Assembly: GCA_002716765.1 (NCBI GenBank)
Contig: PBBY01000007.1
Coordinates: 1-55,214, forward strand
Reading direction: 5' to 3'
Origin: Candidatus Magasanikiibacteriota bacterium
Lineage (GTDB): Bacteria; Patescibacteriota; Patescibacteriia; Magasanikbacterales; UBA922
Length of the DNA stretch: 55,214 nt
Shown here: in pieces, positions 1 through 55,214 of the stretch
Layout: each line of letters opens with the position of its first letter
Position numbering within the stretch: position 1 is the stretch's first letter
Notes under the pieces: model-generated
Databases searched by the model: none
What the model was told of the DNA's origin: nothing
What the model saw: the letters and a program-made list of their open reading frames with translations, nothing else
Position numbers and translations under genes: made by a program

Positions 1-6
1 ATATAG

Positions 7-27
7 AAAACCCGGTAACCGGGTTTT
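7..27. terminator. Stem-loop AAAACCCGG-taa-CCGGGTTTT; reads as an intrinsic terminator on the minus strand downstream of tRNA-Lys
   Basis: Perfect 5-bp GC stem (11-15/19-23) flanked by A4 and T4 runs. Confidence 0.55.
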
Positions 28-34
28 CTTTTTG

Positions 35-107
35 TGCGCCGTGAGGGATTCGAACCCCCGACCGTTTGGTTAAGAGCCAACTGCTCTACCAACTGAGCTA
101 ACGGCGC
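35..107 (-). tRNA. tRNA-Lys (anticodon CTT)
   Basis: Reverse complement folds as GCGCCGT/ACGGCGC acceptor, GCTC/GAGC D stem, loop CTCTTAA (anticodon CTT), GGGGG-TTCGAAT-CCCTC T arm. No encoded CCA. Confidence 0.9.
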
Positions 108-112
108 CTCTT

Positions 113-874
113 TTATATAATCGAACTATTTGGCTCTTTTTTTAAAATTTCTATCTTTGGTCCTTTCCACTGTTTTACTTGCAGTCCATTTTCTGCTGCG
201 TCAGTTTGTGCCTCTTGTTTACTACCACCTTCTCCGGTTGCTACTTTTTCTTTTCCTAAAAAGACACCGACGGTAAATGTTTTGTTGTGGTCTGGACCTT
301 CTTCGCTCAGGACTTTGTATGTTGGTGTTACTCCCACTACTTCTTGGGCTGTTTCTTGGAATCGTGACTTTGCATCCATCCACAACCCTTCTTCTAGGAC
401 TTGTGGTAGCTTTACAATAATCCAGCGTGTAATAAACTGATCAGCCATGTCGTAGCCTTGGTCTATATAAATTGCGCCAATAATAGCTTCTATTGCGTTG
501 GCCAAAATATAGTCACGCGCTTTTACGCTTTCGTCTTTTGCTTCTCCGTGGCTTAAGAATAAATATTGTTCTATATCAATTTCTCTGGCAATCTGTGCAC
601 ACATTTTACCATTTACCAATGCAGCGCGCCAGTTTGTTAATTCTCCTTCTGGATTTAGGTAGTTATTGAAAAGGAATTTGGTCACAACAAGTTCTAAAAC
701 AGCATCACCTAAAAACTCAAGACGTTCATTGTGAGGAAGTGGAAAGTCTCGGTTTTCGTTAAGAAATGATCTGTGAACTAGTGCTTGAACAATAAGATCA
801 GGGTTAGTAAACGTGATACCTATTTTTTCCTCTAGTTGTTGGAAATTTTTTTCTAAATATGCTGGGACTGGCAT
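113..874 (-). CDS. rnc: Ribonuclease III
   Basis: RNase III signature NERLEFLGDAVLELVV plus C-terminal dsRBD-like region. Confidence 0.9.
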   Translation of the reverse strand: MPVPAYLEKNFQQLEEKIGITFTNPDLIVQALVHRSFLNENRDFPLPHNERLEFLGDAVLELVVTKFLFNNYLNPEGELTNWRAALVNGKMCAQIAREIDIEQYLFLSHGEAKDESVKARDYILANAIEAIIGAIYIDQGYDMADQFITRWIIVKLPQVLEEGLWMDAKSRFQETAQEVVGVTPTYKVLSEEGPDHNKTFTVGVFLGKEKVATGEGGSKQEAQTDAAENGLQVKQWKGPKIEILKKEPNSSII

Positions 875-965
875 ACTGTTATAATAAATACCACATCTCA
901 GTATACGACTATGTCATATAATGAAATATGGAAGCATTGTATTTCTACATGCTACATATATAAAA

Positions 966-1430
966 TTATGTACTTTTTTCTTCTACTGGAGACGCTTCTT
1001 TTTGTGACTCTTCTTCTTTTATGTCATTATACATTGCGCCTAAAATACCATTAACAAATTTTCCCGAAGATGGGCCACCATAATTTTTTGCAAGTTCAAT
1101 TGCTTCATTTATGGCTACTTTTGAGGGAATATTTTTATTAATATACAATTCGTAAACACCGATACGTAAAATATTTCTGTCTATAAGTGCCATCTGGTCG
1201 ATTGGCCAATTGCTTGCGTAATCTGTAATACGAGCGTCAACCGCATCGATATTGGTAATAATAGCCTCGGCGGTTTTGGTAATATACGATGCGTTTTCGT
1301 CGAGATCTTTTCCAAATTGGTTACGTAACTCATCTATAATTGCAGGTAGTGCAGCGCTTGGTTTGTCACGAAAGTCCCATTGATAGAGGGTTTGCATAAC
1401 AATGGATCGGGCCAGGTGTCTGTTAGACAT
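966..1430 (-). CDS. nusB: Transcription antitermination factor NusB
   Basis: NusB-like all-helical protein ([14 protein letters not shown] ... [14 protein letters not shown] ... [10 protein letters not shown]). Confidence 0.85.
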
Positions 1431-1457
1431 AGTAATAAAGAGCTAAGAATAAAAAAC

Positions 1458-1673
1458 TTATGTTAAGGGTTTTAATTTTTTTACCCGTCTTTTCATTCGT
1501 TTTTCTACGTCGATAACTTGACGCCCTTTGTAGGTCCCGCTTACCGGAGATGCATGATGGGCAAGACTTGGGTTTCCTTGTTCGTCGACATGAATTTGAA
1601 GAAGTGGACCATTTTTATGTGATCGTCTTCGTCCTTTTTTTGATTTTGTGGTTTTTCCTTTAGGTGTAGACAT
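1458..1673 (-). CDS. rpmF: 50S ribosomal protein L32
   Basis: N-terminal PKGKTTKSKKGRRRSH motif typical of L32; small basic protein. Confidence 0.8.
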   Translation of the reverse strand: MSTPKGKTTKSKKGRRRSHKNGPLLQIHVDEQGNPSLAHHASPVSGTYKGRQVIDVEKRMKRRVKKLKPLT

Positions 1674-1785
1674 AAAATATTATATATATTAACGCTCCTT
1701 CATTCTTAAGGTGAATGTGTAATGAGCTTATTATATGATAAAATGAAAATAAAATCAAGAGTGTGTGTGTAACGCTTGACAATAA

Positions 1786-1814
1786 TTGCCTAAATGAGCC
1801 AAATTCGCTATCAT
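1786..1814 (+). promoter_or_regulatory. Sigma70-like promoter TTGCCT-17-TATCAT; ATG 8 nt after -10 (leaderless candidate)
   Basis: -35 at 1786-1791, -10 at 1809-1814, start codon at 1822, no SD. Confidence 0.45.
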
Positions 1815-1821
1815 AAGACAT

Positions 1822-2814
1822 ATGAATACACAGATTTGCCACAGTAAAAGCAATTGGAAGGAGGGTTTTGGTGAAAAATCCGAGGAAAGCTTTCTTCAGT
1901 CTTGGGATTGGGGTGAATTTCAAGAAAAAACGGGAAAAAAGGTGTTACGCTTACAAGTTATAGATAATTCATCTGTAGTATATCAAATACAGGTGTATAT
2001 TCATGAACTTGCCTTGGGGAAATATTATGCCTATATTCCACGTTGTATTATTGTAGATGCGGCTATTTTTGCGAAAATTACTAATTTTTTAGCTAATTAT
2101 GGAGTAGTTTTTGTAAGAATTGATCCTGTTTCTCCTTTTGAGGTAAAAACAGCTTACAGAACAGAGGTAGTCAAAAATAGGCAGCCATCAGATACTATAT
2201 TATTGGATATTTCTGAGGATGAAGATAAGCTTCTTGCACAAATGCATGGAAAAACACGATATAATATTCGATTGGCGCAAAAAAGGGGTGTGCAGATAAA
2301 AGAAGAAGAAAATAGTGATATATTTTGGGAACTCCACAGGCAAACAAGTAAAAGAGATGGGTTTTGTGGGCATGATAAATCGTATTATGAGCATATGATT
2401 GCCTCACCTTGTACAAGGCAGCTTGTGGCATATAAAAACAATACGCCACTTGCGTCAAATATTTATATTCTTCACAATAGTGTGTGCACCTATCTTCATG
2501 GAGCATCTGGAAATGCGCATCGTAATGACATGGCGCCACACTTGCTACAATGGAAAGGTGTTGAGTTGGCAAAGAAACACCAGTGTCATGAGTATGATTT
2601 TTGGGGAGTGGCACCAGAGCCAAAACATAAAAATGAAGAAAAAGCATTACATAGTCACGTGTGGAATATAAATCATTCACTTTCTGGCGTGACGCGGTTT
2701 AAGGCAGGGTTTGGTGGAAGGCGTGTAACATACGGAAGGTCGCATGATGTTATTCTTTCTTCTTTTTGGTATAATACGTACAGACTTGCAAAAAAGATCC
2801 GTGGAATCATATGA
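1822..2814 (+). CDS. FemAB-family peptidoglycan interpeptide-bridge aminoacyltransferase
   Basis: FLQSWDWGEF and TRYNIRLAQKRGV motifs typical of the FemA/FemB/FemX family. Confidence 0.75.
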   Translation: MNTQICHSKSNWKEGFGEKSEESFLQSWDWGEFQEKTGKKVLRLQVIDNSSVVYQIQVYIHELALGKYYAYIPRCIIVDAAIFAKITNFLANYGVVFVRIDPVSPFEVKTAYRTEVVKNRQPSDTILLDISEDEDKLLAQMHGKTRYNIRLAQKRGVQIKEEENSDIFWELHRQTSKRDGFCGHDKSYYEHMIASPCTRQLVAYKNNTPLASNIYILHNSVCTYLHGASGNAHRNDMAPHLLQWKGVELAKKHQCHEYDFWGVAPEPKHKNEEKALHSHVWNINHSLSGVTRFKAGFGGRRVTYGRSHDVILSSFWYNTYRLAKKIRGII

Positions 2815-3353
2815 TCAAAAAATGGGAAATTCAATCAATTAAAAAAACAGTTTGGCCAAAAAAATACTGTACAGTAGATGAGTATCTGTTTAAACGACAA
2901 GATGGAAAACTGACAAAATGGTATATTCATCCAGGAGATGGGGTGGTTATTATTGTGGCACTCACTAAAAAAGGAGAGGTGATTTGCATAAAGCAATATC
3001 GACAAGGTATAGATATGATTGATCTGGGATTTCCTGCGGGTGGAGTAAAAAAGGGGATAACGCCATTACAAAGCGCAAAAGAGGAGTTAGAAGAAGAGGC
3101 TGGGTACATTTCAAAAAATTGGGAATGTATAGACAAGCGCGCAAGAAGTTCTGGAACTAGTAATTCTTGGCAATATACGTATGTTGCACTTGATTGTGTG
3201 GAGGTTGGGCAAAAACTCGAAGATGATGAATTTATAGGGGTGGAATATTACTCTATTAAAGAAGTTGAAACACTAATTCAAAATGGTACAATGAATGATA
3301 TGGGTTGTGCGTATTCTGGGCTTTTGGCACTCAAACATTTTAATACAATATAA
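2811..3353 (+). CDS. NUDIX hydrolase
   Basis: Nudix box GGVKKGITPLQSAKEELEEEAGY; ATGA overlap with upstream gene. Confidence 0.8.
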   Translation: MIKKWEIQSIKKTVWPKKYCTVDEYLFKRQDGKLTKWYIHPGDGVVIIVALTKKGEVICIKQYRQGIDMIDLGFPAGGVKKGITPLQSAKEELEEEAGYISKNWECIDKRARSSGTSNSWQYTYVALDCVEVGQKLEDDEFIGVEYYSIKEVETLIQNGTMNDMGCAYSGLLALKHFNTI

Positions 3354-3364
3354 GGAGTGTTTCT

Positions 3365-3946
3365 ATGAAAAAATCAATAAACCAAAAATTATTTTTTCGC
3401 ATTAACAAACAAATTGGGTCAAAACCATTGCTAGATAGATTTATGCGTTTTTGTGGTCATGATCTGATATATATATTGACGTTTGTGGTATTTATGTGGG
3501 GAACAATCGTGCTTTTTGATACAGACCCAGATAGGTTCAGATTATTTATGAAACTATTAATGACAGCCGCTGTTTTTGGTTTTGGAACTAGCTGGCTTAT
3601 TGCGTTTATTGTGCCACGAAGAAGACCAATCAGAGAATTTCCAGAAAAAGTACAGCAACTTATAGAACCGCTTGGTACATGGAAATCATTTCCATCCGAT
3701 CATACTATTGCTTCATTTATTTTAGCAGAAATCACTATTATGTTTGGCGCACCACTTTGGTTTGGATTACTATTAATCCTCTCGGCAACACTGATTGGAT
3801 TTGCGCGAGTGTATGTTGGGGTGCATTATCCACGAGATATTTTGGGTGGTATTGTTGTTGCGACTATTTTTTCTTTTACCTCTTTTTTCTTGCTTCAGCA
3901 TATTACAGAACCGCTCTATTCTGCATTTAGAATATTATTTTTATGA
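3365..3946 (+). CDS. PAP2-family membrane phosphatase (undecaprenyl-diphosphatase-like)
   Basis: PAP2 motifs SFPSDHT and ARVYVGVHYPRD; multiple TM segments. Confidence 0.75.
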   Translation: MKKSINQKLFFRINKQIGSKPLLDRFMRFCGHDLIYILTFVVFMWGTIVLFDTDPDRFRLFMKLLMTAAVFGFGTSWLIAFIVPRRRPIREFPEKVQQLIEPLGTWKSFPSDHTIASFILAEITIMFGAPLWFGLLLILSATLIGFARVYVGVHYPRDILGGIVVATIFSFTSFFLLQHITEPLYSAFRILFL

Positions 3947-4989
3947 GAAAAAGATCGACCGCACTTGGCGTATTCTTAGTCTTATTGTTGTTTATTGGTA
4001 TAGCTTGTGCGTGGTTTGTTGTTTCACAAATTTATTTTGCCAGCACAAAACAAGACGGTTCTGTTACGTTTGATGTGGAAAAAAATGAGTCTATCGCATC
4101 ACTTGCTGCGCGATTAGAGCAGGAAGGGGTGATTCACCATGCATGGTTATTTAAAAAATATAGTGTTTTAAAACAAGTTGATACAAAAATACAAGCTGGA
4201 ACCTATACTGTTTTTGCGCCGGTAACACTAGAAACCGTTATTGCACAACTGCTTCATCCAGACTCAAAAGAAGAGCGAGAAATTACTATTATTCCTGGAT
4301 GGAATGTGCGAGATATGGCAGTATATTTTGAAAAAGAGGGAATTGCAAGCCAAGAAGATTTTTTTATGCTTGTGGGAAATCCTGTACAAAAAAAACAGCG
4401 TCCTAAGATTAAAAAACATACTTCATCGGATTTTTTGACACAAGAAAAACCAAAAGATATTTCATTTGAAGGGTATTTTAGACCAGATACGTTTCGGTTT
4501 TATAAGAGTGACACAGTAGAAGATATACTGTCACGGTTATTTACAGAAAGAGAGAAAGAGTTTACACCAACACTTCTTGCAGATATTAAAAAAACGAATT
4601 ATTCAGTTCATGAAATTCTAACACTCGCCAGTATTGTAGAGCGAGAAGTGCGTGGGAAAGAAGATAAAGAAAAGGTGGCGGATTTATTTTTACGAAGACT
4701 AGAAAAAGGCTGGGCATTACAAGCTGACTCAACCGTGCATTATATAAGTGGTCGAAACGGTGATGTGTTTACCAAAAAAACAGAACGAGATGTCGATTCT
4801 CTTTGGAATACCTATAAATATCCAGGACTACCGCCTGGGCCAATCGCTATTCCAAGTATGGAAAGTATAAAAGCGGTGGTGTACCCAAAAGCAAACCCGT
4901 ATTGGTATTTTTTAACAGATTTTAATGGAAAAGTGCATTACGGTAAAACACTCGATGAACACAATAGTAATAGATATACTTATTTATAA
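3943..4989 (+). CDS. mltG: Endolytic murein transglycosylase MltG (YceG family)
   Basis: N-terminal TM helix; LASIVEREV and NTYKYPGLPPGPIAIPS motifs. Confidence 0.85.
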   Translation: MRKRSTALGVFLVLLLFIGIACAWFVVSQIYFASTKQDGSVTFDVEKNESIASLAARLEQEGVIHHAWLFKKYSVLKQVDTKIQAGTYTVFAPVTLETVIAQLLHPDSKEEREITIIPGWNVRDMAVYFEKEGIASQEDFFMLVGNPVQKKQRPKIKKHTSSDFLTQEKPKDISFEGYFRPDTFRFYKSDTVEDILSRLFTEREKEFTPTLLADIKKTNYSVHEILTLASIVEREVRGKEDKEKVADLFLRRLEKGWALQADSTVHYISGRNGDVFTKKTERDVDSLWNTYKYPGLPPGPIAIPSMESIKAVVYPKANPYWYFLTDFNGKVHYGKTLDEHNSNRYTYL

Positions 4990-4993
4990 CCAT

Positions 4994-6121
4994 ATGAACC
5001 CTATTGAATATCATGAAAAATTACACGGAAAAATTGAGGTTATTTCTCGGGCAACAATTAATTCAAAAGAAGATTTGTCACTGGCGTATACACCAGGAGT
5101 TTCCGAGCCATGCAAGGAAATTGCAGTAGATGTGTCTAAAGTATATGCGTATACCAGAAAAAGTAATATGGTTGCTGTCGTAACCGATGGTAGTGCCGTG
5201 CTTGGTTTAGGAAATATTGGTCCGGAAGCAAGTTTGCCAGTCATGGAAGGAAAGTGTGCATTATTTAAACAATTTGCCGATGTTGACGCCTTTCCTTTAG
5301 CGCTGGCAACACAAAATCCAGAAGAGATTATAGAAACAGTTGTTCGTATTGCACCAATGTTTGGTGGAATAAATTTAGAAGATATTGCGGCTCCACATTG
5401 TTTTACTATTTTAAAAGCACTCGAAGAGCAATTGGATATTCCTGTATTTCACGATGACCAAGATGGTACAGCAATAGTAGTTTTGGCAGGATTAATTAAT
5501 GCATCAAAAGTAGTTGGTACCGCACTTTCGGATTGTCGTGTAGTGATTAATGGTGCTGGAGCCGCTGGTATTGCCATTGCACGTTTGCTAACGGCATTTG
5601 GTGTTGGGAAAATTAATATGCTTGATTCAAAAGGGTTAATCCATAATGGTAGAAGTGATATAAACAATGCAAAAAAAGAATTTGCTGTTGCTTCGCGTGG
5701 TGAAGAAGTGCAGATACCGCTGCAAGACATAATTGTGGATGCAAATATATTTATTGGTGTCAGTCGTGGCGGTGCGTTAACACAAGACATGGTACAAACC
5801 ATGGCAGATAGTGCTATTGTTTTTGCCATGGCAAATCCAGATCCAGAAATTTTACCAGACCAGGCAAAAGCCGGAGGAGCCGCGGTGGTTGCAACCGGTA
5901 GAAGTGATTTTGCGAATCAAATTAATAATGTATTGGTATTTCCGGGATTTTTTCGCGGATTACTCGATAAAAGAATTGTAAAAATAACTCAAGAAATGAA
6001 ACTATCTGCTGCAAAAGCGCTTGCCGGTTCTGTACAAGAACCAAATGCCGAATATATTATCCCAAGTCCATTTGATGCGGGAGTTAGTGCAAAAATCGCA
6101 CAAGCTATTTCTTTTAAATAA
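4994..6121 (+). CDS. NAD(P)-dependent malic enzyme (short form)
   Basis: LSLAYTPGVSEPCKEIA, GINLEDIAAPHCF, GAGAAGIAI. Start moved to ATG 4994, just after the mltG stop. Confidence 0.85.
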   Translation: MNPIEYHEKLHGKIEVISRATINSKEDLSLAYTPGVSEPCKEIAVDVSKVYAYTRKSNMVAVVTDGSAVLGLGNIGPEASLPVMEGKCALFKQFADVDAFPLALATQNPEEIIETVVRIAPMFGGINLEDIAAPHCFTILKALEEQLDIPVFHDDQDGTAIVVLAGLINASKVVGTALSDCRVVINGAGAAGIAIARLLTAFGVGKINMLDSKGLIHNGRSDINNAKKEFAVASRGEEVQIPLQDIIVDANIFIGVSRGGALTQDMVQTMADSAIVFAMANPDPEILPDQAKAGGAAVVATGRSDFANQINNVLVFPGFFRGLLDKRIVKITQEMKLSAAKALAGSVQEPNAEYIIPSPFDAGVSAKIAQAISFK

Positions 6122-6124
6122 GGT

Positions 6125-7210
6125 ATGTCGTTGCATACAAAAGATTTTGATTATCATTTGCCCATTCATCAGATTGCACAACAATCTGTAGAACCGCGCG
6201 ACCAGGCAAAAATGATGGTGATTAACAAAAATAACAAAAGGATTGAGCATACACAATTTTTTTCTATAATAGATCATCTGAAAAAAGGAGATGTGCTTGT
6301 ATGGAATAATTCAAAAGTGTTTAAAGCTCGTTTATCGGGAAAACTTTTAACTCAAAATAATAAAGGTTTGTGGGACCATAAACGCGATATAGAATTATTT
6401 TTGGTTCGACCAATGGAAAACAAAGGCGTGTGGAAAGTGTTGGCAAAACCAGGAAGACATGTAAAACACGGTACGCGAGTTATGATTAATAAAGATGCAA
6501 ATTTTTATTGTGACGTGATGATAAAAGAGGGTGGGGGCACCATTTTGGTACAATTTCCTTTTGACGAAGATGTGGTACGTAATTTAGCAAATCGTTTTGG
6601 AAGTATTCCTATTCCACCATATGTAAAAGATGAGCCACATCAAATAGAGAGCTACCAAACAGTATATGCAAAAGAAGAAGGGTCGGTCGCGGCACCAACT
6701 GCCGGGTTTCATTTTACTCCAACGCTTATAGAACAATTACGGCAAAAAGGTATTATTTTTGCCGAAGTAACATTACATGTTGGTTTGGGAACATTTTTAC
6801 CAGTCAAAACAGAAAAAATAGCTGATCATACTATGCACAGTGAATGGGTAGAGCTTACCAAAGAAAATGCCGATATTATAAATTTAGCAAAAAAAGAGGG
6901 GAGGCGAGTTGTTGCTGTTGGTACCACGTCAGTCAGGACTCTTGAAGGCATTGCGTCGTTGCCGCTTTTTACCAATAATCACAATAATTTACCAGTATTT
7001 TCCGGAGATATTAATATCTTTATTACTCCAGGCTTTTCTTTTCGCATTATTGATGGCCTTATTACTAATTTTCATTTACCAAAATCAACACTTCTTATGT
7101 TGGTTTCTGCGTTTATTGGTGACAGGGAATACACATTAGACTGTTACAATGAAGCAGTAAAAGAAGCTTACAGATTTTTTAGTTTCGGGGACTCAATGAT
7201 TATTGTGTAA
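6125..7210 (+). CDS. queA: S-adenosylmethionine:tRNA ribosyltransferase-isomerase
   Basis: FDYHLPIHQIAQQSVEPRDQAKMM and VAVGTTSVRTLE motifs. Confidence 0.9.
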   Translation: MSLHTKDFDYHLPIHQIAQQSVEPRDQAKMMVINKNNKRIEHTQFFSIIDHLKKGDVLVWNNSKVFKARLSGKLLTQNNKGLWDHKRDIELFLVRPMENKGVWKVLAKPGRHVKHGTRVMINKDANFYCDVMIKEGGGTILVQFPFDEDVVRNLANRFGSIPIPPYVKDEPHQIESYQTVYAKEEGSVAAPTAGFHFTPTLIEQLRQKGIIFAEVTLHVGLGTFLPVKTEKIADHTMHSEWVELTKENADIINLAKKEGRRVVAVGTTSVRTLEGIASLPLFTNNHNNLPVFSGDINIFITPGFSFRIIDGLITNFHLPKSTLLMLVSAFIGDREYTLDCYNEAVKEAYRFFSFGDSMIIV

Positions 7211-7218
7211 TTAAAAAA

Positions 7219-7237
7219 ACCAACAAAATGTGTTGGT
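7219..7237. terminator. Hairpin between convergent queA and tgt (T-run only on the minus strand)
   Basis: CCAACA-aaatg-TGTTGG with an A-run on the plus-strand 5' side. Confidence 0.5.
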
Positions 7238-7288
7238 TCGACAGAGGTTTGTTAAAATGAAAAAGGATAAAAAATACTATTATCATTT

Positions 7289-8485
7289 TTATTTTCTCCA
7301 ATCTTCTTGTAGGTTTTTGAATGTATCTTCTGTAATTGCTTTTTGTATATTTTTCATAAGGTCTAGCAAGAAAAAAAGATTGTGTTGGGTCGCCAAAACC
7401 TTCCCCAAGATTTCTTGTTCTTTAAATAGGTGGTGGAGATAGGCTCGCGAATACGAGTGAATAGGGGAATGCGGCATTCGTGAGTCTAGTGGTTTTTGAT
7501 CGTATTTAAATTGACTATTGGTAATATCTACCCAGCAATTTCGCGAATCTTTTGAGTCCTTTGGTTTTAATGCTGTATACGTTTTTGGATGAACATAAAA
7601 TGCGCCATTTCGTGCCATTCTGGTTGGTGCCACGCAATCAAACATGTCTACACCACGTTCAACCACGTCAAAAATATCGTACGGAGAAAATCCTACGCCC
7701 ATCGTATAATGCGGTTTATCTTCTGGGATAATTGGGGCAATCCAATCCAAAATGTCTTTTGTGGCTTCCATATTGTAGCCAATACTTTCGCCGCCAATAG
7801 CAATACCATCAAAATCCATTGCGCTAATTATTTTTGCGGATTCACAGCGGAGTGTTTTGTGATTTGCACCCTGAATAATACCAAATAAATATTGGTTATA
7901 GCCATGATGTGTGGTATTTTTTTTATGTTCTTTTATGCAACGCGCGGCCCATTTGTGGGTTCTGTCCATTGCCTTTTTTGTGTACGCTTCATCTGCTTTG
8001 TCTGGTGTACATTCGTCAAATGCCATAATAATATCGGCACCAAGTTTGTGCTGTATTTGAATGGCTGATTCTGGTGTAAACCGCCGTTTTGATCCATCAA
8101 TATATGAGCGAAAAGTAACGCCACCATCATCAATTTTTACAAGTTTTTCATTTGAACCACCTTCTTTTGTTTCTTTTTGTGCACCAAGGCTAAATACCTG
8201 AAATCCACCGCTGTCGGTAAGGATTGGTTTTTGCCATTGCATAAAATTATGTAGCCCACCAAAATTATCTATTACATCTTCTCCGGGTCGAAGATGAAGG
8301 TGGTAGGTATTGCCAAGAATAACTTCTGCCCCAATGTTGAGTAAATCTTGTGTCCGTAGACTTTTAACCGTTGCTTTTGTGCCAACCGGCATGAACATTG
8401 GTGTTGTTATGTCGCCGTGATCGGTAGAAATTACACCAGTTCTTGCTCGACATTCTGTTGATTTGTGTAGTGTGTTGAAAAACAT
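7289..8485 (-). CDS. tgt: Queuine tRNA-ribosyltransferase
   Basis: ARTGVISTDHGDITTPMFMPVGT and DCVAPTRMARNG motifs. Confidence 0.9.
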   Translation of the reverse strand: MFFNTLHKSTECRARTGVISTDHGDITTPMFMPVGTKATVKSLRTQDLLNIGAEVILGNTYHLHLRPGEDVIDNFGGLHNFMQWQKPILTDSGGFQVFSLGAQKETKEGGSNEKLVKIDDGGVTFRSYIDGSKRRFTPESAIQIQHKLGADIIMAFDECTPDKADEAYTKKAMDRTHKWAARCIKEHKKNTTHHGYNQYLFGIIQGANHKTLRCESAKIISAMDFDGIAIGGESIGYNMEATKDILDWIAPIIPEDKPHYTMGVGFSPYDIFDVVERGVDMFDCVAPTRMARNGAFYVHPKTYTALKPKDSKDSRNCWVDITNSQFKYDQKPLDSRMPHSPIHSYSRAYLHHLFKEQEILGKVLATQHNLFFLLDLMKNIQKAITEDTFKNLQEDWRK

Positions 8486-8545
8486 AATGTGTGTATCATA
8501 GTATAGTTGTACCTTTTTTTCAAGTATGAGTTTTTTGGTGGATTA

Positions 8546-8554
8546 TGCTATACT
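8546..8554 (+). promoter_or_regulatory. Extended -10 (TGcTATACT), ATG 7 nt downstream (leaderless candidate)
   Basis: TATACT at 8549-8554; start codon at 8562; no SD. Confidence 0.4.
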
Positions 8555-8561
8555 ATAACAT

Positions 8562-9467
8562 ATGTCTGAATCGCAAAAAATCTTTACATATTGCTGTGCT
8601 TTTGTGCTAGTGTTTCTTGTTTTTGTTTGTGCGCGGGAATGGTATGGGTATGTTTCTTTTAGAAAACAAAACCCCGGAGTAAACAAACCAATTCGCTCTT
8701 ATTCTATTCCTCGAATAAACGAAAAAGATGTTCGGTCGGCAAAAGAGGTAGAAACTACACTAATAACACCAACAGAGCCGGTTGTAAAAGTACAAAAAAA
8801 CGAGCAAAAAACAGTTCGTGTTAGTGTAACTCAAGTAAATGAAAAACCTCTAGAAACTAACCAAGAAGATCTGGGGTTGGTGCAGAAAACCATAAAAGTA
8901 TCATTACCAAAAGACGTTAATTTGCCGGTGCCGTTTACTTCACAGGCGCCAGAAAAAATTTGGACACAACCGTGGCAAGATGCTTGCGAAGAGGCGACGA
9001 TTCTTATGCTTGATGCATATTATAAAAAATATAACCTTAGTCCACTTTTTGCCAAAGATGAAATGCAAAAAATGGTAGACTGGGAAGACGAAAAAGGGTG
9101 GGGATTAAGTATTTCGGCAAAACAACTCCAAGAATTATTTTTTGATTATTCCGGAGGAGCACATGCTTTGCGAATTGTAGAAAATCCCACTTTATTGCAA
9201 TTAAAACAATTTCTTGCAAATGGGCATCCTGTTTTAGCGGCGGTTCATGGAAAGTCATTGCGTAATCCATATTTTAATGATGGGGGGCCAGACTATCACA
9301 CGGTTATTCTTCGTGGATATACTGGAACTGACTTTATTACTAATGAGCCTGGAACGTGGCGCGGTGAGGGTTTTATCTATTCACAAGACATAATTATGAA
9401 TGCGCTTCATGACTGGAACGGGGGAGACGTTGTTAATGGAACACCGGTTGTTTTGGTTTTAAAATAA
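8562..9467 (+). CDS. Membrane-anchored C39-like cysteine peptidase domain protein
   Basis: N-terminal TM helix; VPFTSQAPEKIWTQPWQDACEEA (Cys) and DYHTVILRGY (His) resemble the Peptidase_C39_2 family. Confidence 0.6.
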   Translation: MSESQKIFTYCCAFVLVFLVFVCAREWYGYVSFRKQNPGVNKPIRSYSIPRINEKDVRSAKEVETTLITPTEPVVKVQKNEQKTVRVSVTQVNEKPLETNQEDLGLVQKTIKVSLPKDVNLPVPFTSQAPEKIWTQPWQDACEEATILMLDAYYKKYNLSPLFAKDEMQKMVDWEDEKGWGLSISAKQLQELFFDYSGGAHALRIVENPTLLQLKQFLANGHPVLAAVHGKSLRNPYFNDGGPDYHTVILRGYTGTDFITNEPGTWRGEGFIYSQDIIMNALHDWNGGDVVNGTPVVLVLK

Positions 9468-9469
9468 TG

Positions 9470-9478
9470 TTATCCACA
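9470..9478 (+). promoter_or_regulatory. Perfect DnaA-box 9-mer TTATCCACA, 6 nt upstream of a -35 element
   Basis: Exact match to the consensus; same geometry as the box at 46812. Confidence 0.5.
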
Positions 9479-9484
9479 ATTTGC

Positions 9485-9513
9485 TTGACAGAAAAATAAA
9501 CATTTGTAATACT
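9485..9513 (+). promoter_or_regulatory. Sigma70-like promoter TTGACA-16/17-TAATACT
   Basis: -35 at 9485-9490; -10 around 9507-9513. Confidence 0.5.
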
Positions 9514-9519
9514 AAGTAT

Positions 9520-9731
9520 TACATGAAGTGGAGTACTTCTGTAGGTTTTATTAGGTATATGAACATACATACTAATACAATTATACATAACACCATAGCG
9601 GCGATGGAACTCATGATTGCATATTTTTGGTTTACTCTATTTAGTAAGCGAATGGTGGTTTGTACGCATATTGGTAAATAATATATCTTAAATAAAATAT
9701 TTACACAAATCACCAGAAATGGTGGTTTTTT
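9520..9731 (+). promoter_or_regulatory. About 210-nt leader RNA with mutually exclusive antiterminator and terminator helices
   Basis: 9653-9662 (TGGTGGTTTG) pairs 10/10 (one G-U) with 9706-9715. The same 9711-9715 also forms CACCA-gaaa-TGGTG followed by GTTTTTT (9711-9731). AATGGTGGTTT occurs twice. Confidence 0.5.
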
Positions 9732-9745
9732 ACTTAAACTTATAT

Positions 9746-10690
9746 ATGACAAAACAACACATCTCTCATGAAAATATCGCTATTGCTAATCTTGGAGGCA
9801 TAGACCTTTCTCTTTCGGTAACCCATGTCGGAAATAGAAAAGCACAAAATAAGGTATTAATTATAAATAATTTGCACGGTAATGAGTTGACGGGTTTTTA
9901 TGTATTAGAAGAAGCGCTTCAAAGTATGCCAATAGTTGAAAATGGCTTACTTTCTATTATTTCTTCTGCAAATCCTTTGGGGCTTTTACATAAACAGCGC
10001 TTTATGCCAATAGATAATGTTGATCTTAATCGAGGTTACCCGCCACAAGCAAAAGAAAGGGGAATACAGGTGGTACTTAAGAACACACTTCTTGAAATAG
10101 GGTCTAAATATGATGTGATTATAGATCTTCACACATTTGTTCGCCCATCGCTGAGTGCTGCAATGGTTGTTTCGCAGGCAAGCGAGAAAAATACTGAACT
10201 AATAGACGATTTGTCAAAAACACTTGGTGTTGAAGTGGTATATAAAATGAATATTCATGGTTCGGAGGAAAAACGTGTAGCGAGCGCATTTGCTTTTCAG
10301 ATGATAGCACAGGGTAAGGCAGCCTGTGTAGTCGAGTATTCGCCAATTCAATATACATCTGGATCCGAGGTTACACAGTTTGCACAAGGGTTGGTGCGAG
10401 CACTAAGCAGGTGTGGACTATATGATTTACCAGAAGTTAGCCAGGTAAAAAAAGAAATACCAACGTTTGAAAGAAGGCAAATGATGAGTCGAAGTTCTGG
10501 CTTATTTCTTCCTAAAAAAGCATTAAAAGAGCAGGTAGATAAAGGAGAGGTTTTGGGGTATATTATTGATGTAAAAACATTAGAAAAAAAACCACTTATT
10601 TCTGAATATTCTGGAGTAGTTACGGAGATTGCGGCAAGAGAATTTTATGTTTTTGGTGAAAAGCTTGTAACGATAGGAGTAGAACAGTAA
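9746..10690 (+). CDS. Succinylglutamate desuccinylase/aspartoacylase-family predicted Zn deacylase
   Basis: NNLHGNELTG (His/Glu ligands) and IIDLHT motifs. Start moved to ATG 9746, downstream of the leader terminator. Confidence 0.65.
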   Translation: MTKQHISHENIAIANLGGIDLSLSVTHVGNRKAQNKVLIINNLHGNELTGFYVLEEALQSMPIVENGLLSIISSANPLGLLHKQRFMPIDNVDLNRGYPPQAKERGIQVVLKNTLLEIGSKYDVIIDLHTFVRPSLSAAMVVSQASEKNTELIDDLSKTLGVEVVYKMNIHGSEEKRVASAFAFQMIAQGKAACVVEYSPIQYTSGSEVTQFAQGLVRALSRCGLYDLPEVSQVKKEIPTFERRQMMSRSSGLFLPKKALKEQVDKGEVLGYIIDVKTLEKKPLISEYSGVVTEIAAREFYVFGEKLVTIGVEQ

Positions 10691-10805
10691 TGTTCTCTCC
10701 GCATAGATATGTATTTGAGATGAGTAGTTTTTTTCTCCTCTAATCATATCTGTGAGAGAGTATATTACAATGTAAAACCCGGACAAACACAAAGGAGGTG
10801 TTTTT

Positions 10806-12047
10806 ATGTCCAACATTCCTACCGAGAGTCGAGAGTCGGTAAAAATCGCGTTTGCAAGTAAATACACAGACGGTAATCAGCTTGGATTTGATACCTTGCC
10901 AAGTCCTATTGTACTACCTGATTCAAAACGTGAACTTATTATGACTGCAGGTCGTCGTGCTGCAAATGTATTGTTGAAAACAAACACCCTTTTTTCTGAA
11001 ATTCTAAGAGGTCGACACAAGGAATTGGCTTGGATGGAAGATTTATTTTTCGCAAGTATTTTACCAGAACATCGTAATCTTGCACGTGAATTGGCTGTTG
11101 CAACAGCCGGACTTGTTCCAAAGAATTTTCGTCTTGACTTATTCAGTGATGGGACTATCGCAGAAATCCAATGTCCTGGTTCAGGTTGGGGGTTTATTGC
11201 TGGTCTTGAGGATTACTATAACGTAAAATCTTCCACTGCTGTCAATTCATTTTCACAGTGGTTGGGAGGACAAACAGGTGTTTGGTGGTTATACAATGAG
11301 GGTATGGAGAGTAGTGTCACGCACCTTGCAAATAAGCTTGCATTAAGCGGCGTTAATCTTTTGGTGCAAAAAACACCAGAATTCGACCCAAACAGTACGC
11401 AGTGGCGGGTTGTCGTAAAGCGCCCACCATTACCGCAACTCTTAGAGAGCGAAAAAGGACGTACCCTGCTTTATCGTTGGCTTGATGGTCAAATTGACAT
11501 GGATCCTATTCCATCAATGATTCCGGAGACTAAATTTGCGATGGTGTTACTACATCATCCACAGACCAAGGATTTCTTTACTAGTGATGATCGATCTTTG
11601 TGTCATCCGACAACGTTGGTAACAGGTCTTGATCATCCTATCGGATCATATCGTATTGGAGATGCGTCAGGTCTTTCGCGGAGTCGTCGGCAGTTTGTGT
11701 TAAAGTATGGGGGTGCTCGAGCGTATGACCGTTTTGGGGGCCATTGTGTTTATGCACTAAATAAAATGAAGCGCCGACCAGATATCGCTCGTGTTGTTGC
11801 CCGCGCAGTAAATGAGTGGAATAAGGATCGCGAGGGGTGGGTTCTTCAACCTTTTGTTTCTTACAAATCAACACTCAAAGAGCTTGGTTTCGGCAGTGGT
11901 TCTGATAAAATGTATGTGTTATGGCGACCGGGCTTTCAGGTGCAAGATAATGGAGAGGTTGCCCATGTTGGCACAATAGTAAATCTGCGCAAGTCGTGGA
12001 AGGTTCACGGAGCCTCCGACACCTGTTTTGGTTTGTGTGTTCTGTAG
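10806..12047 (+). CDS. Divergent glutathionylspermidine-synthase/YgiC-like (pre-ATP-grasp) amidoligase candidate
   Basis: FRLDLFSDGTIAEIQ resembles SRLDLAWDGTGEPKLLENN of E. coli YgiC. FVLKYGGARAYDRFGG and GWVLQPFV follow in the same order. Strong SD AAAGGAGG. Confidence 0.4.
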   Translation: MSNIPTESRESVKIAFASKYTDGNQLGFDTLPSPIVLPDSKRELIMTAGRRAANVLLKTNTLFSEILRGRHKELAWMEDLFFASILPEHRNLARELAVATAGLVPKNFRLDLFSDGTIAEIQCPGSGWGFIAGLEDYYNVKSSTAVNSFSQWLGGQTGVWWLYNEGMESSVTHLANKLALSGVNLLVQKTPEFDPNSTQWRVVVKRPPLPQLLESEKGRTLLYRWLDGQIDMDPIPSMIPETKFAMVLLHHPQTKDFFTSDDRSLCHPTTLVTGLDHPIGSYRIGDASGLSRSRRQFVLKYGGARAYDRFGGHCVYALNKMKRRPDIARVVARAVNEWNKDREGWVLQPFVSYKSTLKELGFGSGSDKMYVLWRPGFQVQDNGEVAHVGTIVNLRKSWKVHGASDTCFGLCVL

Positions 12048-12058
12048 GATAGTTAAGC

Positions 12059-12081
12059 TAAACTAAACTAAACTAAACTAA
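12059..12081. repeat. Pentanucleotide microsatellite (TAAAC)x4 + TAA
   Basis: Perfect tandem repeats 12 nt after the stop codon at 12045-12047. Confidence 0.9.
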
Positions 12082-12113
12082 GAACCTCCTCAATCTTTTT
12101 TGTTCTTTATTTT

Positions 12114-12141
12114 GCCTAAGTTGTATCAGCTTAGGCTTTTA
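12114..12141 (+). terminator. Intrinsic terminator
   Basis: GCCTAAG-N9-CTTAGGC followed by TTTTATT. Confidence 0.6.
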
Positions 12142-12170
12142 TTATTGTACTTTTTTATAAACAGAAGTAT

Positions 12171-12199
12171 TTGGATTCCTATGATAAATTTGGTATGAT
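12171..12199 (+). promoter_or_regulatory. Promoter TTGGAT-17-TATGAT; ATG 9-10 nt after -10 (near-leaderless)
   Basis: -35 at 12171-12176, -10 at 12194-12199, start at 12209. Confidence 0.4.
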
Positions 12200-12208
12200 T
12201 ATGATACT

Positions 12209-14293
12209 ATGATACATTTTGAAAACGAACTTAATGCTGAACAAGTCGCCATTGTAAAAAATGCCAGCGGACCATGCCTTGTTTTGGCTGGGGCTGGGTC
12301 TGGAAAAACACGAACTATTTGTTATCGCGTGGCGTATTTACTGGAACAAGGTGTGGCACCAAAAGAAATGCTTTTGGTAACATTTACCAATAAAGCGGCA
12401 AAAGAAATGACAGAAAGAATTCAACAGATGACACAAGGAGAAATTCGTTTGCCGTGGTCTGGAACGTTTCACAGTATTGCGTGTAAAATATTAAAACAAT
12501 ATGCACCTCTTCTTGGGTATTCAAATGCATTTACTATTTTAGACAGTGGAGATAGTGTAGATTTAATAAAACAGTGTATAAAATTAGAAGGGGTCGACAC
12601 AAAACAACGAAGATTTCCTTCGGCTCGTGTTGTGCTTTCACTTATTTCTTTTGCAAAAAATGCACAAAAAACAATAGAAGAAGTGTTAGACGACAAGTAT
12701 CCAAAATGGCTTGATTTTACCGACACTATTTTGCGGATTGCACAAGAATATGAAAAAAGAAAACGACTGGCAAATGCAATGGACTTTGATGATTTGCTTA
12801 CCAATATGTTGGCACTTCTAGTTTCTTCACCTTCGGTAAAAGAGCGATTTGCACATCAATTTACCCATGTCATGGTTGATGAGTATCAAGACACAAACAG
12901 GGTTCAAGCAGCTATTATTTCGTTACTTTCTTCTCGGCATAATAACCTACTTGTGGTAGGGGATGATGCTCAGAGTATTTACTCTTTTCGTGCCGCCAAT
13001 ATTGCTAATATTTTAGATTTTGAAAAGACGTATAATACTGCACAAATATTTAAACTAGAAACAAATTATCGCTCGACGCCAAATATTTTGGATGTGGCAA
13101 ATTGTGTTATTACAAAAAACACAGAACAATACGAAAAAACTTTGGCAAGTATGCAGCCACATTGTAGCAAACCAGAACTTCATGCATTTGCCGACACAAA
13201 AGAAGAGGCAGAATTTATTACAGAAACTATCGCAACATTGCATAATGAAGGTGTTCCTTTATCGCAGATCGCTGTATTGTTTCGCGCTGCATTTCATTCA
13301 CAAGCTTTGGAAGTTGAATTAGTAAAAAGAAATATTCCATATGAATACAGAGGTGGTGTACGATTTTTTGAACGAGCACATATAAAAGACACGTTGGCAT
13401 TTTTGCGAATTATACATAACCCAAAAGATGAGATTGCGTGGAATAGAGTGCTTACTATGCAAACTGGTATTGGTCCGGCAAGTGCACAAAAAATTATTCA
13501 TGCAATCAAAAATAGTGAAGAAGATATTTCTTTAGAAACGCTTCAAGAGTGTGGATCATTACTTTCTGTAAAAGCAAAAATTGGATGGCATGATTTTATG
13601 AATATGTGGCAAAGTGTATGTAATGCAAAACAAGAGCCGGCACATATGATTGATGCATTGCTTGAATCAAAATATGCAGAATATATAGAAGGTGAGTATG
13701 TAGATTACAGAGAGCGTTTGCAGGACATAGAACAACTTGCTACTTTTGCAAGTGCAAATGATGATCTTCATACATTTTTAACAGAAGTAACATTACAAGA
13801 AAATTTTACCATTGCACAGGCACAAAAACAACAGCAAAATAATACGGAAGAAAAAATAGTTTTATCCACCATTCATCAGGCAAAAGGATTGGAATGGCAT
13901 ACTGTTTTTGTTATGCACATGAGTCAAGGACAATTCCCAAATGAACGCGCAATGGGAGAAAGAAATGGGATAGAAGAAGAACGGCGACTATTTTACGTGG
14001 CAATTACACGAGCAAAAAAACAATTATTTTTCTCTTACCCTATTACCTCGCAAAGACATATGGTTATGAATGGGCCAAGTATGTTTTTAGAAGAAATTGA
14101 TAAACGCCTGATCGAAGAATTCCATTTTGGTGGATCAACGGTATTTTTTGGTAATGAGAACGATCAAAAATCTCTTCTTTCTTTTACTGATCCAGGTGAT
14201 GACATTGATAATATAGAATATATTCCAGAAGATGAGCCGGTGTGGTCAAGGAAAGGAAAAACAAATTTTTTGGGTGATATTAATGACTTTTAG
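12209..14293 (+). CDS. UvrD/PcrA/Rep-family ATP-dependent DNA helicase
   Basis: Walker A AGAGSGKTRT; VMVDEYQDTN; TIHQAKGLEW; YVAITRAK. Confidence 0.9.
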   Translation: MIHFENELNAEQVAIVKNASGPCLVLAGAGSGKTRTICYRVAYLLEQGVAPKEMLLVTFTNKAAKEMTERIQQMTQGEIRLPWSGTFHSIACKILKQYAPLLGYSNAFTILDSGDSVDLIKQCIKLEGVDTKQRRFPSARVVLSLISFAKNAQKTIEEVLDDKYPKWLDFTDTILRIAQEYEKRKRLANAMDFDDLLTNMLALLVSSPSVKERFAHQFTHVMVDEYQDTNRVQAAIISLLSSRHNNLLVVGDDAQSIYSFRAANIANILDFEKTYNTAQIFKLETNYRSTPNILDVANCVITKNTEQYEKTLASMQPHCSKPELHAFADTKEEAEFITETIATLHNEGVPLSQIAVLFRAAFHSQALEVELVKRNIPYEYRGGVRFFERAHIKDTLAFLRIIHNPKDEIAWNRVLTMQTGIGPASAQKIIHAIKNSEEDISLETLQECGSLLSVKAKIGWHDFMNMWQSVCNAKQEPAHMIDALLESKYAEYIEGEYVDYRERLQDIEQLATFASANDDLHTFLTEVTLQENFTIAQAQKQQQNNTEEKIVLSTIHQAKGLEWHTVFVMHMSQGQFPNERAMGERNGIEEERRLFYVAITRAKKQLFFSYPITSQRHMVMNGPSMFLEEIDKRLIEEFHFGGSTVFFGNENDQKSLLSFTDPGDDIDNIEYIPEDEPVWSRKGKTNFLGDINDF

Positions 14294-14343
14294 TTCGTGT
14301 TGGATACACAAATTACTCAAAGTAAAAAAGTGTGTTGAGTTAG

Positions 14344-14372
14344 TTGACTTTTTTGTATATTTTCCGTATACT
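14344..14372 (+). promoter_or_regulatory. Promoter TTGACT-17-TATACT
   Basis: -35 at 14344-14349, -10 at 14367-14372. Confidence 0.5.
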
Positions 14373-14401
14373 TAGGCAATATATTTTTAACATATTCTAT
14401 T

Positions 14402-14998
14402 ATGGCAAAAAAAGAGCGATCATATGTAATGATAAAACCAGATGGCGTACAACGTTCACTAATTGGCGACATTATTCGTCGTTTTGAGAATACAGGACTC
14501 AAAATTACGGCACTAAAAATGGTAATACCAAAAGAGGAGCAGTGCTGGGAACATTACAAAAAAGATGATGTGTGGTTTAACGAGAAAGGAGCTCTTATTG
14601 TAAAAGACAGAGAAGCAGCAGGTCTTGCTATAGAAAAAGAAGCGATTGAATATGGAAAAGACATTATTCGCCAACTTGCAACATTTATGACTTCGGGTCC
14701 TGTTGTTGCAATGATATTGGAAGGAAATCAAGCGGTAGCAATTGTAAAAAAACTAGTTGGTGGAACAGAACCGCTAACATCGGATGTTGGAACAATTCGC
14801 GGAGATTACACGCTAGACTCTTATGCACTTGCTGGGGTTGACAGTAGGGCAGTAAGAAATTTAATTCATTGTTCAGATAAGCCGGAAGAAGCAGAAAGAG
14901 AAATAAAAATTTGGATGACAGAAGAGGAGATTTTACAGTATCGTCTTGTTTCCGAAGAAATTTTATACGATGTAAACCTCGATGGTATATTGGAATAA
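14402..14998 (+). CDS. ndk: Nucleoside diphosphate kinase (long form with internal insertion)
   Basis: ERSYVMIKPDGVQRSLIGDIIRRFE and NLIHCSD active-site region. 198 aa, against roughly 140-150 for typical Ndk. Confidence 0.85.
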   Translation: MAKKERSYVMIKPDGVQRSLIGDIIRRFENTGLKITALKMVIPKEEQCWEHYKKDDVWFNEKGALIVKDREAAGLAIEKEAIEYGKDIIRQLATFMTSGPVVAMILEGNQAVAIVKKLVGGTEPLTSDVGTIRGDYTLDSYALAGVDSRAVRNLIHCSDKPEEAEREIKIWMTEEEILQYRLVSEEILYDVNLDGILE

Positions 14999-15016
14999 TA
15001 GAAAGTATTATAGCAT

Positions 15017-15044
15017 AAAAACCGCAAAAATGATGCGGTTTTTA
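15017..15044 (+). terminator. Intrinsic terminator after ndk
   Basis: AAAACCGCA-N7-TGCGGTTTTT. Confidence 0.65.
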
Positions 15045-15054
15045 TAATGTAAAC

Positions 15055-15083
15055 TTGACAATAGTCTTATTATCGGATATTAT
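15055..15083 (+). promoter_or_regulatory. Promoter TTGACA-17-TATTAT
   Basis: -35 at 15055-15060, -10 at 15078-15083. Confidence 0.5.
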
Positions 15084-15128
15084 AAGTAATACGCTTGACC
15101 CATTTTATGCTAGGTTAAGGTATTCGTT

Positions 15129-15148
15129 ACGACTTTTGTCGTTTTTTT
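15129..15148 (+). promoter_or_regulatory. Short hairpin plus T7 run in the 5' leader of the 15177 orphan (attenuator-like)
   Basis: ACGAC-tttt-GTCGT followed by TTTTTTTG. Confidence 0.3.
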
Positions 15149-15176
15149 GTTCTTTTTATTCACTGAAAGGGAAAAC

Positions 15177-16172
15177 ATGGAAGATGGTTTAAAACCAGTA
15201 TCTTCTGATACCACAGGGATAATTTCTCTGTATAAAGAAACAATGCAAGAAGAGAGGTGTAATAAGGTAGCTTTTCTTACTGAATGGATTGAGTTTGCTA
15301 CTAAGCACTCTTGTGTGCACTATGCAGACTACCAGACATTATATGGCTATGCGTATAGCACTATTCAAACTGAACTATCCAACCAAGAACAGGTAGAGGT
15401 TACACAAAATCTTGTTGACAGGATGAAGCAGGATCGTTTCATGAACAATATTGTATCCATGCCACATCTTATGACATGTCCACAAAAAACTTTGTTAGAA
15501 GCAATTCATCAGACTGTTGCCACAAAGGAAATTTGGGAGATAGGGCTCTCAATCTATGAGAAGCAGGATGTTGAAGAAAGAGAAAGAGAGTTCCAGAATC
15601 ATTATTTAGGAGTTTCTCTAGCAGTTTTCTTGAAGGCACTGCAAGGTAAGCACGAGATTAAAAATGTTCGCGTGGTGACAATTGTTGATTATGTTTTTCT
15701 AGCTATCCTTAAGAAGCGGTATTCGCTTATTAAGAGTCTGCCTTCATCAGGTCTTATTGCTAAAATTCCATTTGAGAAAAGCTTTTTTTCCTCTTTAGGT
15801 TGTTTCTTAAATAAGGAATTTACAGAGCTTCCTGCTGAACTTTTGGAAAAATTTTCTGTCATGATTTGTGCCTGGTTTCCTAGCGTTAGAGATTTTAATC
15901 AAATGCGAGGTAGTGTGCGTAGTCTCGCAGGGATCTTGTTTAGGAATAATGGCCCTGATATTTTGTTGGACGGGAGATTGTTAGAGTTTATCTTAGAAGC
16001 CTTAGATGATGAAAGGGTTTTTGTAGTTGAAGATGGTAAGTCGTGTTTAATAGAATTTCTGTGTCTGTATCTAAAGTTTTGTCTTGAAAACAAAAAAACA
16101 CTAACTAATCATGAGTTTGCTTCGTGGGTGATTGCACTCTGTGAGCGCTGCTCTTCTCAGTTTAGAGTTTGA
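15177..16172 (+). CDS. Orphan, apparently all-helical protein, no recognisable domain
   Basis: Long ORF; start set at ATG 15177 after a weak AAAGGGA SD. Confidence 0.6.
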   Translation: MEDGLKPVSSDTTGIISLYKETMQEERCNKVAFLTEWIEFATKHSCVHYADYQTLYGYAYSTIQTELSNQEQVEVTQNLVDRMKQDRFMNNIVSMPHLMTCPQKTLLEAIHQTVATKEIWEIGLSIYEKQDVEEREREFQNHYLGVSLAVFLKALQGKHEIKNVRVVTIVDYVFLAILKKRYSLIKSLPSSGLIAKIPFEKSFFSSLGCFLNKEFTELPAELLEKFSVMICAWFPSVRDFNQMRGSVRSLAGILFRNNGPDILLDGRLLEFILEALDDERVFVVEDGKSCLIEFLCLYLKFCLENKKTLTNHEFASWVIALCERCSSQFRV

Positions 16173-16413
16173 AAGAGGTCCTTTCTGTGGTATACTACAA
16201 CAGATCTCAGTATGTAGAATAATCATATTCTACAACAATGCCTTTTTGGGAAGTCAATATCGTTTTAGTCCGTGGGCTAAAATTGAGACATCCCACGTAA
16301 TTACAAGGGATATTGATTACGTGCATATTGAGATCTTTATAACAACTAATTATTATATTGGTTGTTTTTTTATTTATTTTTTTATGCTATACTATTGCTA
16401 TTATTTTTACAAT

Positions 16414-17298
16414 ATGAATAGAAAATCTAAAAGAATTCTTGTTTATGGAATAGTACTTCTTTGTGTTTTTGGAATGGTTGTTGTGTACAAAAAGAATAGT
16501 ACATTGCCACTTGTTATCCTTAATGCTGTCCGGTTTTATTTTGCGGGAAATCCAACAGAAGACGTGGGGTATGCTCCGGTAAGTAGTAAGGATTTTACCG
16601 TTTCAGTTCTTGCGTCAGGGCTTACTGCACCAACTCGAATAGCACTAACTCCAGATGGTGAATACATGATAGTGACTCAGTTAACCGGAGAAGTATTTGT
16701 GTTTTCTCGCAAGAACGGTGTGTGGAATAATAAGTCACGACTTGCTGGAAAAATTGATACATCAGTTTTAGGTTTTCCTCCAGAGGAGTTAGGTTTAGTA
16801 GGGGCAGTTTTTTCTAGTGATTATGCCGATACCGGAAATATATTTTTCTTATATACGTATAAAAATAGTGAAGGTGAAATAGAGAATCGTGTTAGTGTTG
16901 TCTCTCTAAAAGAGCGTTTTGGTACGCTGGTGTTTAGTGCAGATCCAGAAGTCATATTTACGGCAAATGTTCCAGGTAATTTTTCTCATCAAATTACCGA
17001 TGGTATTGGTGTTAGTATTGAAGGAAAATCACACCTCTTGTTTTTAATCGGTGAAGGTTTTGATGCAAAACGCGCCCAAGATCTTACCTTAGAAGGAGGA
17101 AAGGTGATGGTAATTCAAGCAGATGGCTCTAATCCTTTAGGAGTACGACCGTATCCAAGTTTCCCAAAATTACAGGCTGTTGGTATACGAAATGCATATA
17201 CACTTGCGCAAAATCAATATGATGCAAGAAAAAGAGTGTTAATAGGAGATACTGGTCCAGATATACATGATAGAATTATATATGCACCGTTTTTTTAG
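16414..17298 (+). CDS. PQQ-dependent sugar (glucose/sorbosone) dehydrogenase-like beta-propeller, N-terminal portion
   Basis: N-terminal TM/signal anchor (ILVYGIVLLCVFGMVVV); LASGLTAPTRIALTPDG; AVGIRNAY; GDTGPD. Ends at a TAG right after a T7 run. Confidence 0.6.
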   Translation: MNRKSKRILVYGIVLLCVFGMVVVYKKNSTLPLVILNAVRFYFAGNPTEDVGYAPVSSKDFTVSVLASGLTAPTRIALTPDGEYMIVTQLTGEVFVFSRKNGVWNNKSRLAGKIDTSVLGFPPEELGLVGAVFSSDYADTGNIFFLYTYKNSEGEIENRVSVVSLKERFGTLVFSADPEVIFTANVPGNFSHQITDGIGVSIEGKSHLLFLIGEGFDAKRAQDLTLEGGKVMVIQADGSNPLGVRPYPSFPKLQAVGIRNAYTLAQNQYDARKRVLIGDTGPDIHDRIIYAPFF

Positions 17299-17306
17299 AA
17301 AATACT

Positions 17307-17744
17307 TTGTCAGATAAACAATTAAATTTGTCTTGGGATGGGAGCGCTGAGTCATTAAAAAGACCGGTTAAAGATCCTTTTGACGCAGCAATCAAAGATA
17401 TTGTTATTACTCGCTTACCGCAGACAGAAACATTTGTTGGTCTGGCGATGCATCCGGGTGGAGGAGTTATCCCACTTTCTAACGATAAGGAGCAATCTGT
17501 CTTAGCACTTGTTTTTGGAAAAACCGGATCAAAGAAAAATAGTCCAGGAAAAGCGCTTTGGTTTGGACAATTAAAGACAGTAGACGGTCAGCCAAAAGTA
17601 GATTTTACTCCAATAGTTATTCGGTCACCCGAGGTGGAAGGATTTATTGGAAATCCTGTTGGGCTCACCGTTGATCCAGAAAATGGCGACATATTTTTTG
17701 CCGATATTTTAGAAGGAAGAATATATAAAGTTTCAATACAATAA
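17307..17744 (+). CDS. C-terminal portion of the same dehydrogenase family, in a different frame
   Basis: NLSWDG and GNPVGLTVDPENGDIFFADILEGRIYKV continue the propeller. This frame is open from 17274. Confidence 0.5.
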   Translation: MSDKQLNLSWDGSAESLKRPVKDPFDAAIKDIVITRLPQTETFVGLAMHPGGGVIPLSNDKEQSVLALVFGKTGSKKNSPGKALWFGQLKTVDGQPKVDFTPIVIRSPEVEGFIGNPVGLTVDPENGDIFFADILEGRIYKVSIQ

Positions 17745-17782
17745 CACAACATATATTAATTTATTATTTATATAATACATAT

Positions 17783-18145
17783 ATGATAAAACATATTGGT
17801 TTGACTTTGGCTTTGTGTGTTATGGTTATGGGTGTGGGTTGTGATGGTGTAGAAACAGTATCCAAAGAAAGTGCTGCTCCTGAGGTGGCAAGTGGTGTAG
17901 TAATTACTATCGAGGATTTTTCTTTTTCTCCAGAGACTGTTACGGTTAGTCCAGGAGAAGTGGTGACGGTTGTGAACAGCGATATTGCTGGACACTCTGT
18001 AACAAGTGATTCTGTCGGTGCTTTTGATACTAACATAATTAGTTCAGGTAATACTGTTACGTTTACCGCACCACAAGAAGTTGGGGATCATGGGTATCAT
18101 TGCACTCCTCATCCAAACATGAAAGGAATTATTGTGGTAAAATAA
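17783..18145 (+). CDS. Amicyanin-like type-1 copper protein (cupredoxin), probable lipoprotein
   Basis: C-terminal HGYHCTPHPNMKGIIVVK matches the amicyanin copper loop YHCTPHPFM. Upstream His in IAGHSV. Signal peptide with lipobox-like MGVGC. Confidence 0.75.
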   Translation: MIKHIGLTLALCVMVMGVGCDGVETVSKESAAPEVASGVVITIEDFSFSPETVTVSPGEVVTVVNSDIAGHSVTSDSVGAFDTNIISSGNTVTFTAPQEVGDHGYHCTPHPNMKGIIVVK

Positions 18146-18244
18146 TCCACATATCATGAGAAAAAATGTAAGTAACACCTGTTTTTAAAAAATGGACATC
18201 TTGAATTATTACTATGTTTTGTGATAAGGTAGTGTGTAGTTTTA

Positions 18245-18589
18245 ATGAGATATTTTATGAGAGTGCCGTGTAAAGGGGTGTACAATGCAACACCAAGACA
18301 ATTAATGCGTAAATGTGGGTATGGTGAATTTTTGGATCCGAACACAAAAAAATATAGCTACGTTAGAAGAATGCGTCCCGGAAATTTTTACCCACGATTT
18401 CATGTGTACATAGAACAAAAAGAAGAATACTTCGTAGTAGACCTTCACTTGGATCAAAAAAAAGCAAGTTATGCAGGAACGGCAGCACATGCCGGAGAAT
18501 ATGATGGGCCAGTGGTAGAACAAGAATTAAAACGAATTTACGTGATAATACAAACCTGTTTACGTGAACCAAATAAAAAAACTCCGTAA
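18245..18589 (+). CDS. Small conserved-looking hypothetical protein
   Basis: ORF only; no recognised motif; start uncertain. Confidence 0.45.
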   Translation: MRYFMRVPCKGVYNATPRQLMRKCGYGEFLDPNTKKYSYVRRMRPGNFYPRFHVYIEQKEEYFVVDLHLDQKKASYAGTAAHAGEYDGPVVEQELKRIYVIIQTCLREPNKKTP

Positions 18590-18601
18590 TGGAGTTTTTT
18601 T
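18574..18601. terminator. Bidirectional terminator between convergent genes
   Basis: A7-ACTCC-gtaat-GGAGT-T7. Confidence 0.65.
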
Positions 18602-18602
18602 C

Positions 18603-18773
18603 TTATGCAACTGCTGCGCGTTTGATTGCTGTTTTTCTACATTTGGTACACACTTTTCTTCCTTCAAATTTTTGTAAGTTTGGTCTTTGTACGCGCAATG
18701 TTTTGTTTAATGCATGACTTCTAATCATGGCTTTTTTTGGTCCTTTGTTGCATTCTTCACATCTTCTAGACAT
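18603..18773 (-). CDS. rpmB: 50S ribosomal protein L28 (56 aa; absent from the ORF track)
   Basis: Hand translation MSRRCEECNKGPKKAMIRSHALNKTLRVQRPNLQKFEGRKVCTKCRKTAIKRAAVA; RSHALN/PNLQ pattern of L28. Confidence 0.8.
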   Translation of the reverse strand: MSRRCEECNKGPKKAMIRSHALNKTLRVQRPNLQKFEGRKVCTKCRKTAIKRAAVA

Positions 18774-18798
18774 AGAACTATGATATTAATATAGATAA

Positions 18799-18827
18799 TT
18801 GAGTATTGTGGATAATTGGTATATACT
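18799..18827 (+). promoter_or_regulatory. Promoter TTGAGT-17-TATACT with a perfect DnaA box (TGTGGATAA, 18807-18815) inside the spacer
   Basis: -35 at 18799-18804, -10 at 18822-18827. Confidence 0.4.
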
Positions 18828-18844
18828 AAGGAGTATAATACGCG

Positions 18845-19537
18845 ATGAAGCAAGTATATAGTATAATCCTTGCTTTGTCAATATTCACTGTCTTTAATTT
18901 ATATTACTTCATTTTAGGTATGAATGAATTATCTCAACTCTTTTTTCTGATTGTTATTATTCCGTCTGCTATTATTCACGAATATATGCACGGATGGATG
19001 GCCGATAGATTAGGAGATCCAACTGCACGATATGCCGGAAGACTTTCACTTAATCCTGTGGTACATATTGATCCTATTGGAACACTCCTCCTTCCTTTTA
19101 TTTTGTTTATTTCCACTGGCGGTAGCTTTTTGTTTGCGTATGCTAAGCCGGTACCCTATAACCCATATAATTTACGAAATCAAAAATGGGGTCCAGTCTT
19201 AGTAGCTTTTGCCGGTCCTGCAGCAAATTTAGTACTTGCTGCTGTTTTTGGGGTTATTGTACAGCTTATGCCAACTGGTGGCCTTGCTGAGTTGTTGGCA
19301 CTGATCGTGTATGCAAATGTCTTACTTGCTATCTTTAATCTTGTACCAATTCCACCTTTAGACGGGTCCAAGCTGTTGTATGCATTGTTACCAGACTCAA
19401 TGGTCGGTGTGCGTCAATTTTTAGATAAATATGGGTGGATTATTCTTCTACTCTTCATTTTTCAATTTTTCTACCTTATTCAGCCTATTATTATATTCTT
19501 TTTTGCTCTTTTTACCGGAGGTATAGGTGTATTTTAG
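18845..19537 (+). CDS. M50-family (site-2 protease-like) membrane Zn metalloprotease
   Basis: HExxH in IIHEYMHGWMA; polytopic; NLVPIPPLDGSKL motif. Confidence 0.75.
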   Translation: MKQVYSIILALSIFTVFNLYYFILGMNELSQLFFLIVIIPSAIIHEYMHGWMADRLGDPTARYAGRLSLNPVVHIDPIGTLLLPFILFISTGGSFLFAYAKPVPYNPYNLRNQKWGPVLVAFAGPAANLVLAAVFGVIVQLMPTGGLAELLALIVYANVLLAIFNLVPIPPLDGSKLLYALLPDSMVGVRQFLDKYGWIILLLFIFQFFYLIQPIIIFFFALFTGGIGVF

Positions 19538-19555
19538 TAATATGTGGGCAATTTC

Positions 19556-19584
19556 TTGACATAATAAGAAAAATATTTTATACT
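19556..19584 (+). promoter_or_regulatory. Consensus promoter TTGACA-17-TATACT for the str operon
   Basis: -35 at 19556-19561, -10 at 19579-19584. Confidence 0.6.
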
Positions 19585-19590
19585 ATTGTC

Positions 19591-19732
19591 GTCTCGTTGA
19601 GTACAAGACGCACAATTAGATCGTACAAACGTGGCTGTTTGTACCATATTTAGTAAGGAGAATATGGTCTGTCCCAACTTTGGGTCAGGTTTTTCTATTT
19701 TTATAACACACAACTAATTTTAGCAGCATATT
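19591..19732 (+). promoter_or_regulatory. rpsL leader: two hairpins, an SD-preceded 17-codon sORF (19664-19717), and a hairpin plus T-tract (19669-19700)
   Basis: GTACAAAC-N6-GTTTGTAC. AAGGAG 5 nt before the ATG at 19664 (MVCPNFGSGFSIFITHN). CTGTCCC-N6-GGGTCAG followed by GTTTTTC. Confidence 0.4.
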
Positions 19733-20152
19733 ATGCCAACAATGAATCAGATTCTTCGAAAAGGAAGAAAAATAAAAAAGAAGAAGTCAGAGTCTCCTGC
19801 AATGCAGTTTACTTACGATGCGCTTCACAGAAAAAAAACAACATTACGAAGAGGGTCACCATTTAAGCGCGGTGTATGTACAAAAGTGTACACAACCACC
19901 CCTCGTAAACCAAACTCTGCTTTACGTAAAGTAGCACGTGTAAGACTATCAAATGGTGTAGAGGTGATTGCTTATATTCCAGGAGAAGGGCACAATCTTC
20001 AAGAGCACTCTATTGTTCTATTACGCGGTGGAAGAGTAAAAGACTTATCTGGTGTACGATACACTATTGTTCGTGGTGTATATGATACGCAAGGAGTAGA
20101 AGGAAGAAAAAAAGGTCGTTCACGTTACGGAACAAAAAAACCGAAAGCGTAA
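19733..20152 (+). CDS. rpsL: 30S ribosomal protein S12
   Basis: [16 protein letters not shown] motif. Confidence 0.95.
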
Positions 20153-20183
20153 TTATTTACTACATAATTTTTTATAGATATAT

Positions 20184-20660
20184 ATGTCAAGAGGAAAACA
20201 GGCGCCAAAAAGAACTATTCTTGCAGATCCAAAATATCATAGTCTTGCCATTGCAAAGTTTGTAAACTATCTTATGCAAGATGGAAAAAAGACAGTTGCA
20301 CAAGCCATTGTGTACGATGCTTTGGAAATTGCCGCAAAAGCAACAAAACAAGAACCGGTAGAAGTTTTTGAAAAAGTAATAGAAACAGCAAAACCACAAG
20401 TAGAAGTTCGCTCAAAGCGAGTTGGTGGTGCAAATTACCAAGTACCAATGCCGGTACTAAGTGGAAGAGGTAACACATTAGCATATCGTTGGATTTTGGC
20501 TGCTGCAAGAAGTAGGTCAGGTAAATCTATGCGAGAAAGATTGGCAGCAGAATTTCAAGATATTTTAGAAGGTGTCGGCGGAACCATGAAAAAGAAAGAT
20601 GATGTGCATAGAATGGCCGAGGCAAACAAAGCATTTGCCCACTTTGCAAGAAGACGATAA
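20184..20660 (+). CDS. rpsG: 30S ribosomal protein S7
   Basis: S7 family sequence; position after rpsL. Confidence 0.95.
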   Translation: MSRGKQAPKRTILADPKYHSLAIAKFVNYLMQDGKKTVAQAIVYDALEIAAKATKQEPVEVFEKVIETAKPQVEVRSKRVGGANYQVPMPVLSGRGNTLAYRWILAAARSRSGKSMRERLAAEFQDILEGVGGTMKKKDDVHRMAEANKAFAHFARRR

Positions 20661-20720
20661 ATATACACAAATAAAAACTTCGGTTTTTTGTTGGGTTTTC
20701 ATTTTTAATTACGTTATTTT

Positions 20721-22802
20721 ATGCCCAGAGAATATTCATTAGAAAATACAAGAAATATCGGTATCATGGCTCATATTGATGCCGGAAAAACAACCGTTAC
20801 CGAACGGGTGTTATTTTACACAGGAAAAAAACACAAGATCGGTGAAACTCATGAAGGTGAGGCAGACATGGATTGGATGGAACAAGAAAAAGAGCGTGGT
20901 ATTACTATTACCAGTGCTGCAACTACGTGTTTCTGGAAAGACAATCGAATTAATATTATAGATACTCCCGGCCACGTAGACTTTACAGTGGAGGTAGAGC
21001 GATCATTGCGTGTTCTTGATGGTGCTGTTGCTGTGTTTGATGGCTCACAAGGTGTAGAGCCGCAATCCGAAACAGTATGGAGGCAGGCAGATAAATACAG
21101 TGTTCCACGAATTTGTTTTATTAATAAAATGGACAAGGTTGGTGCAGATTTTTCTATGTCCCTATCTTCTATTACTGACCGTTTGTCTAACAAAGCAGTT
21201 CCAGTACAACTCCCAATTGGAATGGAAGGGGATTTCAAAGGAGTGGTTGACCTTATTGAAAAGAAAGCATATACATTTTCTGGAGATCACGGAGAAACAA
21301 TTTCAGAGATTGACATTCCTGCTGAGTTGCAAGATGATGCTGAACTACATCATAAAAATTTAATGGAAAAAGTTGCAGAGGCAGATGATGAATTAATGGA
21401 AAAATATTTAGGTGGTGAATTATTGACATCAGAAGAAATAAAGCGTGGTATTCGTATGCTTGTGCTAAGTGATGAACTGTATCCTGTGCTTTGTGGATCT
21501 GCTCTTGCAAACATTGGTGTACAAAAAATGTTAGATGCCGTAACTGCGTTTTTACCTTCACCGCTAGATGTCCCAGAAATTGAGGCGACGAGTGCAAAAG
21601 ATGCAGAAACAAAAGTTGTTATAAAAGCAAGTGACGACGAAGCATTTTCTGCACTTGCGTTTAAAGTGGCGACCGATCCATTTGTTGGAAAGTTGATTTT
21701 CTTCCGTGTATATTCTGGAACAATTAGTGCAGGAAGTTATGTAGTGAATTCTTCTAGCGGAAAAAAAGAACGTATTGGAAGAATTGTGCGACTTCATGCA
21801 AACTCTCGTGAAGAAGTGCAAGAGGTCTATGCCGGAGAAATTGCCGCAGCAATTGGTCTAAAAGATACCAGAACTGGGGATACGTTGTGTGCAGAAAACA
21901 GGCAGCTTATTTTAGAAAATATTACCTTTCCGGAGCCAGTTATTTCTGTTGCTATTGAACCAAAAACAAAACAAGATCAGGAAAAAATGGGGATTGCGCT
22001 ACAAAAACTTGCCGAGGAAGACCCAACATTTAAAGTTCGTACCGATGATGAAACATTGCAAACAATCATTTCTGGAATGGGAGAACTTCATCTTGATATT
22101 ATTGTAGACAGAATGAAACGAGAATTTAGCGTAGAAGCAAATGTTGGTGCGCCGCAAGTTGCCTACCGAGAAACCATTAAAGGTTCTGCAGAATCAGAAG
22201 GAAAATATGTAAAACAATCCGGTGGTCGTGGTCAGTTTGGCCATTGCTGGTTACGCATTGAACCACTTCCAGAGGATGGAGAAAAAACATTTGAATTTGT
22301 CGACGAAATTAAAGGTGGTGTTGTTCCAAAAGAATATATTCCAGCAATTCAAAAAGGAGTTCGAGAAACAATGGATAAAGGAATTGTTGCAGGATACCCA
22401 ATGGAAAACATTAAAGTTGCTGTGTATGATGGAAGTTATCACGAAGTTGACTCATCTGAGGTGGCGTTTAAAATGGCCGGAAGTATGGCATTTACTGCTG
22501 CAGTAAAGCAGTCAAATCCTGTTGTGCTAGAGCCGGTAATGGCAGTAGAAGTGGTAACACCAGAAGAACATATGGGAGACGTGGTTGGAGATCTTAATTC
22601 AAAGCGTGGGCAAATACAAGAAATGGTGGATCGTGGTAATGCAAAAGTAATAAAATCTATTGTACCATTATCAAGTATGTTTGGGTATGTAGGAAATTTG
22701 CGCTCAATGACCTCTGGTCGCGCCAGTTATTCTATGGAATTTTCTCATTACGCAGAAGTGCCAAAAAATGTAGAACAAGAAATTATAGAAGGAAAAAAAT
22801 AA
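20721..22802 (+). CDS. fusA: Elongation factor G
   Basis: [21 protein letters not shown] GTPase motifs; 693 aa. Confidence 0.95.
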
Positions 22803-22821
22803 ACTTATATTATTATAATCA

Positions 22822-22848
22822 CAACACGGCCTCATATTGGCCGTGTTG
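22822..22848 (+). terminator. 10-bp perfect hairpin after fusA (no clear T-tract)
   Basis: CAACACGGCC-N7-GGCCGTGTTG. Confidence 0.45.
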
Positions 22849-22881
22849 AGGTTTGCGGACAAATAGTTGTATACTATATAT

Positions 22882-23613
22882 ATGAAATTTAACACAATAA
22901 CAATTTTCCCAAGCATTATCTCAAACTATTGTAATGAGAGTATTTTGGGTCGCGCACAAAAAAATAATTATATTTCTGTAAACCCAATTAATCTACGAGA
23001 TTTTGCAACTGATCAACGCAAAACAATAGACGATACACCGTATGGTGGCGGCGCAGGAATGGTTATGAAACCAGAACCAATCTATTCTGCGCTACAAAGT
23101 ATTAATGCTATTCCTTTTTCAAAAACAACCGGTGTGTCAAAAATAAAAAAAATTTTTCGGAGTGGCGAAAACAGAAAAAAAAGAACCATACTTCTTTCTC
23201 CGCGCGGAAGAGAGTTTACACAAACGGTTGCGGAGGAATTATCTCAATATAATGAAATTACATTTGTCTGTGGAAGATACGAAGGTGTAGATCAGCGTGT
23301 TGCTGATTTTATGGTAGACGAAGAAATGTCTGTTGGGAAATATGTTCTGGCAGGTGGAGAGTTGGGTGCATTAATTATTATAGAAGCTGTGTCACGGCTT
23401 ATTCCAGGAGTTTTAGGAAATCCAGAGTCACTATCTGAAGAAACATTTAGTGTCCAAAATAAAAATGAAACAGATAAAAAACAAAGAAATCAAAAAGAGT
23501 ATCCACAATATACGAAGCCAGAAAAATTTCTTACGCATAGTGTTCCAGCAGTGTTATTAAGTGGAGATCATGCAAAAATAAAAGCATGGAGAAAAAATAA
23601 TACTAAGGATTAA
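22882..23613 (+). CDS. trmD: tRNA (guanine37-N1)-methyltransferase
   Basis: MKFNTITIFP N-terminus, GGGAGMVMKPEP, FVCGRYEGVDQRV. TATACT (22870-22875) lies 6 nt before the ATG. Confidence 0.9.
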   Translation: MKFNTITIFPSIISNYCNESILGRAQKNNYISVNPINLRDFATDQRKTIDDTPYGGGAGMVMKPEPIYSALQSINAIPFSKTTGVSKIKKIFRSGENRKKRTILLSPRGREFTQTVAEELSQYNEITFVCGRYEGVDQRVADFMVDEEMSVGKYVLAGGELGALIIIEAVSRLIPGVLGNPESLSEETFSVQNKNETDKKQRNQKEYPQYTKPEKFLTHSVPAVLLSGDHAKIKAWRKNNTKD

Positions 23614-23723
23614 GTGTTCTTGTATACCACTTGTAGTCGAATAAATTTATCTATGATATACGTAATATTTATACTGTATACAAAATTATTAAATGTTATC
23701 CCCAGATCATGTGTATAGTATCC

Positions 23724-23752
23724 TTGACACCTAATTACAAAGTGTATATACT
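23724..23752 (+). promoter_or_regulatory. Consensus promoter TTGACA-17-TATACT for the 16S rRNA gene
   Basis: -35 at 23724-23729, -10 at 23747-23752; about 345-nt leader. Confidence 0.6.
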
Positions 23753-24097
23753 AGGCGCAGTAATATTCAAAAAGAACACGTTTTCCAAAGTCTTCAAAAA
23801 GAGATACTAGGAAAGAGTAACCAATTCATATATCATTTATTTTTGCAAATGATGTATGACAGGTTTCTCTTTTTTCTTTACAGAGAAAGAGCGAGCGGTC
23901 ATTACAATCTAGTCAACCAAAATAGTATCAAACGTACAATGTACGTAATTCACGTTATAAACGTGACAAGAAACCAAACATCTATTCAAAAAAAAATCAA
24001 ACCTTTTTAAGAGTATTAAAAAGGAATCAACTATAATCGTTGTAAAACGATTTTGCAAAGTAGTAATTTATTACTACTTACTTGAGCAAAACTTTCA

Positions 24098-25591
<1,494 letters not shown>

Positions 25592-25724
25592 TGGAGTATG
25601 TTTCAGTGAAAATTGAAACTACTTGTCGACCTGTGTACTTTGTGCACAGAGAGTTCCGAAATATTATGATTCGGGATTAGTAGATGTCTGAAAAATCTTG
25701 TCACGTTTATACTGTGAATACAAA

Positions 25725-25757
25725 TAAAAAATACCTTTATCGGTATTTTTTATTTTT
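25725..25757 (+). terminator. Intrinsic terminator downstream of 16S
   Basis: A6-ATACC-ttatc-GGTAT-T6. Confidence 0.6.
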
Positions 25758-25763
25758 TATACT

Positions 25764-25792
25764 ATTGACCAGTGTTTTTGTTCGCGTTATAC
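25764..25792 (+). promoter_or_regulatory. Promoter TTGACC-17-TATACT
   Basis: -35 at 25764-25769, -10 at 25787-25792. Confidence 0.5.
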
Positions 25793-25815
25793 TTTTAATA
25801 ATACTAATAAAACAT

Positions 25816-26598
25816 ATGCACAACAATTTGGAGGAAATAATTGAACTATCTAAAAGTACCGGAGATCGTGTTATTATTTACAACCCATACACTGGAAGTC
25901 ATTTAGTAATTATGGCGCTTGATGAGTATAAACAATTAGTTAATAAAAGAGACGATGTACGCCATTTAACGAAAGAACAGTTGGTTGATAGAATTAACAG
26001 AGAGATTGCTATATGGCATTCGAGTAATGCTGAAAAAGAGCAGTCAGATATTGCTGATGCATTGCAAAAGGAAATTACTTCTATGTCAGATTCTCCTGAA
26101 AAAAAATATAGGAAACCGCAGTGGTCGAGTGGTGCGAGTGTGCTAGAAAAAGAATCACCGCAATCTTCAGGAGCTGGATCGTTTGGTGCATTTAGGCAAG
26201 AAAGAGTTCTTGATAATAAACATGAAACTAGTAAAAGTAGTGAACCAACCACACTAGAACCTGGTGTTGTGTACAAACACAACAAAGAAGATGTTATACA
26301 AACAAGTACCTCGGAATACGAACCATTATATGAAAAGGGATTACATGGCGACCGTATTGCGTTTAACCCAAAACCAGTAATGAGTCAAAAAAATATGCAT
26401 TCCGAAGAGTTGCGGTATGACATACCGATAAATGTAAAAAATACTAATAATATATCAGAAAATCATATACGATCTGTAATAGAGAAAGTGTATGGCCGAG
26501 CAAACATAGAAACAAAAAAAAATTCTATAATAGAATCAAATAGTACTGATCAGGAAGAAGAAAAAGATACACTACTATTCTTTGATGAAGAAGTCTAA
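25816..26598 (+). CDS. Hypothetical protein: Phd/YefM-antitoxin-like N-terminal segment plus a long low-complexity tail
   Basis: GDRVIIYNPYTGSHLVIMALDEYKQLV resembles Phd/YefM N-termini. Start moved from 25684 because a terminator and a promoter lie inside that extension. Confidence 0.45.
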   Translation: MHNNLEEIIELSKSTGDRVIIYNPYTGSHLVIMALDEYKQLVNKRDDVRHLTKEQLVDRINREIAIWHSSNAEKEQSDIADALQKEITSMSDSPEKKYRKPQWSSGASVLEKESPQSSGAGSFGAFRQERVLDNKHETSKSSEPTTLEPGVVYKHNKEDVIQTSTSEYEPLYEKGLHGDRIAFNPKPVMSQKNMHSEELRYDIPINVKNTNNISENHIRSVIEKVYGRANIETKKNSIIESNSTDQEEEKDTLLFFDEEV

Positions 26599-26662
26599 AA
26601 TCGCCTTTATACCCTTGATAATCATGACTTTTTCTATTAAGTATGTGCCCCATTAAATGCAC

Positions 26663-26691
26663 TTGACGAATTAATCTAAATACGCTATACT
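26663..26691 (+). promoter_or_regulatory. Promoter TTGACG-17-TATACT upstream of tuf
   Basis: -35 at 26663-26668, -10 at 26686-26691. Confidence 0.55.
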
Positions 26692-26814
26692 ATTGGCGCC
26701 TACTGTTATTTTAATAATGGTAATTTTTAAAAAAACTTAATTCATTTAGACCCGTTGGATTACAAAACTGTGCTGACCACTCAGACACAGTGCGGGAATA
26801 GCTACCATAATACT

Positions 26815-28005
26815 ATGGCAGACTTTGATCGTTCAAAACCACACGTAAATGTGGGAACAATTGGTCACGTTGACCACGGAAAAACAACTACAACAGCAGC
26901 TATCTTAAAAGTTGCTGGTGCTCATGGGCTTACTGCTCAAACAAAAGATGTCGGAGAAATAGATGCGGCGCCAGAAGAAAAGGCACGTGGAATTACTATT
27001 GCTACCGCACACGTAGAGTACGAAACACAAAATAGGCACTATGCTCATGTAGATTGTCCAGGTCATGCCGACTATGTAAAAAACATGATTACAGGAGCCG
27101 CACAAATGGACGGTGCTATTCTTGTTGTATCTGCAGCAGATGGTCCCATGCCACAAACACGAGAACACATTCTTCTTGCAAGACAAGTTGGTGTGCCATA
27201 TATTGTGGTATTTTTAAATAAAGTAGATCAAGTATCTGATCCAGAACTTATTGACTTGGTAGAAGAAGAGGTGCGTGACCTTTTAAAGAAATATGAATTC
27301 CCAGGAGATGAAACTCCTATTATTCGTGGATCTGCACTTAAAGCATTGGAAAATCCAGGTGACGAAGCTGCTTCAAAACCTGTTCTAGATCTTTTGGCAA
27401 AATTGGATGAGTATATTCCAACACCAGAGCGTGATTTAGACAAAGAATTCCTTATGCCTATTGAAGATGTATTTTCAATTGAAGGTCGTGGAACAGTAGT
27501 AACAGGAAGAATTGAACGTGGTATTGTAAAAGTGGGTGAGGAAGTAGAAATCGTTGGAATGGGTGCAGAAGTATCAAAAACTACCGTTACCGGTGTAGAG
27601 ATGTTTAACAAAAACCTTAATCAAGGAGAAGCTGGAGACAATGCTGGAATTCTTCTTCGTGGTACAAAAAAAGACGAGGTCCAAAGAGGGCAAGTGCTTT
27701 CTAGACCAGGAACTATTACACCACATACAGAATTTGAAGCAGAAGTATACTCACTGACAAAAGAAGAAGGTGGAAGACACAAACCTTTCTTTAAGGGGTA
27801 TAAACCTCAGTTTTACATCAGAACAACAGACGTAACAGGAGATGTGATTTTACCAGAAGGAACAGAAATGGTTATGCCTGGTGACACAGTAAAACTTACT
27901 ATTAAACTTATTGTACCAGTTGCACTAGAAGAGCAAATGCGTTTTGCGATTCGAGAAGGTGGAAGAACTGTTGGTGCAGGAGTCGTGACAAAAATTATTG
28001 CATAA
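26815..28005 (+). CDS. tuf: Elongation factor Tu
   Basis: [25 protein letters not shown]; DCPGHADY; NKVD. Confidence 0.95.
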
Positions 28006-28013
28006 ATACGCGG

Positions 28014-28037
28014 TAGCGGAGGGCTTTTGCCCTCCGC
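28014..28037 (+). terminator. 10-bp GC-rich hairpin after tuf (weak T-tract)
   Basis: AGCGGAGGGC-tttt-GCCCTCCGCT. Confidence 0.45.
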
Positions 28038-28073
28038 TCTTGTGTATCATTTAATCATTTCAAGTTCTTTATT

Positions 28074-28418
28074 ATGGCAGAAGACAAACAACAAGGAGAA
28101 GTATCGCAAAGCAAACCACGTATTAGAATAAAAATTCGTGCTTACGATAATAAAATAATTGATGCGGCTACAAAAACAATTATAGATACCGCCGAAAGAA
28201 ATAGTGCAAAGGTTGTAGGACCCGTACCTCTGCCAACAGAAAAAAGTAAATATAGTGTTAATAGAGCATCGTTTATTAACAAAACAGCACAAGAGCAGTT
28301 CGAAATGCGTATTCATAAAAGATTAGTAGATATTTTAGACCCAACACCAAAGGCTATTGATGCACTTATGAATTTAAACATGCCTAGTGGTGTAGATTTG
28401 GCGATTAAAATGATGTAA
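28074..28418 (+). CDS. rpsJ: 30S ribosomal protein S10
   Basis: RIRIKIRAYD core; short N-terminal extension. Confidence 0.95.
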   Translation: MAEDKQQGEVSQSKPRIRIKIRAYDNKIIDAATKTIIDTAERNSAKVVGPVPLPTEKSKYSVNRASFINKTAQEQFEMRIHKRLVDILDPTPKAIDALMNLNMPSGVDLAIKMM

Positions 28419-28421
28419 ATA

Positions 28422-28430
28422 TGTGGATAA
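28422..28430 (-). promoter_or_regulatory. Perfect DnaA-box 9-mer (TGTGGATAA on the plus strand), followed by palindrome GTGGTA-ac-TACCAC
   Basis: Exact consensus; palindrome at 28435-28448, immediately before the -35. Confidence 0.45.
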
Positions 28431-28448
28431 CATGGTGGTAACTACCAC

Positions 28449-28477
28449 TTGACAGTGTGAAGTAAATTGTATATTAT
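28449..28477 (+). promoter_or_regulatory. Promoter TTGACA-17-TATTAT inside the rpsJ-rplC spacer
   Basis: -35 at 28449-28454, -10 at 28472-28477. Confidence 0.5.
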
Positions 28478-28483
28478 ATAGTC

Positions 28484-28698
28484 ATCAAATAAATTAGAAA
28501 AGAGAAACAAGAGAGGTTCTTTATGGAAAACCAGCTTGTGACGACATTTCTAATGGAGTACTGTAATAAGTTCGTATAAATTACAAATCATTCAAGAAAA
28601 ACTAGAAGGATTACTTCGCAAATTTTTTGTGATTCTATCCTTCTAGTTTTTTGCACACTTTTGCTACGAAATTAGAAATTAAGTAAGTTCATGACGAT
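28484..28698 (+). promoter_or_regulatory. Leader before rplC: 18-codon sORF (28523-28579), then a 14-bp hairpin plus T-run (28597-28652)
   Basis: GAGAGG SD then ATG (MENQLVTTFLMEYCNKFV). AAAAACTAGAAGGA / TCCTTCTAGTTTTT perfect stem, 27-nt loop, then TTTTTT. Confidence 0.45.
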
Positions 28699-29532
28699 AT
28701 GAAATTTATTTTAGGAAAAAAATTAGAGATGACCCAAGTTTTTAGAGATAACGGAGAAGTAGTTCCAGTGACACGAGTCAAAGCGGGTCCTTGTGTTGTA
28801 ACACAAATTAAAACAAAAGAAAAAGACAGATCGTCTGCTGTGCAGGTTGGTTTTGGTAAACAAAAACTTTTTCGATTAAACAAGGCACAACAAGGTCATT
28901 TACGTGATCTTGAGCCAGTGCGTGTCTTAAAAGACATTGCTGTAAAAACAGATGATCACGGATTATCACGAGGTGATACTTACGGAGTTGAAATATTTAC
29001 ACAAGGAGAGAAGGTGCAGGTAACCGGAAGATCAAAAGGTAAAGGGTTTCAAGGTGTAGTAAAAAGACATAACTTTGCTGGAAGTTTAAAAACACATGGA
29101 CACAAAGATCAGCATAGAATGCCTGGAAGTATTGGAGCGACTGGTCCCGCAAGAGTGTTCAAGGGAACAAAAATGGGTGGCCACATGGGAGATGATCAGG
29201 TAACAGTTAAGAATCTTGAGATAGTAGGAATAAATACCGAAACAGGAGAGCTTACTATAAAAGGTGCGTTGCCAGGGGCACGTGGTGGATTACTTATTAT
29301 ATCAACCCAAGAAGGTGAAATGAAAATAGAAAAATCTCAGGAAAAAGAAGATGCAAAACAAGAGGTTGTTGCAGAAGAGGCTAAAGAAGATACTTCAGTA
29401 GAAGTTTCTACTGAAAAAACCGAAGAAGCAAAACAAGTCGAGGTCGTTACAGAAGAGGATGTAAAAAAAGATACAAAAGAAGAGGTGAAAAAAGAAGATG
29501 TGGCTAAAAGTGAAAAAGAAGCCCAAGAATAA
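28699..29532 (+). CDS. rplC: 50S ribosomal protein L3 with an approximately 70-aa K/E-rich C-terminal extension
   Basis: L3 core (GKGFQGVVKRHNF); acidic/lysine-rich tail from about residue 205. Confidence 0.95.
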   Translation: MKFILGKKLEMTQVFRDNGEVVPVTRVKAGPCVVTQIKTKEKDRSSAVQVGFGKQKLFRLNKAQQGHLRDLEPVRVLKDIAVKTDDHGLSRGDTYGVEIFTQGEKVQVTGRSKGKGFQGVVKRHNFAGSLKTHGHKDQHRMPGSIGATGPARVFKGTKMGGHMGDDQVTVKNLEIVGINTETGELTIKGALPGARGGLLIISTQEGEMKIEKSQEKEDAKQEVVAEEAKEDTSVEVSTEKTEEAKQVEVVTEEDVKKDTKEEVKKEDVAKSEKEAQE

Positions 29533-29561
29533 TACATTATAGAACTTATTACTTTGATTAT

Positions 29562-30188
29562 ATGCCAAAAGTTACCATGTACAATCAAGAAGGAAAGGAA
29601 GCATCACAGATTGATATATCTGAAGAGGTTTTTAATACAAAAAAAAATACCGGAATTGTACATCAAATTTATCTTGCTTTAGAAGCAAATGCTAGACAGC
29701 CATGGGCGCACACAAAAGATAGAAGTGAAGTCCGAGGAGGAGGAAAAAAACCATGGAAACAAAAAGGAACGGGACGAGCAAGACATGGTTCAAGACGGTC
29801 ACCAATTTGGTCTGGTGGTGGTATTACTTTTGGACCGCTCAACATAAGAAATTACAAACAAAAAATAAACAAAAAAATGAGTAAAAAGGCAATGAAGGTG
29901 TGCCTTTCAGATAAAGTACGCAACAACTCCTTTATTGTTTTGGACTCATTAGAATCTAATGGAAAGACAAAACAGTTTGCTGCATTGCGCAAGCTTTTGC
30001 CTGGATCAGGTAAGTCTACGCTATTATTAGTAGAAGGAAATGATAAAAGTATCGGTCTTGCTGTAAGAAATATTCCGCAGGTAAACATGCAGAGTTCACA
30101 AAATGTAAATGTGGTTGACTTACTTCACCATAAATATATTCTTGCAACTAAAACAGCGGTAGATATGCTAGAAAAAAGACTCGCATAA
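29562..30188 (+). CDS. rplD: 50S ribosomal protein L4
   Basis: L4 family sequence; operon position. Confidence 0.95.
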   Translation: MPKVTMYNQEGKEASQIDISEEVFNTKKNTGIVHQIYLALEANARQPWAHTKDRSEVRGGGKKPWKQKGTGRARHGSRRSPIWSGGGITFGPLNIRNYKQKINKKMSKKAMKVCLSDKVRNNSFIVLDSLESNGKTKQFAALRKLLPGSGKSTLLLVEGNDKSIGLAVRNIPQVNMQSSQNVNVVDLLHHKYILATKTAVDMLEKRLA

Positions 30189-30196
30189 ATTAATAC

Positions 30197-30604
30197 ATGC
30201 ATATGGGATTATTATCAAAAACAAAGAAAGATAGTCAAAAGAAAGCAGAAAAAAAAGATGCCACTGTTATGGTAGGAGAAAAAAATACTAATAAAACAGA
30301 ATCTGCTAAAGGTGGTAATAAAAATGCACACACTGTTCTTATTCGTTCGTTGGTGAGTGAAAAAAGCACTATACAAGAATCAATGGGTCAGTATACATTT
30401 GTGGTTGCAAAGAATGCAAATAAGGTTGCTATTAAAAATGCCATTCATCAAGTGTATGGTGTTATGCCAAAGCGTGTAAGGGTAATGAATTATGAAGGAA
30501 AAAGAATGCGCTTTGGAAAAAACAAAGGGAAAAGAAGTGACTGGAAAAAAGCAGTTGCCTACTTACCAAAAGGAAAAAGTATAAATATTCATGAAGGGGT
30601 ATAA
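30197..30604 (+). CDS. rplW: 50S ribosomal protein L23 with an approximately 45-aa basic N-terminal extension
   Basis: L23 core from HTVLIRSLVSEKST; operon position. Confidence 0.9.
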   Translation: MHMGLLSKTKKDSQKKAEKKDATVMVGEKNTNKTESAKGGNKNAHTVLIRSLVSEKSTIQESMGQYTFVVAKNANKVAIKNAIHQVYGVMPKRVRVMNYEGKRMRFGKNKGKRSDWKKAVAYLPKGKSINIHEGV

Positions 30605-30618
30605 TTAATAAGTGTTAT

Positions 30619-31464
30619 ATGGCAGTAAAAGTATACAAACCAACAACACCGGGAAGGCGTAAATCAAGCGTCCAAGATTTTTCTGATATTACTAAAACAA
30701 AACCAGAGCGTTCATTAACAAAAATGATGAATAAAAGGGCAGGAAGAAATAATACTGGAAGGATTACCGTGAGACATAGAGGTGCTGGAGTAAAACGCAT
30801 GTACAGAATCGTAGATTTTAAACGTATTAATCTTAATGAAAAAGGTACGGTAGTTGCAATTGAGTATGATCCAAATCGTGGCCCAAGAATTATTCTTGTC
30901 GAGTACCCGAATAACAAAAAAGCCTATTTACTTGGTTACGAAGGAGTAAAAGTAGGCGATACAGTAATGTCATCAGATAAAAAAATCGACGCTGTTCCTG
31001 GTGCAAGAATGAGCTTAGAACATATACCGGTTGGTATGTTTGTGTATAATGTTGAGCTACAGCCAGCAAAAGGTGGTCAAATGGTAAGAGGTGCAGGATT
31101 AGCCGCACAAATTCAAGCTATAGAAGGAAAGTATGCACAACTAAAGCTTCCTTCAGGAGAAATGCGATTAGTAAAGAAGGAGTGTATGGCAAGTATCGGA
31201 AGAGTGGGTAACTCTGATTTCAGACTAGTTCGTTGGGGAAAAGCCGGAAGAATGAGAATGAAAGGTTGGAGACCAATTGTAAAAGGAAAGAACATGAACC
31301 CGGTAGATCACCCGCATGGTGGAGGAGAGGGTCACTCACCGATTGGATTAAAATCAGGTCCAAAAACACCTTGGGGAAAGATTGCTCTTGGAAAGAGAAC
31401 AAGAAAAAAAGGAAAAGCAAGTGATAAGTTTATTGTTCAAAGAAGAAAAAAGAAAAAGAAATAA
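30619..31464 (+). CDS. rplB: 50S ribosomal protein L2
   Basis: NPVDHPHGGGEG motif. Confidence 0.95.
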   Translation: MAVKVYKPTTPGRRKSSVQDFSDITKTKPERSLTKMMNKRAGRNNTGRITVRHRGAGVKRMYRIVDFKRINLNEKGTVVAIEYDPNRGPRIILVEYPNNKKAYLLGYEGVKVGDTVMSSDKKIDAVPGARMSLEHIPVGMFVYNVELQPAKGGQMVRGAGLAAQIQAIEGKYAQLKLPSGEMRLVKKECMASIGRVGNSDFRLVRWGKAGRMRMKGWRPIVKGKNMNPVDHPHGGGEGHSPIGLKSGPKTPWGKIALGKRTRKKGKASDKFIVQRRKKKKK

Positions 31465-31502
31465 CGTGAAATTATAGATTCAAATTATTTAAATGATATA
31501 TT

Positions 31503-31790
31503 ATGTCTCGAAGTCTTAAAAAAGGGCCTTTTCTTGATGAAAAACTCATGAAAAAGGTAGCCAAAGCAAAACAATCCGGAAGTAACGCGCCTATTAAAAC
31601 ATGGGCACGAGCATCTACAATTACACCAGAAATGGTTGGTATGAAGTTTATGGTACACAACGGAAAAAATTTCATTGAGGTTTCTGTAGACGAAAATAAA
31701 GTTGGCCACAAGTTGGGTGAATTTTCTCCAACAAAGACTTTTAGAGGACATGGTGGTAAAATGGCAAAAGCACAGTCCAAAGGTAAATAA
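31503..31790 (+). CDS. rpsS: 30S ribosomal protein S19
   Basis: [15 protein letters not shown]; HNGK motif. Confidence 0.95.
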
Positions 31791-31823
31791 TAATTAGTAT
31801 AATTTCGCAAATAAATCCTATAT

Positions 31824-32258
31824 ATGAAAATGGAAGCAAAAGCACAACTAAGGAAACTGCGTGTATCACCAAGAAAAGTACGTCTTGTTGTTGATCTTGT
31901 TCGTGGTTTGTCAGTGAAAGAGGCGATATTACAGTTGCAATTTTCAAAAAAACATGCAGCTATCCCAGTAAGGAAACTTATTGAATCATGTGCTGCAAAT
32001 GCCGCGCATAACCATAATATTACAAAAGATTCACTAAAGGTAAAAACTATTTTTGTAGATGAAGGAAAGACGTTGTATAGATGGATGCCAAGAGCCTTTG
32101 GTAGAGCTACACCGTTACGAAAAAGAACATGCCATGTAACAGTAATGCTAGAAGGAGATGTGGTTGCGGCAGTAGAGAAAAAGAAAAAAACAAAAGAAGA
32201 GAAGCCGTCTGCAGAAGCACCAGTAGTAGAAGCTCCAAAAGAGAAAGAAAACGCATAA
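31824..32258 (+). CDS. rplV: 50S ribosomal protein L22 (K/E-rich C-terminal tail)
   Basis: LRVSPRKVRLVVDLVRG. Confidence 0.95.
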   Translation: MKMEAKAQLRKLRVSPRKVRLVVDLVRGLSVKEAILQLQFSKKHAAIPVRKLIESCAANAAHNHNITKDSLKVKTIFVDEGKTLYRWMPRAFGRATPLRKRTCHVTVMLEGDVVAAVEKKKKTKEEKPSAEAPVVEAPKEKENA

Positions 32259-32296
32259 TATATTTCAAAAAATATTAACCATTTGATACAGAAGCT

Positions 32297-33007
32297 ATGG
32301 GTCACAAAGTACATCCAAAAATTCACAGAACACCAGTTATATTCCCTTGGGATTCACGCTGGTTCGCAAAGAAAAACTATGCAACATATGCACGGCATGA
32401 TTCAGCTATCCGAGAATACCTTGGTAAAAAATGCAAAAATGCGCATATCGATTCAATAAGTATTTCACGAGGCCCAAAAAACCTTTCTGTTACTATACTC
32501 GCCGCTAAGCCAGGGTTTATAATAGGACGTTCAGGACAAGGATTAGATGAAATAAGAAAATACATCGAAAAAAAGATTTTACAAATGAAGCTTCGTGTAA
32601 AGATAAATGTACGTGAAGTTCGTTCGCCAGCACTAAGTGCGTCGGTGGTTGCTCAATCAATTGCAAGTGACACAGAAAGACGAATTCCTTTTAGACGTGT
32701 AATGAAACAATCAATCGAAAGAGTAATGAATGCGGGTGCAAAAGGAGTTAAAATTATTATGGCAGGAAGGCTTAACGGTGTTGAGATTGCAAGAAGGGAA
32801 ACACTTTCATCTGGAAAGGTGCCATTAATTACTCTCCGGAGTGATGTGGATTATTATCAAACATTCGCGAGCACAATATATGGAAAAGTAGGTGTTAAGG
32901 TTTGGATATACAAAGGTGAAGTTTTTGGCACTAAAGATAAGTTTGACGGACAGGCTGAGGCACCAAAAAAAAGAAATGATAATCAATTCAAGAAAAAACG
33001 TAGATAG
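32297..33007 (+). CDS. rpsC: 30S ribosomal protein S3
   Basis: MGHKVHP; KH-domain GRSGQGLDEIR. Confidence 0.95.
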   Translation: MGHKVHPKIHRTPVIFPWDSRWFAKKNYATYARHDSAIREYLGKKCKNAHIDSISISRGPKNLSVTILAAKPGFIIGRSGQGLDEIRKYIEKKILQMKLRVKINVREVRSPALSASVVAQSIASDTERRIPFRRVMKQSIERVMNAGAKGVKIIMAGRLNGVEIARRETLSSGKVPLITLRSDVDYYQTFASTIYGKVGVKVWIYKGEVFGTKDKFDGQAEAPKKRNDNQFKKKRR

Positions 33008-33013
33008 ACGCAT

Positions 33014-33427
33014 ATGTTATTACCAAAAAAAGTAAAACACAGAAAATGTCACAAACTGCGCCGATTAAATAAAGGTGTGGCCACAAGAACAAATACCATT
33101 GCTTTTGGTAGTTATGGTTTAGTTGCGACAACTCATTCTTGGGTAACTTCTCGTCAAATTGAGTCAGCAAGAAGAGTGGTAACACGATATATTAAACGTG
33201 CTGGTAAAATGTGGATCAGAGTTTTTCCAGATAGACCTGTAACTAGAAAAGGATCCGAAATGCCTATGGGAAAAGGAAAAGGTGCGCCAGACCACTTTAT
33301 GGTTACGGTAAAACCAGGAACTGTATTATTTGAACTCGAGGGTATACCAGAAGCAACAGCAAAGGAAGCATTTGATTTGGCAGCATACAAGTTACCCGTA
33401 AAAGCACGCTTTATTAAAAAAGACTAA
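33014..33427 (+). CDS. rplP: 50S ribosomal protein L16
   Basis: MLLPKKVKHRK; MGKGKG motif. Confidence 0.95.
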   Translation: MLLPKKVKHRKCHKLRRLNKGVATRTNTIAFGSYGLVATTHSWVTSRQIESARRVVTRYIKRAGKMWIRVFPDRPVTRKGSEMPMGKGKGAPDHFMVTVKPGTVLFELEGIPEATAKEAFDLAAYKLPVKARFIKKD

Positions 33428-33428
33428 T

Positions 33429-33638
33429 ATGATATTTGCAGACCTACAAACAAAAAGTATTGAGCAATTACAAGTATTACTTGCCGAGAAAAATGAACAA
33501 TTACGAAATTTACGGTTTAAGGTAACAGAAAATCAATATAAAAATGTGCGAGATATACGAAAAACAAGAAAGTTGATTGCACAAATTAACACTTTGCTCT
33601 GTGCCAAAAAGGCTGCAGATTCAGAAGTTTCAGAATAA
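33429..33638 (+). CDS. rpmC: 50S ribosomal protein L29
   Basis: L29 helical pattern; operon position. Confidence 0.9.
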   Translation: MIFADLQTKSIEQLQVLLAEKNEQLRNLRFKVTENQYKNVRDIRKTRKLIAQINTLLCAKKAADSEVSE

Positions 33639-33658
33639 TAACCAATACAACACCATTT

Positions 33659-33925
33659 ATGAAAAACAAAGAAGCACAATCAAAAGCTACAAATAAACGC
33701 CAATTTACTGGAGTTGTACTTAGTGTTGCGGAAAACAAAACCATTCATGTGTTGGTAAAATCAAGAAAAATGCACAAGAAATATAAAAAGCAGTATACAG
33801 AAAGTAAAAAATATGCTGTACATGATGAAAGTAATGTTGCAAAAATTGGGGATACTGTTATTTTTCAGGAGTGCAGACCGTTTAGTAAGACTAAAAAGTG
33901 GAGATTAATCCAGGTGTGTTCGTAA
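33659..33925 (+). CDS. rpsQ: 30S ribosomal protein S17
   Basis: FTGVVLSVAENKTIHVLV ... KYAVHDE. Confidence 0.95.
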   Translation: MKNKEAQSKATNKRQFTGVVLSVAENKTIHVLVKSRKMHKKYKKQYTESKKYAVHDESNVAKIGDTVIFQECRPFSKTKKWRLIQVCS

Positions 33926-33937
33926 TATTATACTCAT

Positions 33938-34309
33938 ATGATTCAAGTTCAATCAATGCTTAAAGTAGCAGACAATTCAGGTGCAAAAAAACTCATGTGT
34001 ATTCGCGTACTTGGTGGGTATAAAAAGCGATTTGCACAGGTTGGAGATATTATTACATGCTCGGTAAAAGAGGCCGCACCAAGAAGTGGAGTAAAAAAAG
34101 GTGAGGTTATTCATGCAGTAATAGTACGTCAAAGAAAAGAGGTACGAAGAAAAGATGGAACCTATGTTAGGTTTGATGAAAACGCAGCGGTGGTAGTTGA
34201 TAAAAAAAGCAAGGAGCCAAAGGCAACTCGTATTTTTGGACCAATTGCAAGAGAGTTGCGTATAAAAGGATTCCAGAAGATTGTTAGTTTAGCACCAGAA
34301 GTGCTCTAG
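33938..34309 (+). CDS. rplN: 50S ribosomal protein L14
   Basis: [17 protein letters not shown]. Confidence 0.95.
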
Positions 34310-34333
34310 ATCTTAGTCTATAAATATTATATT

Positions 34334-34657
34334 ATGAAAATAAAAACTGGAGACAAAGTAAAGGTGCTTTCTGGAAGAGAAGAGGTAAAAGGAAAAGTAG
34401 GAAAAGTAATTCAGGTAATGCACAATAAAAAGAGTAAAAAGGATTATGTAGTGGTGGAAGGTGTAAATATGCGGAAAAAGCATATTCGTGCCGGCAGAGG
34501 TCAAGCTGGCCAGATTGTAGAATTACCAGCGCCGATTCACATAAGTAATGTTATGCTTATTGACCCTAAAACAAATAAACCCACACGTGTCTCATATACG
34601 CAAGAAGGTGGAGAGAAAAAGCGTATCGCAAAAAAGAGTGGTGAGTTTCTTGATTAA
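34334..34657 (+). CDS. rplX: 50S ribosomal protein L24
   Basis: KOW motif KTGDKVKVLSGREEVKGKVGKV. Confidence 0.95.
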   Translation: MKIKTGDKVKVLSGREEVKGKVGKVIQVMHNKKSKKDYVVVEGVNMRKKHIRAGRGQAGQIVELPAPIHISNVMLIDPKTNKPTRVSYTQEGGEKKRIAKKSGEFLD

Positions 34658-34663
34658 TATTAT

Positions 34664-35203
34664 ATGTCGCAATTATATACACAATTTAAAGAAAACATTG
34701 TCCCTGCACTAATGAGTGATTTCAGTTACAAAAATATCCATGAAGTCCCGGCTATTAAAAAAGTTACTATAAATGTTGGGTATGGACGTCATTCAAAAGA
34801 TAAGGGTTTTATAGACAATGTAGAAAAGACATTAACACAGATTACTGGACAAAAACCAGTCCACAACGAAGCAAAGAAAGCAATTTCAAACTTCAAGATA
34901 AGAAAAGGGATGGATATTGGTATGTCAGTCACACTCCGTGGAGAGCGTATGTACGAATTTATTTATAGACTTATCAATCTGGCAATTCCTAGAATACGTG
35001 ACTTTCGTGGATTATCCACAAACGGTTTTGATAGACAAGGTAATTACACTTTTGGTATAAAGGAGAATGTAGCTTTTCCAGAAATTGCTGCAGAGTCTTT
35101 AGACAAGATCCACGGATTACAGATTATTATTACTACGTCAGCAACAAACAAAAAAGAAGGTATGGCATTATTAGAAAAAATCGGCATGCCGTTTAAAAAA
35201 TAA
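34664..35203 (+). CDS. rplE: 50S ribosomal protein L5
   Basis: L5 family; operon position. Confidence 0.95.
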
Positions 35204-35238
35204 ATTATTATTTAGATCACACGATTTACTATACGTAT

Positions 35239-35424
35239 ATGGCAACAAAAGCACAAATTGCAAAATCCAACAGAAAACCAAAGTTTAGCACTAGACTCGT
35301 TAGACGCTGCTTTGCTTGTGGAAGAAAACGAGGTTTTTTACGCCGGTTTGGGTTGTGTAGAATTTGTTTCAGAGAAAAAGCAAACCGTGGAGAATTACCA
35401 GGAATTAGAAAATCAAGTTGGTAA
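35239..35424 (+). CDS. rpsN: 30S ribosomal protein S14, short Zn-ribbon (type Z) form
   Basis: 61 aa with CFACGRKRG...CRICFRE cysteines. Confidence 0.95.
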
Positions 35425-35463
35425 CCCTAAATATAATTATTGTATACTATTATTTATACTATT

Positions 35464-35853
35464 ATGATGACAGATCCAATAGCAGACATGTTAACACGTA
35501 TTAGAAACGCCCAAATGGCAAGACAACATGTTGTTGCTGTACCGCACTCAAAATTAAAGAAAAATATTGCTGATATATTACTTAAGGAAGGGTATGTTAG
35601 CTCAGTAGAAAAGACTGATGCGAATCCTGTCATGCTTGTTATAGGATTAAAATATCACGGAAAGCAGCCACATATTCAGTCAATCAAAAGAGAAAGTAAG
35701 CCAGGTCATAGAAAATATTGCAAAGTAGGTGAATTACCACGTATTCTTAATGATTACGGTATTGCAATTATTTCTACTCCTTCTGGGTTACTAACAAATA
35801 AGGATGCAAGAAAGCAGGGTACTGGTGGAGAAATTATTTGTTCTGTATATTAA
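35464..35853 (+). CDS. rpsH: 30S ribosomal protein S8
   Basis: MMTDPIADMLTRIRNA; start moved to ATG 35464. Confidence 0.9.
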   Translation: MMTDPIADMLTRIRNAQMARQHVVAVPHSKLKKNIADILLKEGYVSSVEKTDANPVMLVIGLKYHGKQPHIQSIKRESKPGHRKYCKVGELPRILNDYGIAIISTPSGLLTNKDARKQGTGGEIICSVY

Positions 35854-35862
35854 TATTACCAT

Positions 35863-36405
35863 ATGTCTAGAATAGGAAAACAAACAATTGAAATGCCACA
35901 AGGTGTTACTGCTAATATAGCTGATGGTAGCATTACTGTAACGGGACCAAAAGGAAGTATTAAAAGGATTATTCACCCACTTGTTCAGGTTACGCTTGCA
36001 GAAAACACTCTTTCGGCAAATGTTGCTAATACCGAAAACAAAACTGAGAGATCACTTTGGGGTACATTTGCTTCACATGTAAAAAACATGGTTATTGGTG
36101 TTACAGATGGGTTTAAAAAACAACTAGAAATTAATGGCGTTGGGTATCGAGTGGCAATGCAAGGAAAAGACCTAAAAGTTGAAGCAGGGTATTCTCACCC
36201 AGTTATCTATACAGTACCAGAAGGTATTACCATCTCTACTGAAAAGAATATTATCACTATAGAAGGAGTGGATAAAGAAAAAGTAGGACAGGTGGCCGCA
36301 GAAATACGAAAAATTAGAAAACCAGAACCATACAAAGGAAAAGGCATAAAATATGTTGACGAAATAATTAGAAGAAAGGCTGGAAAATCAGCAAAAACAG
36401 CATAA
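35863..36405 (+). CDS. rplF: 50S ribosomal protein L6
   Basis: MSRIGKQTIEMPQGV. Confidence 0.95.
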   Translation: MSRIGKQTIEMPQGVTANIADGSITVTGPKGSIKRIIHPLVQVTLAENTLSANVANTENKTERSLWGTFASHVKNMVIGVTDGFKKQLEINGVGYRVAMQGKDLKVEAGYSHPVIYTVPEGITISTEKNIITIEGVDKEKVGQVAAEIRKIRKPEPYKGKGIKYVDEIIRRKAGKSAKTA

Positions 36406-36435
36406 ATAAAATGAAATGAATAAATCAATTCATGT

Positions 36436-36804
36436 ATGAAACAAAAACAATCACGACAACAAAAAAGAGTAAGGCGACACGCAAGAGTTCGCGCAAAAAT
36501 TAAAGGTACTGCTACGCGACCTCGTTTAGCAGTGTTCAGAAGTCTTTCTACTATTTATGCACAATTAGTAGACGATACTACACAAAAAACACTCGCAAGT
36601 GTGTATGGAAAAAAGGTGACAAAGAAAGAGGTTGGCGAAAGAAAAGGGAAAGTCGCTGTTGCTTATAGTGTTGGAAATGAGCTAGCAGCAAAAGCAAAAG
36701 AAATTAAAATTACTGAGGTGGTATTTGATCGTGGTGGCTTTTTGTACTCTGGAAGAGTAAAGGCGGTAGCTGATGGTGCACGTGATGGTGGTTTACAGTT
36801 TTAA
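36436..36804 (+). CDS. rplR: 50S ribosomal protein L18
   Basis: RPRLAVFRSLSTIYAQL. Confidence 0.95.
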   Translation: MKQKQSRQQKRVRRHARVRAKIKGTATRPRLAVFRSLSTIYAQLVDDTTQKTLASVYGKKVTKKEVGERKGKVAVAYSVGNELAAKAKEIKITEVVFDRGGFLYSGRVKAVADGARDGGLQF

Positions 36805-36831
36805 TGTATTATTAACTCAATCTAAAATAGT

Positions 36832-37461
36832 ATGCAAAAAGGTAGAGGAAGAAAATTCAAAAAAAGAGAAAAACCTGAGTTTGATCAACAAATTGTAGAT
36901 TTAGCTCGAGTAACTCGTGTAACAAAAGGTGGAAAACAACTGAGTTTTCGTGTCTGTATTGTTATTGGAGATAGAAAAAATCGAGTTGGTTATGGTGTAG
37001 CAAAAGGAAAAGATGTGCAAATTGCTGTAGAAAAAGCAGTTAGACAAGCAAAGAAAAATCTTATGACTATCCCATATGTAAATGAATCCATTCCTCATAG
37101 AGTTGAGTCAAAGTTTAAGGCAGCAAAAATTATGATTAAACCTGCACCTAAAGGATCTGGAATAATTGCTGGTGGTGCAGTCCGTACTGTATTAGAACTT
37201 GCTGGTGTACCGAATATTTCTGCAAAAATGATTGGAAAAACAACAAACAAGTTGACTAATGTTAGGGCAGTAATGTTAGCATTAACACAGTTTCACAGAG
37301 ACGCTCTTGCAAAAGCAAAAAGCTCAACAACTCCTGTGGTAAAAAAAAGTGAAAAAGTGATAGTAAATTCAGAAAAAAATAGTAACGCAAAAACAAAGAA
37401 AAAAAAGGAAGTAAGTAAAAAAGAAGAAAAATCAGCAGCAATAACAAAAGAAAAAAAGTAA
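36832..37461 (+). CDS. rpsE: 30S ribosomal protein S5 (K-rich C-terminal tail)
   Basis: RVTRVTKGGKQLSFR; GSGIIAGGAVR. Confidence 0.95.
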   Translation: MQKGRGRKFKKREKPEFDQQIVDLARVTRVTKGGKQLSFRVCIVIGDRKNRVGYGVAKGKDVQIAVEKAVRQAKKNLMTIPYVNESIPHRVESKFKAAKIMIKPAPKGSGIIAGGAVRTVLELAGVPNISAKMIGKTTNKLTNVRAVMLALTQFHRDALAKAKSSTTPVVKKSEKVIVNSEKNSNAKTKKKKEVSKKEEKSAAITKEKK

Positions 37462-37492
37462 TATATTAGAACAGTGAAATAACATTAGTAAT

Positions 37493-37936
37493 ATGTCATT
37501 AGCAGCACATACAATTACAAAAAATAACGGTTCACGTAGAACAGCAAAACGTGTTGGAAGAGGAAACGGTTCTGGTAAAGGAACGTATTCTTCACGCGGT
37601 CTAAAAGGTCAGCGTTCACGTTCTGGAGGAAAAGGTGGATTAAAACGTCTTGGTTTTAAACAAGCGCTACAAAAGATCCCTAAATTACGTGGTTTTACAA
37701 GTTTACAACCAAAATCAGAATTGGTCACACTTCAAACACTCGAAAGAATTTGTTCTGCGGGTGATGTTGTAACACCAAAGTTTTTAAAGAGAAAAGGTGT
37801 GGTAGACAAACCACAATTTGGTGTGAAGATCGTTCTTAAAGGAGAATTATCTAAAAAAGTTATCGTAAAAGATTGCAAGGTATCAAAAACAGCTGCCGAA
37901 GCTATTACAAAGGCTGGTGGAGAAATTATCGCATAA
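37493..37936 (+). CDS. rplO: 50S ribosomal protein L15 (follows rpsE directly; no L30 gene)
   Basis: GRGNGSGKGTYSSRGLKGQ. Confidence 0.95.
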   Translation: MSLAAHTITKNNGSRRTAKRVGRGNGSGKGTYSSRGLKGQRSRSGGKGGLKRLGFKQALQKIPKLRGFTSLQPKSELVTLQTLERICSAGDVVTPKFLKRKGVVDKPQFGVKIVLKGELSKKVIVKDCKVSKTAAEAITKAGGEIIA

Positions 37937-37940
37937 CTCT

Positions 37941-39212
37941 ATGTGGAAAAAAATCAAGAGAATTTGGCATATAAAGGATTTACGAAATAGTATCCTTTTT
38001 GTGCTTTCTATGTTAATACTATTTCGTGTGGCCGCACATATTCCGGTTCCTGGGGTCGATCCTGTTGGATTAAAGCAATTTTTAGAAGGCAACCAAATAC
38101 TTGGATTACTAAATATTTTTTCTGGAGGAACACTTGAAAACTTTTCTGTAGTCATGCTTGGTGTGGCACCATATATTACTTCTTCTATTATCTTTCAATT
38201 GTTACAAATGGTGGTGCCGCAATTGGAGGAGTTGAAAAAAGAAGGGGAATCCGGGCAACAAAAAATTCAAATGTGGACACGTCTTGCTACCGTTCCCTTG
38301 GCAATCTTGCAGTCATTTGGTTTGATTCAGTTATTGCGTGCTTCACAAATAAGTGTGTTACCAGATCTTACTACTTTTTCTTATTTTAGTATTATTACTA
38401 CGACCACAGCAGGAACTGTTTTTCTTATGTGGATAGGAGAACTTATAACAGAAAAACGTATTGGAAATGGTATCTCATTACTTATTTTTGCCGGAATTAT
38501 CGCTGCACTGCCACGAGCTGTGCAAACCGCATTAATTAACTACACCACTGCTGACTTGTATTTATACCTACTATTTTTTGGCGTAGCAATTGCTACAGTT
38601 GTGGGTGTGGTATTTATAAACGAAGGACAGCGAAATATTCCTATTAATTATGCAAAACAACGAATGGGAACAAGAAGTTTTGGCGGGACCTCAAGTTATT
38701 TACCACTTCGGGTAAATACTGCTGGTGTTATTCCTATTATCTTCGCTATCTCTTTGGTGCTATTTCCCCCAATGGTTGCGCAATTTTTCGTACAAGGAAG
38801 CGGATTCTTGGCACAGGCTTCTCAGTTTATTATTGCACTGTTTCAAAACCAAGTATTCTATAGTATTTTTTACTTCTTATTAGTCTTTGGTTTTACGTAT
38901 TTTTATACTGCTATTATATTTCAACCAGATAAAGTTGCTCAAAATTTACAACGACAAGGCGGTTTTATTCCTGGAATTCGACCAGGAAAGGAGACAGAGC
39001 TTTATATTGGAAAAATAATGACTCGTTTAGTATTTTCTGGCGCATTATTCCTTGGGCTTATTGCTGTTATGCCTTTTGTGCTACAAGCCTTTACCGGAAC
39101 AACAGCATTGGCAATTGGTGGAACAAGTTTGCTGATTGTGGTAAGTGTGGCAATAGACATTGCAAAACAGGTAGAATCTCAGCTTACACTTCACGAATAC
39201 GACAATATCTAA
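37941..39212 (+). CDS. secY: Preprotein translocase subunit SecY
   Basis: GVAPYITSSIIFQLL; 10-TM pattern; start moved to ATG 37941 after the rplO stop. Confidence 0.95.
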   Translation: MWKKIKRIWHIKDLRNSILFVLSMLILFRVAAHIPVPGVDPVGLKQFLEGNQILGLLNIFSGGTLENFSVVMLGVAPYITSSIIFQLLQMVVPQLEELKKEGESGQQKIQMWTRLATVPLAILQSFGLIQLLRASQISVLPDLTTFSYFSIITTTTAGTVFLMWIGELITEKRIGNGISLLIFAGIIAALPRAVQTALINYTTADLYLYLLFFGVAIATVVGVVFINEGQRNIPINYAKQRMGTRSFGGTSSYLPLRVNTAGVIPIIFAISLVLFPPMVAQFFVQGSGFLAQASQFIIALFQNQVFYSIFYFLLVFGFTYFYTAIIFQPDKVAQNLQRQGGFIPGIRPGKETELYIGKIMTRLVFSGALFLGLIAVMPFVLQAFTGTTALAIGGTSLLIVVSVAIDIAKQVESQLTLHEYDNI

Positions 39213-39222
39213 AATGTATACT

Positions 39223-39262
39223 ATTCATCCCGGCAAACACCGGGATGAATTCTTGTTTTCTG
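39223..39262 (+). terminator. Strong hairpin plus T-rich tract directly after secY
   Basis: 11-bp stem ATTCATCCCGG-caaaca-CCGGGATGAAT followed by TCTTGTTTTCTGTTT. Confidence 0.6.
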
Positions 39263-39312
39263 TTTGTGGTTTTGTTATAGTACGTATAGCACTTATATTT
39301 AATCACAATTTT

Positions 39313-39609
39313 ATGCCATTATTTGGATTTACGAGTTCCATGTCACGGTACCAAAAACCACTCAAGACAAAGGAGATTAAAAAGATTGTTTCTCGTGTTT
39401 CTATTTTAACACTCGATAGAAAAGAAGAGGAGTTGGTAGAAAATGAGATAGATAAAGCACGTGGAAGTGATGGAAAAATATCATTGCGACAAATAGAAGA
39501 AGTGCTGCGCAGGTTATTTTCTAAAAAACAAATAAGCCGCTCCGATAAAAAGAAATTAATGGAGCATTTTGAAGATTATTTTAATAAAAAGTTTGGGGAT
39601 TCTACATAA
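39313..39609 (+). CDS. Small charged hypothetical protein between secY and adk
   Basis: ORF only. Start uncertain (ATG 39313 or 39340); the 39214 start is rejected because it spans the terminator hairpin. Confidence 0.4.
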   Translation: MPLFGFTSSMSRYQKPLKTKEIKKIVSRVSILTLDRKEEELVENEIDKARGSDGKISLRQIEEVLRRLFSKKQISRSDKKKLMEHFEDYFNKKFGDST

Positions 39610-39613
39610 CTAT

Positions 39614-40201
39614 ATGAAGGACATTGTTATCTTATTGGGAGTTCCAGGAAGTGGAAAGGGGACTCAAGCACAGAACCTTATTAATAAATTTGGTTATTGT
39701 CATATTTCTACTGGAAACTTATTGCGAGAATTAGAGAAAAAGCAACATCTAACCGAATTAGAGAAGGCGGAGTTAGAAAAAATGCATAATGGTATGCTTG
39801 TTTCTGATGAGTTTATTTACACCCTGGTATTTGATGCTATTTTAGCTTGTGTTAACCAAAAAGGAAAGGTTATTTTAGATGGTGCCATTAGAACACTAGA
39901 ACAAGCAAAACGCTATCATGACTTTTTTGTTACAAATAATATAGTAGAACATATTTCTGCTGTTGAATTACATATTCCAGACACAGTTATAGAAGAGCGG
40001 CTACGGATTCGCATAGAAAGTGGAGAAGGAAGAGACGACGACAAAGATCCCGAAGCAATAAAACATAGAATTTTACTTCAAGGGAATACCGCCCTGGCTC
40101 CGATTGTTGATTTTTATAAACAAAAAGGACTATTGCAGTCAGTAGATGGTACACAATCAATTGGTAGCGTATTCACATTACTTTGTGATGCAATACGATA
40201 A
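39614..40201 (+). CDS. adk: Adenylate kinase (short-lid form)
   Basis: P-loop LGVPGSGKGTQA; start moved to ATG 39614. Confidence 0.9.
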   Translation: MKDIVILLGVPGSGKGTQAQNLINKFGYCHISTGNLLRELEKKQHLTELEKAELEKMHNGMLVSDEFIYTLVFDAILACVNQKGKVILDGAIRTLEQAKRYHDFFVTNNIVEHISAVELHIPDTVIEERLRIRIESGEGRDDDKDPEAIKHRILLQGNTALAPIVDFYKQKGLLQSVDGTQSIGSVFTLLCDAIR

Positions 40202-40567
40202 AATACAGAATTAAACAATAGTTCAAGGTTTAACTCAACTCTATTTCATTTACTTCGTTGAAGAGTTCTTATGGTGCGTAATAGTGATTGTTTAAATAAA
40301 CTAAAAATTGTTTAAGAATTTTTTCAGGGATCAGTATGAGGCTTTTTCTATCGTAGAATCACAATGTGCTAGGTTTAAATTAATACGACTTTTTTGCACC
40401 ATTTTTTTGAGTGCTGGTGGCCACTGCATGTCTTTGGTGCTAGTAGTGTGTTGCGACATAGTCGATGGATAAGACGGTGTATTTACACTGTTTTTTATTA
40501 TATTTTATCAAAAATTGTTTATATTAAGCTAATTAAATAAATTGTATACAAATAAAACTTGACAAAA

Positions 40568-40596
40568 TAATATATATAGTATACACTAAAAACTGT
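40568..40596 (+). promoter_or_regulatory. Promoter TTGACA-17-TACACT
   Basis: -35 at 40568-40573, -10 at 40591-40596. Confidence 0.5.
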
Positions 40597-40628
40597 TCTT
40601 TAATACTTTAAAAAAAGAAAGGAAAATA

Positions 40629-41588
40629 GTGAGCACCTTACAAAATCAAGTAGCTGGTGATCAGTGTGACTTCCAGGTTTTTCAGTCTGGTCTAGAATCT
40701 GACACACTTTGTTACGTAAATCAAGAAAAAGCAACCTGTTCGCTTCGGAGAGTGCGAAGTCGTAACGTAAGTTTTCAAAAAAAACTTGTCACCCGCCCAC
40801 GTATGGGAATTCGTAAGCCTAATCGGCACGCCAGAAAAGATCGCCACAAAACCAAAATAGCCCTAAAACACGCTTTTCAGCTAGATTGGTGTGAAAATGG
40901 TCATCATGAAGGTCCTGAAGACGAATCTCATCAGGGTATTCAAGTGGACCGAGGTTTCATTCTGTTGGAAACGATTCCGTTGTTGCAAAAAATGCGCCCA
41001 AGAGGTCGGTACGTAAGATACACTGATCTGAATGAGTATTTTGCTCCGCTTAAGAAATTTCTTCAAACTCGTGTTGGAAGTAAATGGGATAAAGTCTATT
41101 CTGAAATTTGTTCTAGAGTACATTTAGGTTCTGCAGTGTCAGAGCACATTCTTCAACACTTGTCGGATTTTGTTTTTTTTAGTCATGACCAGTCTTTGTT
41201 GGACTATATTTTTCTGTTCGACTATTATGTAGACAATGAAGGGTTTCTTAGAAAGGTATCAGACCTACTTATAAAAGTAGAAACTCCTGTTCGCAGTACT
41301 TCTCCTGATTTTTTTATTGACAAAGGCGGGGCACTTCGTATACGTCGAGAGACCGATAATCTTTGGTTTCAAGTGGTCTGGGTTCCTTACCGTCCTTATG
41401 CAAGGCGTCGTCGTTGTGGTTTGTTTGGTGGCGGGTTTAGAGGTCTTCCTGAATCTATAAAAGAGTTTTTGGGATCGCCACGCAAAGGTATTCCATCTTT
41501 TAACCTTCGTGGACGCTACCTTGTGGTAAAACATTCTAAGGGAAAGGAATCTGTTTTTCCAGTGCTGCGTAGTGCTAGTGCTCCTTAA
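40629..41588 (+). CDS. Orphan protein with highly basic N- and C-terminal regions
   Basis: GTG start after GAAAGGA. Arg/Lys-rich stretches (RRVRSRNVSFQKK..RKPNRHARKDRHKTK; PYARRRRCGLFGGGFRG). No recognised domain. Confidence 0.55.
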   Translation: MSTLQNQVAGDQCDFQVFQSGLESDTLCYVNQEKATCSLRRVRSRNVSFQKKLVTRPRMGIRKPNRHARKDRHKTKIALKHAFQLDWCENGHHEGPEDESHQGIQVDRGFILLETIPLLQKMRPRGRYVRYTDLNEYFAPLKKFLQTRVGSKWDKVYSEICSRVHLGSAVSEHILQHLSDFVFFSHDQSLLDYIFLFDYYVDNEGFLRKVSDLLIKVETPVRSTSPDFFIDKGGALRIRRETDNLWFQVVWVPYRPYARRRRCGLFGGGFRGLPESIKEFLGSPRKGIPSFNLRGRYLVVKHSKGKESVFPVLRSASAP

Positions 41589-41667
41589 GTTTAAACTGGT
41601 CTGCACCATTAGTTGAATTTTTTGAGATAAGGATTCAGCCTGCTGTTAACAAGTTATTTTAAGTTTA

Positions 41668-41693
41668 CACCACCCAGTTTGGGTGGTTTTTTA
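41668..41693 (+). terminator. Intrinsic terminator
   Basis: CCACCC-agttt-GGGTGG followed by TTTTTTATTT. Confidence 0.65.
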
Positions 41694-41707
41694 TTTCATG
41701 TTAATCC

Positions 41708-41736
41708 TTGCACATAATATTCTTTTTTGCTAGTAT
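41708..41736 (+). promoter_or_regulatory. Promoter TTGCAC-17-TAGTAT
   Basis: -35 at 41708-41713, -10 at 41731-41736. Confidence 0.4.
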
Positions 41737-41811
41737 GGAAGTGAGTGGTGCGACATATTTTTGTTTGTTTTGGTACTCTCCACTTTTTTCTGCTCTTTTT
41801 TTGGAGGAACT

Positions 41812-42228
41812 ATGTCTCAAGACGATGCGACACCTGATGAAAATAAACCGAACACTACTGTACAACTTCGGTACAGGTGGAACGAACTTTTAACACTTGA
41901 AGGAGTTACTAATATTGATTTGGCGGACTATCCAGCTGTATGGAAAGCAATACAAGATAATCCTCGACTGCTTGAGGATGGTGTCGTTGAGTTGTTGGAA
42001 AGTTCTGGTGTTCCATTAACAGCATTTGACACCGAGGTCATTGTGCGCCAAATACCAGTGGAACATTCTGCCATTGCTCCTGGGGCAAAAGAAAGGTTTG
42101 TTCCAGAATTTTATGATATAAAGATACCTGTATGGGTTTGGAGAAAAGTCTTTGTTCCTTGGGACATGGCACATAATAATTGTTCGAACCTCTCTACGGA
42201 CAATACTGACAGCAGTGAAGAGGGGTAG
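41812..42228 (+). CDS. Orphan acidic protein (138 aa)
   Basis: Strong SD GGAGGA 4 nt before ATG 41812; no recognised domain. Confidence 0.55.
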   Translation: MSQDDATPDENKPNTTVQLRYRWNELLTLEGVTNIDLADYPAVWKAIQDNPRLLEDGVVELLESSGVPLTAFDTEVIVRQIPVEHSAIAPGAKERFVPEFYDIKIPVWVWRKVFVPWDMAHNNCSNLSTDNTDSSEEG

Positions 42229-42247
42229 TATTTTACGTACTTGCTTT

Positions 42248-42270
42248 GCCCGAATATTCGGGCTTTTTTT
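42248..42270 (+). terminator. Intrinsic terminator
   Basis: GCCCGAATATTCGGGC followed by T7. Confidence 0.65.
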
Positions 42271-42323
42271 ATATTACGTATACCAATTGCTTTTTTGTAT
42301 TTTTTGGTATACACTACTTGTAT

Positions 42324-43139
42324 ATGAGCTATATAAAAACACAAGAAGAAATCCAGTATATCCTTGATGGGGGAAAAATACTCGGAGAAATTTTAGACCA
42401 TCTCTCAACTTTGGCAGTTGCCGGAGCTAATGCTTTTGATATTGACGCTACTGCCGAACGGTTAATTCGCGAAGCTGGTGGAAGACCAGCATTTAAAGGC
42501 TACAGGCAAAGTAAGCGAGATCCAAAATTTCCATCAACCATTTGTGCGTCAAAAAATGAGGAAATTGTTCACGGTGTTGCAACAAAAGATAAAGTATTGC
42601 AGGATGGAGATATTTTTAGTATGGATATTGGTATGCAGTGGCCAATGAACTGCGGAAAAGGTGAGCGCGGTAATGGTTTTTTTACCGACACTGCAATTAC
42701 GGTGGCTGTTGGGAATATTGATCCAAAAATAACACAATTACTATCGGTAACAAAAAAGTCACTTGAAATCGGTATTAATCAAATGCAAATTGGCAATACT
42801 GTAGCAGATATTGGGCAAAAAATAGAGCAATATATTGCACCACAAGGATATGGTATTGTCCGTCAACTTTCTGGCCATGGTGTTGGTCACGGTGTGCACG
42901 AAGATCCATATGTACCAAATTATCATGACCCAAGTTTGACGGAATGGAAAATAGAGCCGGGTGTAGTGTTAGCGGTTGAGCCAATGATAACTATGGGAAC
43001 TCATGAAATAGAAGTGTTAGATGACGACTGGACCATTGTTTCCAAAGACAGAAAGCTAAGTGCGCATTTTGAGCACACTATTGTTGTTACAGAAAATGGA
43101 CCAGAAGTTGCCACCAGAAGACCGAGCGAAAAGAAATGA
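42324..43139 (+). CDS. map: Methionine aminopeptidase, type I
   Basis: HGVGHGVHEDP; FSMDIG; LAVEPM. Start moved to ATG 42324. Confidence 0.9.
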   Translation: MSYIKTQEEIQYILDGGKILGEILDHLSTLAVAGANAFDIDATAERLIREAGGRPAFKGYRQSKRDPKFPSTICASKNEEIVHGVATKDKVLQDGDIFSMDIGMQWPMNCGKGERGNGFFTDTAITVAVGNIDPKITQLLSVTKKSLEIGINQMQIGNTVADIGQKIEQYIAPQGYGIVRQLSGHGVGHGVHEDPYVPNYHDPSLTEWKIEPGVVLAVEPMITMGTHEIEVLDDDWTIVSKDRKLSAHFEHTIVVTENGPEVATRRPSEKK

Positions 43140-43140
43140 T

Positions 43141-43530
43141 ATGAATATTTTAGGTATTGATTTTGGGACAAAACGCATTGGTTTAGCCTGGGTACAAACG
43201 GGACTCGACGTAATTTTGCCATTTGGTGTGGTTGAACAAGTTCCTGGTCGAACTATTCCAGAAAAACTTCTTTCTTTGATTGAAAAAGAAAATATTAATA
43301 CACTTGTTATTGGTCTGCCTCTTACCTTAGAAGATGGCACAGAAAATCCAAACACAAAGCGTGTTCGTGTTTTTGGTGATGCCATAGAAAAAGCTACTGG
43401 TTTACCGGTTGTTTTTGTTGACGAAAGACTGACCTCTTTTGAGGCAGATGAAATGGGTGGCGAAGCGAGTCGCGACGAAAAAGCGGCAATGGTTATTTTG
43501 CAAGAGTATACACAAGAACACCATTCTTAG
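43141..43530 (+). CDS. ruvX: YqgF/RuvX putative pre-16S rRNA nuclease / Holliday junction resolvase-like
   Basis: MNILGIDFGTKRIGLA N-terminus; DERLTS motif. Confidence 0.85.
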   Translation: MNILGIDFGTKRIGLAWVQTGLDVILPFGVVEQVPGRTIPEKLLSLIEKENINTLVIGLPLTLEDGTENPNTKRVRVFGDAIEKATGLPVVFVDERLTSFEADEMGGEASRDEKAAMVILQEYTQEHHS

Positions 43531-43544
43531 AATAGTAAAAATAT

Positions 43545-44273
43545 ATGATGTCCGGTATTGTTTTGGCACGAACCGATTTTCGTGAATATGATCAGATTAT
43601 AACTATCTATACAAAAACGCGCGGCAAGCAATCATTTATTGCTCGCGGTGTAAAAAGAAGTACAAGTAAAAACACGTCTCTTTTATTGGAATTTTCTTCT
43701 ATTACTTTTGGTACTGTTTCTGGAAAAGAATGGCAATACATTACCAATGTGCATCGAGAAAACTATTTTACCGGAATTCGAAATAATATCCAAAAGAGTG
43801 TGTATGCCGGCATCGCTATTCGCGGAATAGAAAGAATGTTGAAACATAATGAACAAGACGAGCTCTTGTTTGGTTTTTTTTACTCATGGCTTTTAGTGTT
43901 AGATCAAACAAAAAGTTGTTCCAGTATTATATTGGATTATTTTTTCCTTCAAGTATTATCCTTTCTTGGTTTTTCTCCAGAACTGGAAAGATATGGTGAC
44001 TCAGAACAAATGGTGAAAAATGAATCAGCTTTTTTTTCATTCTCTTCAGGATGCTTTTTGTATAATACAGAAGATATAGAGCAAACAGTCAAGTACGGCT
44101 TTGTTCTTTCATGTAGTGCTAGACGGGTATTACTACAACTTCAAAAAGGTGTAGTACAGGATGTGTCAAATAGTGTGGTAAAAGAGGTTCACAGCTTTGT
44201 GTATGCATTTGCCTGTTTTTGCCTAGAAACACCACTTTTAGACTGGAAAATGGCCGAAAAATGGCTGGATTAG
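43545..44273 (+). CDS. recO: DNA repair protein RecO
   Basis: RecO-like N-terminal OB fold (IVLARTDFREYDQIITIYT). Confidence 0.75.
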   Translation: MMSGIVLARTDFREYDQIITIYTKTRGKQSFIARGVKRSTSKNTSLLLEFSSITFGTVSGKEWQYITNVHRENYFTGIRNNIQKSVYAGIAIRGIERMLKHNEQDELLFGFFYSWLLVLDQTKSCSSIILDYFFLQVLSFLGFSPELERYGDSEQMVKNESAFFSFSSGCFLYNTEDIEQTVKYGFVLSCSARRVLLQLQKGVVQDVSNSVVKEVHSFVYAFACFCLETPLLDWKMAEKWLD

Positions 44274-44290
44274 CTGATTCCTGAAAATAC

Positions 44291-44319
44291 TTGACGAATT
44301 ACCTTTTTTGTTATATACT
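44291..44319 (+). promoter_or_regulatory. Promoter TTGACG-17-TATACT
   Basis: -35 at 44291-44296, -10 at 44314-44319. Confidence 0.55.
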
Positions 44320-44351
44320 ATTCCTACATTATTTTATTTGATTACACGCAT

Positions 44352-44507
44352 ATGTCTCAAGACGCAATGATTAAAATGCAATGCACAGAATGTAAACATA
44401 CCAATTATTTTTCTCGAAAAAATAAGAAAACCATAAAAGACCGCTTGGAATTAAAAAAGTTTTGTAAGTTTTGTAAAAAACATGCATTGCACAAAGAGTC
44501 AAAATAA
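44352..44507 (+). CDS. rpmG: 50S ribosomal protein L33 (51 aa; absent from the ORF track)
   Basis: Hand translation [51 protein letters not shown]; CxxC...[14 protein letters not shown] pattern of L33. Confidence 0.85.
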
Positions 44508-44553
44508 GGTACCCTAAAAGCAGCAATTATGCTGTTTTTTTGATGAACTATAT

Positions 44554-45378
44554 ATGAAGAAAACAATTATCACATTGGTAAAAAGTCTATACGATTTTGA
44601 GTGGATTGGGAGGCAAAAACATAATACTACGCAAGCAAAAAAAACCATTACGCTATTTATTGGGTTAGTTTTTGTGGTAGTTTGTGTAAATATGTACATG
44701 ACCGTGTCACATGTATTACACAAAATAAAACATGAGATTGAAGTAAACACAACAGATTTTGTATTTACAAGTGAAAATAATGAAGTAACAGTTTCTGGAT
44801 TAGAACAACCTGCTATTCATTCATTTTTTCTTGGAAAAGGTTTAGAAAAAGAGGGGGCTGATAATATTCTTTTTGTTATAGACACTGTTTCCGAAGATCC
44901 AAAAATAGTAGATTATAAGACTGATGATAAAGATCATATAGTTCTTCTCTCAAAAAAAGAATTTTTACATTACGATGCGTTTCACAAAACAACGCAAGAG
45001 GTTGAAGTTGAGTTTGGGAGCCAAACAATGACAAAAAAAGATATTTTAGACATGGCGGATTTGGCGATTTCAAGAACAATTTTTATTACTCTGTTACTCT
45101 CATTTTTTTCGGTACTTCTTATGTTTTTGTGGAAATTTGTTCATCTTCTTGTGTTGGTCTATATCATTTATTTATATACAAAGAAAACGTGGGCGTTTTC
45201 ACAATTGTACACAATTGGATTGTATGCAATTATTTTTCCTACTATATTACTATCTGTAATACATACATTTGCAATTGTAATTCCATACGGGTATACGATT
45301 GTGTTGGTGATTATACTTATGTTGGCACTCCGATCAGTAAAAAAATTACCAGAAAATAGTGTGAAAGATGTGTCCTAA
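44554..45378 (+). CDS. Polytopic membrane protein, unknown function
   Basis: One N-terminal and several C-terminal hydrophobic helices; no motif recognised. Confidence 0.6.
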   Translation: MKKTIITLVKSLYDFEWIGRQKHNTTQAKKTITLFIGLVFVVVCVNMYMTVSHVLHKIKHEIEVNTTDFVFTSENNEVTVSGLEQPAIHSFFLGKGLEKEGADNILFVIDTVSEDPKIVDYKTDDKDHIVLLSKKEFLHYDAFHKTTQEVEVEFGSQTMTKKDILDMADLAISRTIFITLLLSFFSVLLMFLWKFVHLLVLVYIIYLYTKKTWAFSQLYTIGLYAIIFPTILLSVIHTFAIVIPYGYTIVLVIILMLALRSVKKLPENSVKDVS

Positions 45379-45395
45379 ATAATAGTATGTTCTCG

Positions 45396-45431
45396 TAAGA
45401 CAGAGAGTCTTTCCTTCTGTCTTATTATTTT
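45396..45431 (+). terminator. Intrinsic terminator
   Basis: 9-bp stem TAAGACAGA/TCTGTCTTA, 11-nt loop, then TTATTTTT. Confidence 0.55.
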
Positions 45432-45456
45432 TACTTATTGTGTGTAATATAAATCT

Positions 45457-46671
45457 ATGAAAAATACACTTAATTCAATTACACAAGCTATTGCAGATAT
45501 TGCTGCAGGAAAAGTGGTTATTGTGGTAGATGATGAGAATCGTGAAAATGAGGGAGATTTTGTGGCGGCTGCCCAAAAAGCGAGCCCAGAAATGATTAAT
45601 TTTATGGCAACACATGGTCGTGGACTTATTTGTGCGCCAATCGCAGAAAAAAGAGTCGAAGAGTTGGGGTTAGATATGATGGTGGGAAAAAATACTGACC
45701 CACATCAAACACAGTTTACTGTTTCTGTAGATTGTGTTGGAAATGGGTGTACCACAGGGATTTCTGCAAGTGACAGGGCAAAAACAGTGCAGGCATTGGT
45801 AGATCCACACACCAAACCACATGATTTGGGAAGGCCGGGTCATATTTTTCCACTAAAAGCCCGTGATGGCGGGGTATTACGGAGAACTGGGCACACCGAA
45901 GCAGCTGTTGACCTTGCGCGTTTGGCAGGGCTAGAGCCAGCCGGAGTTATTGTAGAGATAATGAATGAAGATGGGACTATGGCACGGTTACCGCAACTCT
46001 ATGCCATTGCAAAAAAGCATAACCTGTCTATTATCTCTATTGAGGATTTAGTTGCATATAGAATGAAAAATGAGAGTCTTATTGAAAAAATGGAACAGGT
46101 TGCATTGCCAACCGCATATGGAGATTTTACTCTTACCGCGTACAAGCAAACCAATAATAATCGTATTCATATTGCATTACACAAAGGGGAGTGGCAAAAA
46201 AATGAGCCCGTATTAGTGCGAGTGCATTCTTCGTGCATTACCGGAGATATTTTTGGGTCATGCCGCTGTGATTGTGGCGAGCAATTACACACTGCAATGG
46301 AAATGGTAGAAAAAGAAGAAAAAGGTGTGATTGTGTATATGAACCAAGAAGGAAGAGGTATTGGATTCATTAATAAGCTTAGGGCATATTCCCTTCAAGA
46401 AAAAGGGTTTGATACTGTGGAAGCCAATGAAAAGCTTGGGTTTAAACCAGACGAAAGGGATTATGGTGTGGGGGCACAAATTTTGCGTGATTTGGGAGTA
46501 AGTTCTTTGCGTCTATTAACAAATAATCCAAAAAAACGAGCTGGTTTATTGGGGTATGGTCTGGAGATTCTAGAAAATGTGCGCATTGAGATGCCGGTAA
46601 ACAGACATAATGAGCAGTATTTAACAACAAAAAAGGAAAAAATGGGACATGCACTCTTTTTAAATAGATAA
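45457..46671 (+). CDS. ribBA: Bifunctional 3,4-dihydroxy-2-butanone-4-phosphate synthase / GTP cyclohydrolase II
   Basis: [11 protein letters not shown] (RibB) and [20 protein letters not shown] (RibA Zn site). Confidence 0.9.
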
Positions 46672-46719
46672 AACCCCTCTTGCGTTTTAGTGTATTCTCG
46701 TGTATTCTATTGAGTACAT

Positions 46720-46790
46720 GGGCGCGTCGGTTAATGGTAAACCACTGGTCTCCAAAACCAGAACTGTAGGTTCGATTCCTACCGCGCCTG
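46720..46790 (+). tRNA. tRNA-Trp (anticodon CCA)
   Basis: GGGCGCG/CGCGCCT acceptor (G1-U72), GGTT/AACC D stem, CTGGT-CTCCAAA-ACCAG, GTAGG-TTCGATT-CCTAC. Confidence 0.85.
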
Positions 46791-46811
46791 CAAAACTGTC
46801 GCAAGACGGAG

Positions 46812-46820
46812 TTATCCACA
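46812..46820 (+). promoter_or_regulatory. Perfect DnaA-box 9-mer TTATCCACA, 6 nt upstream of a -35 element
   Basis: Exact consensus; same geometry as the box at 9470. Confidence 0.5.
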
Positions 46821-46826
46821 TAATAC

Positions 46827-46855
46827 TTGACAAAAATATTTTGGGAGTGTATAGT
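46827..46855 (+). promoter_or_regulatory. Promoter TTGACA-17-TATAGT
   Basis: -35 at 46827-46832, -10 at 46850-46855. Confidence 0.55.
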
Positions 46856-46960
46856 AGTTTTACTTAATGCAAATGACTTGCGTTGAGTATATCGTTAGAA
46901 CATGGTTGATCTATACAACTATTGTTCACTTACACAATTCAATGAAAAAAGGAGTATTTG

Positions 46961-47857
46961 ATGGATCAAATGCCAAAAGCCGACAAAACAAACCATGCGG
47001 TCAGTGTTGTTGATAATCAGTTTCGTCTGCCAAAAGCCGACAAAACAAACCATGCGGTCAGTGTTGTTGATAATCAGTTTCTTCGCACCATTTGGGGTCC
47101 TTTTCTGCCAGGAGACATAGGTGTTATAAGAGAAGTGTACCCAGAGATTCCGCTAGATTTTATCGAAAAACTCACAGCTATAGACGGAGATCATGTTGAG
47201 TTAATTCCAGCAGCACGACTTCTGGAAGTGTTAATTCCTATAGAGTTAGTTGCTCGCTATTTACGGAATGAGTACTCTCAGATTAAACGTGGAATTGGAG
47301 ATATTAACATCGTCGCTAACCCTTTGAGCATTCTTTCCTTTGTGGATGGAGTTGTAAAACGTGTCATAACCCCAGAGACCGAGTTAATGCACAAGCCTGC
47401 AGAAAAGCTAGCCCTCAGAACCGGCGCGCTTGAAAAAGTGAACATGCTTTTAGACCGTTACTTTGGTCTGGAGCTGGCGTATGGTTGCAGCTGCTGTGCA
47501 CTGGTGTTTAAAAAAGAAGACCGTGAAGCAGTGCTTGCAAGTCAGTATTATCAAAAAAGAGAGCAGCAAGGTAGACACTGGGATAGCGATGTGCTTGCAG
47601 CGACCGGAAATCTTTATGGTCCTGTCCCGATTGCAGAGGTGCCAAGTGTTTTTCTGGAAAATTCTGTTGACTTTGGTCAAGAAGAGAAAGATAGTTATAT
47701 ACGCTTTTCTCAGACTGCTCAGCGCTGTATCGACGAACATCCGGATAATTCCCTCAATTTAAATAAGTGGTACAATCGTGCTGCCTGTTTTATAGGGGGA
47801 CAGTGCCAAAAGCATGGGGATCATTGTCCATTACCGCCTGTTCAGGATTACACATAA
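46961..47857 (+). CDS. Orphan protein A (298 aa) with an N-terminal duplicated 19-aa unit and a Cys-rich C-terminus
   Basis: SD AAAGGAG; PKADKTNHAVSVVDNQF twice; CSCC and CFIGGQCQKHGDHC clusters; no recognised domain. Confidence 0.6.
   Translation: MDQMPKADKTNHAVSVVDNQFRLPKADKTNHAVSVVDNQFLRTIWGPFLPGDIGVIREVYPEIPLDFIEKLTAIDGDHVELIPAARLLEVLIPIELVARYLRNEYSQIKRGIGDINIVANPLSILSFVDGVVKRVITPETELMHKPAEKLALRTGALEKVNMLLDRYFGLELAYGCSCCALVFKKEDREAVLASQYYQKREQQGRHWDSDVLAATGNLYGPVPIAEVPSVFLENSVDFGQEEKDSYIRFSQTAQRCIDEHPDNSLNLNKWYNRAACFIGGQCQKHGDHCPLPPVQDYT
46971..47084 (+). repeat. Tandem in-frame duplication, 2 x 57 bp (one mismatch near the unit end)
   Basis: Units start at 46971 and 47028; the first 53 nt of each unit are identical. 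Confidence 0.9.
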
Positions 47858-47904
47858 CATCCTACGCACATTTGATCGCGCGTTGAATTTTTAAGGAGTG
47901 TTTG

Positions 47905-47940
47905 CCGGAGTTAGACTATTGTGTTTTCTCCGGTGTTTTT
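47905..47940 (+). terminator. Hairpin plus T-tract after orphan A
   Basis: CCGGAG-N17-CTCCGG followed by TGTTTTT. Confidence 0.4.
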
Positions 47941-47954
47941 ATATATTTTTTACT

Positions 47955-48269
47955 ATGTTTACTTCTATTTTTTTTACCGCTTTTACTATTAGTTCTTTGT
48001 CGATTGGTTTTGCAACATTTTTGGGAGACCATCCAGCAATAAAAAAACGTTTGAAGGGTATAAGCAAATTTTTTGTTTGTGGCATTTGTCAGATGTTTTG
48101 GTTTTCTCTGTTTGTATTTTTGTTAGACATGCCGGTTATTTCAAAAAATCCTCAAATCAATTTTCTTGTAGTTTGGCAAACAACAGCTTTTTTTGGGTAT
48201 GTTTTTCGGTATGGTTTTTTGGTTATACTCGAGTCTGTAAAATGGCTTATTAAAAAAAATAATGTATGA
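47955..48269 (+). CDS. Small 3-TM membrane protein, DUF1360-like (CxxCxxxW)
   Basis: FFVCGICQMFWFSLF motif. TATATT (47942-47947) lies 7 nt before the ATG. ATGA overlap with the next gene. Confidence 0.5.
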   Translation: MFTSIFFTAFTISSLSIGFATFLGDHPAIKKRLKGISKFFVCGICQMFWFSLFVFLLDMPVISKNPQINFLVVWQTTAFFGYVFRYGFLVILESVKWLIKKNNV

Positions 48270-49111
48270 TTATCGGCTGTTTAGGTAAAGGTGGGAGCGG
48301 GAAGTCAACTATTGCAACTCTGTTGACAAAATATTTGGTATCACAAGGTAAGTGTGTTCTTGCTATTGATGCTGACCACAACATGGACCTGAGTCATAAT
48401 CTTGGGGCACCTCTTGAAAAGATGTCATTTATTGGTTCTTCTTTACCTTCGCTGCTATCTTATGTTGGTTTATCTAAGGATGAAAAATATTATGAAATTT
48501 TTTCAAAAGAGGGTAAGGATCCGGTTTTTCATTTTTCTGGTGCACAAGACTTGTATACAAAGCATTATGCACACCCACTTTCAGCATCACTTTTTATTAT
48601 GACGGCTGGGCCACATACCGAAAACATTCTTCATGGAAAATATTGTAGCCACTCTCTTGCAACTCCACTTAAGGTGTACCTCCCTTTTTTGTCTTTGCAA
48701 AATGACAATTATGTTGTGGTCGATGAAAAAGCTGGGTCTGATGGGGCAGGAACCGGGGTCTGTACTGGTTTTGATGTTGGTTGTATTATGGTGGAACCAA
48801 CAGAGCATGGGGTAAAAGCGGCAAAACAAATTGCAGAATTACTAGATTTTTTTGGTACACCATATGTATTTGTAGGTAATAAAGTGATGGATGAAGAGGA
48901 TATGTGTTATATTACCAAAAATATTCCCTGTGCACCTGTGACATGTATTAGTCATGGAAAAATGGCACGCGGTGCGATTTTGGATCAATCAGTTTCTATA
49001 CATCTATCGCATATTATTGGAGCGTTTCGTGATTTGGATATTACATCTCGTAAGCGTCGTTCTAAGGAAAAATTTGAAAAAAACAAAAATCATACAGATG
49101 TATTGGTTTAA
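48266..49111 (+). CDS. CooC/MinD/ParA-class (SIMIBI) P-loop ATPase
   Basis: Deviant Walker A GKGGSGKSTIA; LAIDADHN; VVVDEKAGSDG; MVEPTEHGVKAAKQI; GNKV. CooC-like layout, but C-S-H where CooC has CxC. Confidence 0.7.
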   Translation: MIIGCLGKGGSGKSTIATLLTKYLVSQGKCVLAIDADHNMDLSHNLGAPLEKMSFIGSSLPSLLSYVGLSKDEKYYEIFSKEGKDPVFHFSGAQDLYTKHYAHPLSASLFIMTAGPHTENILHGKYCSHSLATPLKVYLPFLSLQNDNYVVVDEKAGSDGAGTGVCTGFDVGCIMVEPTEHGVKAAKQIAELLDFFGTPYVFVGNKVMDEEDMCYITKNIPCAPVTCISHGKMARGAILDQSVSIHLSHIIGAFRDLDITSRKRRSKEKFEKNKNHTDVLV

Positions 49112-49157
49112 AAATACATGACTGAATGAGTCTTTTTTGATTAAAAAAACTTGGGTT

Positions 49158-49188
49158 TTGACAAATACCCTTTTTTTTGTTTTAGTAT
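49158..49188 (+). promoter_or_regulatory. Promoter TTGACA-17/19-TTTAGTAT
   Basis: -35 at 49158-49163; -10 candidates at 49181-49188. Confidence 0.4.
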
Positions 49189-49220
49189 ATGCAGTTCTTT
49201 TTATTTTCTTGGAGGAAACA

Positions 49221-50609
49221 ATGGAAGATCCTATAATGCAATTACCACAAATCCAATCTAATGGATTACATAACATTTTTGTTGGGGTTGAAAATCCACG
49301 ACCAAAATTTATTAAATATGGTGTGCCCGGTGCTGCGGGATATGACATGTCACACGCTACTCGTCTTTCGGTAAGAGATTCATTTAAAAAGGTTGTACAA
49401 CGTCCTTCTTTTTGGTATATTCCAAGATCAGAAGATGTTGTACGTATTCTTACTGCTGCCCATCATGTACACTTGTCTCGTGTGAGGAAAGGCGAAAAAC
49501 GTGCGTCTGATCCTATAACTGTTATTACTGTGGGTGATGGGTATGGTGATATACCTGCGCTTATTCTTACAGCTGCAAGAAAAGAGGGTTTGCATGTTAC
49601 GTGTCAGGTTATAAGTACTCAGGCAACAACAAGACATATGCAAAAAGGATTGTATGGTGCTGTCAAAGGACTTTCTTTTTTTTCTGGGTCACAATTACAA
49701 ATGCTGTTACATGTTTGGGGCGGTCAGCCATATATTGTTTCGGAGATTTCTACGCTTGCTGATTGCATAATACAATCAAGAAACTCTTTGGTTAATTTAC
49801 ACAGATTGATTCAACTATATGTTGATAGCTATGTTGCAAGGAATATCTCATCTGTTGGTGTAAAAACGTATGCTCGTATTCTCAGAGAAGATTTTGGTGT
49901 ACAATTTCCATCTGACTTTGTGATTCGTTCCGGAACATTGTATCAAATGTTTCAAGAAGGGGTGCGGTTTACACAACACATGCCATTGCTCGATTTTATG
50001 AGTAAAAAATATTCAGAAATGTGGAATAAAGGGTTTGTTCGTATAGAGGAGCTTTTGGTTAGTTCTTGCAAGTACGGTGCAGATATGGTCTTACAAACAA
50101 TTCCTTCTTTAGATTGTGCTGTTTCTGTGTTCGTACGACTAGTTCGTGCTGGTATTGTGGGCTACATTTTTGATTGTCGTACACAAAAGGATGTGGATAA
50201 GAGTGTGCCATCTACTAAGAACGTCTCATTTGATCTTATAAAAGATACTGCTATTGGAGAACGGTATATGCCATTTTGTGCATGGAGAGCAGTTTCAACT
50301 TCCGAACTAACCGGTCTTCGTGCGTGTGATGGCGATATTTTTGCAGTGTTCCCGCCTTCTGGTTATGGTCATGAACTATCAAAAAAACAAGATGGTGAAC
50401 ATTCGAATCCGGTATTTTTATTAAATGGGTGTGTTGATCTTTTGGATAGTGGTGCTATGTATCGAGAGGTTGGCAGCGTGAAAAGTTTTGGCATGTTTGG
50501 GTGGGAAAAATCACCCACACTTAAGGGTGTACCTTCTTCATGTGTTGTGTCATTGCAAGACCTGTCAGAATATTCAGTAAGAGATGTTAAAAGACTTTTG
50601 AATCCCTAA
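49221..50609 (+). CDS. Orphan protein D (462 aa), Cys/His-rich, possible Rossmann-like VITVGDGYGD segment
   Basis: Strong SD GGAGGA 5 nt before ATG 49221; no recognised family. Confidence 0.6.
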   Translation: MEDPIMQLPQIQSNGLHNIFVGVENPRPKFIKYGVPGAAGYDMSHATRLSVRDSFKKVVQRPSFWYIPRSEDVVRILTAAHHVHLSRVRKGEKRASDPITVITVGDGYGDIPALILTAARKEGLHVTCQVISTQATTRHMQKGLYGAVKGLSFFSGSQLQMLLHVWGGQPYIVSEISTLADCIIQSRNSLVNLHRLIQLYVDSYVARNISSVGVKTYARILREDFGVQFPSDFVIRSGTLYQMFQEGVRFTQHMPLLDFMSKKYSEMWNKGFVRIEELLVSSCKYGADMVLQTIPSLDCAVSVFVRLVRAGIVGYIFDCRTQKDVDKSVPSTKNVSFDLIKDTAIGERYMPFCAWRAVSTSELTGLRACDGDIFAVFPPSGYGHELSKKQDGEHSNPVFLLNGCVDLLDSGAMYREVGSVKSFGMFGWEKSPTLKGVPSSCVVSLQDLSEYSVRDVKRLLNP

Positions 50610-50649
50610 AGAGGGGTGGTGAAACTTATTAAGTTTCTCAGGGTAGACC

Positions 50650-50672
50650 AGAGGCGAGAGCCTCTTTTTTTA
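50650..50672 (+). terminator. Intrinsic terminator (preceded by a second hairpin at 50621-50637)
   Basis: AGAGGC-gaga-GCCTCT followed by T7. Confidence 0.65.
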
Positions 50673-50700
50673 TTTCTCAAAATTAGTTATACTATGAGCC

Positions 50701-51822
50701 ATGCATATGACACCTATAAAACAACACGTATTTCGGTTTTTATATAAGTATATTGGTAAACCAATATTTTTTCGATTTGATCCAGAAGTGACACATGATA
50801 TGGTGTTATGGTTTGGGAGAATACTGGGGAAATATCCACTACTCCAAAAATGCACACAGTGGTGTTTTGGTTATCGTAATCCAATGCTTTCACAGCAGCT
50901 GGCTGGTATTCACTTTCCCAATCCTGTTGGTATTGCAGCTGGTTTTGATAAAAATGCACAACTTATGAGTATATTACCAGAGGTTGGTTTTGGGTTCGAA
51001 GAAATTGGTTCGGTAACAGGTAAACCATGTGCAGGAAACGCAAAACCACGACTGTGGCGACTTAAAAAGTCACAGTCATTGTTGGTATATTATGGATTAA
51101 AAAATGATGGGTGTGAAGTGATAAAAACACGAGTTGCTGGTAAATCATTCCGATTTCCTATTGGTATAAGTATTGCAAAAACAAATAATACAGAAACGGT
51201 TGACGTACAAAAGGGGATTGCCGACTATGTACAGTCGTACCAAACACTTGCAACTTATGCCGACTATATTGCTATTAATATTAGTTGTCCAAATTCATTT
51301 GGTGGCTTGGCGTTTACCGATGCGCATCTTTTGGATCAATTACTTGCTGAAATAGAAAAAGAGTCGGTAAAAAAACCAGTATTTTTAAAACTTTCCCCAG
51401 ACTTACAAGAAAAAGATATAGATGCTATTCTTTTGGTGTGTAAAAAATATACCATTACCGGATTTATTTGCAGTAACCTTACCAAAGTACGAAAGAATGA
51501 AAAAATAGTAGATGTGGTGCCGTCAAAAAATGGGGGAATCAGTGGTAAAGTAGTGAGTGACTTGTCAAATTCATGTATAAAATATATCTACAAAAAAACA
51601 CAGGGAACATATATTATTGTTGGTTGTGGTGGAATTACCACCGCTCACGATGCCTACGAAAAAATAAAAGCAGGAGCCTCGCTTGTGCAACTTCTTACTG
51701 GAATGATTTTTGAAGGACCGCAAGTTATAGGAGAAATAAACAAGGGTTTGGTTGAATTAATTAAAAAAGATGGATACAAAAATATTTCAGAGGCGGTTGG
51801 GGTTGCTGTGGGTGTGGAGTAG
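50701..51822 (+). CDS. pyrD: Dihydroorotate dehydrogenase, class 2 (quinone-type) architecture
   Basis: N-terminal extension, NPVGIAAGFDKNA, GGISGK. TATACT (50688-50693) lies 7 nt before the ATG. Confidence 0.85.
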   Translation: MHMTPIKQHVFRFLYKYIGKPIFFRFDPEVTHDMVLWFGRILGKYPLLQKCTQWCFGYRNPMLSQQLAGIHFPNPVGIAAGFDKNAQLMSILPEVGFGFEEIGSVTGKPCAGNAKPRLWRLKKSQSLLVYYGLKNDGCEVIKTRVAGKSFRFPIGISIAKTNNTETVDVQKGIADYVQSYQTLATYADYIAINISCPNSFGGLAFTDAHLLDQLLAEIEKESVKKPVFLKLSPDLQEKDIDAILLVCKKYTITGFICSNLTKVRKNEKIVDVVPSKNGGISGKVVSDLSNSCIKYIYKKTQGTYIIVGCGGITTAHDAYEKIKAGASLVQLLTGMIFEGPQVIGEINKGLVELIKKDGYKNISEAVGVAVGVE

Positions 51823-51838
51823 TGGTCATAAAAAACTT

Positions 51839-51867
51839 TTGACGTCTATTCTATTTTTTTGTATAAT
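51839..51867 (+). promoter_or_regulatory. Consensus promoter TTGACG-17-TATAAT with no downstream ORF
   Basis: -35 at 51839-51844, -10 at 51862-51867. Confidence 0.55.
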
Positions 51868-51873
51868 TATTCT

Positions 51874-51968
51874 GTAGAGTATGACTCGTTCATATTCTGC
51901 GTTGAGGATCTAACTTCGGTTAGTTCCTTTAGAGAATAACACGATTTCGGTCGTGTTTTTCTTTTTTA
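51874..51968 (+). ncRNA. Candidate approximately 95-nt structured small RNA of unknown family
   Basis: TATTCT/AGAATA outer stem (51893-98/51933-38). GGATCTAAC-UUCG-GTTAGTTCC inner stem. Terminator ACACGA-tttcgg-TCGTGT plus T-run (51939-51968). Confidence 0.4.
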
Positions 51969-52118
51969 AAAGGTTTTTGATATTTGCTAGTAAGTGTGCA
52001 CACTTATTTAGAAAAAGCAAAAAAAAGCAAACTGCGTCCACATGAAACTGTTTGTAAACAGCACAAATAATCATATCATCTTCGAAAGTGAGGTGTCGTT
52101 TTGCATATAAAAAAACAA

Positions 52119-52146
52119 CAAAAAATCCTGCTTATGCAGGATTTTT
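52119..52146. terminator. Bidirectional terminator hairpin
   Basis: A-run, ATCCTGC-ttat-GCAGGAT, T-run. Confidence 0.6.
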
Positions 52147-52148
52147 AT

Positions 52149-52222
52149 TCGCTTGCAGTTCAATGGTAGAACAACCGGCTGTTAACCGGCAGGTTTCAGG
52201 TTCGAGTTCTAGCGAGGGGGCA
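52149..52222 (+). pseudogene. tRNA-Asn(GTT)-like sequence with non-pairing acceptor and weak T stem
   Basis: GTTC-AATGGTA-GAAC D arm, CCGG-CTGTTAA-CCGG anticodon arm and TTCGAGT T loop are present. TCGCTTG does not pair with CGAGGGG, and TCAGG/TCTAG pairs poorly. Confidence 0.4.
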
Positions 52223-52227
52223 GTGTT

Positions 52228-52539
52228 TTATAATGTGTATCTTTCTGTTATGTTTACCTTAAGTTTTGATAATATAGGATTTGGAATATGTTCTTCTACT
52301 CGTTTTATTGTCGCATCAGGTAGGATGCTGTGAAGATATTCAACAATAAGCGAGGAGTCTTCTTTTGAAGGGATAGCAAATCGTACAGATTTTTCTTTGT
52401 CATGTGTGTTTTCTACCAAGACATTTCTTTCCTTCTCAAGGCAGAGTTTTCGTATTCTCCCACGCAACATAACACCGCGTATCGGTGTTTCTTTTGTTTG
52501 GATTTCATAAATGTCCCAATGAATAAGTTTACTTGTCAT
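52228..52539 (-). CDS. Small hypothetical protein (103 aa)
   Basis: ORF only; weak acylphosphatase-like beta-alpha-beta pattern, not trusted. Confidence 0.4.
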   Translation of the reverse strand: MTSKLIHWDIYEIQTKETPIRGVMLRGRIRKLCLEKERNVLVENTHDKEKSVRFAIPSKEDSSLIVEYLHSILPDATIKRVEEHIPNPILSKLKVNITERYTL

Positions 52540-52643
52540 ACGTGTCTGAAAAAAATAATAATCTATTGTGTTGAATACAGTAGATATTTGTAGTATAACC
52601 CCTTTTGGTGGGGTGTGTAAATGGTATAATTTTCTAGAATAAT

Positions 52644-52667
52644 AAAACCACCAATAAGATTTGGTGG
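52644..52667 (-). terminator. Intrinsic terminator of the GH1-like gene
   Basis: CCACCAA-N6-TTGGTGG; T-run on the minus strand. Confidence 0.6.
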
Positions 52668-52677
52668 CTCTCGGAAG

Positions 52678-54045
52678 CTACAAAGAATCAATATGATTTA
52701 GAAGTACATTTCCCCAGGGTGTAAGTACACAGGGTGTGTTAGTGTCGCAACCATTAAGAATATGAAAAAACCATTCGCCAGAGCTAAATTCTGCGCTTTC
52801 AAAAAGGGTGTGAATACCAATATACTTTTCAAAATTTACTGCCGTTTCTTTTTGTACTACGTTACTATAATCAAAAAGCCACTCTTGCGCTTTTTGTGTG
52901 TTTCCAGAAGATAGGCCAACCTCTGCAATTGTTATGGTGGTTAGTGGGTATTTATCAAGGGCCAACTTCACCGTTTTTGAAAAATACTCAGGATTGGGAG
53001 AAAAGTCCATTACAGGAAGTGGCATAATAATACTTCTGGAAGGTGTTGGCTTAAGCGTTATTGACTCGGTGCTATTTTTTATTGTGCCGTAGTAGGTTAT
53101 GCCAAGAGTAAATGGCGCTGTTTGTAAAAAACTACTGGTACAGTCTCCAGAAAACACGGTATCGATGCAGTTGTGTAATAATGCATCAAGTATCCACCAA
53201 TTAAATATATAATCAAGGATTGGGTCAAGTGTTTCCTCTTTTTTATTTATACGTATATTTTTTGCAATAGCCGGTTCCCACTGCGCTTGTTGAATTAATA
53301 AACCCGCTTCGTGCAATGTGTCTCGCATGGTAATCATTGCTGTGTAAAATCCAGAAACTGCTCGTTTACCTCCTGGGGGCCAGTTTCCATTTCCAAGATA
53401 ACTATTAAACAGCATAGAAACAGGTTCGTTTATAAGGTATACACGAGTTCCTGCTGGAAGAATTGGAGTAAACAATCGAATAACATCGTGAACATATGCA
53501 AGAAACACACTTTTTGCTTCTGGGTGCGCCCAACCAGAAGATGCAATGCTGGTACCACCTGTTTTATGGAGTATTCCTGGATAACTATCATGATGGGAAA
53601 GGGTGATCTCTATTATAAAGCCGGCGAGTCGTAGCTTTTCTATGGCAAGTGCCATATCCTTTCTCCAAACACTGTTCACAAAACAAGGCCAAGAAAGCGA
53701 GATTCGGATGGTTGGAATATGTGGACCAATGGTAGTGAATGCCGTTTTTGCCGCAGAAGAAAAGGCGGTCAAAGAGGAAAAGCGTTTTACATAATTGGTT
53801 TGAAGTGGCACAATATGACCATTTTCTTTTTGGTGTAATTGTTCAAAGAGCTTGCTCCACCCACTTGGGCATGTGGAAGAGGAGCTACTTTCTGTTACCA
53901 ATTGGTTTGTTGAAGAAACCACTCCCCAAGAAACAGATTGTGGAAAATGGGAATTTGTATTTTGTTCTTGTGTTGAGTTGTTGTTGCAAGTTGAGCAAAA
54001 AAAACCAAAAACAAAAAAATAGGTGAATCGCAATATATATTTCAA
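52678..54045 (-). CDS. Clan GH-A (GH1-like) glycoside hydrolase with signal/lipoprotein-like N-terminus
   Basis: ITLSHHDSYPGIL...GGxxxSSGW...YLINEP (acid/base NEP) and ITIAEVG at the nucleophile position. TTG start at 54045, 6 nt after AAAGGAGGGG. Confidence 0.6.
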   Translation of the reverse strand: MKYILRFTYFFVFGFFCSTCNNNSTQEQNTNSHFPQSVSWGVVSSTNQLVTESSSSSTCPSGWSKLFEQLHQKENGHIVPLQTNYVKRFSSLTAFSSAAKTAFTTIGPHIPTIRISLSWPCFVNSVWRKDMALAIEKLRLAGFIIEITLSHHDSYPGILHKTGGTSIASSGWAHPEAKSVFLAYVHDVIRLFTPILPAGTRVYLINEPVSMLFNSYLGNGNWPPGGKRAVSGFYTAMITMRDTLHEAGLLIQQAQWEPAIAKNIRINKKEETLDPILDYIFNWWILDALLHNCIDTVFSGDCTSSFLQTAPFTLGITYYGTIKNSTESITLKPTPSRSIIMPLPVMDFSPNPEYFSKTVKLALDKYPLTTITIAEVGLSSGNTQKAQEWLFDYSNVVQKETAVNFEKYIGIHTLFESAEFSSGEWFFHILNGCDTNTPCVLTPWGNVLLNHIDSL

Positions 54046-54232
54046 AACCAAACCCCTCCTTTGGAATCTGTGAATACGTTGGTAATAATAGTATTGTACG
54101 CTACTTTGCAAAAAAATACAAAAGGGTAAAAAATCATCCACAACCTATTTTGGATTTTTTGTCAAAAAGTTATTCACAGATCCTTTTTATTATAGTATAC
54201 TAAATGCAGAACAAATGTATCATAATTATATT

Positions 54233-54631
54233 ATGGCAAAAAAATCACCCTATACAGTATTAATTGCAGAAGACGAAAATAATCTACAGAATATTTTGTG
54301 CACCAAATTTACCGAAGAGGGGTTTGCTGTTATTACTGCTGTAGATGGACAAGAAACACTAGATTTAGCAATAGAGCATCATCCAGATATTATTATTTTA
54401 GATCTATTAATGCCAAAAGTAGACGGTCGAGTAGTGCTTCGTAAACTTCGATCAGATATGTGGGGAAAATCTGTGCCTGTTATTGTATATACCAATGTTT
54501 CCGAAACAGAAGGTGTTGATGAAATTTTTCGTAATAAAGCATATGATTACATGATAAAAGCAAATCACAGTTTAGAAGATGTAGTAACACGAGTCCGCCA
54601 AAGGCTTGCTATGCAGGGAGGAATCGCATAA
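54233..54631 (+). CDS. Stand-alone response-regulator receiver domain (CheY-like)
   Basis: VLIAEDENN, DIIILDLLMPKVDG, KA...K pattern; no output domain. Confidence 0.8.
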   Translation: MAKKSPYTVLIAEDENNLQNILCTKFTEEGFAVITAVDGQETLDLAIEHHPDIIILDLLMPKVDGRVVLRKLRSDMWGKSVPVIVYTNVSETEGVDEIFRNKAYDYMIKANHSLEDVVTRVRQRLAMQGGIA

Positions 54632-54809
54632 GGTAAGGAGTTACATACAATTAAAAATTTCAAGGGGTGGGGTTAAACCATTTTATATCAGCTGGGCAAT
54701 ATTGGTTACTAAAAAAAGCATTTTCTTTTTGACCTTGCTTTTTTTGTTATATTGGTGTAAAATGGGTTTACCACGTATTTTGTGAATTAGTCTAAGTAGT
54801 TTTATTATT

Positions 54810-55214
54810 ATGAAGTTCAGACAGTATACATTTTTATCCAGACTCTTTCGGCATCTATGTTCCATGCCATTTATTTATGCCATGGTAATTCCTGTTATTA
54901 TTTTGGATATTTTTTTAGAAATATATCATAGAGTTGCATTTCCTTTGTATCATCTTAAGTATGTAAAGCGTTCTAGGTATATTGCAATAGATCGTCATAA
55001 ATTATCATATCTAAATATATTCGAAAAAATAAGCTGTATGTATTGTGGATATGTAAATGGCTTTCTGGCATATGCGGTTGCGGTTGCAGGAGAAACAGAA
55101 AAATATTGGTGTGGTATTCAACACAAGAAAAAGCCAGGTTTTATGCAACAGCCACACAGTAAAGATTTTTTACTGTATAGCGACAAAAAAGCATTTAAAG
55201 AATTTATAAAAAAA
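54810..55214 (+). CDS. Conserved-looking membrane protein with CxxC...WC motif, 3' end outside the window
   Basis: Hand translation MKFRQYTFLSRLFRHLCSMPFIYAMVIPVIILDIFLEIYHRVAFPLYHLKYVKRSRYIAIDRHKLSYLNIFEKISCMYCGYVNGFLAYAVAVAGETEKYWCGIQHKKKPGF...; open to the window end. Confidence 0.55.
   Translation, partial: MKFRQYTFLSRLFRHLCSMPFIYAMVIPVIILDIFLEIYHRVAFPLYHLKYVKRSRYIAIDRHKLSYLNIFEKISCMYCGYVNGFLAYAVAVAGETEKYWCGIQHKKKPGFMQQPHSKDFLLYSDKKAFKEFIKK

Follow-up and report, generated by a model that had tools for sequence, protein, structure and literature searches.

The 55,214-nucleotide stretch of Candidatus Magasanikiibacteriota DNA analysed here (GCA_002716765.1 PBBY01000007.1:1-55214, hereafter the window) comes from a tiny-genome bacterium of the CPR/Patescibacteria type and carries a two-gene operon that encodes a predicted zinc deacylase and a predicted ATP-grasp ligase. 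Both ORFs are present as an earlier note on this DNA described them, and positions 9485-12136 appear to form a single operon made up of a promoter, a putative attenuator leader, the deacylase gene, the ligase gene and a terminator. The features of the locus are as follows.

9470..9478, + strand: DnaA-box-like 9-mer TTATCCACA, 6 nt 5' of the -35 hexamer
9485..9513, + strand: sigma-70-type promoter, TTGACA-17-(TG)AATACT, matching at 10/12 positions, with an extended -10 TG
9559..9681, + strand: 40-codon leader sORF, MNIHTNTIIHNTIAAMELMIAYFWFTLFSKRMVVCTHIGK; length and stop are unchanged in the closest relative, L047
9707..9734, + strand: intrinsic terminator, 9-bp stem AAAUCACCA/UGGUGGUUU and T-run, 12 nt ahead of the deacylase ATG
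9746..10690, + strand: predicted Zn deacylase of the AstE/AspA family, 314 aa (PF24827, AF2, Foldseek, invariant residues)
10691..10805, + strand: intergenic spacer with an imperfect hairpin, an anti-SD-like CTCCTC and a strong SD
10806..12047, + strand: predicted amidoligase of the circularly permuted ATP-grasp type, family without a model, 413 aa (AF2, Foldseek, conserved residues)
12054-12081, + strand: microsatellite, (TAAAC)x5.6
12114-12136, + strand: terminator, 10-bp stem and T-run

The first gene had been assigned to the predicted deacylase family from its ligand pattern, and the Pfam profile PF24827 (AstE_AspA_cat) agrees, scoring 58.8 bits (curated cut-off 25) at an E value of 6.8e-16. 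The HxxE...H pattern is H44-G-N-E47...D127-x-H129 and is invariant among 30 homologs; across these sequences E197, R85, N95 and R96 are invariant as well as H44, E47 and H129. The zinc ligands, the general-base Glu and the Arg/Asn-Arg carboxylate clamp are thus all present, a set that we take to correspond to H21/E24/H116/E178/R63/N70/R71 of ASPA, and the active site appears from its sequence to be intact. The AF2 model (pLDDT 93) has two domains, an M14-like catalytic domain and a C-terminal beta domain. Foldseek matches it over the full length to 3cdx, DoeB/EutE (6twm) and 3na6 (TM 0.81-0.84), and to the cyanophycin-dipeptide hydrolase CphZ (TM 0.78); a profile search of the PDB found 2qj8 (7.7e-25), 3cdx and DoeB. 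The two-domain fold and the zinc and general-base set are common to DoeB/EutE, CphZ, AA3 and ASPA, of which AA3 and ASPA are the weaker structural matches. Identity to characterised AstE/AspA enzymes is only 16-20%, and the window deacylase, unlike these, sits in a separate, mostly CPR subfamily. Known substrates of the family are N-acetyl-DABA (DoeB/EutE), the beta-Asp-Arg dipeptide (CphZ) and N-acetyl aromatic amino acids (aminoacylase 3).

The second gene had been called an apparent orphan, and it matches nothing by sequence in Pfam, NCBIfam or the PDB. The segments read in it by eye are nevertheless all there: an R-x-D...E-x-Q segment, FRLDLFSDGTIAEIQ (residues 108-122), in which the expected E-x-N is altered to E-x-Q (E120, Q122); a K-containing segment, FVLKYGGARAYDRFGG (residues 297-312); VLQPF (residues 346-350); and a C-terminal NLRKSWKVHG. 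In an alignment of 63 family members, with a mean identity of about 26%, R109, K243, K300, W345 and Q348 are invariant, D111 and E120 are 98% conserved and K399 is conserved in at least 94%; the wider elements K300-Y-G/A-G, G311, W345-x-x-Q348, R395 and K399-V-H-G are also conserved. Position 122 is Gln in 47 sequences (75%), His in nine (14%), Asn in six (10%) and Asp in one, so that some members retain the canonical E-x-N. By analogy, the Lys and Gly-rich lid, the hinge Gln and the C-terminal Arg/Lys may take the corresponding ATP-grasp roles. The R-x-D...E-x-N equivalence is drawn from motif order and from a non-significant hhalign path, which picks the register proposed by eye, FRLD...EIQ on SRLD...ENN of YgiC.

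Profile searches, by contrast with structure comparison, place the ligase in no modelled family. Membership in Pfam GSP_synth (PF03738), to which the proposed likeness to glutathionylspermidine synthetases pointed, found no support: neither the ligase nor its 62 relatives matched at an E value below 0.1, and PF03738 is absent from the whole window genome, while E. coli and Caulobacter controls matched. A Pfam hmmscan of the 63 family members returned chance matches only, none to GSH_synthase or GSH_synth_ATP. In hhalign, the family aligned with YgiC/YjfC at a probability of 0.13% and with a shallow, vertebrate-only glutathione synthetase alignment of 15 sequences at 0.26%; the comparison with the single human glutathione synthetase was likewise non-significant, and PDB profile searches with the ligase alignments matched nothing meaningful. 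Because no sequence profile detects the relationship, we place the ligase, on sequence grounds, outside Pfam GSP_synth.

The predicted structure is more informative. An AF2 model built from nine sequences (pLDDT 83, pTM 0.82) has as its top 10 Foldseek matches in the PDB exclusively circularly permuted ATP-grasp ligases (E 3.8e-10 to 9.6e-6, TM up to 0.60), with a Foldseek probability of 1.00 for 2hgs, 8fbz, 7uk6, 9cjn, 7uka and 2wyo. The best set, with E values of 4e-10 to 1e-6, takes in the glutathione synthetases of human and T. brucei, YjfC and YgiC of E. coli, and Cp1B; classical, non-permuted ATP-grasps (DcsG, ITPK1) rank below them. The GspS/YgiC-like character claimed for this protein therefore stands at the level of fold, with eukaryote-type glutathione synthetase and YjfC as the nearest structures, and fails at the level of sequence profile. 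From this one AF2 model, the ligase is predicted to stand for a family of circularly permuted ATP-grasps that had not been modelled before.

Human glutathione synthetase (2hgs/8fbz; PF03917, PF03199) is the best structural match (E 3.8e-10, TMq 0.59) and has in common with it the circularly permuted topology; its R-x-D...E-x-N hairpin near the N-terminus may correspond to the R-x-D...E-x-Q segment of the ligase. The non-significant hhalign path lays EIQCPGSGWG of the ligase on EINTISASFGG (EIQ on E144-I-N146), ETK (K243) on GTK305, VLKYGG (K300) on VLK364PQREGGG, and WVLQ on YILM. The ligase is shorter (413 against 474 aa), has a deacylase partner and occurs in CPR bacteria. YjfC (E 3.9e-9) and YgiC (E 4.5e-7) are structural matches too, and the YgiC/YjfC/GspS motif order, SRLD...ENN, SNK, VVKP, QQF, IRED, is that of the ligase; unlike these proteins, the ligase has neither a CHAP amidase nor a DUF1190 partner, proteins of the YgiB/YjfM type being absent near the window pair. 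Cp1B (9cjn; E 1.4e-7), which has no detectable sequence similarity to the ligase, is a fungal ATP-grasp enzyme of the E-64 pathway that couples trans-epoxysuccinate with an L-amino acid, and its R139, D141, E163 and N165 are each needed for activity and acyl-phosphate formation (PMC12568646). By analogy these residues would correspond to R109, D111, E120 and Q122 of the ligase. The product of Cp1B is an N-acyl amino acid, a compound class cleaved by AstE/AspA enzymes. Like the ligase, Cp1B was annotated as hypothetical before it was characterised, and a 2OG-Fe(II) oxygenase gene adjoins distant relatives of the window ligase, a further likeness to Cp1B; Cp1B itself lacks a deacylase partner.

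The two genes travel together. In each of the close loci examined, 11 independent ones in all, the ligase homolog has a linked AstE/AspA deacylase gene. Of the two outcomes that the earlier note had named as counting against its proposal, a lack of profile or structural likeness to ATP-grasp/GspS folds and a lack of deacylase linkage in other genomes, neither was observed. In the window, as in L001, L002, L005, L026, L028, L029, L030, L032, L033 and L047, the deacylase gene comes directly before the ligase gene on the same strand; in L029 the genes overlap by 14 nt, and in L031 their order is reversed. The AstE-paired ligases form one clade (SH-aLRT 100), the pair is kept across 11 loci at 35-50% identity, and the identity levels of the two proteins run parallel from locus to locus (for example 49/50% and 43/43%). 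The ligase family as a whole comprises at least 118 clusters at 50% identity in bacteria and archaea, and its superfamily is rare in the phylum (16 of 401 genomes). Distant relatives adjoin genes for aldehyde dehydrogenase, the 2OG-Fe(II) oxygenase, MFS transporters, or Wzy and glycosyltransferases. In a genome of the same family, the same tgt-uvrD slot holds a PGM1_C-type ATP-grasp, an M20 peptidase and a GCS2-like ligase, and this cassette follows a similar promoter, sORF and terminator. The PGM1_C-type ligase has no detectable homology to the window ligase, and the presence of a non-homologous cassette in the same slot argues that the function, not a particular enzyme, is under selection.

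The leader contains all the parts of an attenuator: promoter, sORF, alternative helices and terminator. The promoter is the best promoter-like site within 9400-12300, and its region is identical in L047 but for a single base in the gap that separates the 9-mer from the -35 hexamer. The sORF, which stays open in L047 despite many substitutions, would encode an aromatic cluster, Y22-F23-W24-F25 (9622-9633; AYFWF), that in L047 reads AYFCFILF, with Cys where the window sORF has its single Trp. The terminator sequence is identical in L047, a hairpin and T-run stand at the same place in L001, L002, L005, L026, L029, L030 and L033, and the 3' arm of the terminator is copied at 9650-9661, where it is a potential antiterminator. 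An alternative deacylase ATG at 9719 falls within the terminator loop. From this anatomy we infer an attenuation mechanism; the aromatic run is of mixed Y/F/W composition and region 1 is not conserved. The predicted product of the window sORF is hydrophobic, and it could instead be a small membrane peptide. Rfam searches of the window and leader found no riboswitch and no T-box, with trpB-motif and RNAI matches at chance level, the trpB-motif match lying in the spacer (E 8.5; 19.9 bits, where the gathering score is 59). With the leader as query, blastn found no second leader of its kind in the window genome.

Further elements of the locus were considered in their own right. The 9-mer TTATCCACA is found upstream of the homologous operon promoter in L001, L005, L033 and L044, as the variant TTATCTACA in L026, and reversed in L002 and L032. 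It occurs six times in the window (0.74 expected), and we rejected it as an operon-specific operator, since it is enriched genome-wide and is only in part associated with promoters. The spacer between the genes is 96% identical to that of L047 and contains the imperfect hairpin at about 10702-10755; the strong ligase SD reported from the sequence is AAGGAGGTG (10793-10801), 5 nt ahead of the ATG. The ligase gene is indeed G+C-rich, at 0.444 against 0.371 for the genome, in the top 1.5% of segments of the same size, with a GC3 of 0.35 against about 0.26. Horizontal transfer of the ligase alone is unsupported, given that the G+C content of the deacylase gene is normal (0.375) and that the two proteins diverge in parallel. 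The microsatellite and terminator reported 3' of the ligase are both present. The terminator stem is kept in L047; the microsatellite is missing there and is thus a recent slippage product, probably not a functional element.

Several observations suggest a link between the pair and aromatic amino acids. The other leader sORFs contain clusters such as MYFYFIW, GYWFYGFSY, AWY(Y) and SYYYAY, and an aromatic-cluster statistic summed over nine leaders was 32, against 15.2 +/- 3.8 in shuffled sequences, none of 1000 shuffles reaching that value. In AT-rich DNA some of this enrichment is expected, and it is weak in L005, L026, L031, L032 and L033 taken individually (P 0.2 to 0.6). The pair in L030 has as neighbours TyrRS, two PDT genes and shikimate dehydrogenase, that in L032 a class-Ib aaRS, an aromatic decarboxylase and CM_2; TrpR-like HTH proteins are encoded near the pair in L001 and L002, and a distant CPR member of the ligase family adjoins DAHP synthase. 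The neighbours of the window operon itself (tgt, a C39-like peptidase gene, uvrD and ndk) have no aromatic theme. In the window genome, tblastn searches with CPR sequences as queries detected neither DAHP synthase nor PDT nor shikimate dehydrogenase. A leader-peptide attenuator would probably sense charged aromatic tRNAs and thereby control operon expression, tying the module to how Tyr, Phe and Trp are acquired or managed.

The chemistry that we propose follows from analogy with characterised permuted ATP-grasps. The ligase would bind Mg-ATP and, by means of R109, D111, E120, Q122, K243, K300 with the Gly loop, and R395/K399, turn the carboxylate of a substrate into an acyl-phosphate by phosphorylation; an amine would then attack the acyl-phosphate to give an amide. 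The amine would most likely be the alpha-amino group of an amino acid, because the carboxypeptidase-like deacylase keeps the Arg/Asn-Arg clamp for an alpha-carboxylate, and the partner deacylase in this way favours a glutathione synthetase- or Cp1B-like amine over a polyamine. The reaction would yield an N-acyl-amino acid or pseudodipeptide with a free alpha-carboxylate. This is the bond class hydrolysed by the AstE/AspA family, so the two enzymes would make and break one metabolite, or close kin; CphZ likewise breaks down the product of an ATP-grasp-type synthesis (cyanophycin). Taken as a whole, we consider it probable, though well short of assured, that the operon encodes a make-and-break module for a small N-acyl-amino acid or pseudodipeptide, induced by aromatic amino-acid starvation.

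A partial precedent is the hmrA/ldmS operon of Staphylococcus aureus, in which an M20D amidohydrolase and an ATP-grasp L-Asp-L-Met ligase are controlled by Met/Cys starvation through CodY/CymR sites or an S-box riboswitch (PMC9486568). It resembles the window operon in its two-gene pairing of a hydrolase with an ATP-grasp ligase and in amino-acid-starvation control, which for the window we infer. The systems differ in that the S. aureus ligase is classical and non-permuted and its hydrolase is of the M20D type, whereas the window has a permuted ligase and an AstE/AspA enzyme; the theme is sulfur with a riboswitch or repressor in the one, aromatic with a putative leader peptide in the other.

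Co-induction of a making and a breaking enzyme would be a futile cycle unless the two differ in their compartments or in the bonds on which they act. It is conceivable, if on balance unlikely, that the enzymes instead act in sequence, the ligase adding an acyl or aminoacyl group, or a carrier, to an intermediate and the deacylase stripping it off once enzymes encoded at other loci have acted. The starvation-induced pair would then finish, or offer a way round, one step in the supply of aromatic amino acids, and would not work on one bond simultaneously. Such protection and deprotection is known from LysX/LysK with LysW, ArgA/ArgE, DapD/DapE and the succinyl group of the AST pathway. A sequential role would account for the co-induction of the two genes and fits the removal of a succinyl protecting group by AstE, the M20 enzyme (of the ArgE/DapE/LysK family) with two ligases in the sister-genome cassette, and the placement of the L030 and L032 pairs within aromatic biosynthesis clusters and of the distant member beside DAHP synthase. 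The pair, however, stands alone in most loci, the window genome has by tblastn no shikimate-pathway genes to supply intermediates, and no carrier protein gene is conserved beside the pair in the loci examined.

We think it improbable that the pair, as the earlier note proposed, writes and erases a tag, with the ligase joining an amino acid or polyamine to the carboxylate of a protein or peptide, in the manner of RimK, TTL/TTLL or the peptide-spermidine ligases YgiC/YjfC, and the M14-like deacylase trimming it as cytosolic carboxypeptidases do. The best structural matches of the ligase include YjfC and YgiC, and AstE/AspA enzymes have a carboxypeptidase fold, but no small target gene is conserved with the pair, the DUF1190 partners are absent, the enzymes with which the deacylase groups act on small molecules (DoeB, CphZ, AA3, ASPA) and are not protein carboxypeptidases, and distant members of the ligase family are found in gene clusters for small molecules or glycans. 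That the ligase is a true glutathione or glutathionylspermidine enzyme, an orthologue of GshB or GspS, is very improbable: glutathione synthetases are its best structural matches, but identity to them is about 10-12%, the Pfam searches described above are negative for both enzyme types, the CHAP amidase domain is missing, and the ligase has VWWLYNE and KRPPLP in place of the gamma-Glu-Cys-binding motifs, at positions that are not conserved. Chance adjacency, or a dead pseudoenzyme produced by the loss of the canonical Asn, is hardly credible for a pair retained with both genes intact in 11 loci and for a family in which Gln at position 122 is the norm, Asn or His occurs in some members and the other catalytic positions are conserved.

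A more speculative reading, which we consider less likely than not, is that CPR bacteria, most of which are unable to make aromatic amino acids, would use classical leader-peptide attenuators to induce interchangeable, ATP-driven ligase and deacylase cassettes that salvage amide-linked Tyr, Phe and Trp. The AstE/AspA type with its glutathione synthetase-like ligase and the type combining M20, PGM1-like and GCS2 enzymes would swap in one slot, and together they might constitute an undescribed two-enzyme route for the capture and conversion of precursors from the host or environment. The ligase family is annotated as hypothetical everywhere, having no Pfam or NCBIfam model and no solved relative detectable by sequence, and its predicted placement on the glutathione synthetase/GspS/Cp1B branch would give it a testable chemistry. 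The metabolism of CPR bacteria is minimal and largely unexplained, and the strictly conserved deacylase-ligase pair, set behind an apparent aromatic-starvation attenuator, suggests a hitherto undescribed means of dealing with essential amino acids which they are unable to make.

The pair lies in a window of low G+C content (0.373), within a source genome of 886 kb in 22 contigs that is ~90% complete; genomes of this phylum are roughly 1 Mb. Named relatives of both proteins belong to the Patescibacteria/CPR (Magasanikbacteria, Kuenenbacteria and 'Patescibacteria group bacterium'). The operon comprises the following features.

9485-9513, near-consensus promoter upstream of the deacylase gene
9559-9681, sORF of 40 codons, 3' of the promoter, encoding ...MIAYFWFTLF...
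9650-9661, copy of the 3' arm of the leader terminator
9707-9734, leader terminator (9 bp plus T-run), ending 12 nt before the deacylase ATG
9746-10690, deacylase ORF, same strand as the ligase ORF
10806-12047, ligase ORF, same strand as the deacylase ORF
12054-12081, (TAAAC)5.6 repeat, 3' of the ligase stop codon
12114-12136, terminator after the ligase

The sequence features described in the earlier note were all located: the deacylase ORF encodes HGNE...DLH, and the ligase ORF encodes FRLDLFSDGTIAEIQ, FVLKYGGARAYDRFGG, VLQPF and a C-terminal strand that contains Gly. Also present are a strong Shine-Dalgarno sequence for the ligase (AAGGAGGTG), an elevated ligase G+C content (0.444, in the top 1.5% among the genome's windows of the same size), and the downstream microsatellite and terminator. 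The microsatellite is a recent slippage product; it is missing in L047, the locus of the closest relative, where the ligase C-terminus also differs (GLGVPRNN versus GLCVL). Upstream, a 301-aa ORF (8562-9467) with an N-terminal TM segment had no Pfam match in the window; since its L047 homolog carries PF13529 (Peptidase_C39_2), its product is probably a membrane-anchored papain-like peptidase. At other loci this gene is outside the conserved pair.

The deacylase matches PF24827 (AstE_AspA_cat) at 6.8e-16, over the curated cut-off, and residues H44, E47, H129, E197, R85, N95 and R96, which we take from aspartoacylase to be the Zn ligands, general base and alpha-carboxylate clamp, are invariant in an alignment of 30 sequences. 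Its AF2 model (pLDDT 93) superposes over the full length on 3cdx, DoeB/EutE (TM 0.84), 2qj8, and CphZ (TM 0.78), a cyanophycin-dipeptide hydrolase; aminoacylase 3 and aspartoacylase rank lower among the structural matches. The deacylase is an intact small-molecule amidohydrolase, and is expected to liberate an amino acid whose alpha-carboxylate is free.

The ligase and 62 relatives had no sequence match in Pfam, NCBIfam or PDB. Nevertheless, it belongs to a real family, for which a word-indexed search returned 8 matches and an exhaustive search 118 clusters at 50% identity. When its AF2 model, based on 9 sequences (pLDDT 83, pTM 0.82), was compared with the PDB using Foldseek, the best match was human glutathione synthetase (3.8e-10, TMq 0.59-0.60), followed by E. 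coli YjfC (3.9e-9), a nematode GSH-synthetase-like effector, the fungal E-64 ligase Cp1B (1.4e-7), YgiC (4.5e-7) and T. brucei GSH synthetase, with the classical ATP-grasps DcsG and ITPK1 only after these. On the strength of this ranking the predicted fold is a circularly permuted ATP-grasp, as had been guessed from the sequence.

Among 63 family members (~26% mean identity), R109, K243, K300, W345 and Q348 are invariant, and D111, E120, Y301, G303, G311, K399 and V400 show 90% conservation or more. The altered E-x-N motif (EIQ) noted earlier is a property of the family: position 122 is Q in 47 members, H in 9, N in 6 and D in 1. Thus, E-x-Q appears to be the family's variant of the E-x-N Mg site, with the canonical Asn persisting in some members. 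By motif order, the R-x-D...E-x-Q residues of the window ligase would correspond to R139, D141, E163 and N165 of Cp1B, each of which is required for activity (PMC12568646). Membership of Pfam GSP_synth was not borne out, as no profile match to GSP_synth or GSH_synthase was found, and profile-profile comparisons with YgiC/YjfC, human GSH synthetase (sequence identical to 2hgs_A) and a vertebrate GSH synthetase alignment were not significant. In these non-significant paths EIQ aligns with ENN/EIN, K243 with K267/K305, VLK300 with VLK364 and WVLQ with YILM, a register that agrees with the structural match. The ligase thus belongs to neither GSP_synth nor GSH_synthase. It founds an unmodelled sister family: a new family with a known fold.

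Linkage of the ligase to a deacylase, raised as a check in the earlier note, is conserved. The deacylase gene is directly upstream on the same strand at every close-subfamily locus examined (the window, L001, L002 (= L004), L005, L026/L027, L028, L029, L030, L032, L033 and the near-identical L047); at L028 it is cut by the contig end, and at L029 the two genes overlap by 14 nt. Both proteins diverge in step (49/50%, 43/43% and 37/45% identity), and a quick maximum-likelihood tree unites the 14 ligases paired with AstE in a single clade (SH-aLRT 100). At L031 the order is reversed, with a more distant ligase (26% identity) upstream of the deacylase; the placement of this ligase outside the clade suggests a second association or an older one. 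Distant members (at most 26% identity) keep other company. In Proteobacteria, Acidobacteria and others the partners are an aldehyde dehydrogenase, a 2OG-Fe(II) oxygenase and a PycTM-like membrane protein; at five loci (L003, L006, L008, L011 and L013; 22-26% identity) these form, with the ligase, a conserved cluster that suggests an uncharacterised small-molecule pathway, reminiscent of the oxygenase plus ATP-grasp logic of E-64 biosynthesis. Desulfobacterota members are found with an MFS transporter and ABC_sub_bind proteins, the sister clade sits in a polysaccharide gene cluster, and members in other CPR genomes accompany Amidohydro_1 and HAD genes or DAHP synthase. Given these partners, the superfamily looks like one of small-molecule or glycan amidoligases, of which the AstE pairing is a CPR speciality. 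In two CPR genomes, a TrpR-like HTH gene and an LDcluster4 (LOG/SLOG-like) gene adjoin the pair (L002 4995-6299 and 6407-6751, both minus strand; L001 5486-6573); in L002, LDcluster4 is part of a 434-aa fusion with a second AstE/AspA domain.

The operon leader is probably a leader-peptide attenuator responding to aromatic aminoacyl-tRNA supply. At L047, whose deacylase is 93% identical to that of the window, the sORF is open with length and stop unchanged despite many substitutions in its first half, AYFCFILF is its cluster, and neither the terminator nor its upstream copy differs from the window sequence. Most other loci have long leaders with a terminal hairpin and T-run, and sORF clusters include MYFYFIW (L001), GYWFYGFSY (L002), AWY (L005), AWYY (L033) and SYYYAY (L030). 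Summed over nine leaders, the best six-residue aromatic count was 32, against 15.2 +/- 3.8 in dinucleotide shuffles (reached in 0 of 1000), with only three individual leaders at P < 0.03. The leader matched no Rfam family. Within the spacer at 10700-10810 are a long, imperfect hairpin and, ~55 nt before the strong ligase SD, an anti-SD-like CTCCTC. The deacylase-ligase spacer is 96% conserved in L047, and its Rfam trpB-motif match is far under threshold (19.9 versus 59 bits); translational control of the ligase through these elements is possible. The perfect DnaA-box 9-mer TTATCCACA occurs six times in the window (9470-9478, 35012-35020 and 46812-46820; minus strand, 18807-18815, 28422-28430 and 50192-50200), versus 0.74 expected and a count reached in 0 of 100 shuffles. 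The copies at 9470 and 46812 are followed 6-7 nt later by a TTGACA -35 hexamer, and box and promoter also precede the homologous operon at the distant CPR loci L001, L005, L033 and L044; this may be a lineage-wide promoter-proximal element.

Gene neighbourhoods offer independent hints that agree with the aromatic reading of the leader. The L030 pair is surrounded by TyrRS, two prephenate dehydratases, shikimate dehydrogenase and a class IV aminotransferase; the L032 pair is preceded by a class-Ib aaRS, an aromatic-type decarboxylase and chorismate mutase; TrpR-like HTH genes flank the pair in L001 and L002; and one distant CPR ligase follows DAHP synthase. A tblastn search of the window's genome with CPR queries returned no DAHP synthase, prephenate dehydratase or shikimate dehydrogenase. 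The genome's only chorismate-mutase-like gene (CM_2) overlaps the end of a 547-aa gene (together contig C20, 26741-28664, minus strand) whose N-terminus resembles, by eye only, a U32-family peptidase; if it is one, CM_2 may serve RNA hydroxylation, as a source of prephenate, and not the synthesis of aromatic amino acids.

Among 401 genomes of the phylum, 99 have an AstE/AspA domain, 16 have the ligase superfamily, and only the window's genome has the close subfamily, which was not found in those of the same family or order. The synteny queA-tgt-[variable]-uvrD-ndk is preserved in relatives, and in a same-family genome (L044, G281:C10, 3892-7695) the tgt-uvrD slot holds a PGM1_C-type protein (495 aa) with the classical C-terminal EINPR motif of non-permuted ATP-grasps, an M20 peptidase (377 aa) and a GCS2-like carboxylate-amine ligase (309 aa). 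No homology between this cassette and the window ligase could be detected, and the cassette is absent from the window's genome, which has a single AstE gene. The cassette is preceded by a similar TTATCCACA-TTGAC promoter, a short sORF (MNYTKQNNSVVIGLFIIKSPNW and stop) and a CCACC...GGTGG terminator. The presence of two non-homologous ligase plus metallo-deacylase cassettes in the same regulated slot argues for a shared function, and the L044 cassette looks like a non-orthologous replacement of the one in the window.

Beyond the folds, catalytic residue sets, operon signals and conserved pairing documented here, we infer that the ligase would turn a carboxylate into an acyl-phosphate and couple it to an amine. 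The product would most likely be an N-acyl-amino-acid or pseudodipeptide rather than a polyamine conjugate, because the substrates of the deacylase family are N-acyl amino acids and isopeptide dipeptides, with a free alpha-carboxylate that the enzyme clamps, and because the amine is an amino acid in both GSH synthetase and Cp1B. The paired subfamily has basic and aromatic motifs of its own (VWWLYNE 159-165, KRPPLP 205-210, R305, R309, H313 and R374), replaced by other residues in relatives, which would fit a distinct, possibly anionic, substrate. The enzymes might act at two ends of a short pathway, to protect and deprotect, or on the same bond as a make-and-break or buffering module, as exemplified by S. 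aureus hmrA/ldmS, the one characterised precedent for a ligase plus hydrolase operon under amino-acid starvation control (PMC9486568). A literature search of limited coverage returned no description of the ligase family or of a CPR ligase-deacylase-attenuator arrangement. What makes the finding of value is its bearing on CPR physiology, on how a widespread family of hypothetical proteins is annotated, and on the replacement of one cassette by another at a single locus, the tgt-uvrD slot.

What the first reader, a model, noticed from the sequence alone, without database searches (positions are those of the whole stretch)
46791..50680. tRNA-Trp-adjacent cluster: two orphan proteins flanking a DUF1360-like membrane protein coupled to a CooC/MinD-type ATPase
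Four co-oriented genes lie directly downstream of tRNA-Trp and upstream of pyrD. (A) 46961-47857 is an orphan with a duplicated N-terminal unit and C-terminal Cys clusters (CSCC, CFIGGQCQKHGDHC). (B) 47955-48269 is a 3-TM protein with a CxxCxxxW motif. (C) 48266-49111 is a SIMIBI ATPase laid out like the Ni-insertion ATPase CooC (GKGGSGKS, DADxN, VVVDxxAG, EPT, NKV), but it has C-S-H where CooC has its metal-binding CxC. (D) 49221-50609 is a 462-aa Cys/His-rich orphan with a VITVGDGYGD segment. B and C overlap by ATGA, which suggests translational coupling. A and D have their own consensus promoters, strong SD sequences and terminators. By eye, A and D are more G+C-rich than the neighbouring core genes. 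Promoter A carries a perfect DnaA box. A CooC-like maturation ATPase next to Cys/His-rich orphans could mean a metal-cofactor delivery or membrane-associated system, or a small acquired island such as a defence system. No integrase and no repeat of the tRNA 3' end was seen.
Basis: partly seen in the sequence, partly recalled or inferred. Interest (0 to 1): 0.7.

Follow-up and report, generated by a model that had tools for sequence, protein, structure and literature searches.

The report
Metal-regulated chaperone operon in a CPR bacterium
Three of the four genes form an uncharacterised operon conserved across Patescibacteria, most likely a metal-delivery system made of a CooC-type ATPase, a partner protein with no fold match in the libraries searched, and a small membrane protein; the fourth gene is an unrelated neighbour.

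Summary
All four ORFs, the tRNA-Trp, the ATGA overlap and most of the listed motifs are real, but they are not one unit. A-B-C (46792-~49150) is a cassette. Across 36 loci from Patescibacteria, A lies next to C in 25. It lies next to a small Cys/His protein instead in 8. A Fur-family regulator is adjacent in 23, and a near-equivalog of the zinc chaperone ZigA in 5. The order is A-B-C in 6 loci and C-A or convergent elsewhere. A palindromic 6-5-6 operator, TGCAA-N5-TTGCA, of the same type as the Streptomyces Nur box, sits in the module promoter almost everywhere. In the window it is at 46866-46884. C resembles CooC over its full length, with invariant C-S-H where CooC has CxC. A has an invariant GCSCC (the COG0523-type CxCC motif) and a confident AlphaFold model with no match in PDB or BFVD. 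D is a separate transcription unit, a divergent methyltransferase-like protein syntenic with pyrD in relatives that lack A-B-C. My best reading is a metal-limitation-induced nucleotide-dependent metallochaperone module. Zinc is favoured and nickel is the main rival. Defence is not supported.

The parts
46720..46791 (+). tRNA-Trp (CCA); left boundary of the variable slot
   Evidence: ARAGORN and Rfam. The same tRNA sits after DUF1189 in L029, L001 and L007. Homology to L001/L007 ends at 46791.
46827..46855 (+). Promoter of A: -35 TTGACA (46827-46832), 17-nt spacer, -10 TATAGT (46850-46855)
   Evidence: Consensus scan, 11/12. The -35 is invariant and the -10 is conserved in L029, L009 and L012.
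46866..46884 (.). Fur-family operator AATGCAAATGACTTGCGTT (6-5-6 palindrome, core TGCAA-N5-TTGCg, one mismatch), 11 nt downstream of the -10
   Evidence: The same palindrome is in the module promoter of nearly all related loci. There are 24 exact copies in 285 kb of the sequences scanned (related loci plus the window), where about 0.3 would be expected at equal base frequencies (my own estimate). It is invariant in the near-clade alignment. The architecture equals the Nur box tTGCaa-N5-ttGCAA (PMC2691836).
46961..47857 (+). Gene A: 298-aa protein of an uncharacterised Patescibacteria family. Invariant G-C-S-C-C (aa 175-179, nt 47483-47497) and H144. The C-terminal CFIGGQCQKHGDHC is found only in the near clade.
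   Evidence: No Pfam, NCBIfam or PDB sequence hit. 27 homologue clusters, 50 invariant columns. AF2 pLDDT 87.9, pTM 0.85. No Foldseek match in PDB or BFVD.
46971..47084 (+). 57-nt tandem duplication (2 copies, 98-100%) that duplicates 19 aa at the disordered N-terminus of A
   Evidence: TRF and the repeat finder. It is absent from the 85% homologue P0125.
47904..47952 (+). Hairpin (47904-47934) plus U-rich tract ending at B's ATG: a leaky intrinsic terminator or attenuator between A and B-C
   Evidence: A stable hairpin, different in sequence, sits at the same place in all five A-B-C loci, with z from -3.2 to -6.2.
47955..48269 (+). Gene B: 104-aa membrane protein, 3 predicted TM helices by my own reading of the sequence, with conserved DHP and C42-x-x-C45-x-x-x-W49 at the start of TM2. 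No SD.
   Evidence: The ATG start is conserved in L029, L009, L011 and L012. 42-64% identity. No Pfam family. Present only in loci with A-B-C order.
48266..49111 (+). Gene C: CooC-type SIMIBI ATPase, 281 aa. Deviant Walker A GKGGSGKS (aa 7-14), DADHN, invariant C127-S128-H129 (nt 48644-48652), DEKAG. A basic C-terminal extension is absent from the CooC alignment.
   Evidence: PDB CooC1 3kje matches at E 9e-7 (single sequence) and 9e-15 (family profile), both full length. More than 897 homologues, several named from Patescibacteria; invariants.
49158..49220 (+). D's own promoter and 5'UTR (TTGACA 49158-49163, SD GGAGG 49211-49215). Homology to relatives that lack A-B-C resumes at about 49151, which marks the right boundary of the cassette.
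   Evidence: Near-identical non-coding sequence lies upstream of D in L001 and L007, with an in-frame stop in L007. blastn boundaries.
49221..50609 (+). Gene D: 462-aa lineage-restricted protein whose N-terminal region is a divergent class I methyltransferase-like Rossmann domain. Not part of the A-B-C module.
   Evidence: Only 2 close homologue clusters, both next to a D paralogue and near pyrD, without A-B-C. 55 distant relatives among 1.84e9 representatives, of which 9/30 give weak Methyltransf_32 hits. AF2 failed.
50650..50675 (+). Intrinsic terminator of D
   Evidence: Terminator scan.

Best explanation
A-B-C is a metal-responsive operon of Patescibacteria that encodes a nucleotide-dependent metallochaperone system.

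Shown:
- C is a CooC-type ATPase with an intact deviant Walker A and switch motifs, and an invariant Cys-Ser-His where CooC has its metal-binding CxC.
- A is its conserved genomic partner. It carries an invariant GCxCC motif, which is the high-affinity metal site motif of COG0523/ZigA chaperones.
- The operon sits behind a Fur-family operator.

Inferred:
- A Fur-family repressor encoded elsewhere in this genome binds the 6-5-6 palindrome just downstream of the -10 when its metal is plentiful. It releases the operator under metal limitation.
- ATP-bound C dimerises around one metal ion through 2 x (Cys127, His129), as CooC, HypB and UreG do. ATP hydrolysis then passes the metal to or from the Cys3(+His144) site of A.
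- A has about 50 invariant, mostly polar, residues. It is therefore more likely a client enzyme than a simple carrier.
- B is translationally coupled to C and has a CxxC at the cytoplasmic end of TM2. It tethers C to the membrane or hands it incoming metal.
- The hairpin between A and B keeps B-C at lower levels than A.
- Zinc is the most likely metal, because a ZigA near-equivalog heads the same operon in 5 relatives. Nickel is second.

D is an unrelated neighbouring gene.
For: - C resembles CooC1 over its full length. Its invariant motifs are GKGGSGK, DADHN, CSH and DEKAG.
- Among 36 A-containing loci, A is next to C in 25 and next to a 107-aa Cys/His protein in 8, and these two cases never overlap. 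A Fur-family gene is adjacent in 23, ZigA in 5, and B in 6. These occur in four different gene arrangements.
- The COG0523 gene in L015 scores 584 bits against the ZigA equivalog model, cutoff 600.
- The operator TGCAA-N5-TTGCA is present in the promoters, and in the regulator's own promoter in L019 and L030.
- In the window and in L009 and L012 the operator lies just downstream of the -10; in L011 it overlaps the -35/-10 spacer. Both positions fit repression.
- CxCC is the Zn site of COG0523/ZigA, with S3(N/O) coordination (PMC9164220; PMC11672702).
- C homologues that lack A are followed by other proteins with CCGSC or GCGC motifs. hhalign places these on A's GCSCC strand-turn.
- The B-C ATGA coupling is conserved.
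Against: - No metal binding, ATPase activity or A-C contact has been shown. Everything rests on sequence and gene context.
- The window (55 kb) contains no Fur homologue, so regulation here assumes a regulator encoded elsewhere.
- The window's operator has one mismatch.
- The regulators reach no NCBIfam equivalog cutoff (Fur, PerR and Zur score alike).
- The operator is not a classical 7-1-7 Zur box.
- ZigA is present in only 5 of 36 loci and not in the window.
- A holo-repressor logic fits a chaperone but is odd for an enzyme that needs the scarce metal.
- The hhalign matches to the alternative partners are weak (E 0.05, probability 1%).
Confidence: 0.5

Rival explanations
1. Nickel system. 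The regulator is a Nur-like nickel sensor. C is a true Ni insertase like CooC/AcsF. A is a Ni (or Co/Fe) enzyme whose Cys-Ser-Cys tripeptide forms a thiolate/amidate N2S2 site, as in acetyl-CoA synthase (Cys-Gly-Cys), NiSOD or nitrile hydratase (C-S-L-C-S-C).
For: The operator has exactly the 6-5-6 TGCAA-N5-TTGCA architecture that An et al. describe as unique to Nur within the Fur family (PMC2691836). CooC, the closest solved relative of C, is a Ni insertase. C-x-H resembles the Ni-binding CH motif of HypB and, from memory, the CPH motif of UreG. The partner in L031 has a literal Cys-Gly-Cys.
Against: Nur's Ni-site histidines H70 and H72 are Gln and Asp in the one regulator aligned, from L025. 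Most other regulators lack His in that hairpin. None is closer to Nur than to Fur, PerR or Zur. The co-operonic COG0523 is of the zinc (ZigA) type. No known Ni enzyme or Ni transporter appears in any locus. The N2S2 analogy is from memory and was not tested.
Confidence: 0.2
2. Redox or Fe-S reading. The regulator is PerR- or Fur-like. C is an Mrp/NBP35-like carrier of a Cys/His-bridged Fe-S cluster, or A is a thiol-based oxidative-stress enzyme induced by peroxide or iron limitation.
For: The short regulators (L015 type) score best against PerR (PDB 2fe3, E 2.7e-12, against 1e-8 or weaker for the others; NCBIfam Mn-dependent PerR). Others score best against Bacillus Fur. Iron-related genes (VIT1, a FeoB_N-type GTPase domain) lie near L009. 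Mrp and NifH relatives appear among C's weak hits.
Against: C lacks the CxxC of Mrp/NBP35 and the two Cys of NifH. Its only full-length solved relative is CooC. PerR and Fur boxes are 7-1-7, not 6-5-6. ZigA linkage points to zinc. The nearby iron-related genes are not conserved neighbours.
Confidence: 0.1
3. C is a ParA/MinD-type positioning or partition ATPase with B as its membrane anchor, and it is not involved in metal handling. The linkage to A and Fur is incidental.
For: Pfam and NCBIfam hits to CbiA, ParA, MinD and BcsQ over the P-loop. There is a basic C-terminal extension and a coupled membrane protein.
Against: Those hits cover only residues 6-50, and only CooC aligns full length. 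The invariant C-S-H sits at the CooC metal site. The linkage to A, Fur, ZigA and the operator holds across four arrangements in dozens of loci.
Confidence: 0.05
4. All four genes A-D form one acquired island or defence system, as the first reader suggested as an alternative.
For: The cluster is tRNA-adjacent. The content of the slot varies between close relatives. A is a GC3 outlier.
Against: D occurs without A-B-C in relatives and has its own conserved promoter. There is no PADLOC hit beyond a P-loop match. No integrase or att repeat was found. A-C is embedded in metal-homeostasis contexts elsewhere.
Confidence: 0.03

Closest known systems
CooC / AcsF (COG3640), the MinD-type ATPases that insert Ni into CO dehydrogenase and acetyl-CoA synthase
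   Same: C aligns with CooC1 (PDB 3kje) over its full length. It has the deviant Walker A with the signature lysine and the switch I/II motifs, and a conserved Cys at the position of the second Cys of CooC's CxC.
   Different: The motif is K-Y-C-S-H rather than C-x-C. There is a roughly 50-aa basic C-terminal extension. No CODH/ACS gene appeared in the Pfam-annotated loci. The partner is an unknown-fold CxCC protein. The operon is under a Fur-family operator and is sometimes co-operonic with ZigA.
COG0523 / ZigA zinc metallochaperone GTPases (Zur regulon)
   Same: A carries the family's hallmark GCxCC motif. A ZigA near-equivalog heads the same operon in 5 relatives. The whole module is under a Fur-family repressor, as zigA is under Zur.
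   Different: A has no P-loop or G-domain and no cobW Pfam hit. Its predicted structure matches nothing solved. The NTPase activity would come from a separate, SIMIBI/MinD-type ATPase.
Streptomyces coelicolor Nur and its Nur box
   Same: The operator has the same 6-5-6 palindrome with the same core bases, TGCAA-N5-TTGCA.
   Different: The neighbouring regulators lack Nur's Ni-site His70/His72 and are not specifically related to Nur. The target genes are different.
HypB / UreG (G3E Ni chaperones with CH / CPH motifs)
   Same: A Cys and a His two residues apart, predicted to lie at a nucleotide-controlled dimer interface, suggest a Cys2His2 transfer site (CH motif; UreG CPH from memory).
   Different: C belongs to a different P-loop class, being a MinD-type ATPase rather than a G3E GTPase. 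No urease or hydrogenase genes are nearby.
MerT/MerF-type small Cys-pair membrane metal relays (analogy for B only, from memory)
   Same: B is a small 3-TM protein with a Cys pair in a TM helix, encoded directly upstream of a cytoplasmic metal-handling protein.
   Different: No sequence similarity was detected, and the motif and spacing differ. This is purely an analogy.

Membership tests
CooC family (COG3640) | Deviant Walker A GKGGxGK[ST] and full-length similarity to CooC | tested here: met
   GKGGSGKS is invariant. 3kje matches at E 9e-7 (sequence) and 9e-15 (profile) over residues 1-227.
CooC family (COG3640) | CxC metal-binding motif at the dimer interface | tested here: not met
   HMMER aligns K125-Y-C127 to C112-Y-C114 of CooC1. 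The family invariant is C-S-H.
CooC family (COG3640) | Genomic association with CODH/ACS (cooS, acsB) | tested here: not met
   The precomputed Pfam lists of the annotated loci show no CODH/ACS domain. The 30 loci fetched by the search for related loci were scanned only for A, B, C, Fur, ZigA and the small Cys/His protein, and most window ORFs were not scanned, so absence there is untested.
CooC family (COG3640) | ATP-dependent Ni insertion | not testable with these tools
   Needs biochemistry.
COG0523 / ZigA (for protein A) | CxCC high-affinity metal motif | tested here: met
   G175-C176-S177-C178-C179 is invariant or nearly so in 27 sequences. The motif definition comes from PMC9164220 and PMC11672702.
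COG0523 / ZigA (for protein A) | G3E GTPase domain (cobW) with P-loop | tested here: not met
   No Pfam or NCBIfam hit at E<=1. No PDB sequence or fold match.
Nur regulon | 6-5-6 operator tTGCaa-N5-ttGCAA in the promoter | tested here: met
   Window 46866-46884 (one mismatch), with exact copies in the related promoters.
Nur regulon | Regulator with Ni-site His70/His72/His126 | tested here: not met
   In the L025 regulator aligned to 3eyy, H70 becomes Q and H72 becomes D. Only H126 is kept. No regulator gene lies in the window.
Zur regulon | Co-regulation with zinc-type COG0523 (ZigA) or Zn uptake genes | tested here: inconclusive
   A ZigA near-equivalog (584 bits, cutoff 600) lies in the same operon in L015, L023, L024, L032 and L037, but not in the window. 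The regulators are not assignable to Zur, and the box is not of the 7-1-7 type.
DUF1360 (PF07098), for protein B | Match to the Pfam model | tested here: not met
No hit for B or three homologues at E<=10.
Class I SAM methyltransferases, for protein D | Motif I GxGxG after a beta strand, and an acidic residue at the end of beta2 (motif II) | tested here: inconclusive
   VGDGYGD is present. Distant family members read IVDIGGANG...VVDPD, and 9/30 hit Methyltransf_32 (best E 2.8e-5). D itself has QVIST at motif II and no Pfam hit. AF2 was uninformative.
Anti-phage defence systems (PADLOC) | Match of any of A-D to a defence protein model | tested here: not met
   Only a 30-residue P-loop match of C to PDC-M28B, E 6e-4.
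tRNA-integrated genomic island | Integrase and a direct repeat of the tRNA 3' end | tested here: not met
   There is no repeat of the tRNA 3' end in 46600-52400. None of the ORFs scanned against Pfam around the cassette is an integrase; the rest of the window was not scanned. The content of the slot does vary between relatives.

The most novel reading that the evidence does not exclude
A and C together are a previously undescribed two-component nucleotide-dependent metallochaperone, confined so far to Patescibacteria. A MinD/CooC-class ATPase with a Cys-x-His transfer site works with a protein of new fold that carries the COG0523-type CxCC site, under a Fur-family sensor that uses a Nur-type 6-5-6 operator. 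This would be a functional analogue of ZigA/COG0523 built from different parts. In one subclade a 107-aa Cys/His protein replaces the ATPase, and in others different CxC-bearing proteins replace A.
Probability: 0.35. Interest if true: 0.75.

Novelty: new variant of a known kind. Interest (0 to 1): 0.62.

Why it matters
Patescibacteria have tiny genomes, and how they allocate metals is essentially unknown. This work identifies a conserved, apparently dedicated metal-responsive regulon in them. It has a defined operator, a candidate sensor, a CooC-class ATPase used outside CO metabolism, and a partner family with a confident predicted structure that matches nothing solved.

If confirmed, it would extend the short list of nucleotide-dependent metallochaperone types. 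It would give a client or partner for a CooC-like protein in organisms without CODH. It would also show that the 6-5-6 'Nur-type' operator is not restricted to actinobacterial nickel sensors. For genome annotation, hundreds of 'CO dehydrogenase maturation factor' calls in CPR genomes would then be misleading.

Tried and rejected
- Treating 49137 (TTG) as D's start with an N-terminal TM helix. Rejected because L007 has an in-frame stop there and the conservation is at the nucleotide level, meaning promoter and 5'UTR.
- 'D evolves unusually fast.' I first inferred this from 55% identity for D against 92% for pyrD. Rejected because map (77% nt) and recO (69%) are as diverged as D (73-75%). pyrD is the outlier.
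- AF2 of D with 3 sequences gave pLDDT 30 and was unusable. No fold search was attempted on it.
- Foldseek of A against PDB and BFVD found nothing, with best E 1.5 and 0.74. The A profile against PDB sequences also found nothing.
- The DnaA box as a regulator of promoter A. It is not conserved in L029, L009 or L012.
- The AAGGAG at 47893 as an SD for B or for a small upstream ORF. It is the 5' flank of the terminator region, it is not conserved (AAGGAC in L029), and B's conserved start is ATG 47955.
- Assigning the neighbouring regulators to Nur, Zur, PerR or Fur by similarity gave ambiguous results.
- Literature searches for CooC-like proteins in CPR found nothing relevant; most hits were for the word 'cooccurrence'.
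- A second operator half-site at 46789-46803, overlapping the tRNA end, has one mismatch. Genome-wide one-mismatch hits are at chance level (7 against 4.6 expected), so it was not counted.

Full report
**Observation.**
- tRNA-Trp lies at 46720-46791.
- Four co-oriented ORFs follow: A 46961-47857, B 47955-48269, C 48266-49111 and D 49221-50609.
- ribBA lies upstream and a quinone-type pyrD downstream.
- The B/C ATGA overlap, the SD sequences, promoter A (TTGACA-17-TATAGT), the DnaA 9-mer at 46812-46820 and D's terminator are all present.
- The duplicated N-terminus of A is a near-perfect 57-nt tandem duplication.

Several points need correction.
- Only A is compositionally unusual (GC3 z=2.7). 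C and D are average.
- D is not markedly Cys/His-rich.
- B gives no DUF1360 hit.
- TTATCCACA occurs six times in the window against 0.74 expected. It is not conserved in front of A in relatives.

**Organism.** Homologues of A and C that carry names come from Patescibacteria: Paceibacterota, Kaiserbacteria and Moraniibacteriota. S5 is followed directly by L15 with no L30 between them, which fits the CPR. GC content is about 0.37.

**The four genes are not one unit.** D has only two close homologue clusters among 5.8 billion proteins. In those contigs it sits after a paralogue of itself and near pyrD, and A, B and C are absent. Three arrangements of the shared backbone were seen.
- Window: map-ruvX-recO-DUF1189-(ribBA)-tRNA-Trp-A-B-C-D-pyrD.
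- L029 (A 85% identical): DUF1189-tRNA-Trp-A-B-C, where the contig ends.
- L001 and L007: DUF1189-tRNA-Trp-Dparalogue-D-(two genes)-pyrD.

Homology to L001 and L007 stops at the tRNA 3' end (46791) and resumes at about 49151, at D's -35. A-B-C is therefore a 2.36-kb cassette in a variable slot. No att repeat was found, and no integrase among the ORFs examined. D's promoter and 5'UTR are almost identical in the relatives. An in-frame stop in L007 shows that the sequence upstream of 49221 is non-coding.

**D.** A profile search of 1.84 billion representatives finds 55 relatives. They share residues of about 50-235 with D. Nine of 30 give weak class I methyltransferase hits, and the family consensus reads IVDIGGANG...VVDPD. 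D keeps VGDGYGD but has QVIST at motif II. The AlphaFold model was unusable. D is best described as a lineage-restricted, divergent methyltransferase-like protein of unknown role. My early impression that it evolves fast was wrong. Its divergence (73-75% nt) matches that of map and recO, and it is pyrD (92%) that is unusually similar.

**A-B-C is a conserved module.** I gathered 36 A-containing loci from encoding-contig look-ups, species-representative genomes and metagenome contigs. The counts are:

| Feature next to A | Loci (of 36) |
|---|---|
| C adjacent | 25 |
| 107-aa Cys/His protein (HRCDPSVCEYGDHVHV) instead of C | 8 |
| Fur-family gene adjacent | 23 |
| COG0523 gene heading the operon | 5 |
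| B present (always in A-B-C order) | 6 |

The loci with C and those with the small Cys/His protein never overlap. Of the three remaining loci, in one the contig ends within A, in another A is split, and the third simply lacks both partners. The module occurs in four arrangements: A-B-C; (ZigA)-C-A-(Fur); Fur<->A with C convergent; and Fur<->small protein-A. Linkage that survives this much rearrangement is strong evidence that A and C work together. The COG0523 gene scores 584 bits against NCBI's ZigA (zinc metallochaperone) equivalog model, just under the cutoff of 600.

**Regulation.** Every module promoter I inspected carries one or two copies of a palindrome, aaTGCAA-N5-TTGCAtt.
- Exact cores occur 24 times in 285 kb of the sequences scanned (related loci plus the window). 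About 0.3 would be expected from equal base frequencies (my own estimate).
- Almost all copies lie in module promoters or in the regulator's own promoter.
- In the window the site is AATGCAAATGACTTGCGTT at 46866-46884, 11 nt after the -10. It is aligned with invariant copies in L029, L009 and L012. This position suits a repressor.
- The 6-5-6 architecture and core bases equal the Nur box of Streptomyces coelicolor. An et al. describe that box as unique among Fur-family operators and tie it to Nur's Ni-site (PMC2691836).
- The CPR regulators do not have that site. In the one I aligned, H70 and H72 are Gln and Asp.
- The regulators score similarly against Fur, PerR, Zur and Nur.
- The window itself has no Fur homologue, so the sensor must be encoded elsewhere in the genome.

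**Protein C.** The family profile matches only CooC over its full length (3kje, E 9e-15). Other P-loop proteins match only the first 50 or so residues. The invariant residues are GKGGSGK, DADHN, GP.T, C127-S128-H129, DEKAG and EP. HMMER puts C127 on the second Cys of CooC's C-x-C and a Lys on the first. Each monomer therefore offers a Cys and a His. This resembles the CH motif of HypB. A dimer could form a Cys2His2 transfer site, but that step is inferred.

**Protein A.** It has no Pfam, NCBIfam or PDB sequence match.
- Twenty-seven homologues down to 36% identity share 50 invariant positions. These include G-C-S-C-C, H144, RLLEV, NPLSIL and DSD.
- The AlphaFold model is confident (pLDDT 87.9, pTM 0.85).
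- Foldseek finds nothing in PDB (best E 1.5, TM 0.14) or in BFVD.
- GCxCC is the hallmark high-affinity metal motif of COG0523 proteins, and in ZigA all three Cys bind Zn. A has that motif without any GTPase domain.
- The C-terminal CFIGGQCQKHGDHC cluster is confined to the near clade, and the N-terminal duplication to this lineage.
- Two C homologues that lack A are followed by unrelated proteins carrying CCGSC or GCGCDH motifs. hhalign places these on the same helix-strand-turn as GCSCC, but the match is weak (E 0.05).

**Protein B and the A-B junction.** B's ATG is conserved and lacks an SD. By my own reading of the sequence, B has three TM segments, with DHP and CxxCxxxW motifs and a positive-inside topology that puts the CxxC near the cytoplasm. 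In all five A-B-C loci a stable hairpin, different in sequence, is followed by a U-rich tract that ends at B's ATG (z from -3.2 to -6.2). There is no room for a promoter there. B-C must therefore be expressed by read-through of a leaky terminator, which would set A well above B-C in abundance.

**Interpretation.** The best-supported reading is a metal-limitation-induced, nucleotide-dependent metallochaperone module.
- I favour zinc because of the ZigA co-operon and the CxCC motif.
- Nickel is the main rival because of the Nur-type operator, the kinship with CooC and the Cys-x-His motif.
- An Fe-S or peroxide reading and a ParA-like reading are less likely.
- A defence role has no support.
- No paper in the searchable library describes this module.

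**Verdict.** It merits experimental follow-up.

Noticed in passing
window 9470-9478, 18807-18815, 28422-28430, 35012-35020, 46812-46820, 50192-50200: The perfect DnaA-box 9-mer TTATCCACA occurs 6 times against 0.74 expected (0 of 100 shuffles reach 6). Four copies are intergenic. Two (9470 and 46812) lie exactly 6 nt upstream of a TTGACA -35. This may be a genome-wide promoter-proximal element rather than an origin.
   Followed up: partly
window 24098-25590: A complete 16S rRNA gene stands alone. A protein-coding ORF starts at 25684 and there is no 23S in the window, so the rRNA operon is unlinked.
   Followed up: no
window 52149-52220: A tRNA-like element is called by Rfam only (35.5 bits, cutoff 29) and not by ARAGORN. 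The anticodon loop reads CTGTTAA (GTT, Asn?), and the acceptor stem looks imperfect.
   Followed up: partly
window 50664-51800 and 52216-52500 vs L001: pyrD and the stretch after it are 92-95% identical in nucleotides to a relative whose map, recO and D genes are only 69-77% identical. This suggests recent recombination or transfer of the pyrD segment.
   Followed up: partly
window 45457-46671: ribBA lies between DUF1189 and tRNA-Trp only in this genome. L029, L001 and L007 go straight from DUF1189 to the tRNA. Riboflavin and de novo pyrimidine genes are uncommon in CPR (my own knowledge).
   Followed up: partly
window 49151-49220; L001 6466-6530; L007 8172-8241: D's promoter and 5'UTR are far more conserved (near-identical) than its coding sequence (55-64% aa). 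This hints at a regulatory element in the leader.
   Followed up: partly
L022 5598-5921, L025, L027, L028, L033, L038, L040, L048: A 107-aa protein with HRCDPSVCEYGDHVHV and no Pfam match replaces the ATPase C as A's upstream neighbour in one subclade. It may be an ATP-independent metallochaperone.
   Followed up: partly
L030 5932-6351; L031 5913-6647: C homologues with a Fur gene and two operators are followed by proteins that are not A but carry CCGSC or GCGCDH motifs. These are possible alternative partners.
   Followed up: partly
window 10806-12047: This is the other compositional outlier in the window (GC 0.444, GC3 z=2.2). It was not examined.
   Followed up: no
window 36832-37936: Ribosomal protein S5 is followed directly by L15 with a 31-nt gap, so L30 is absent. 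This is consistent with CPR.
   Followed up: partly
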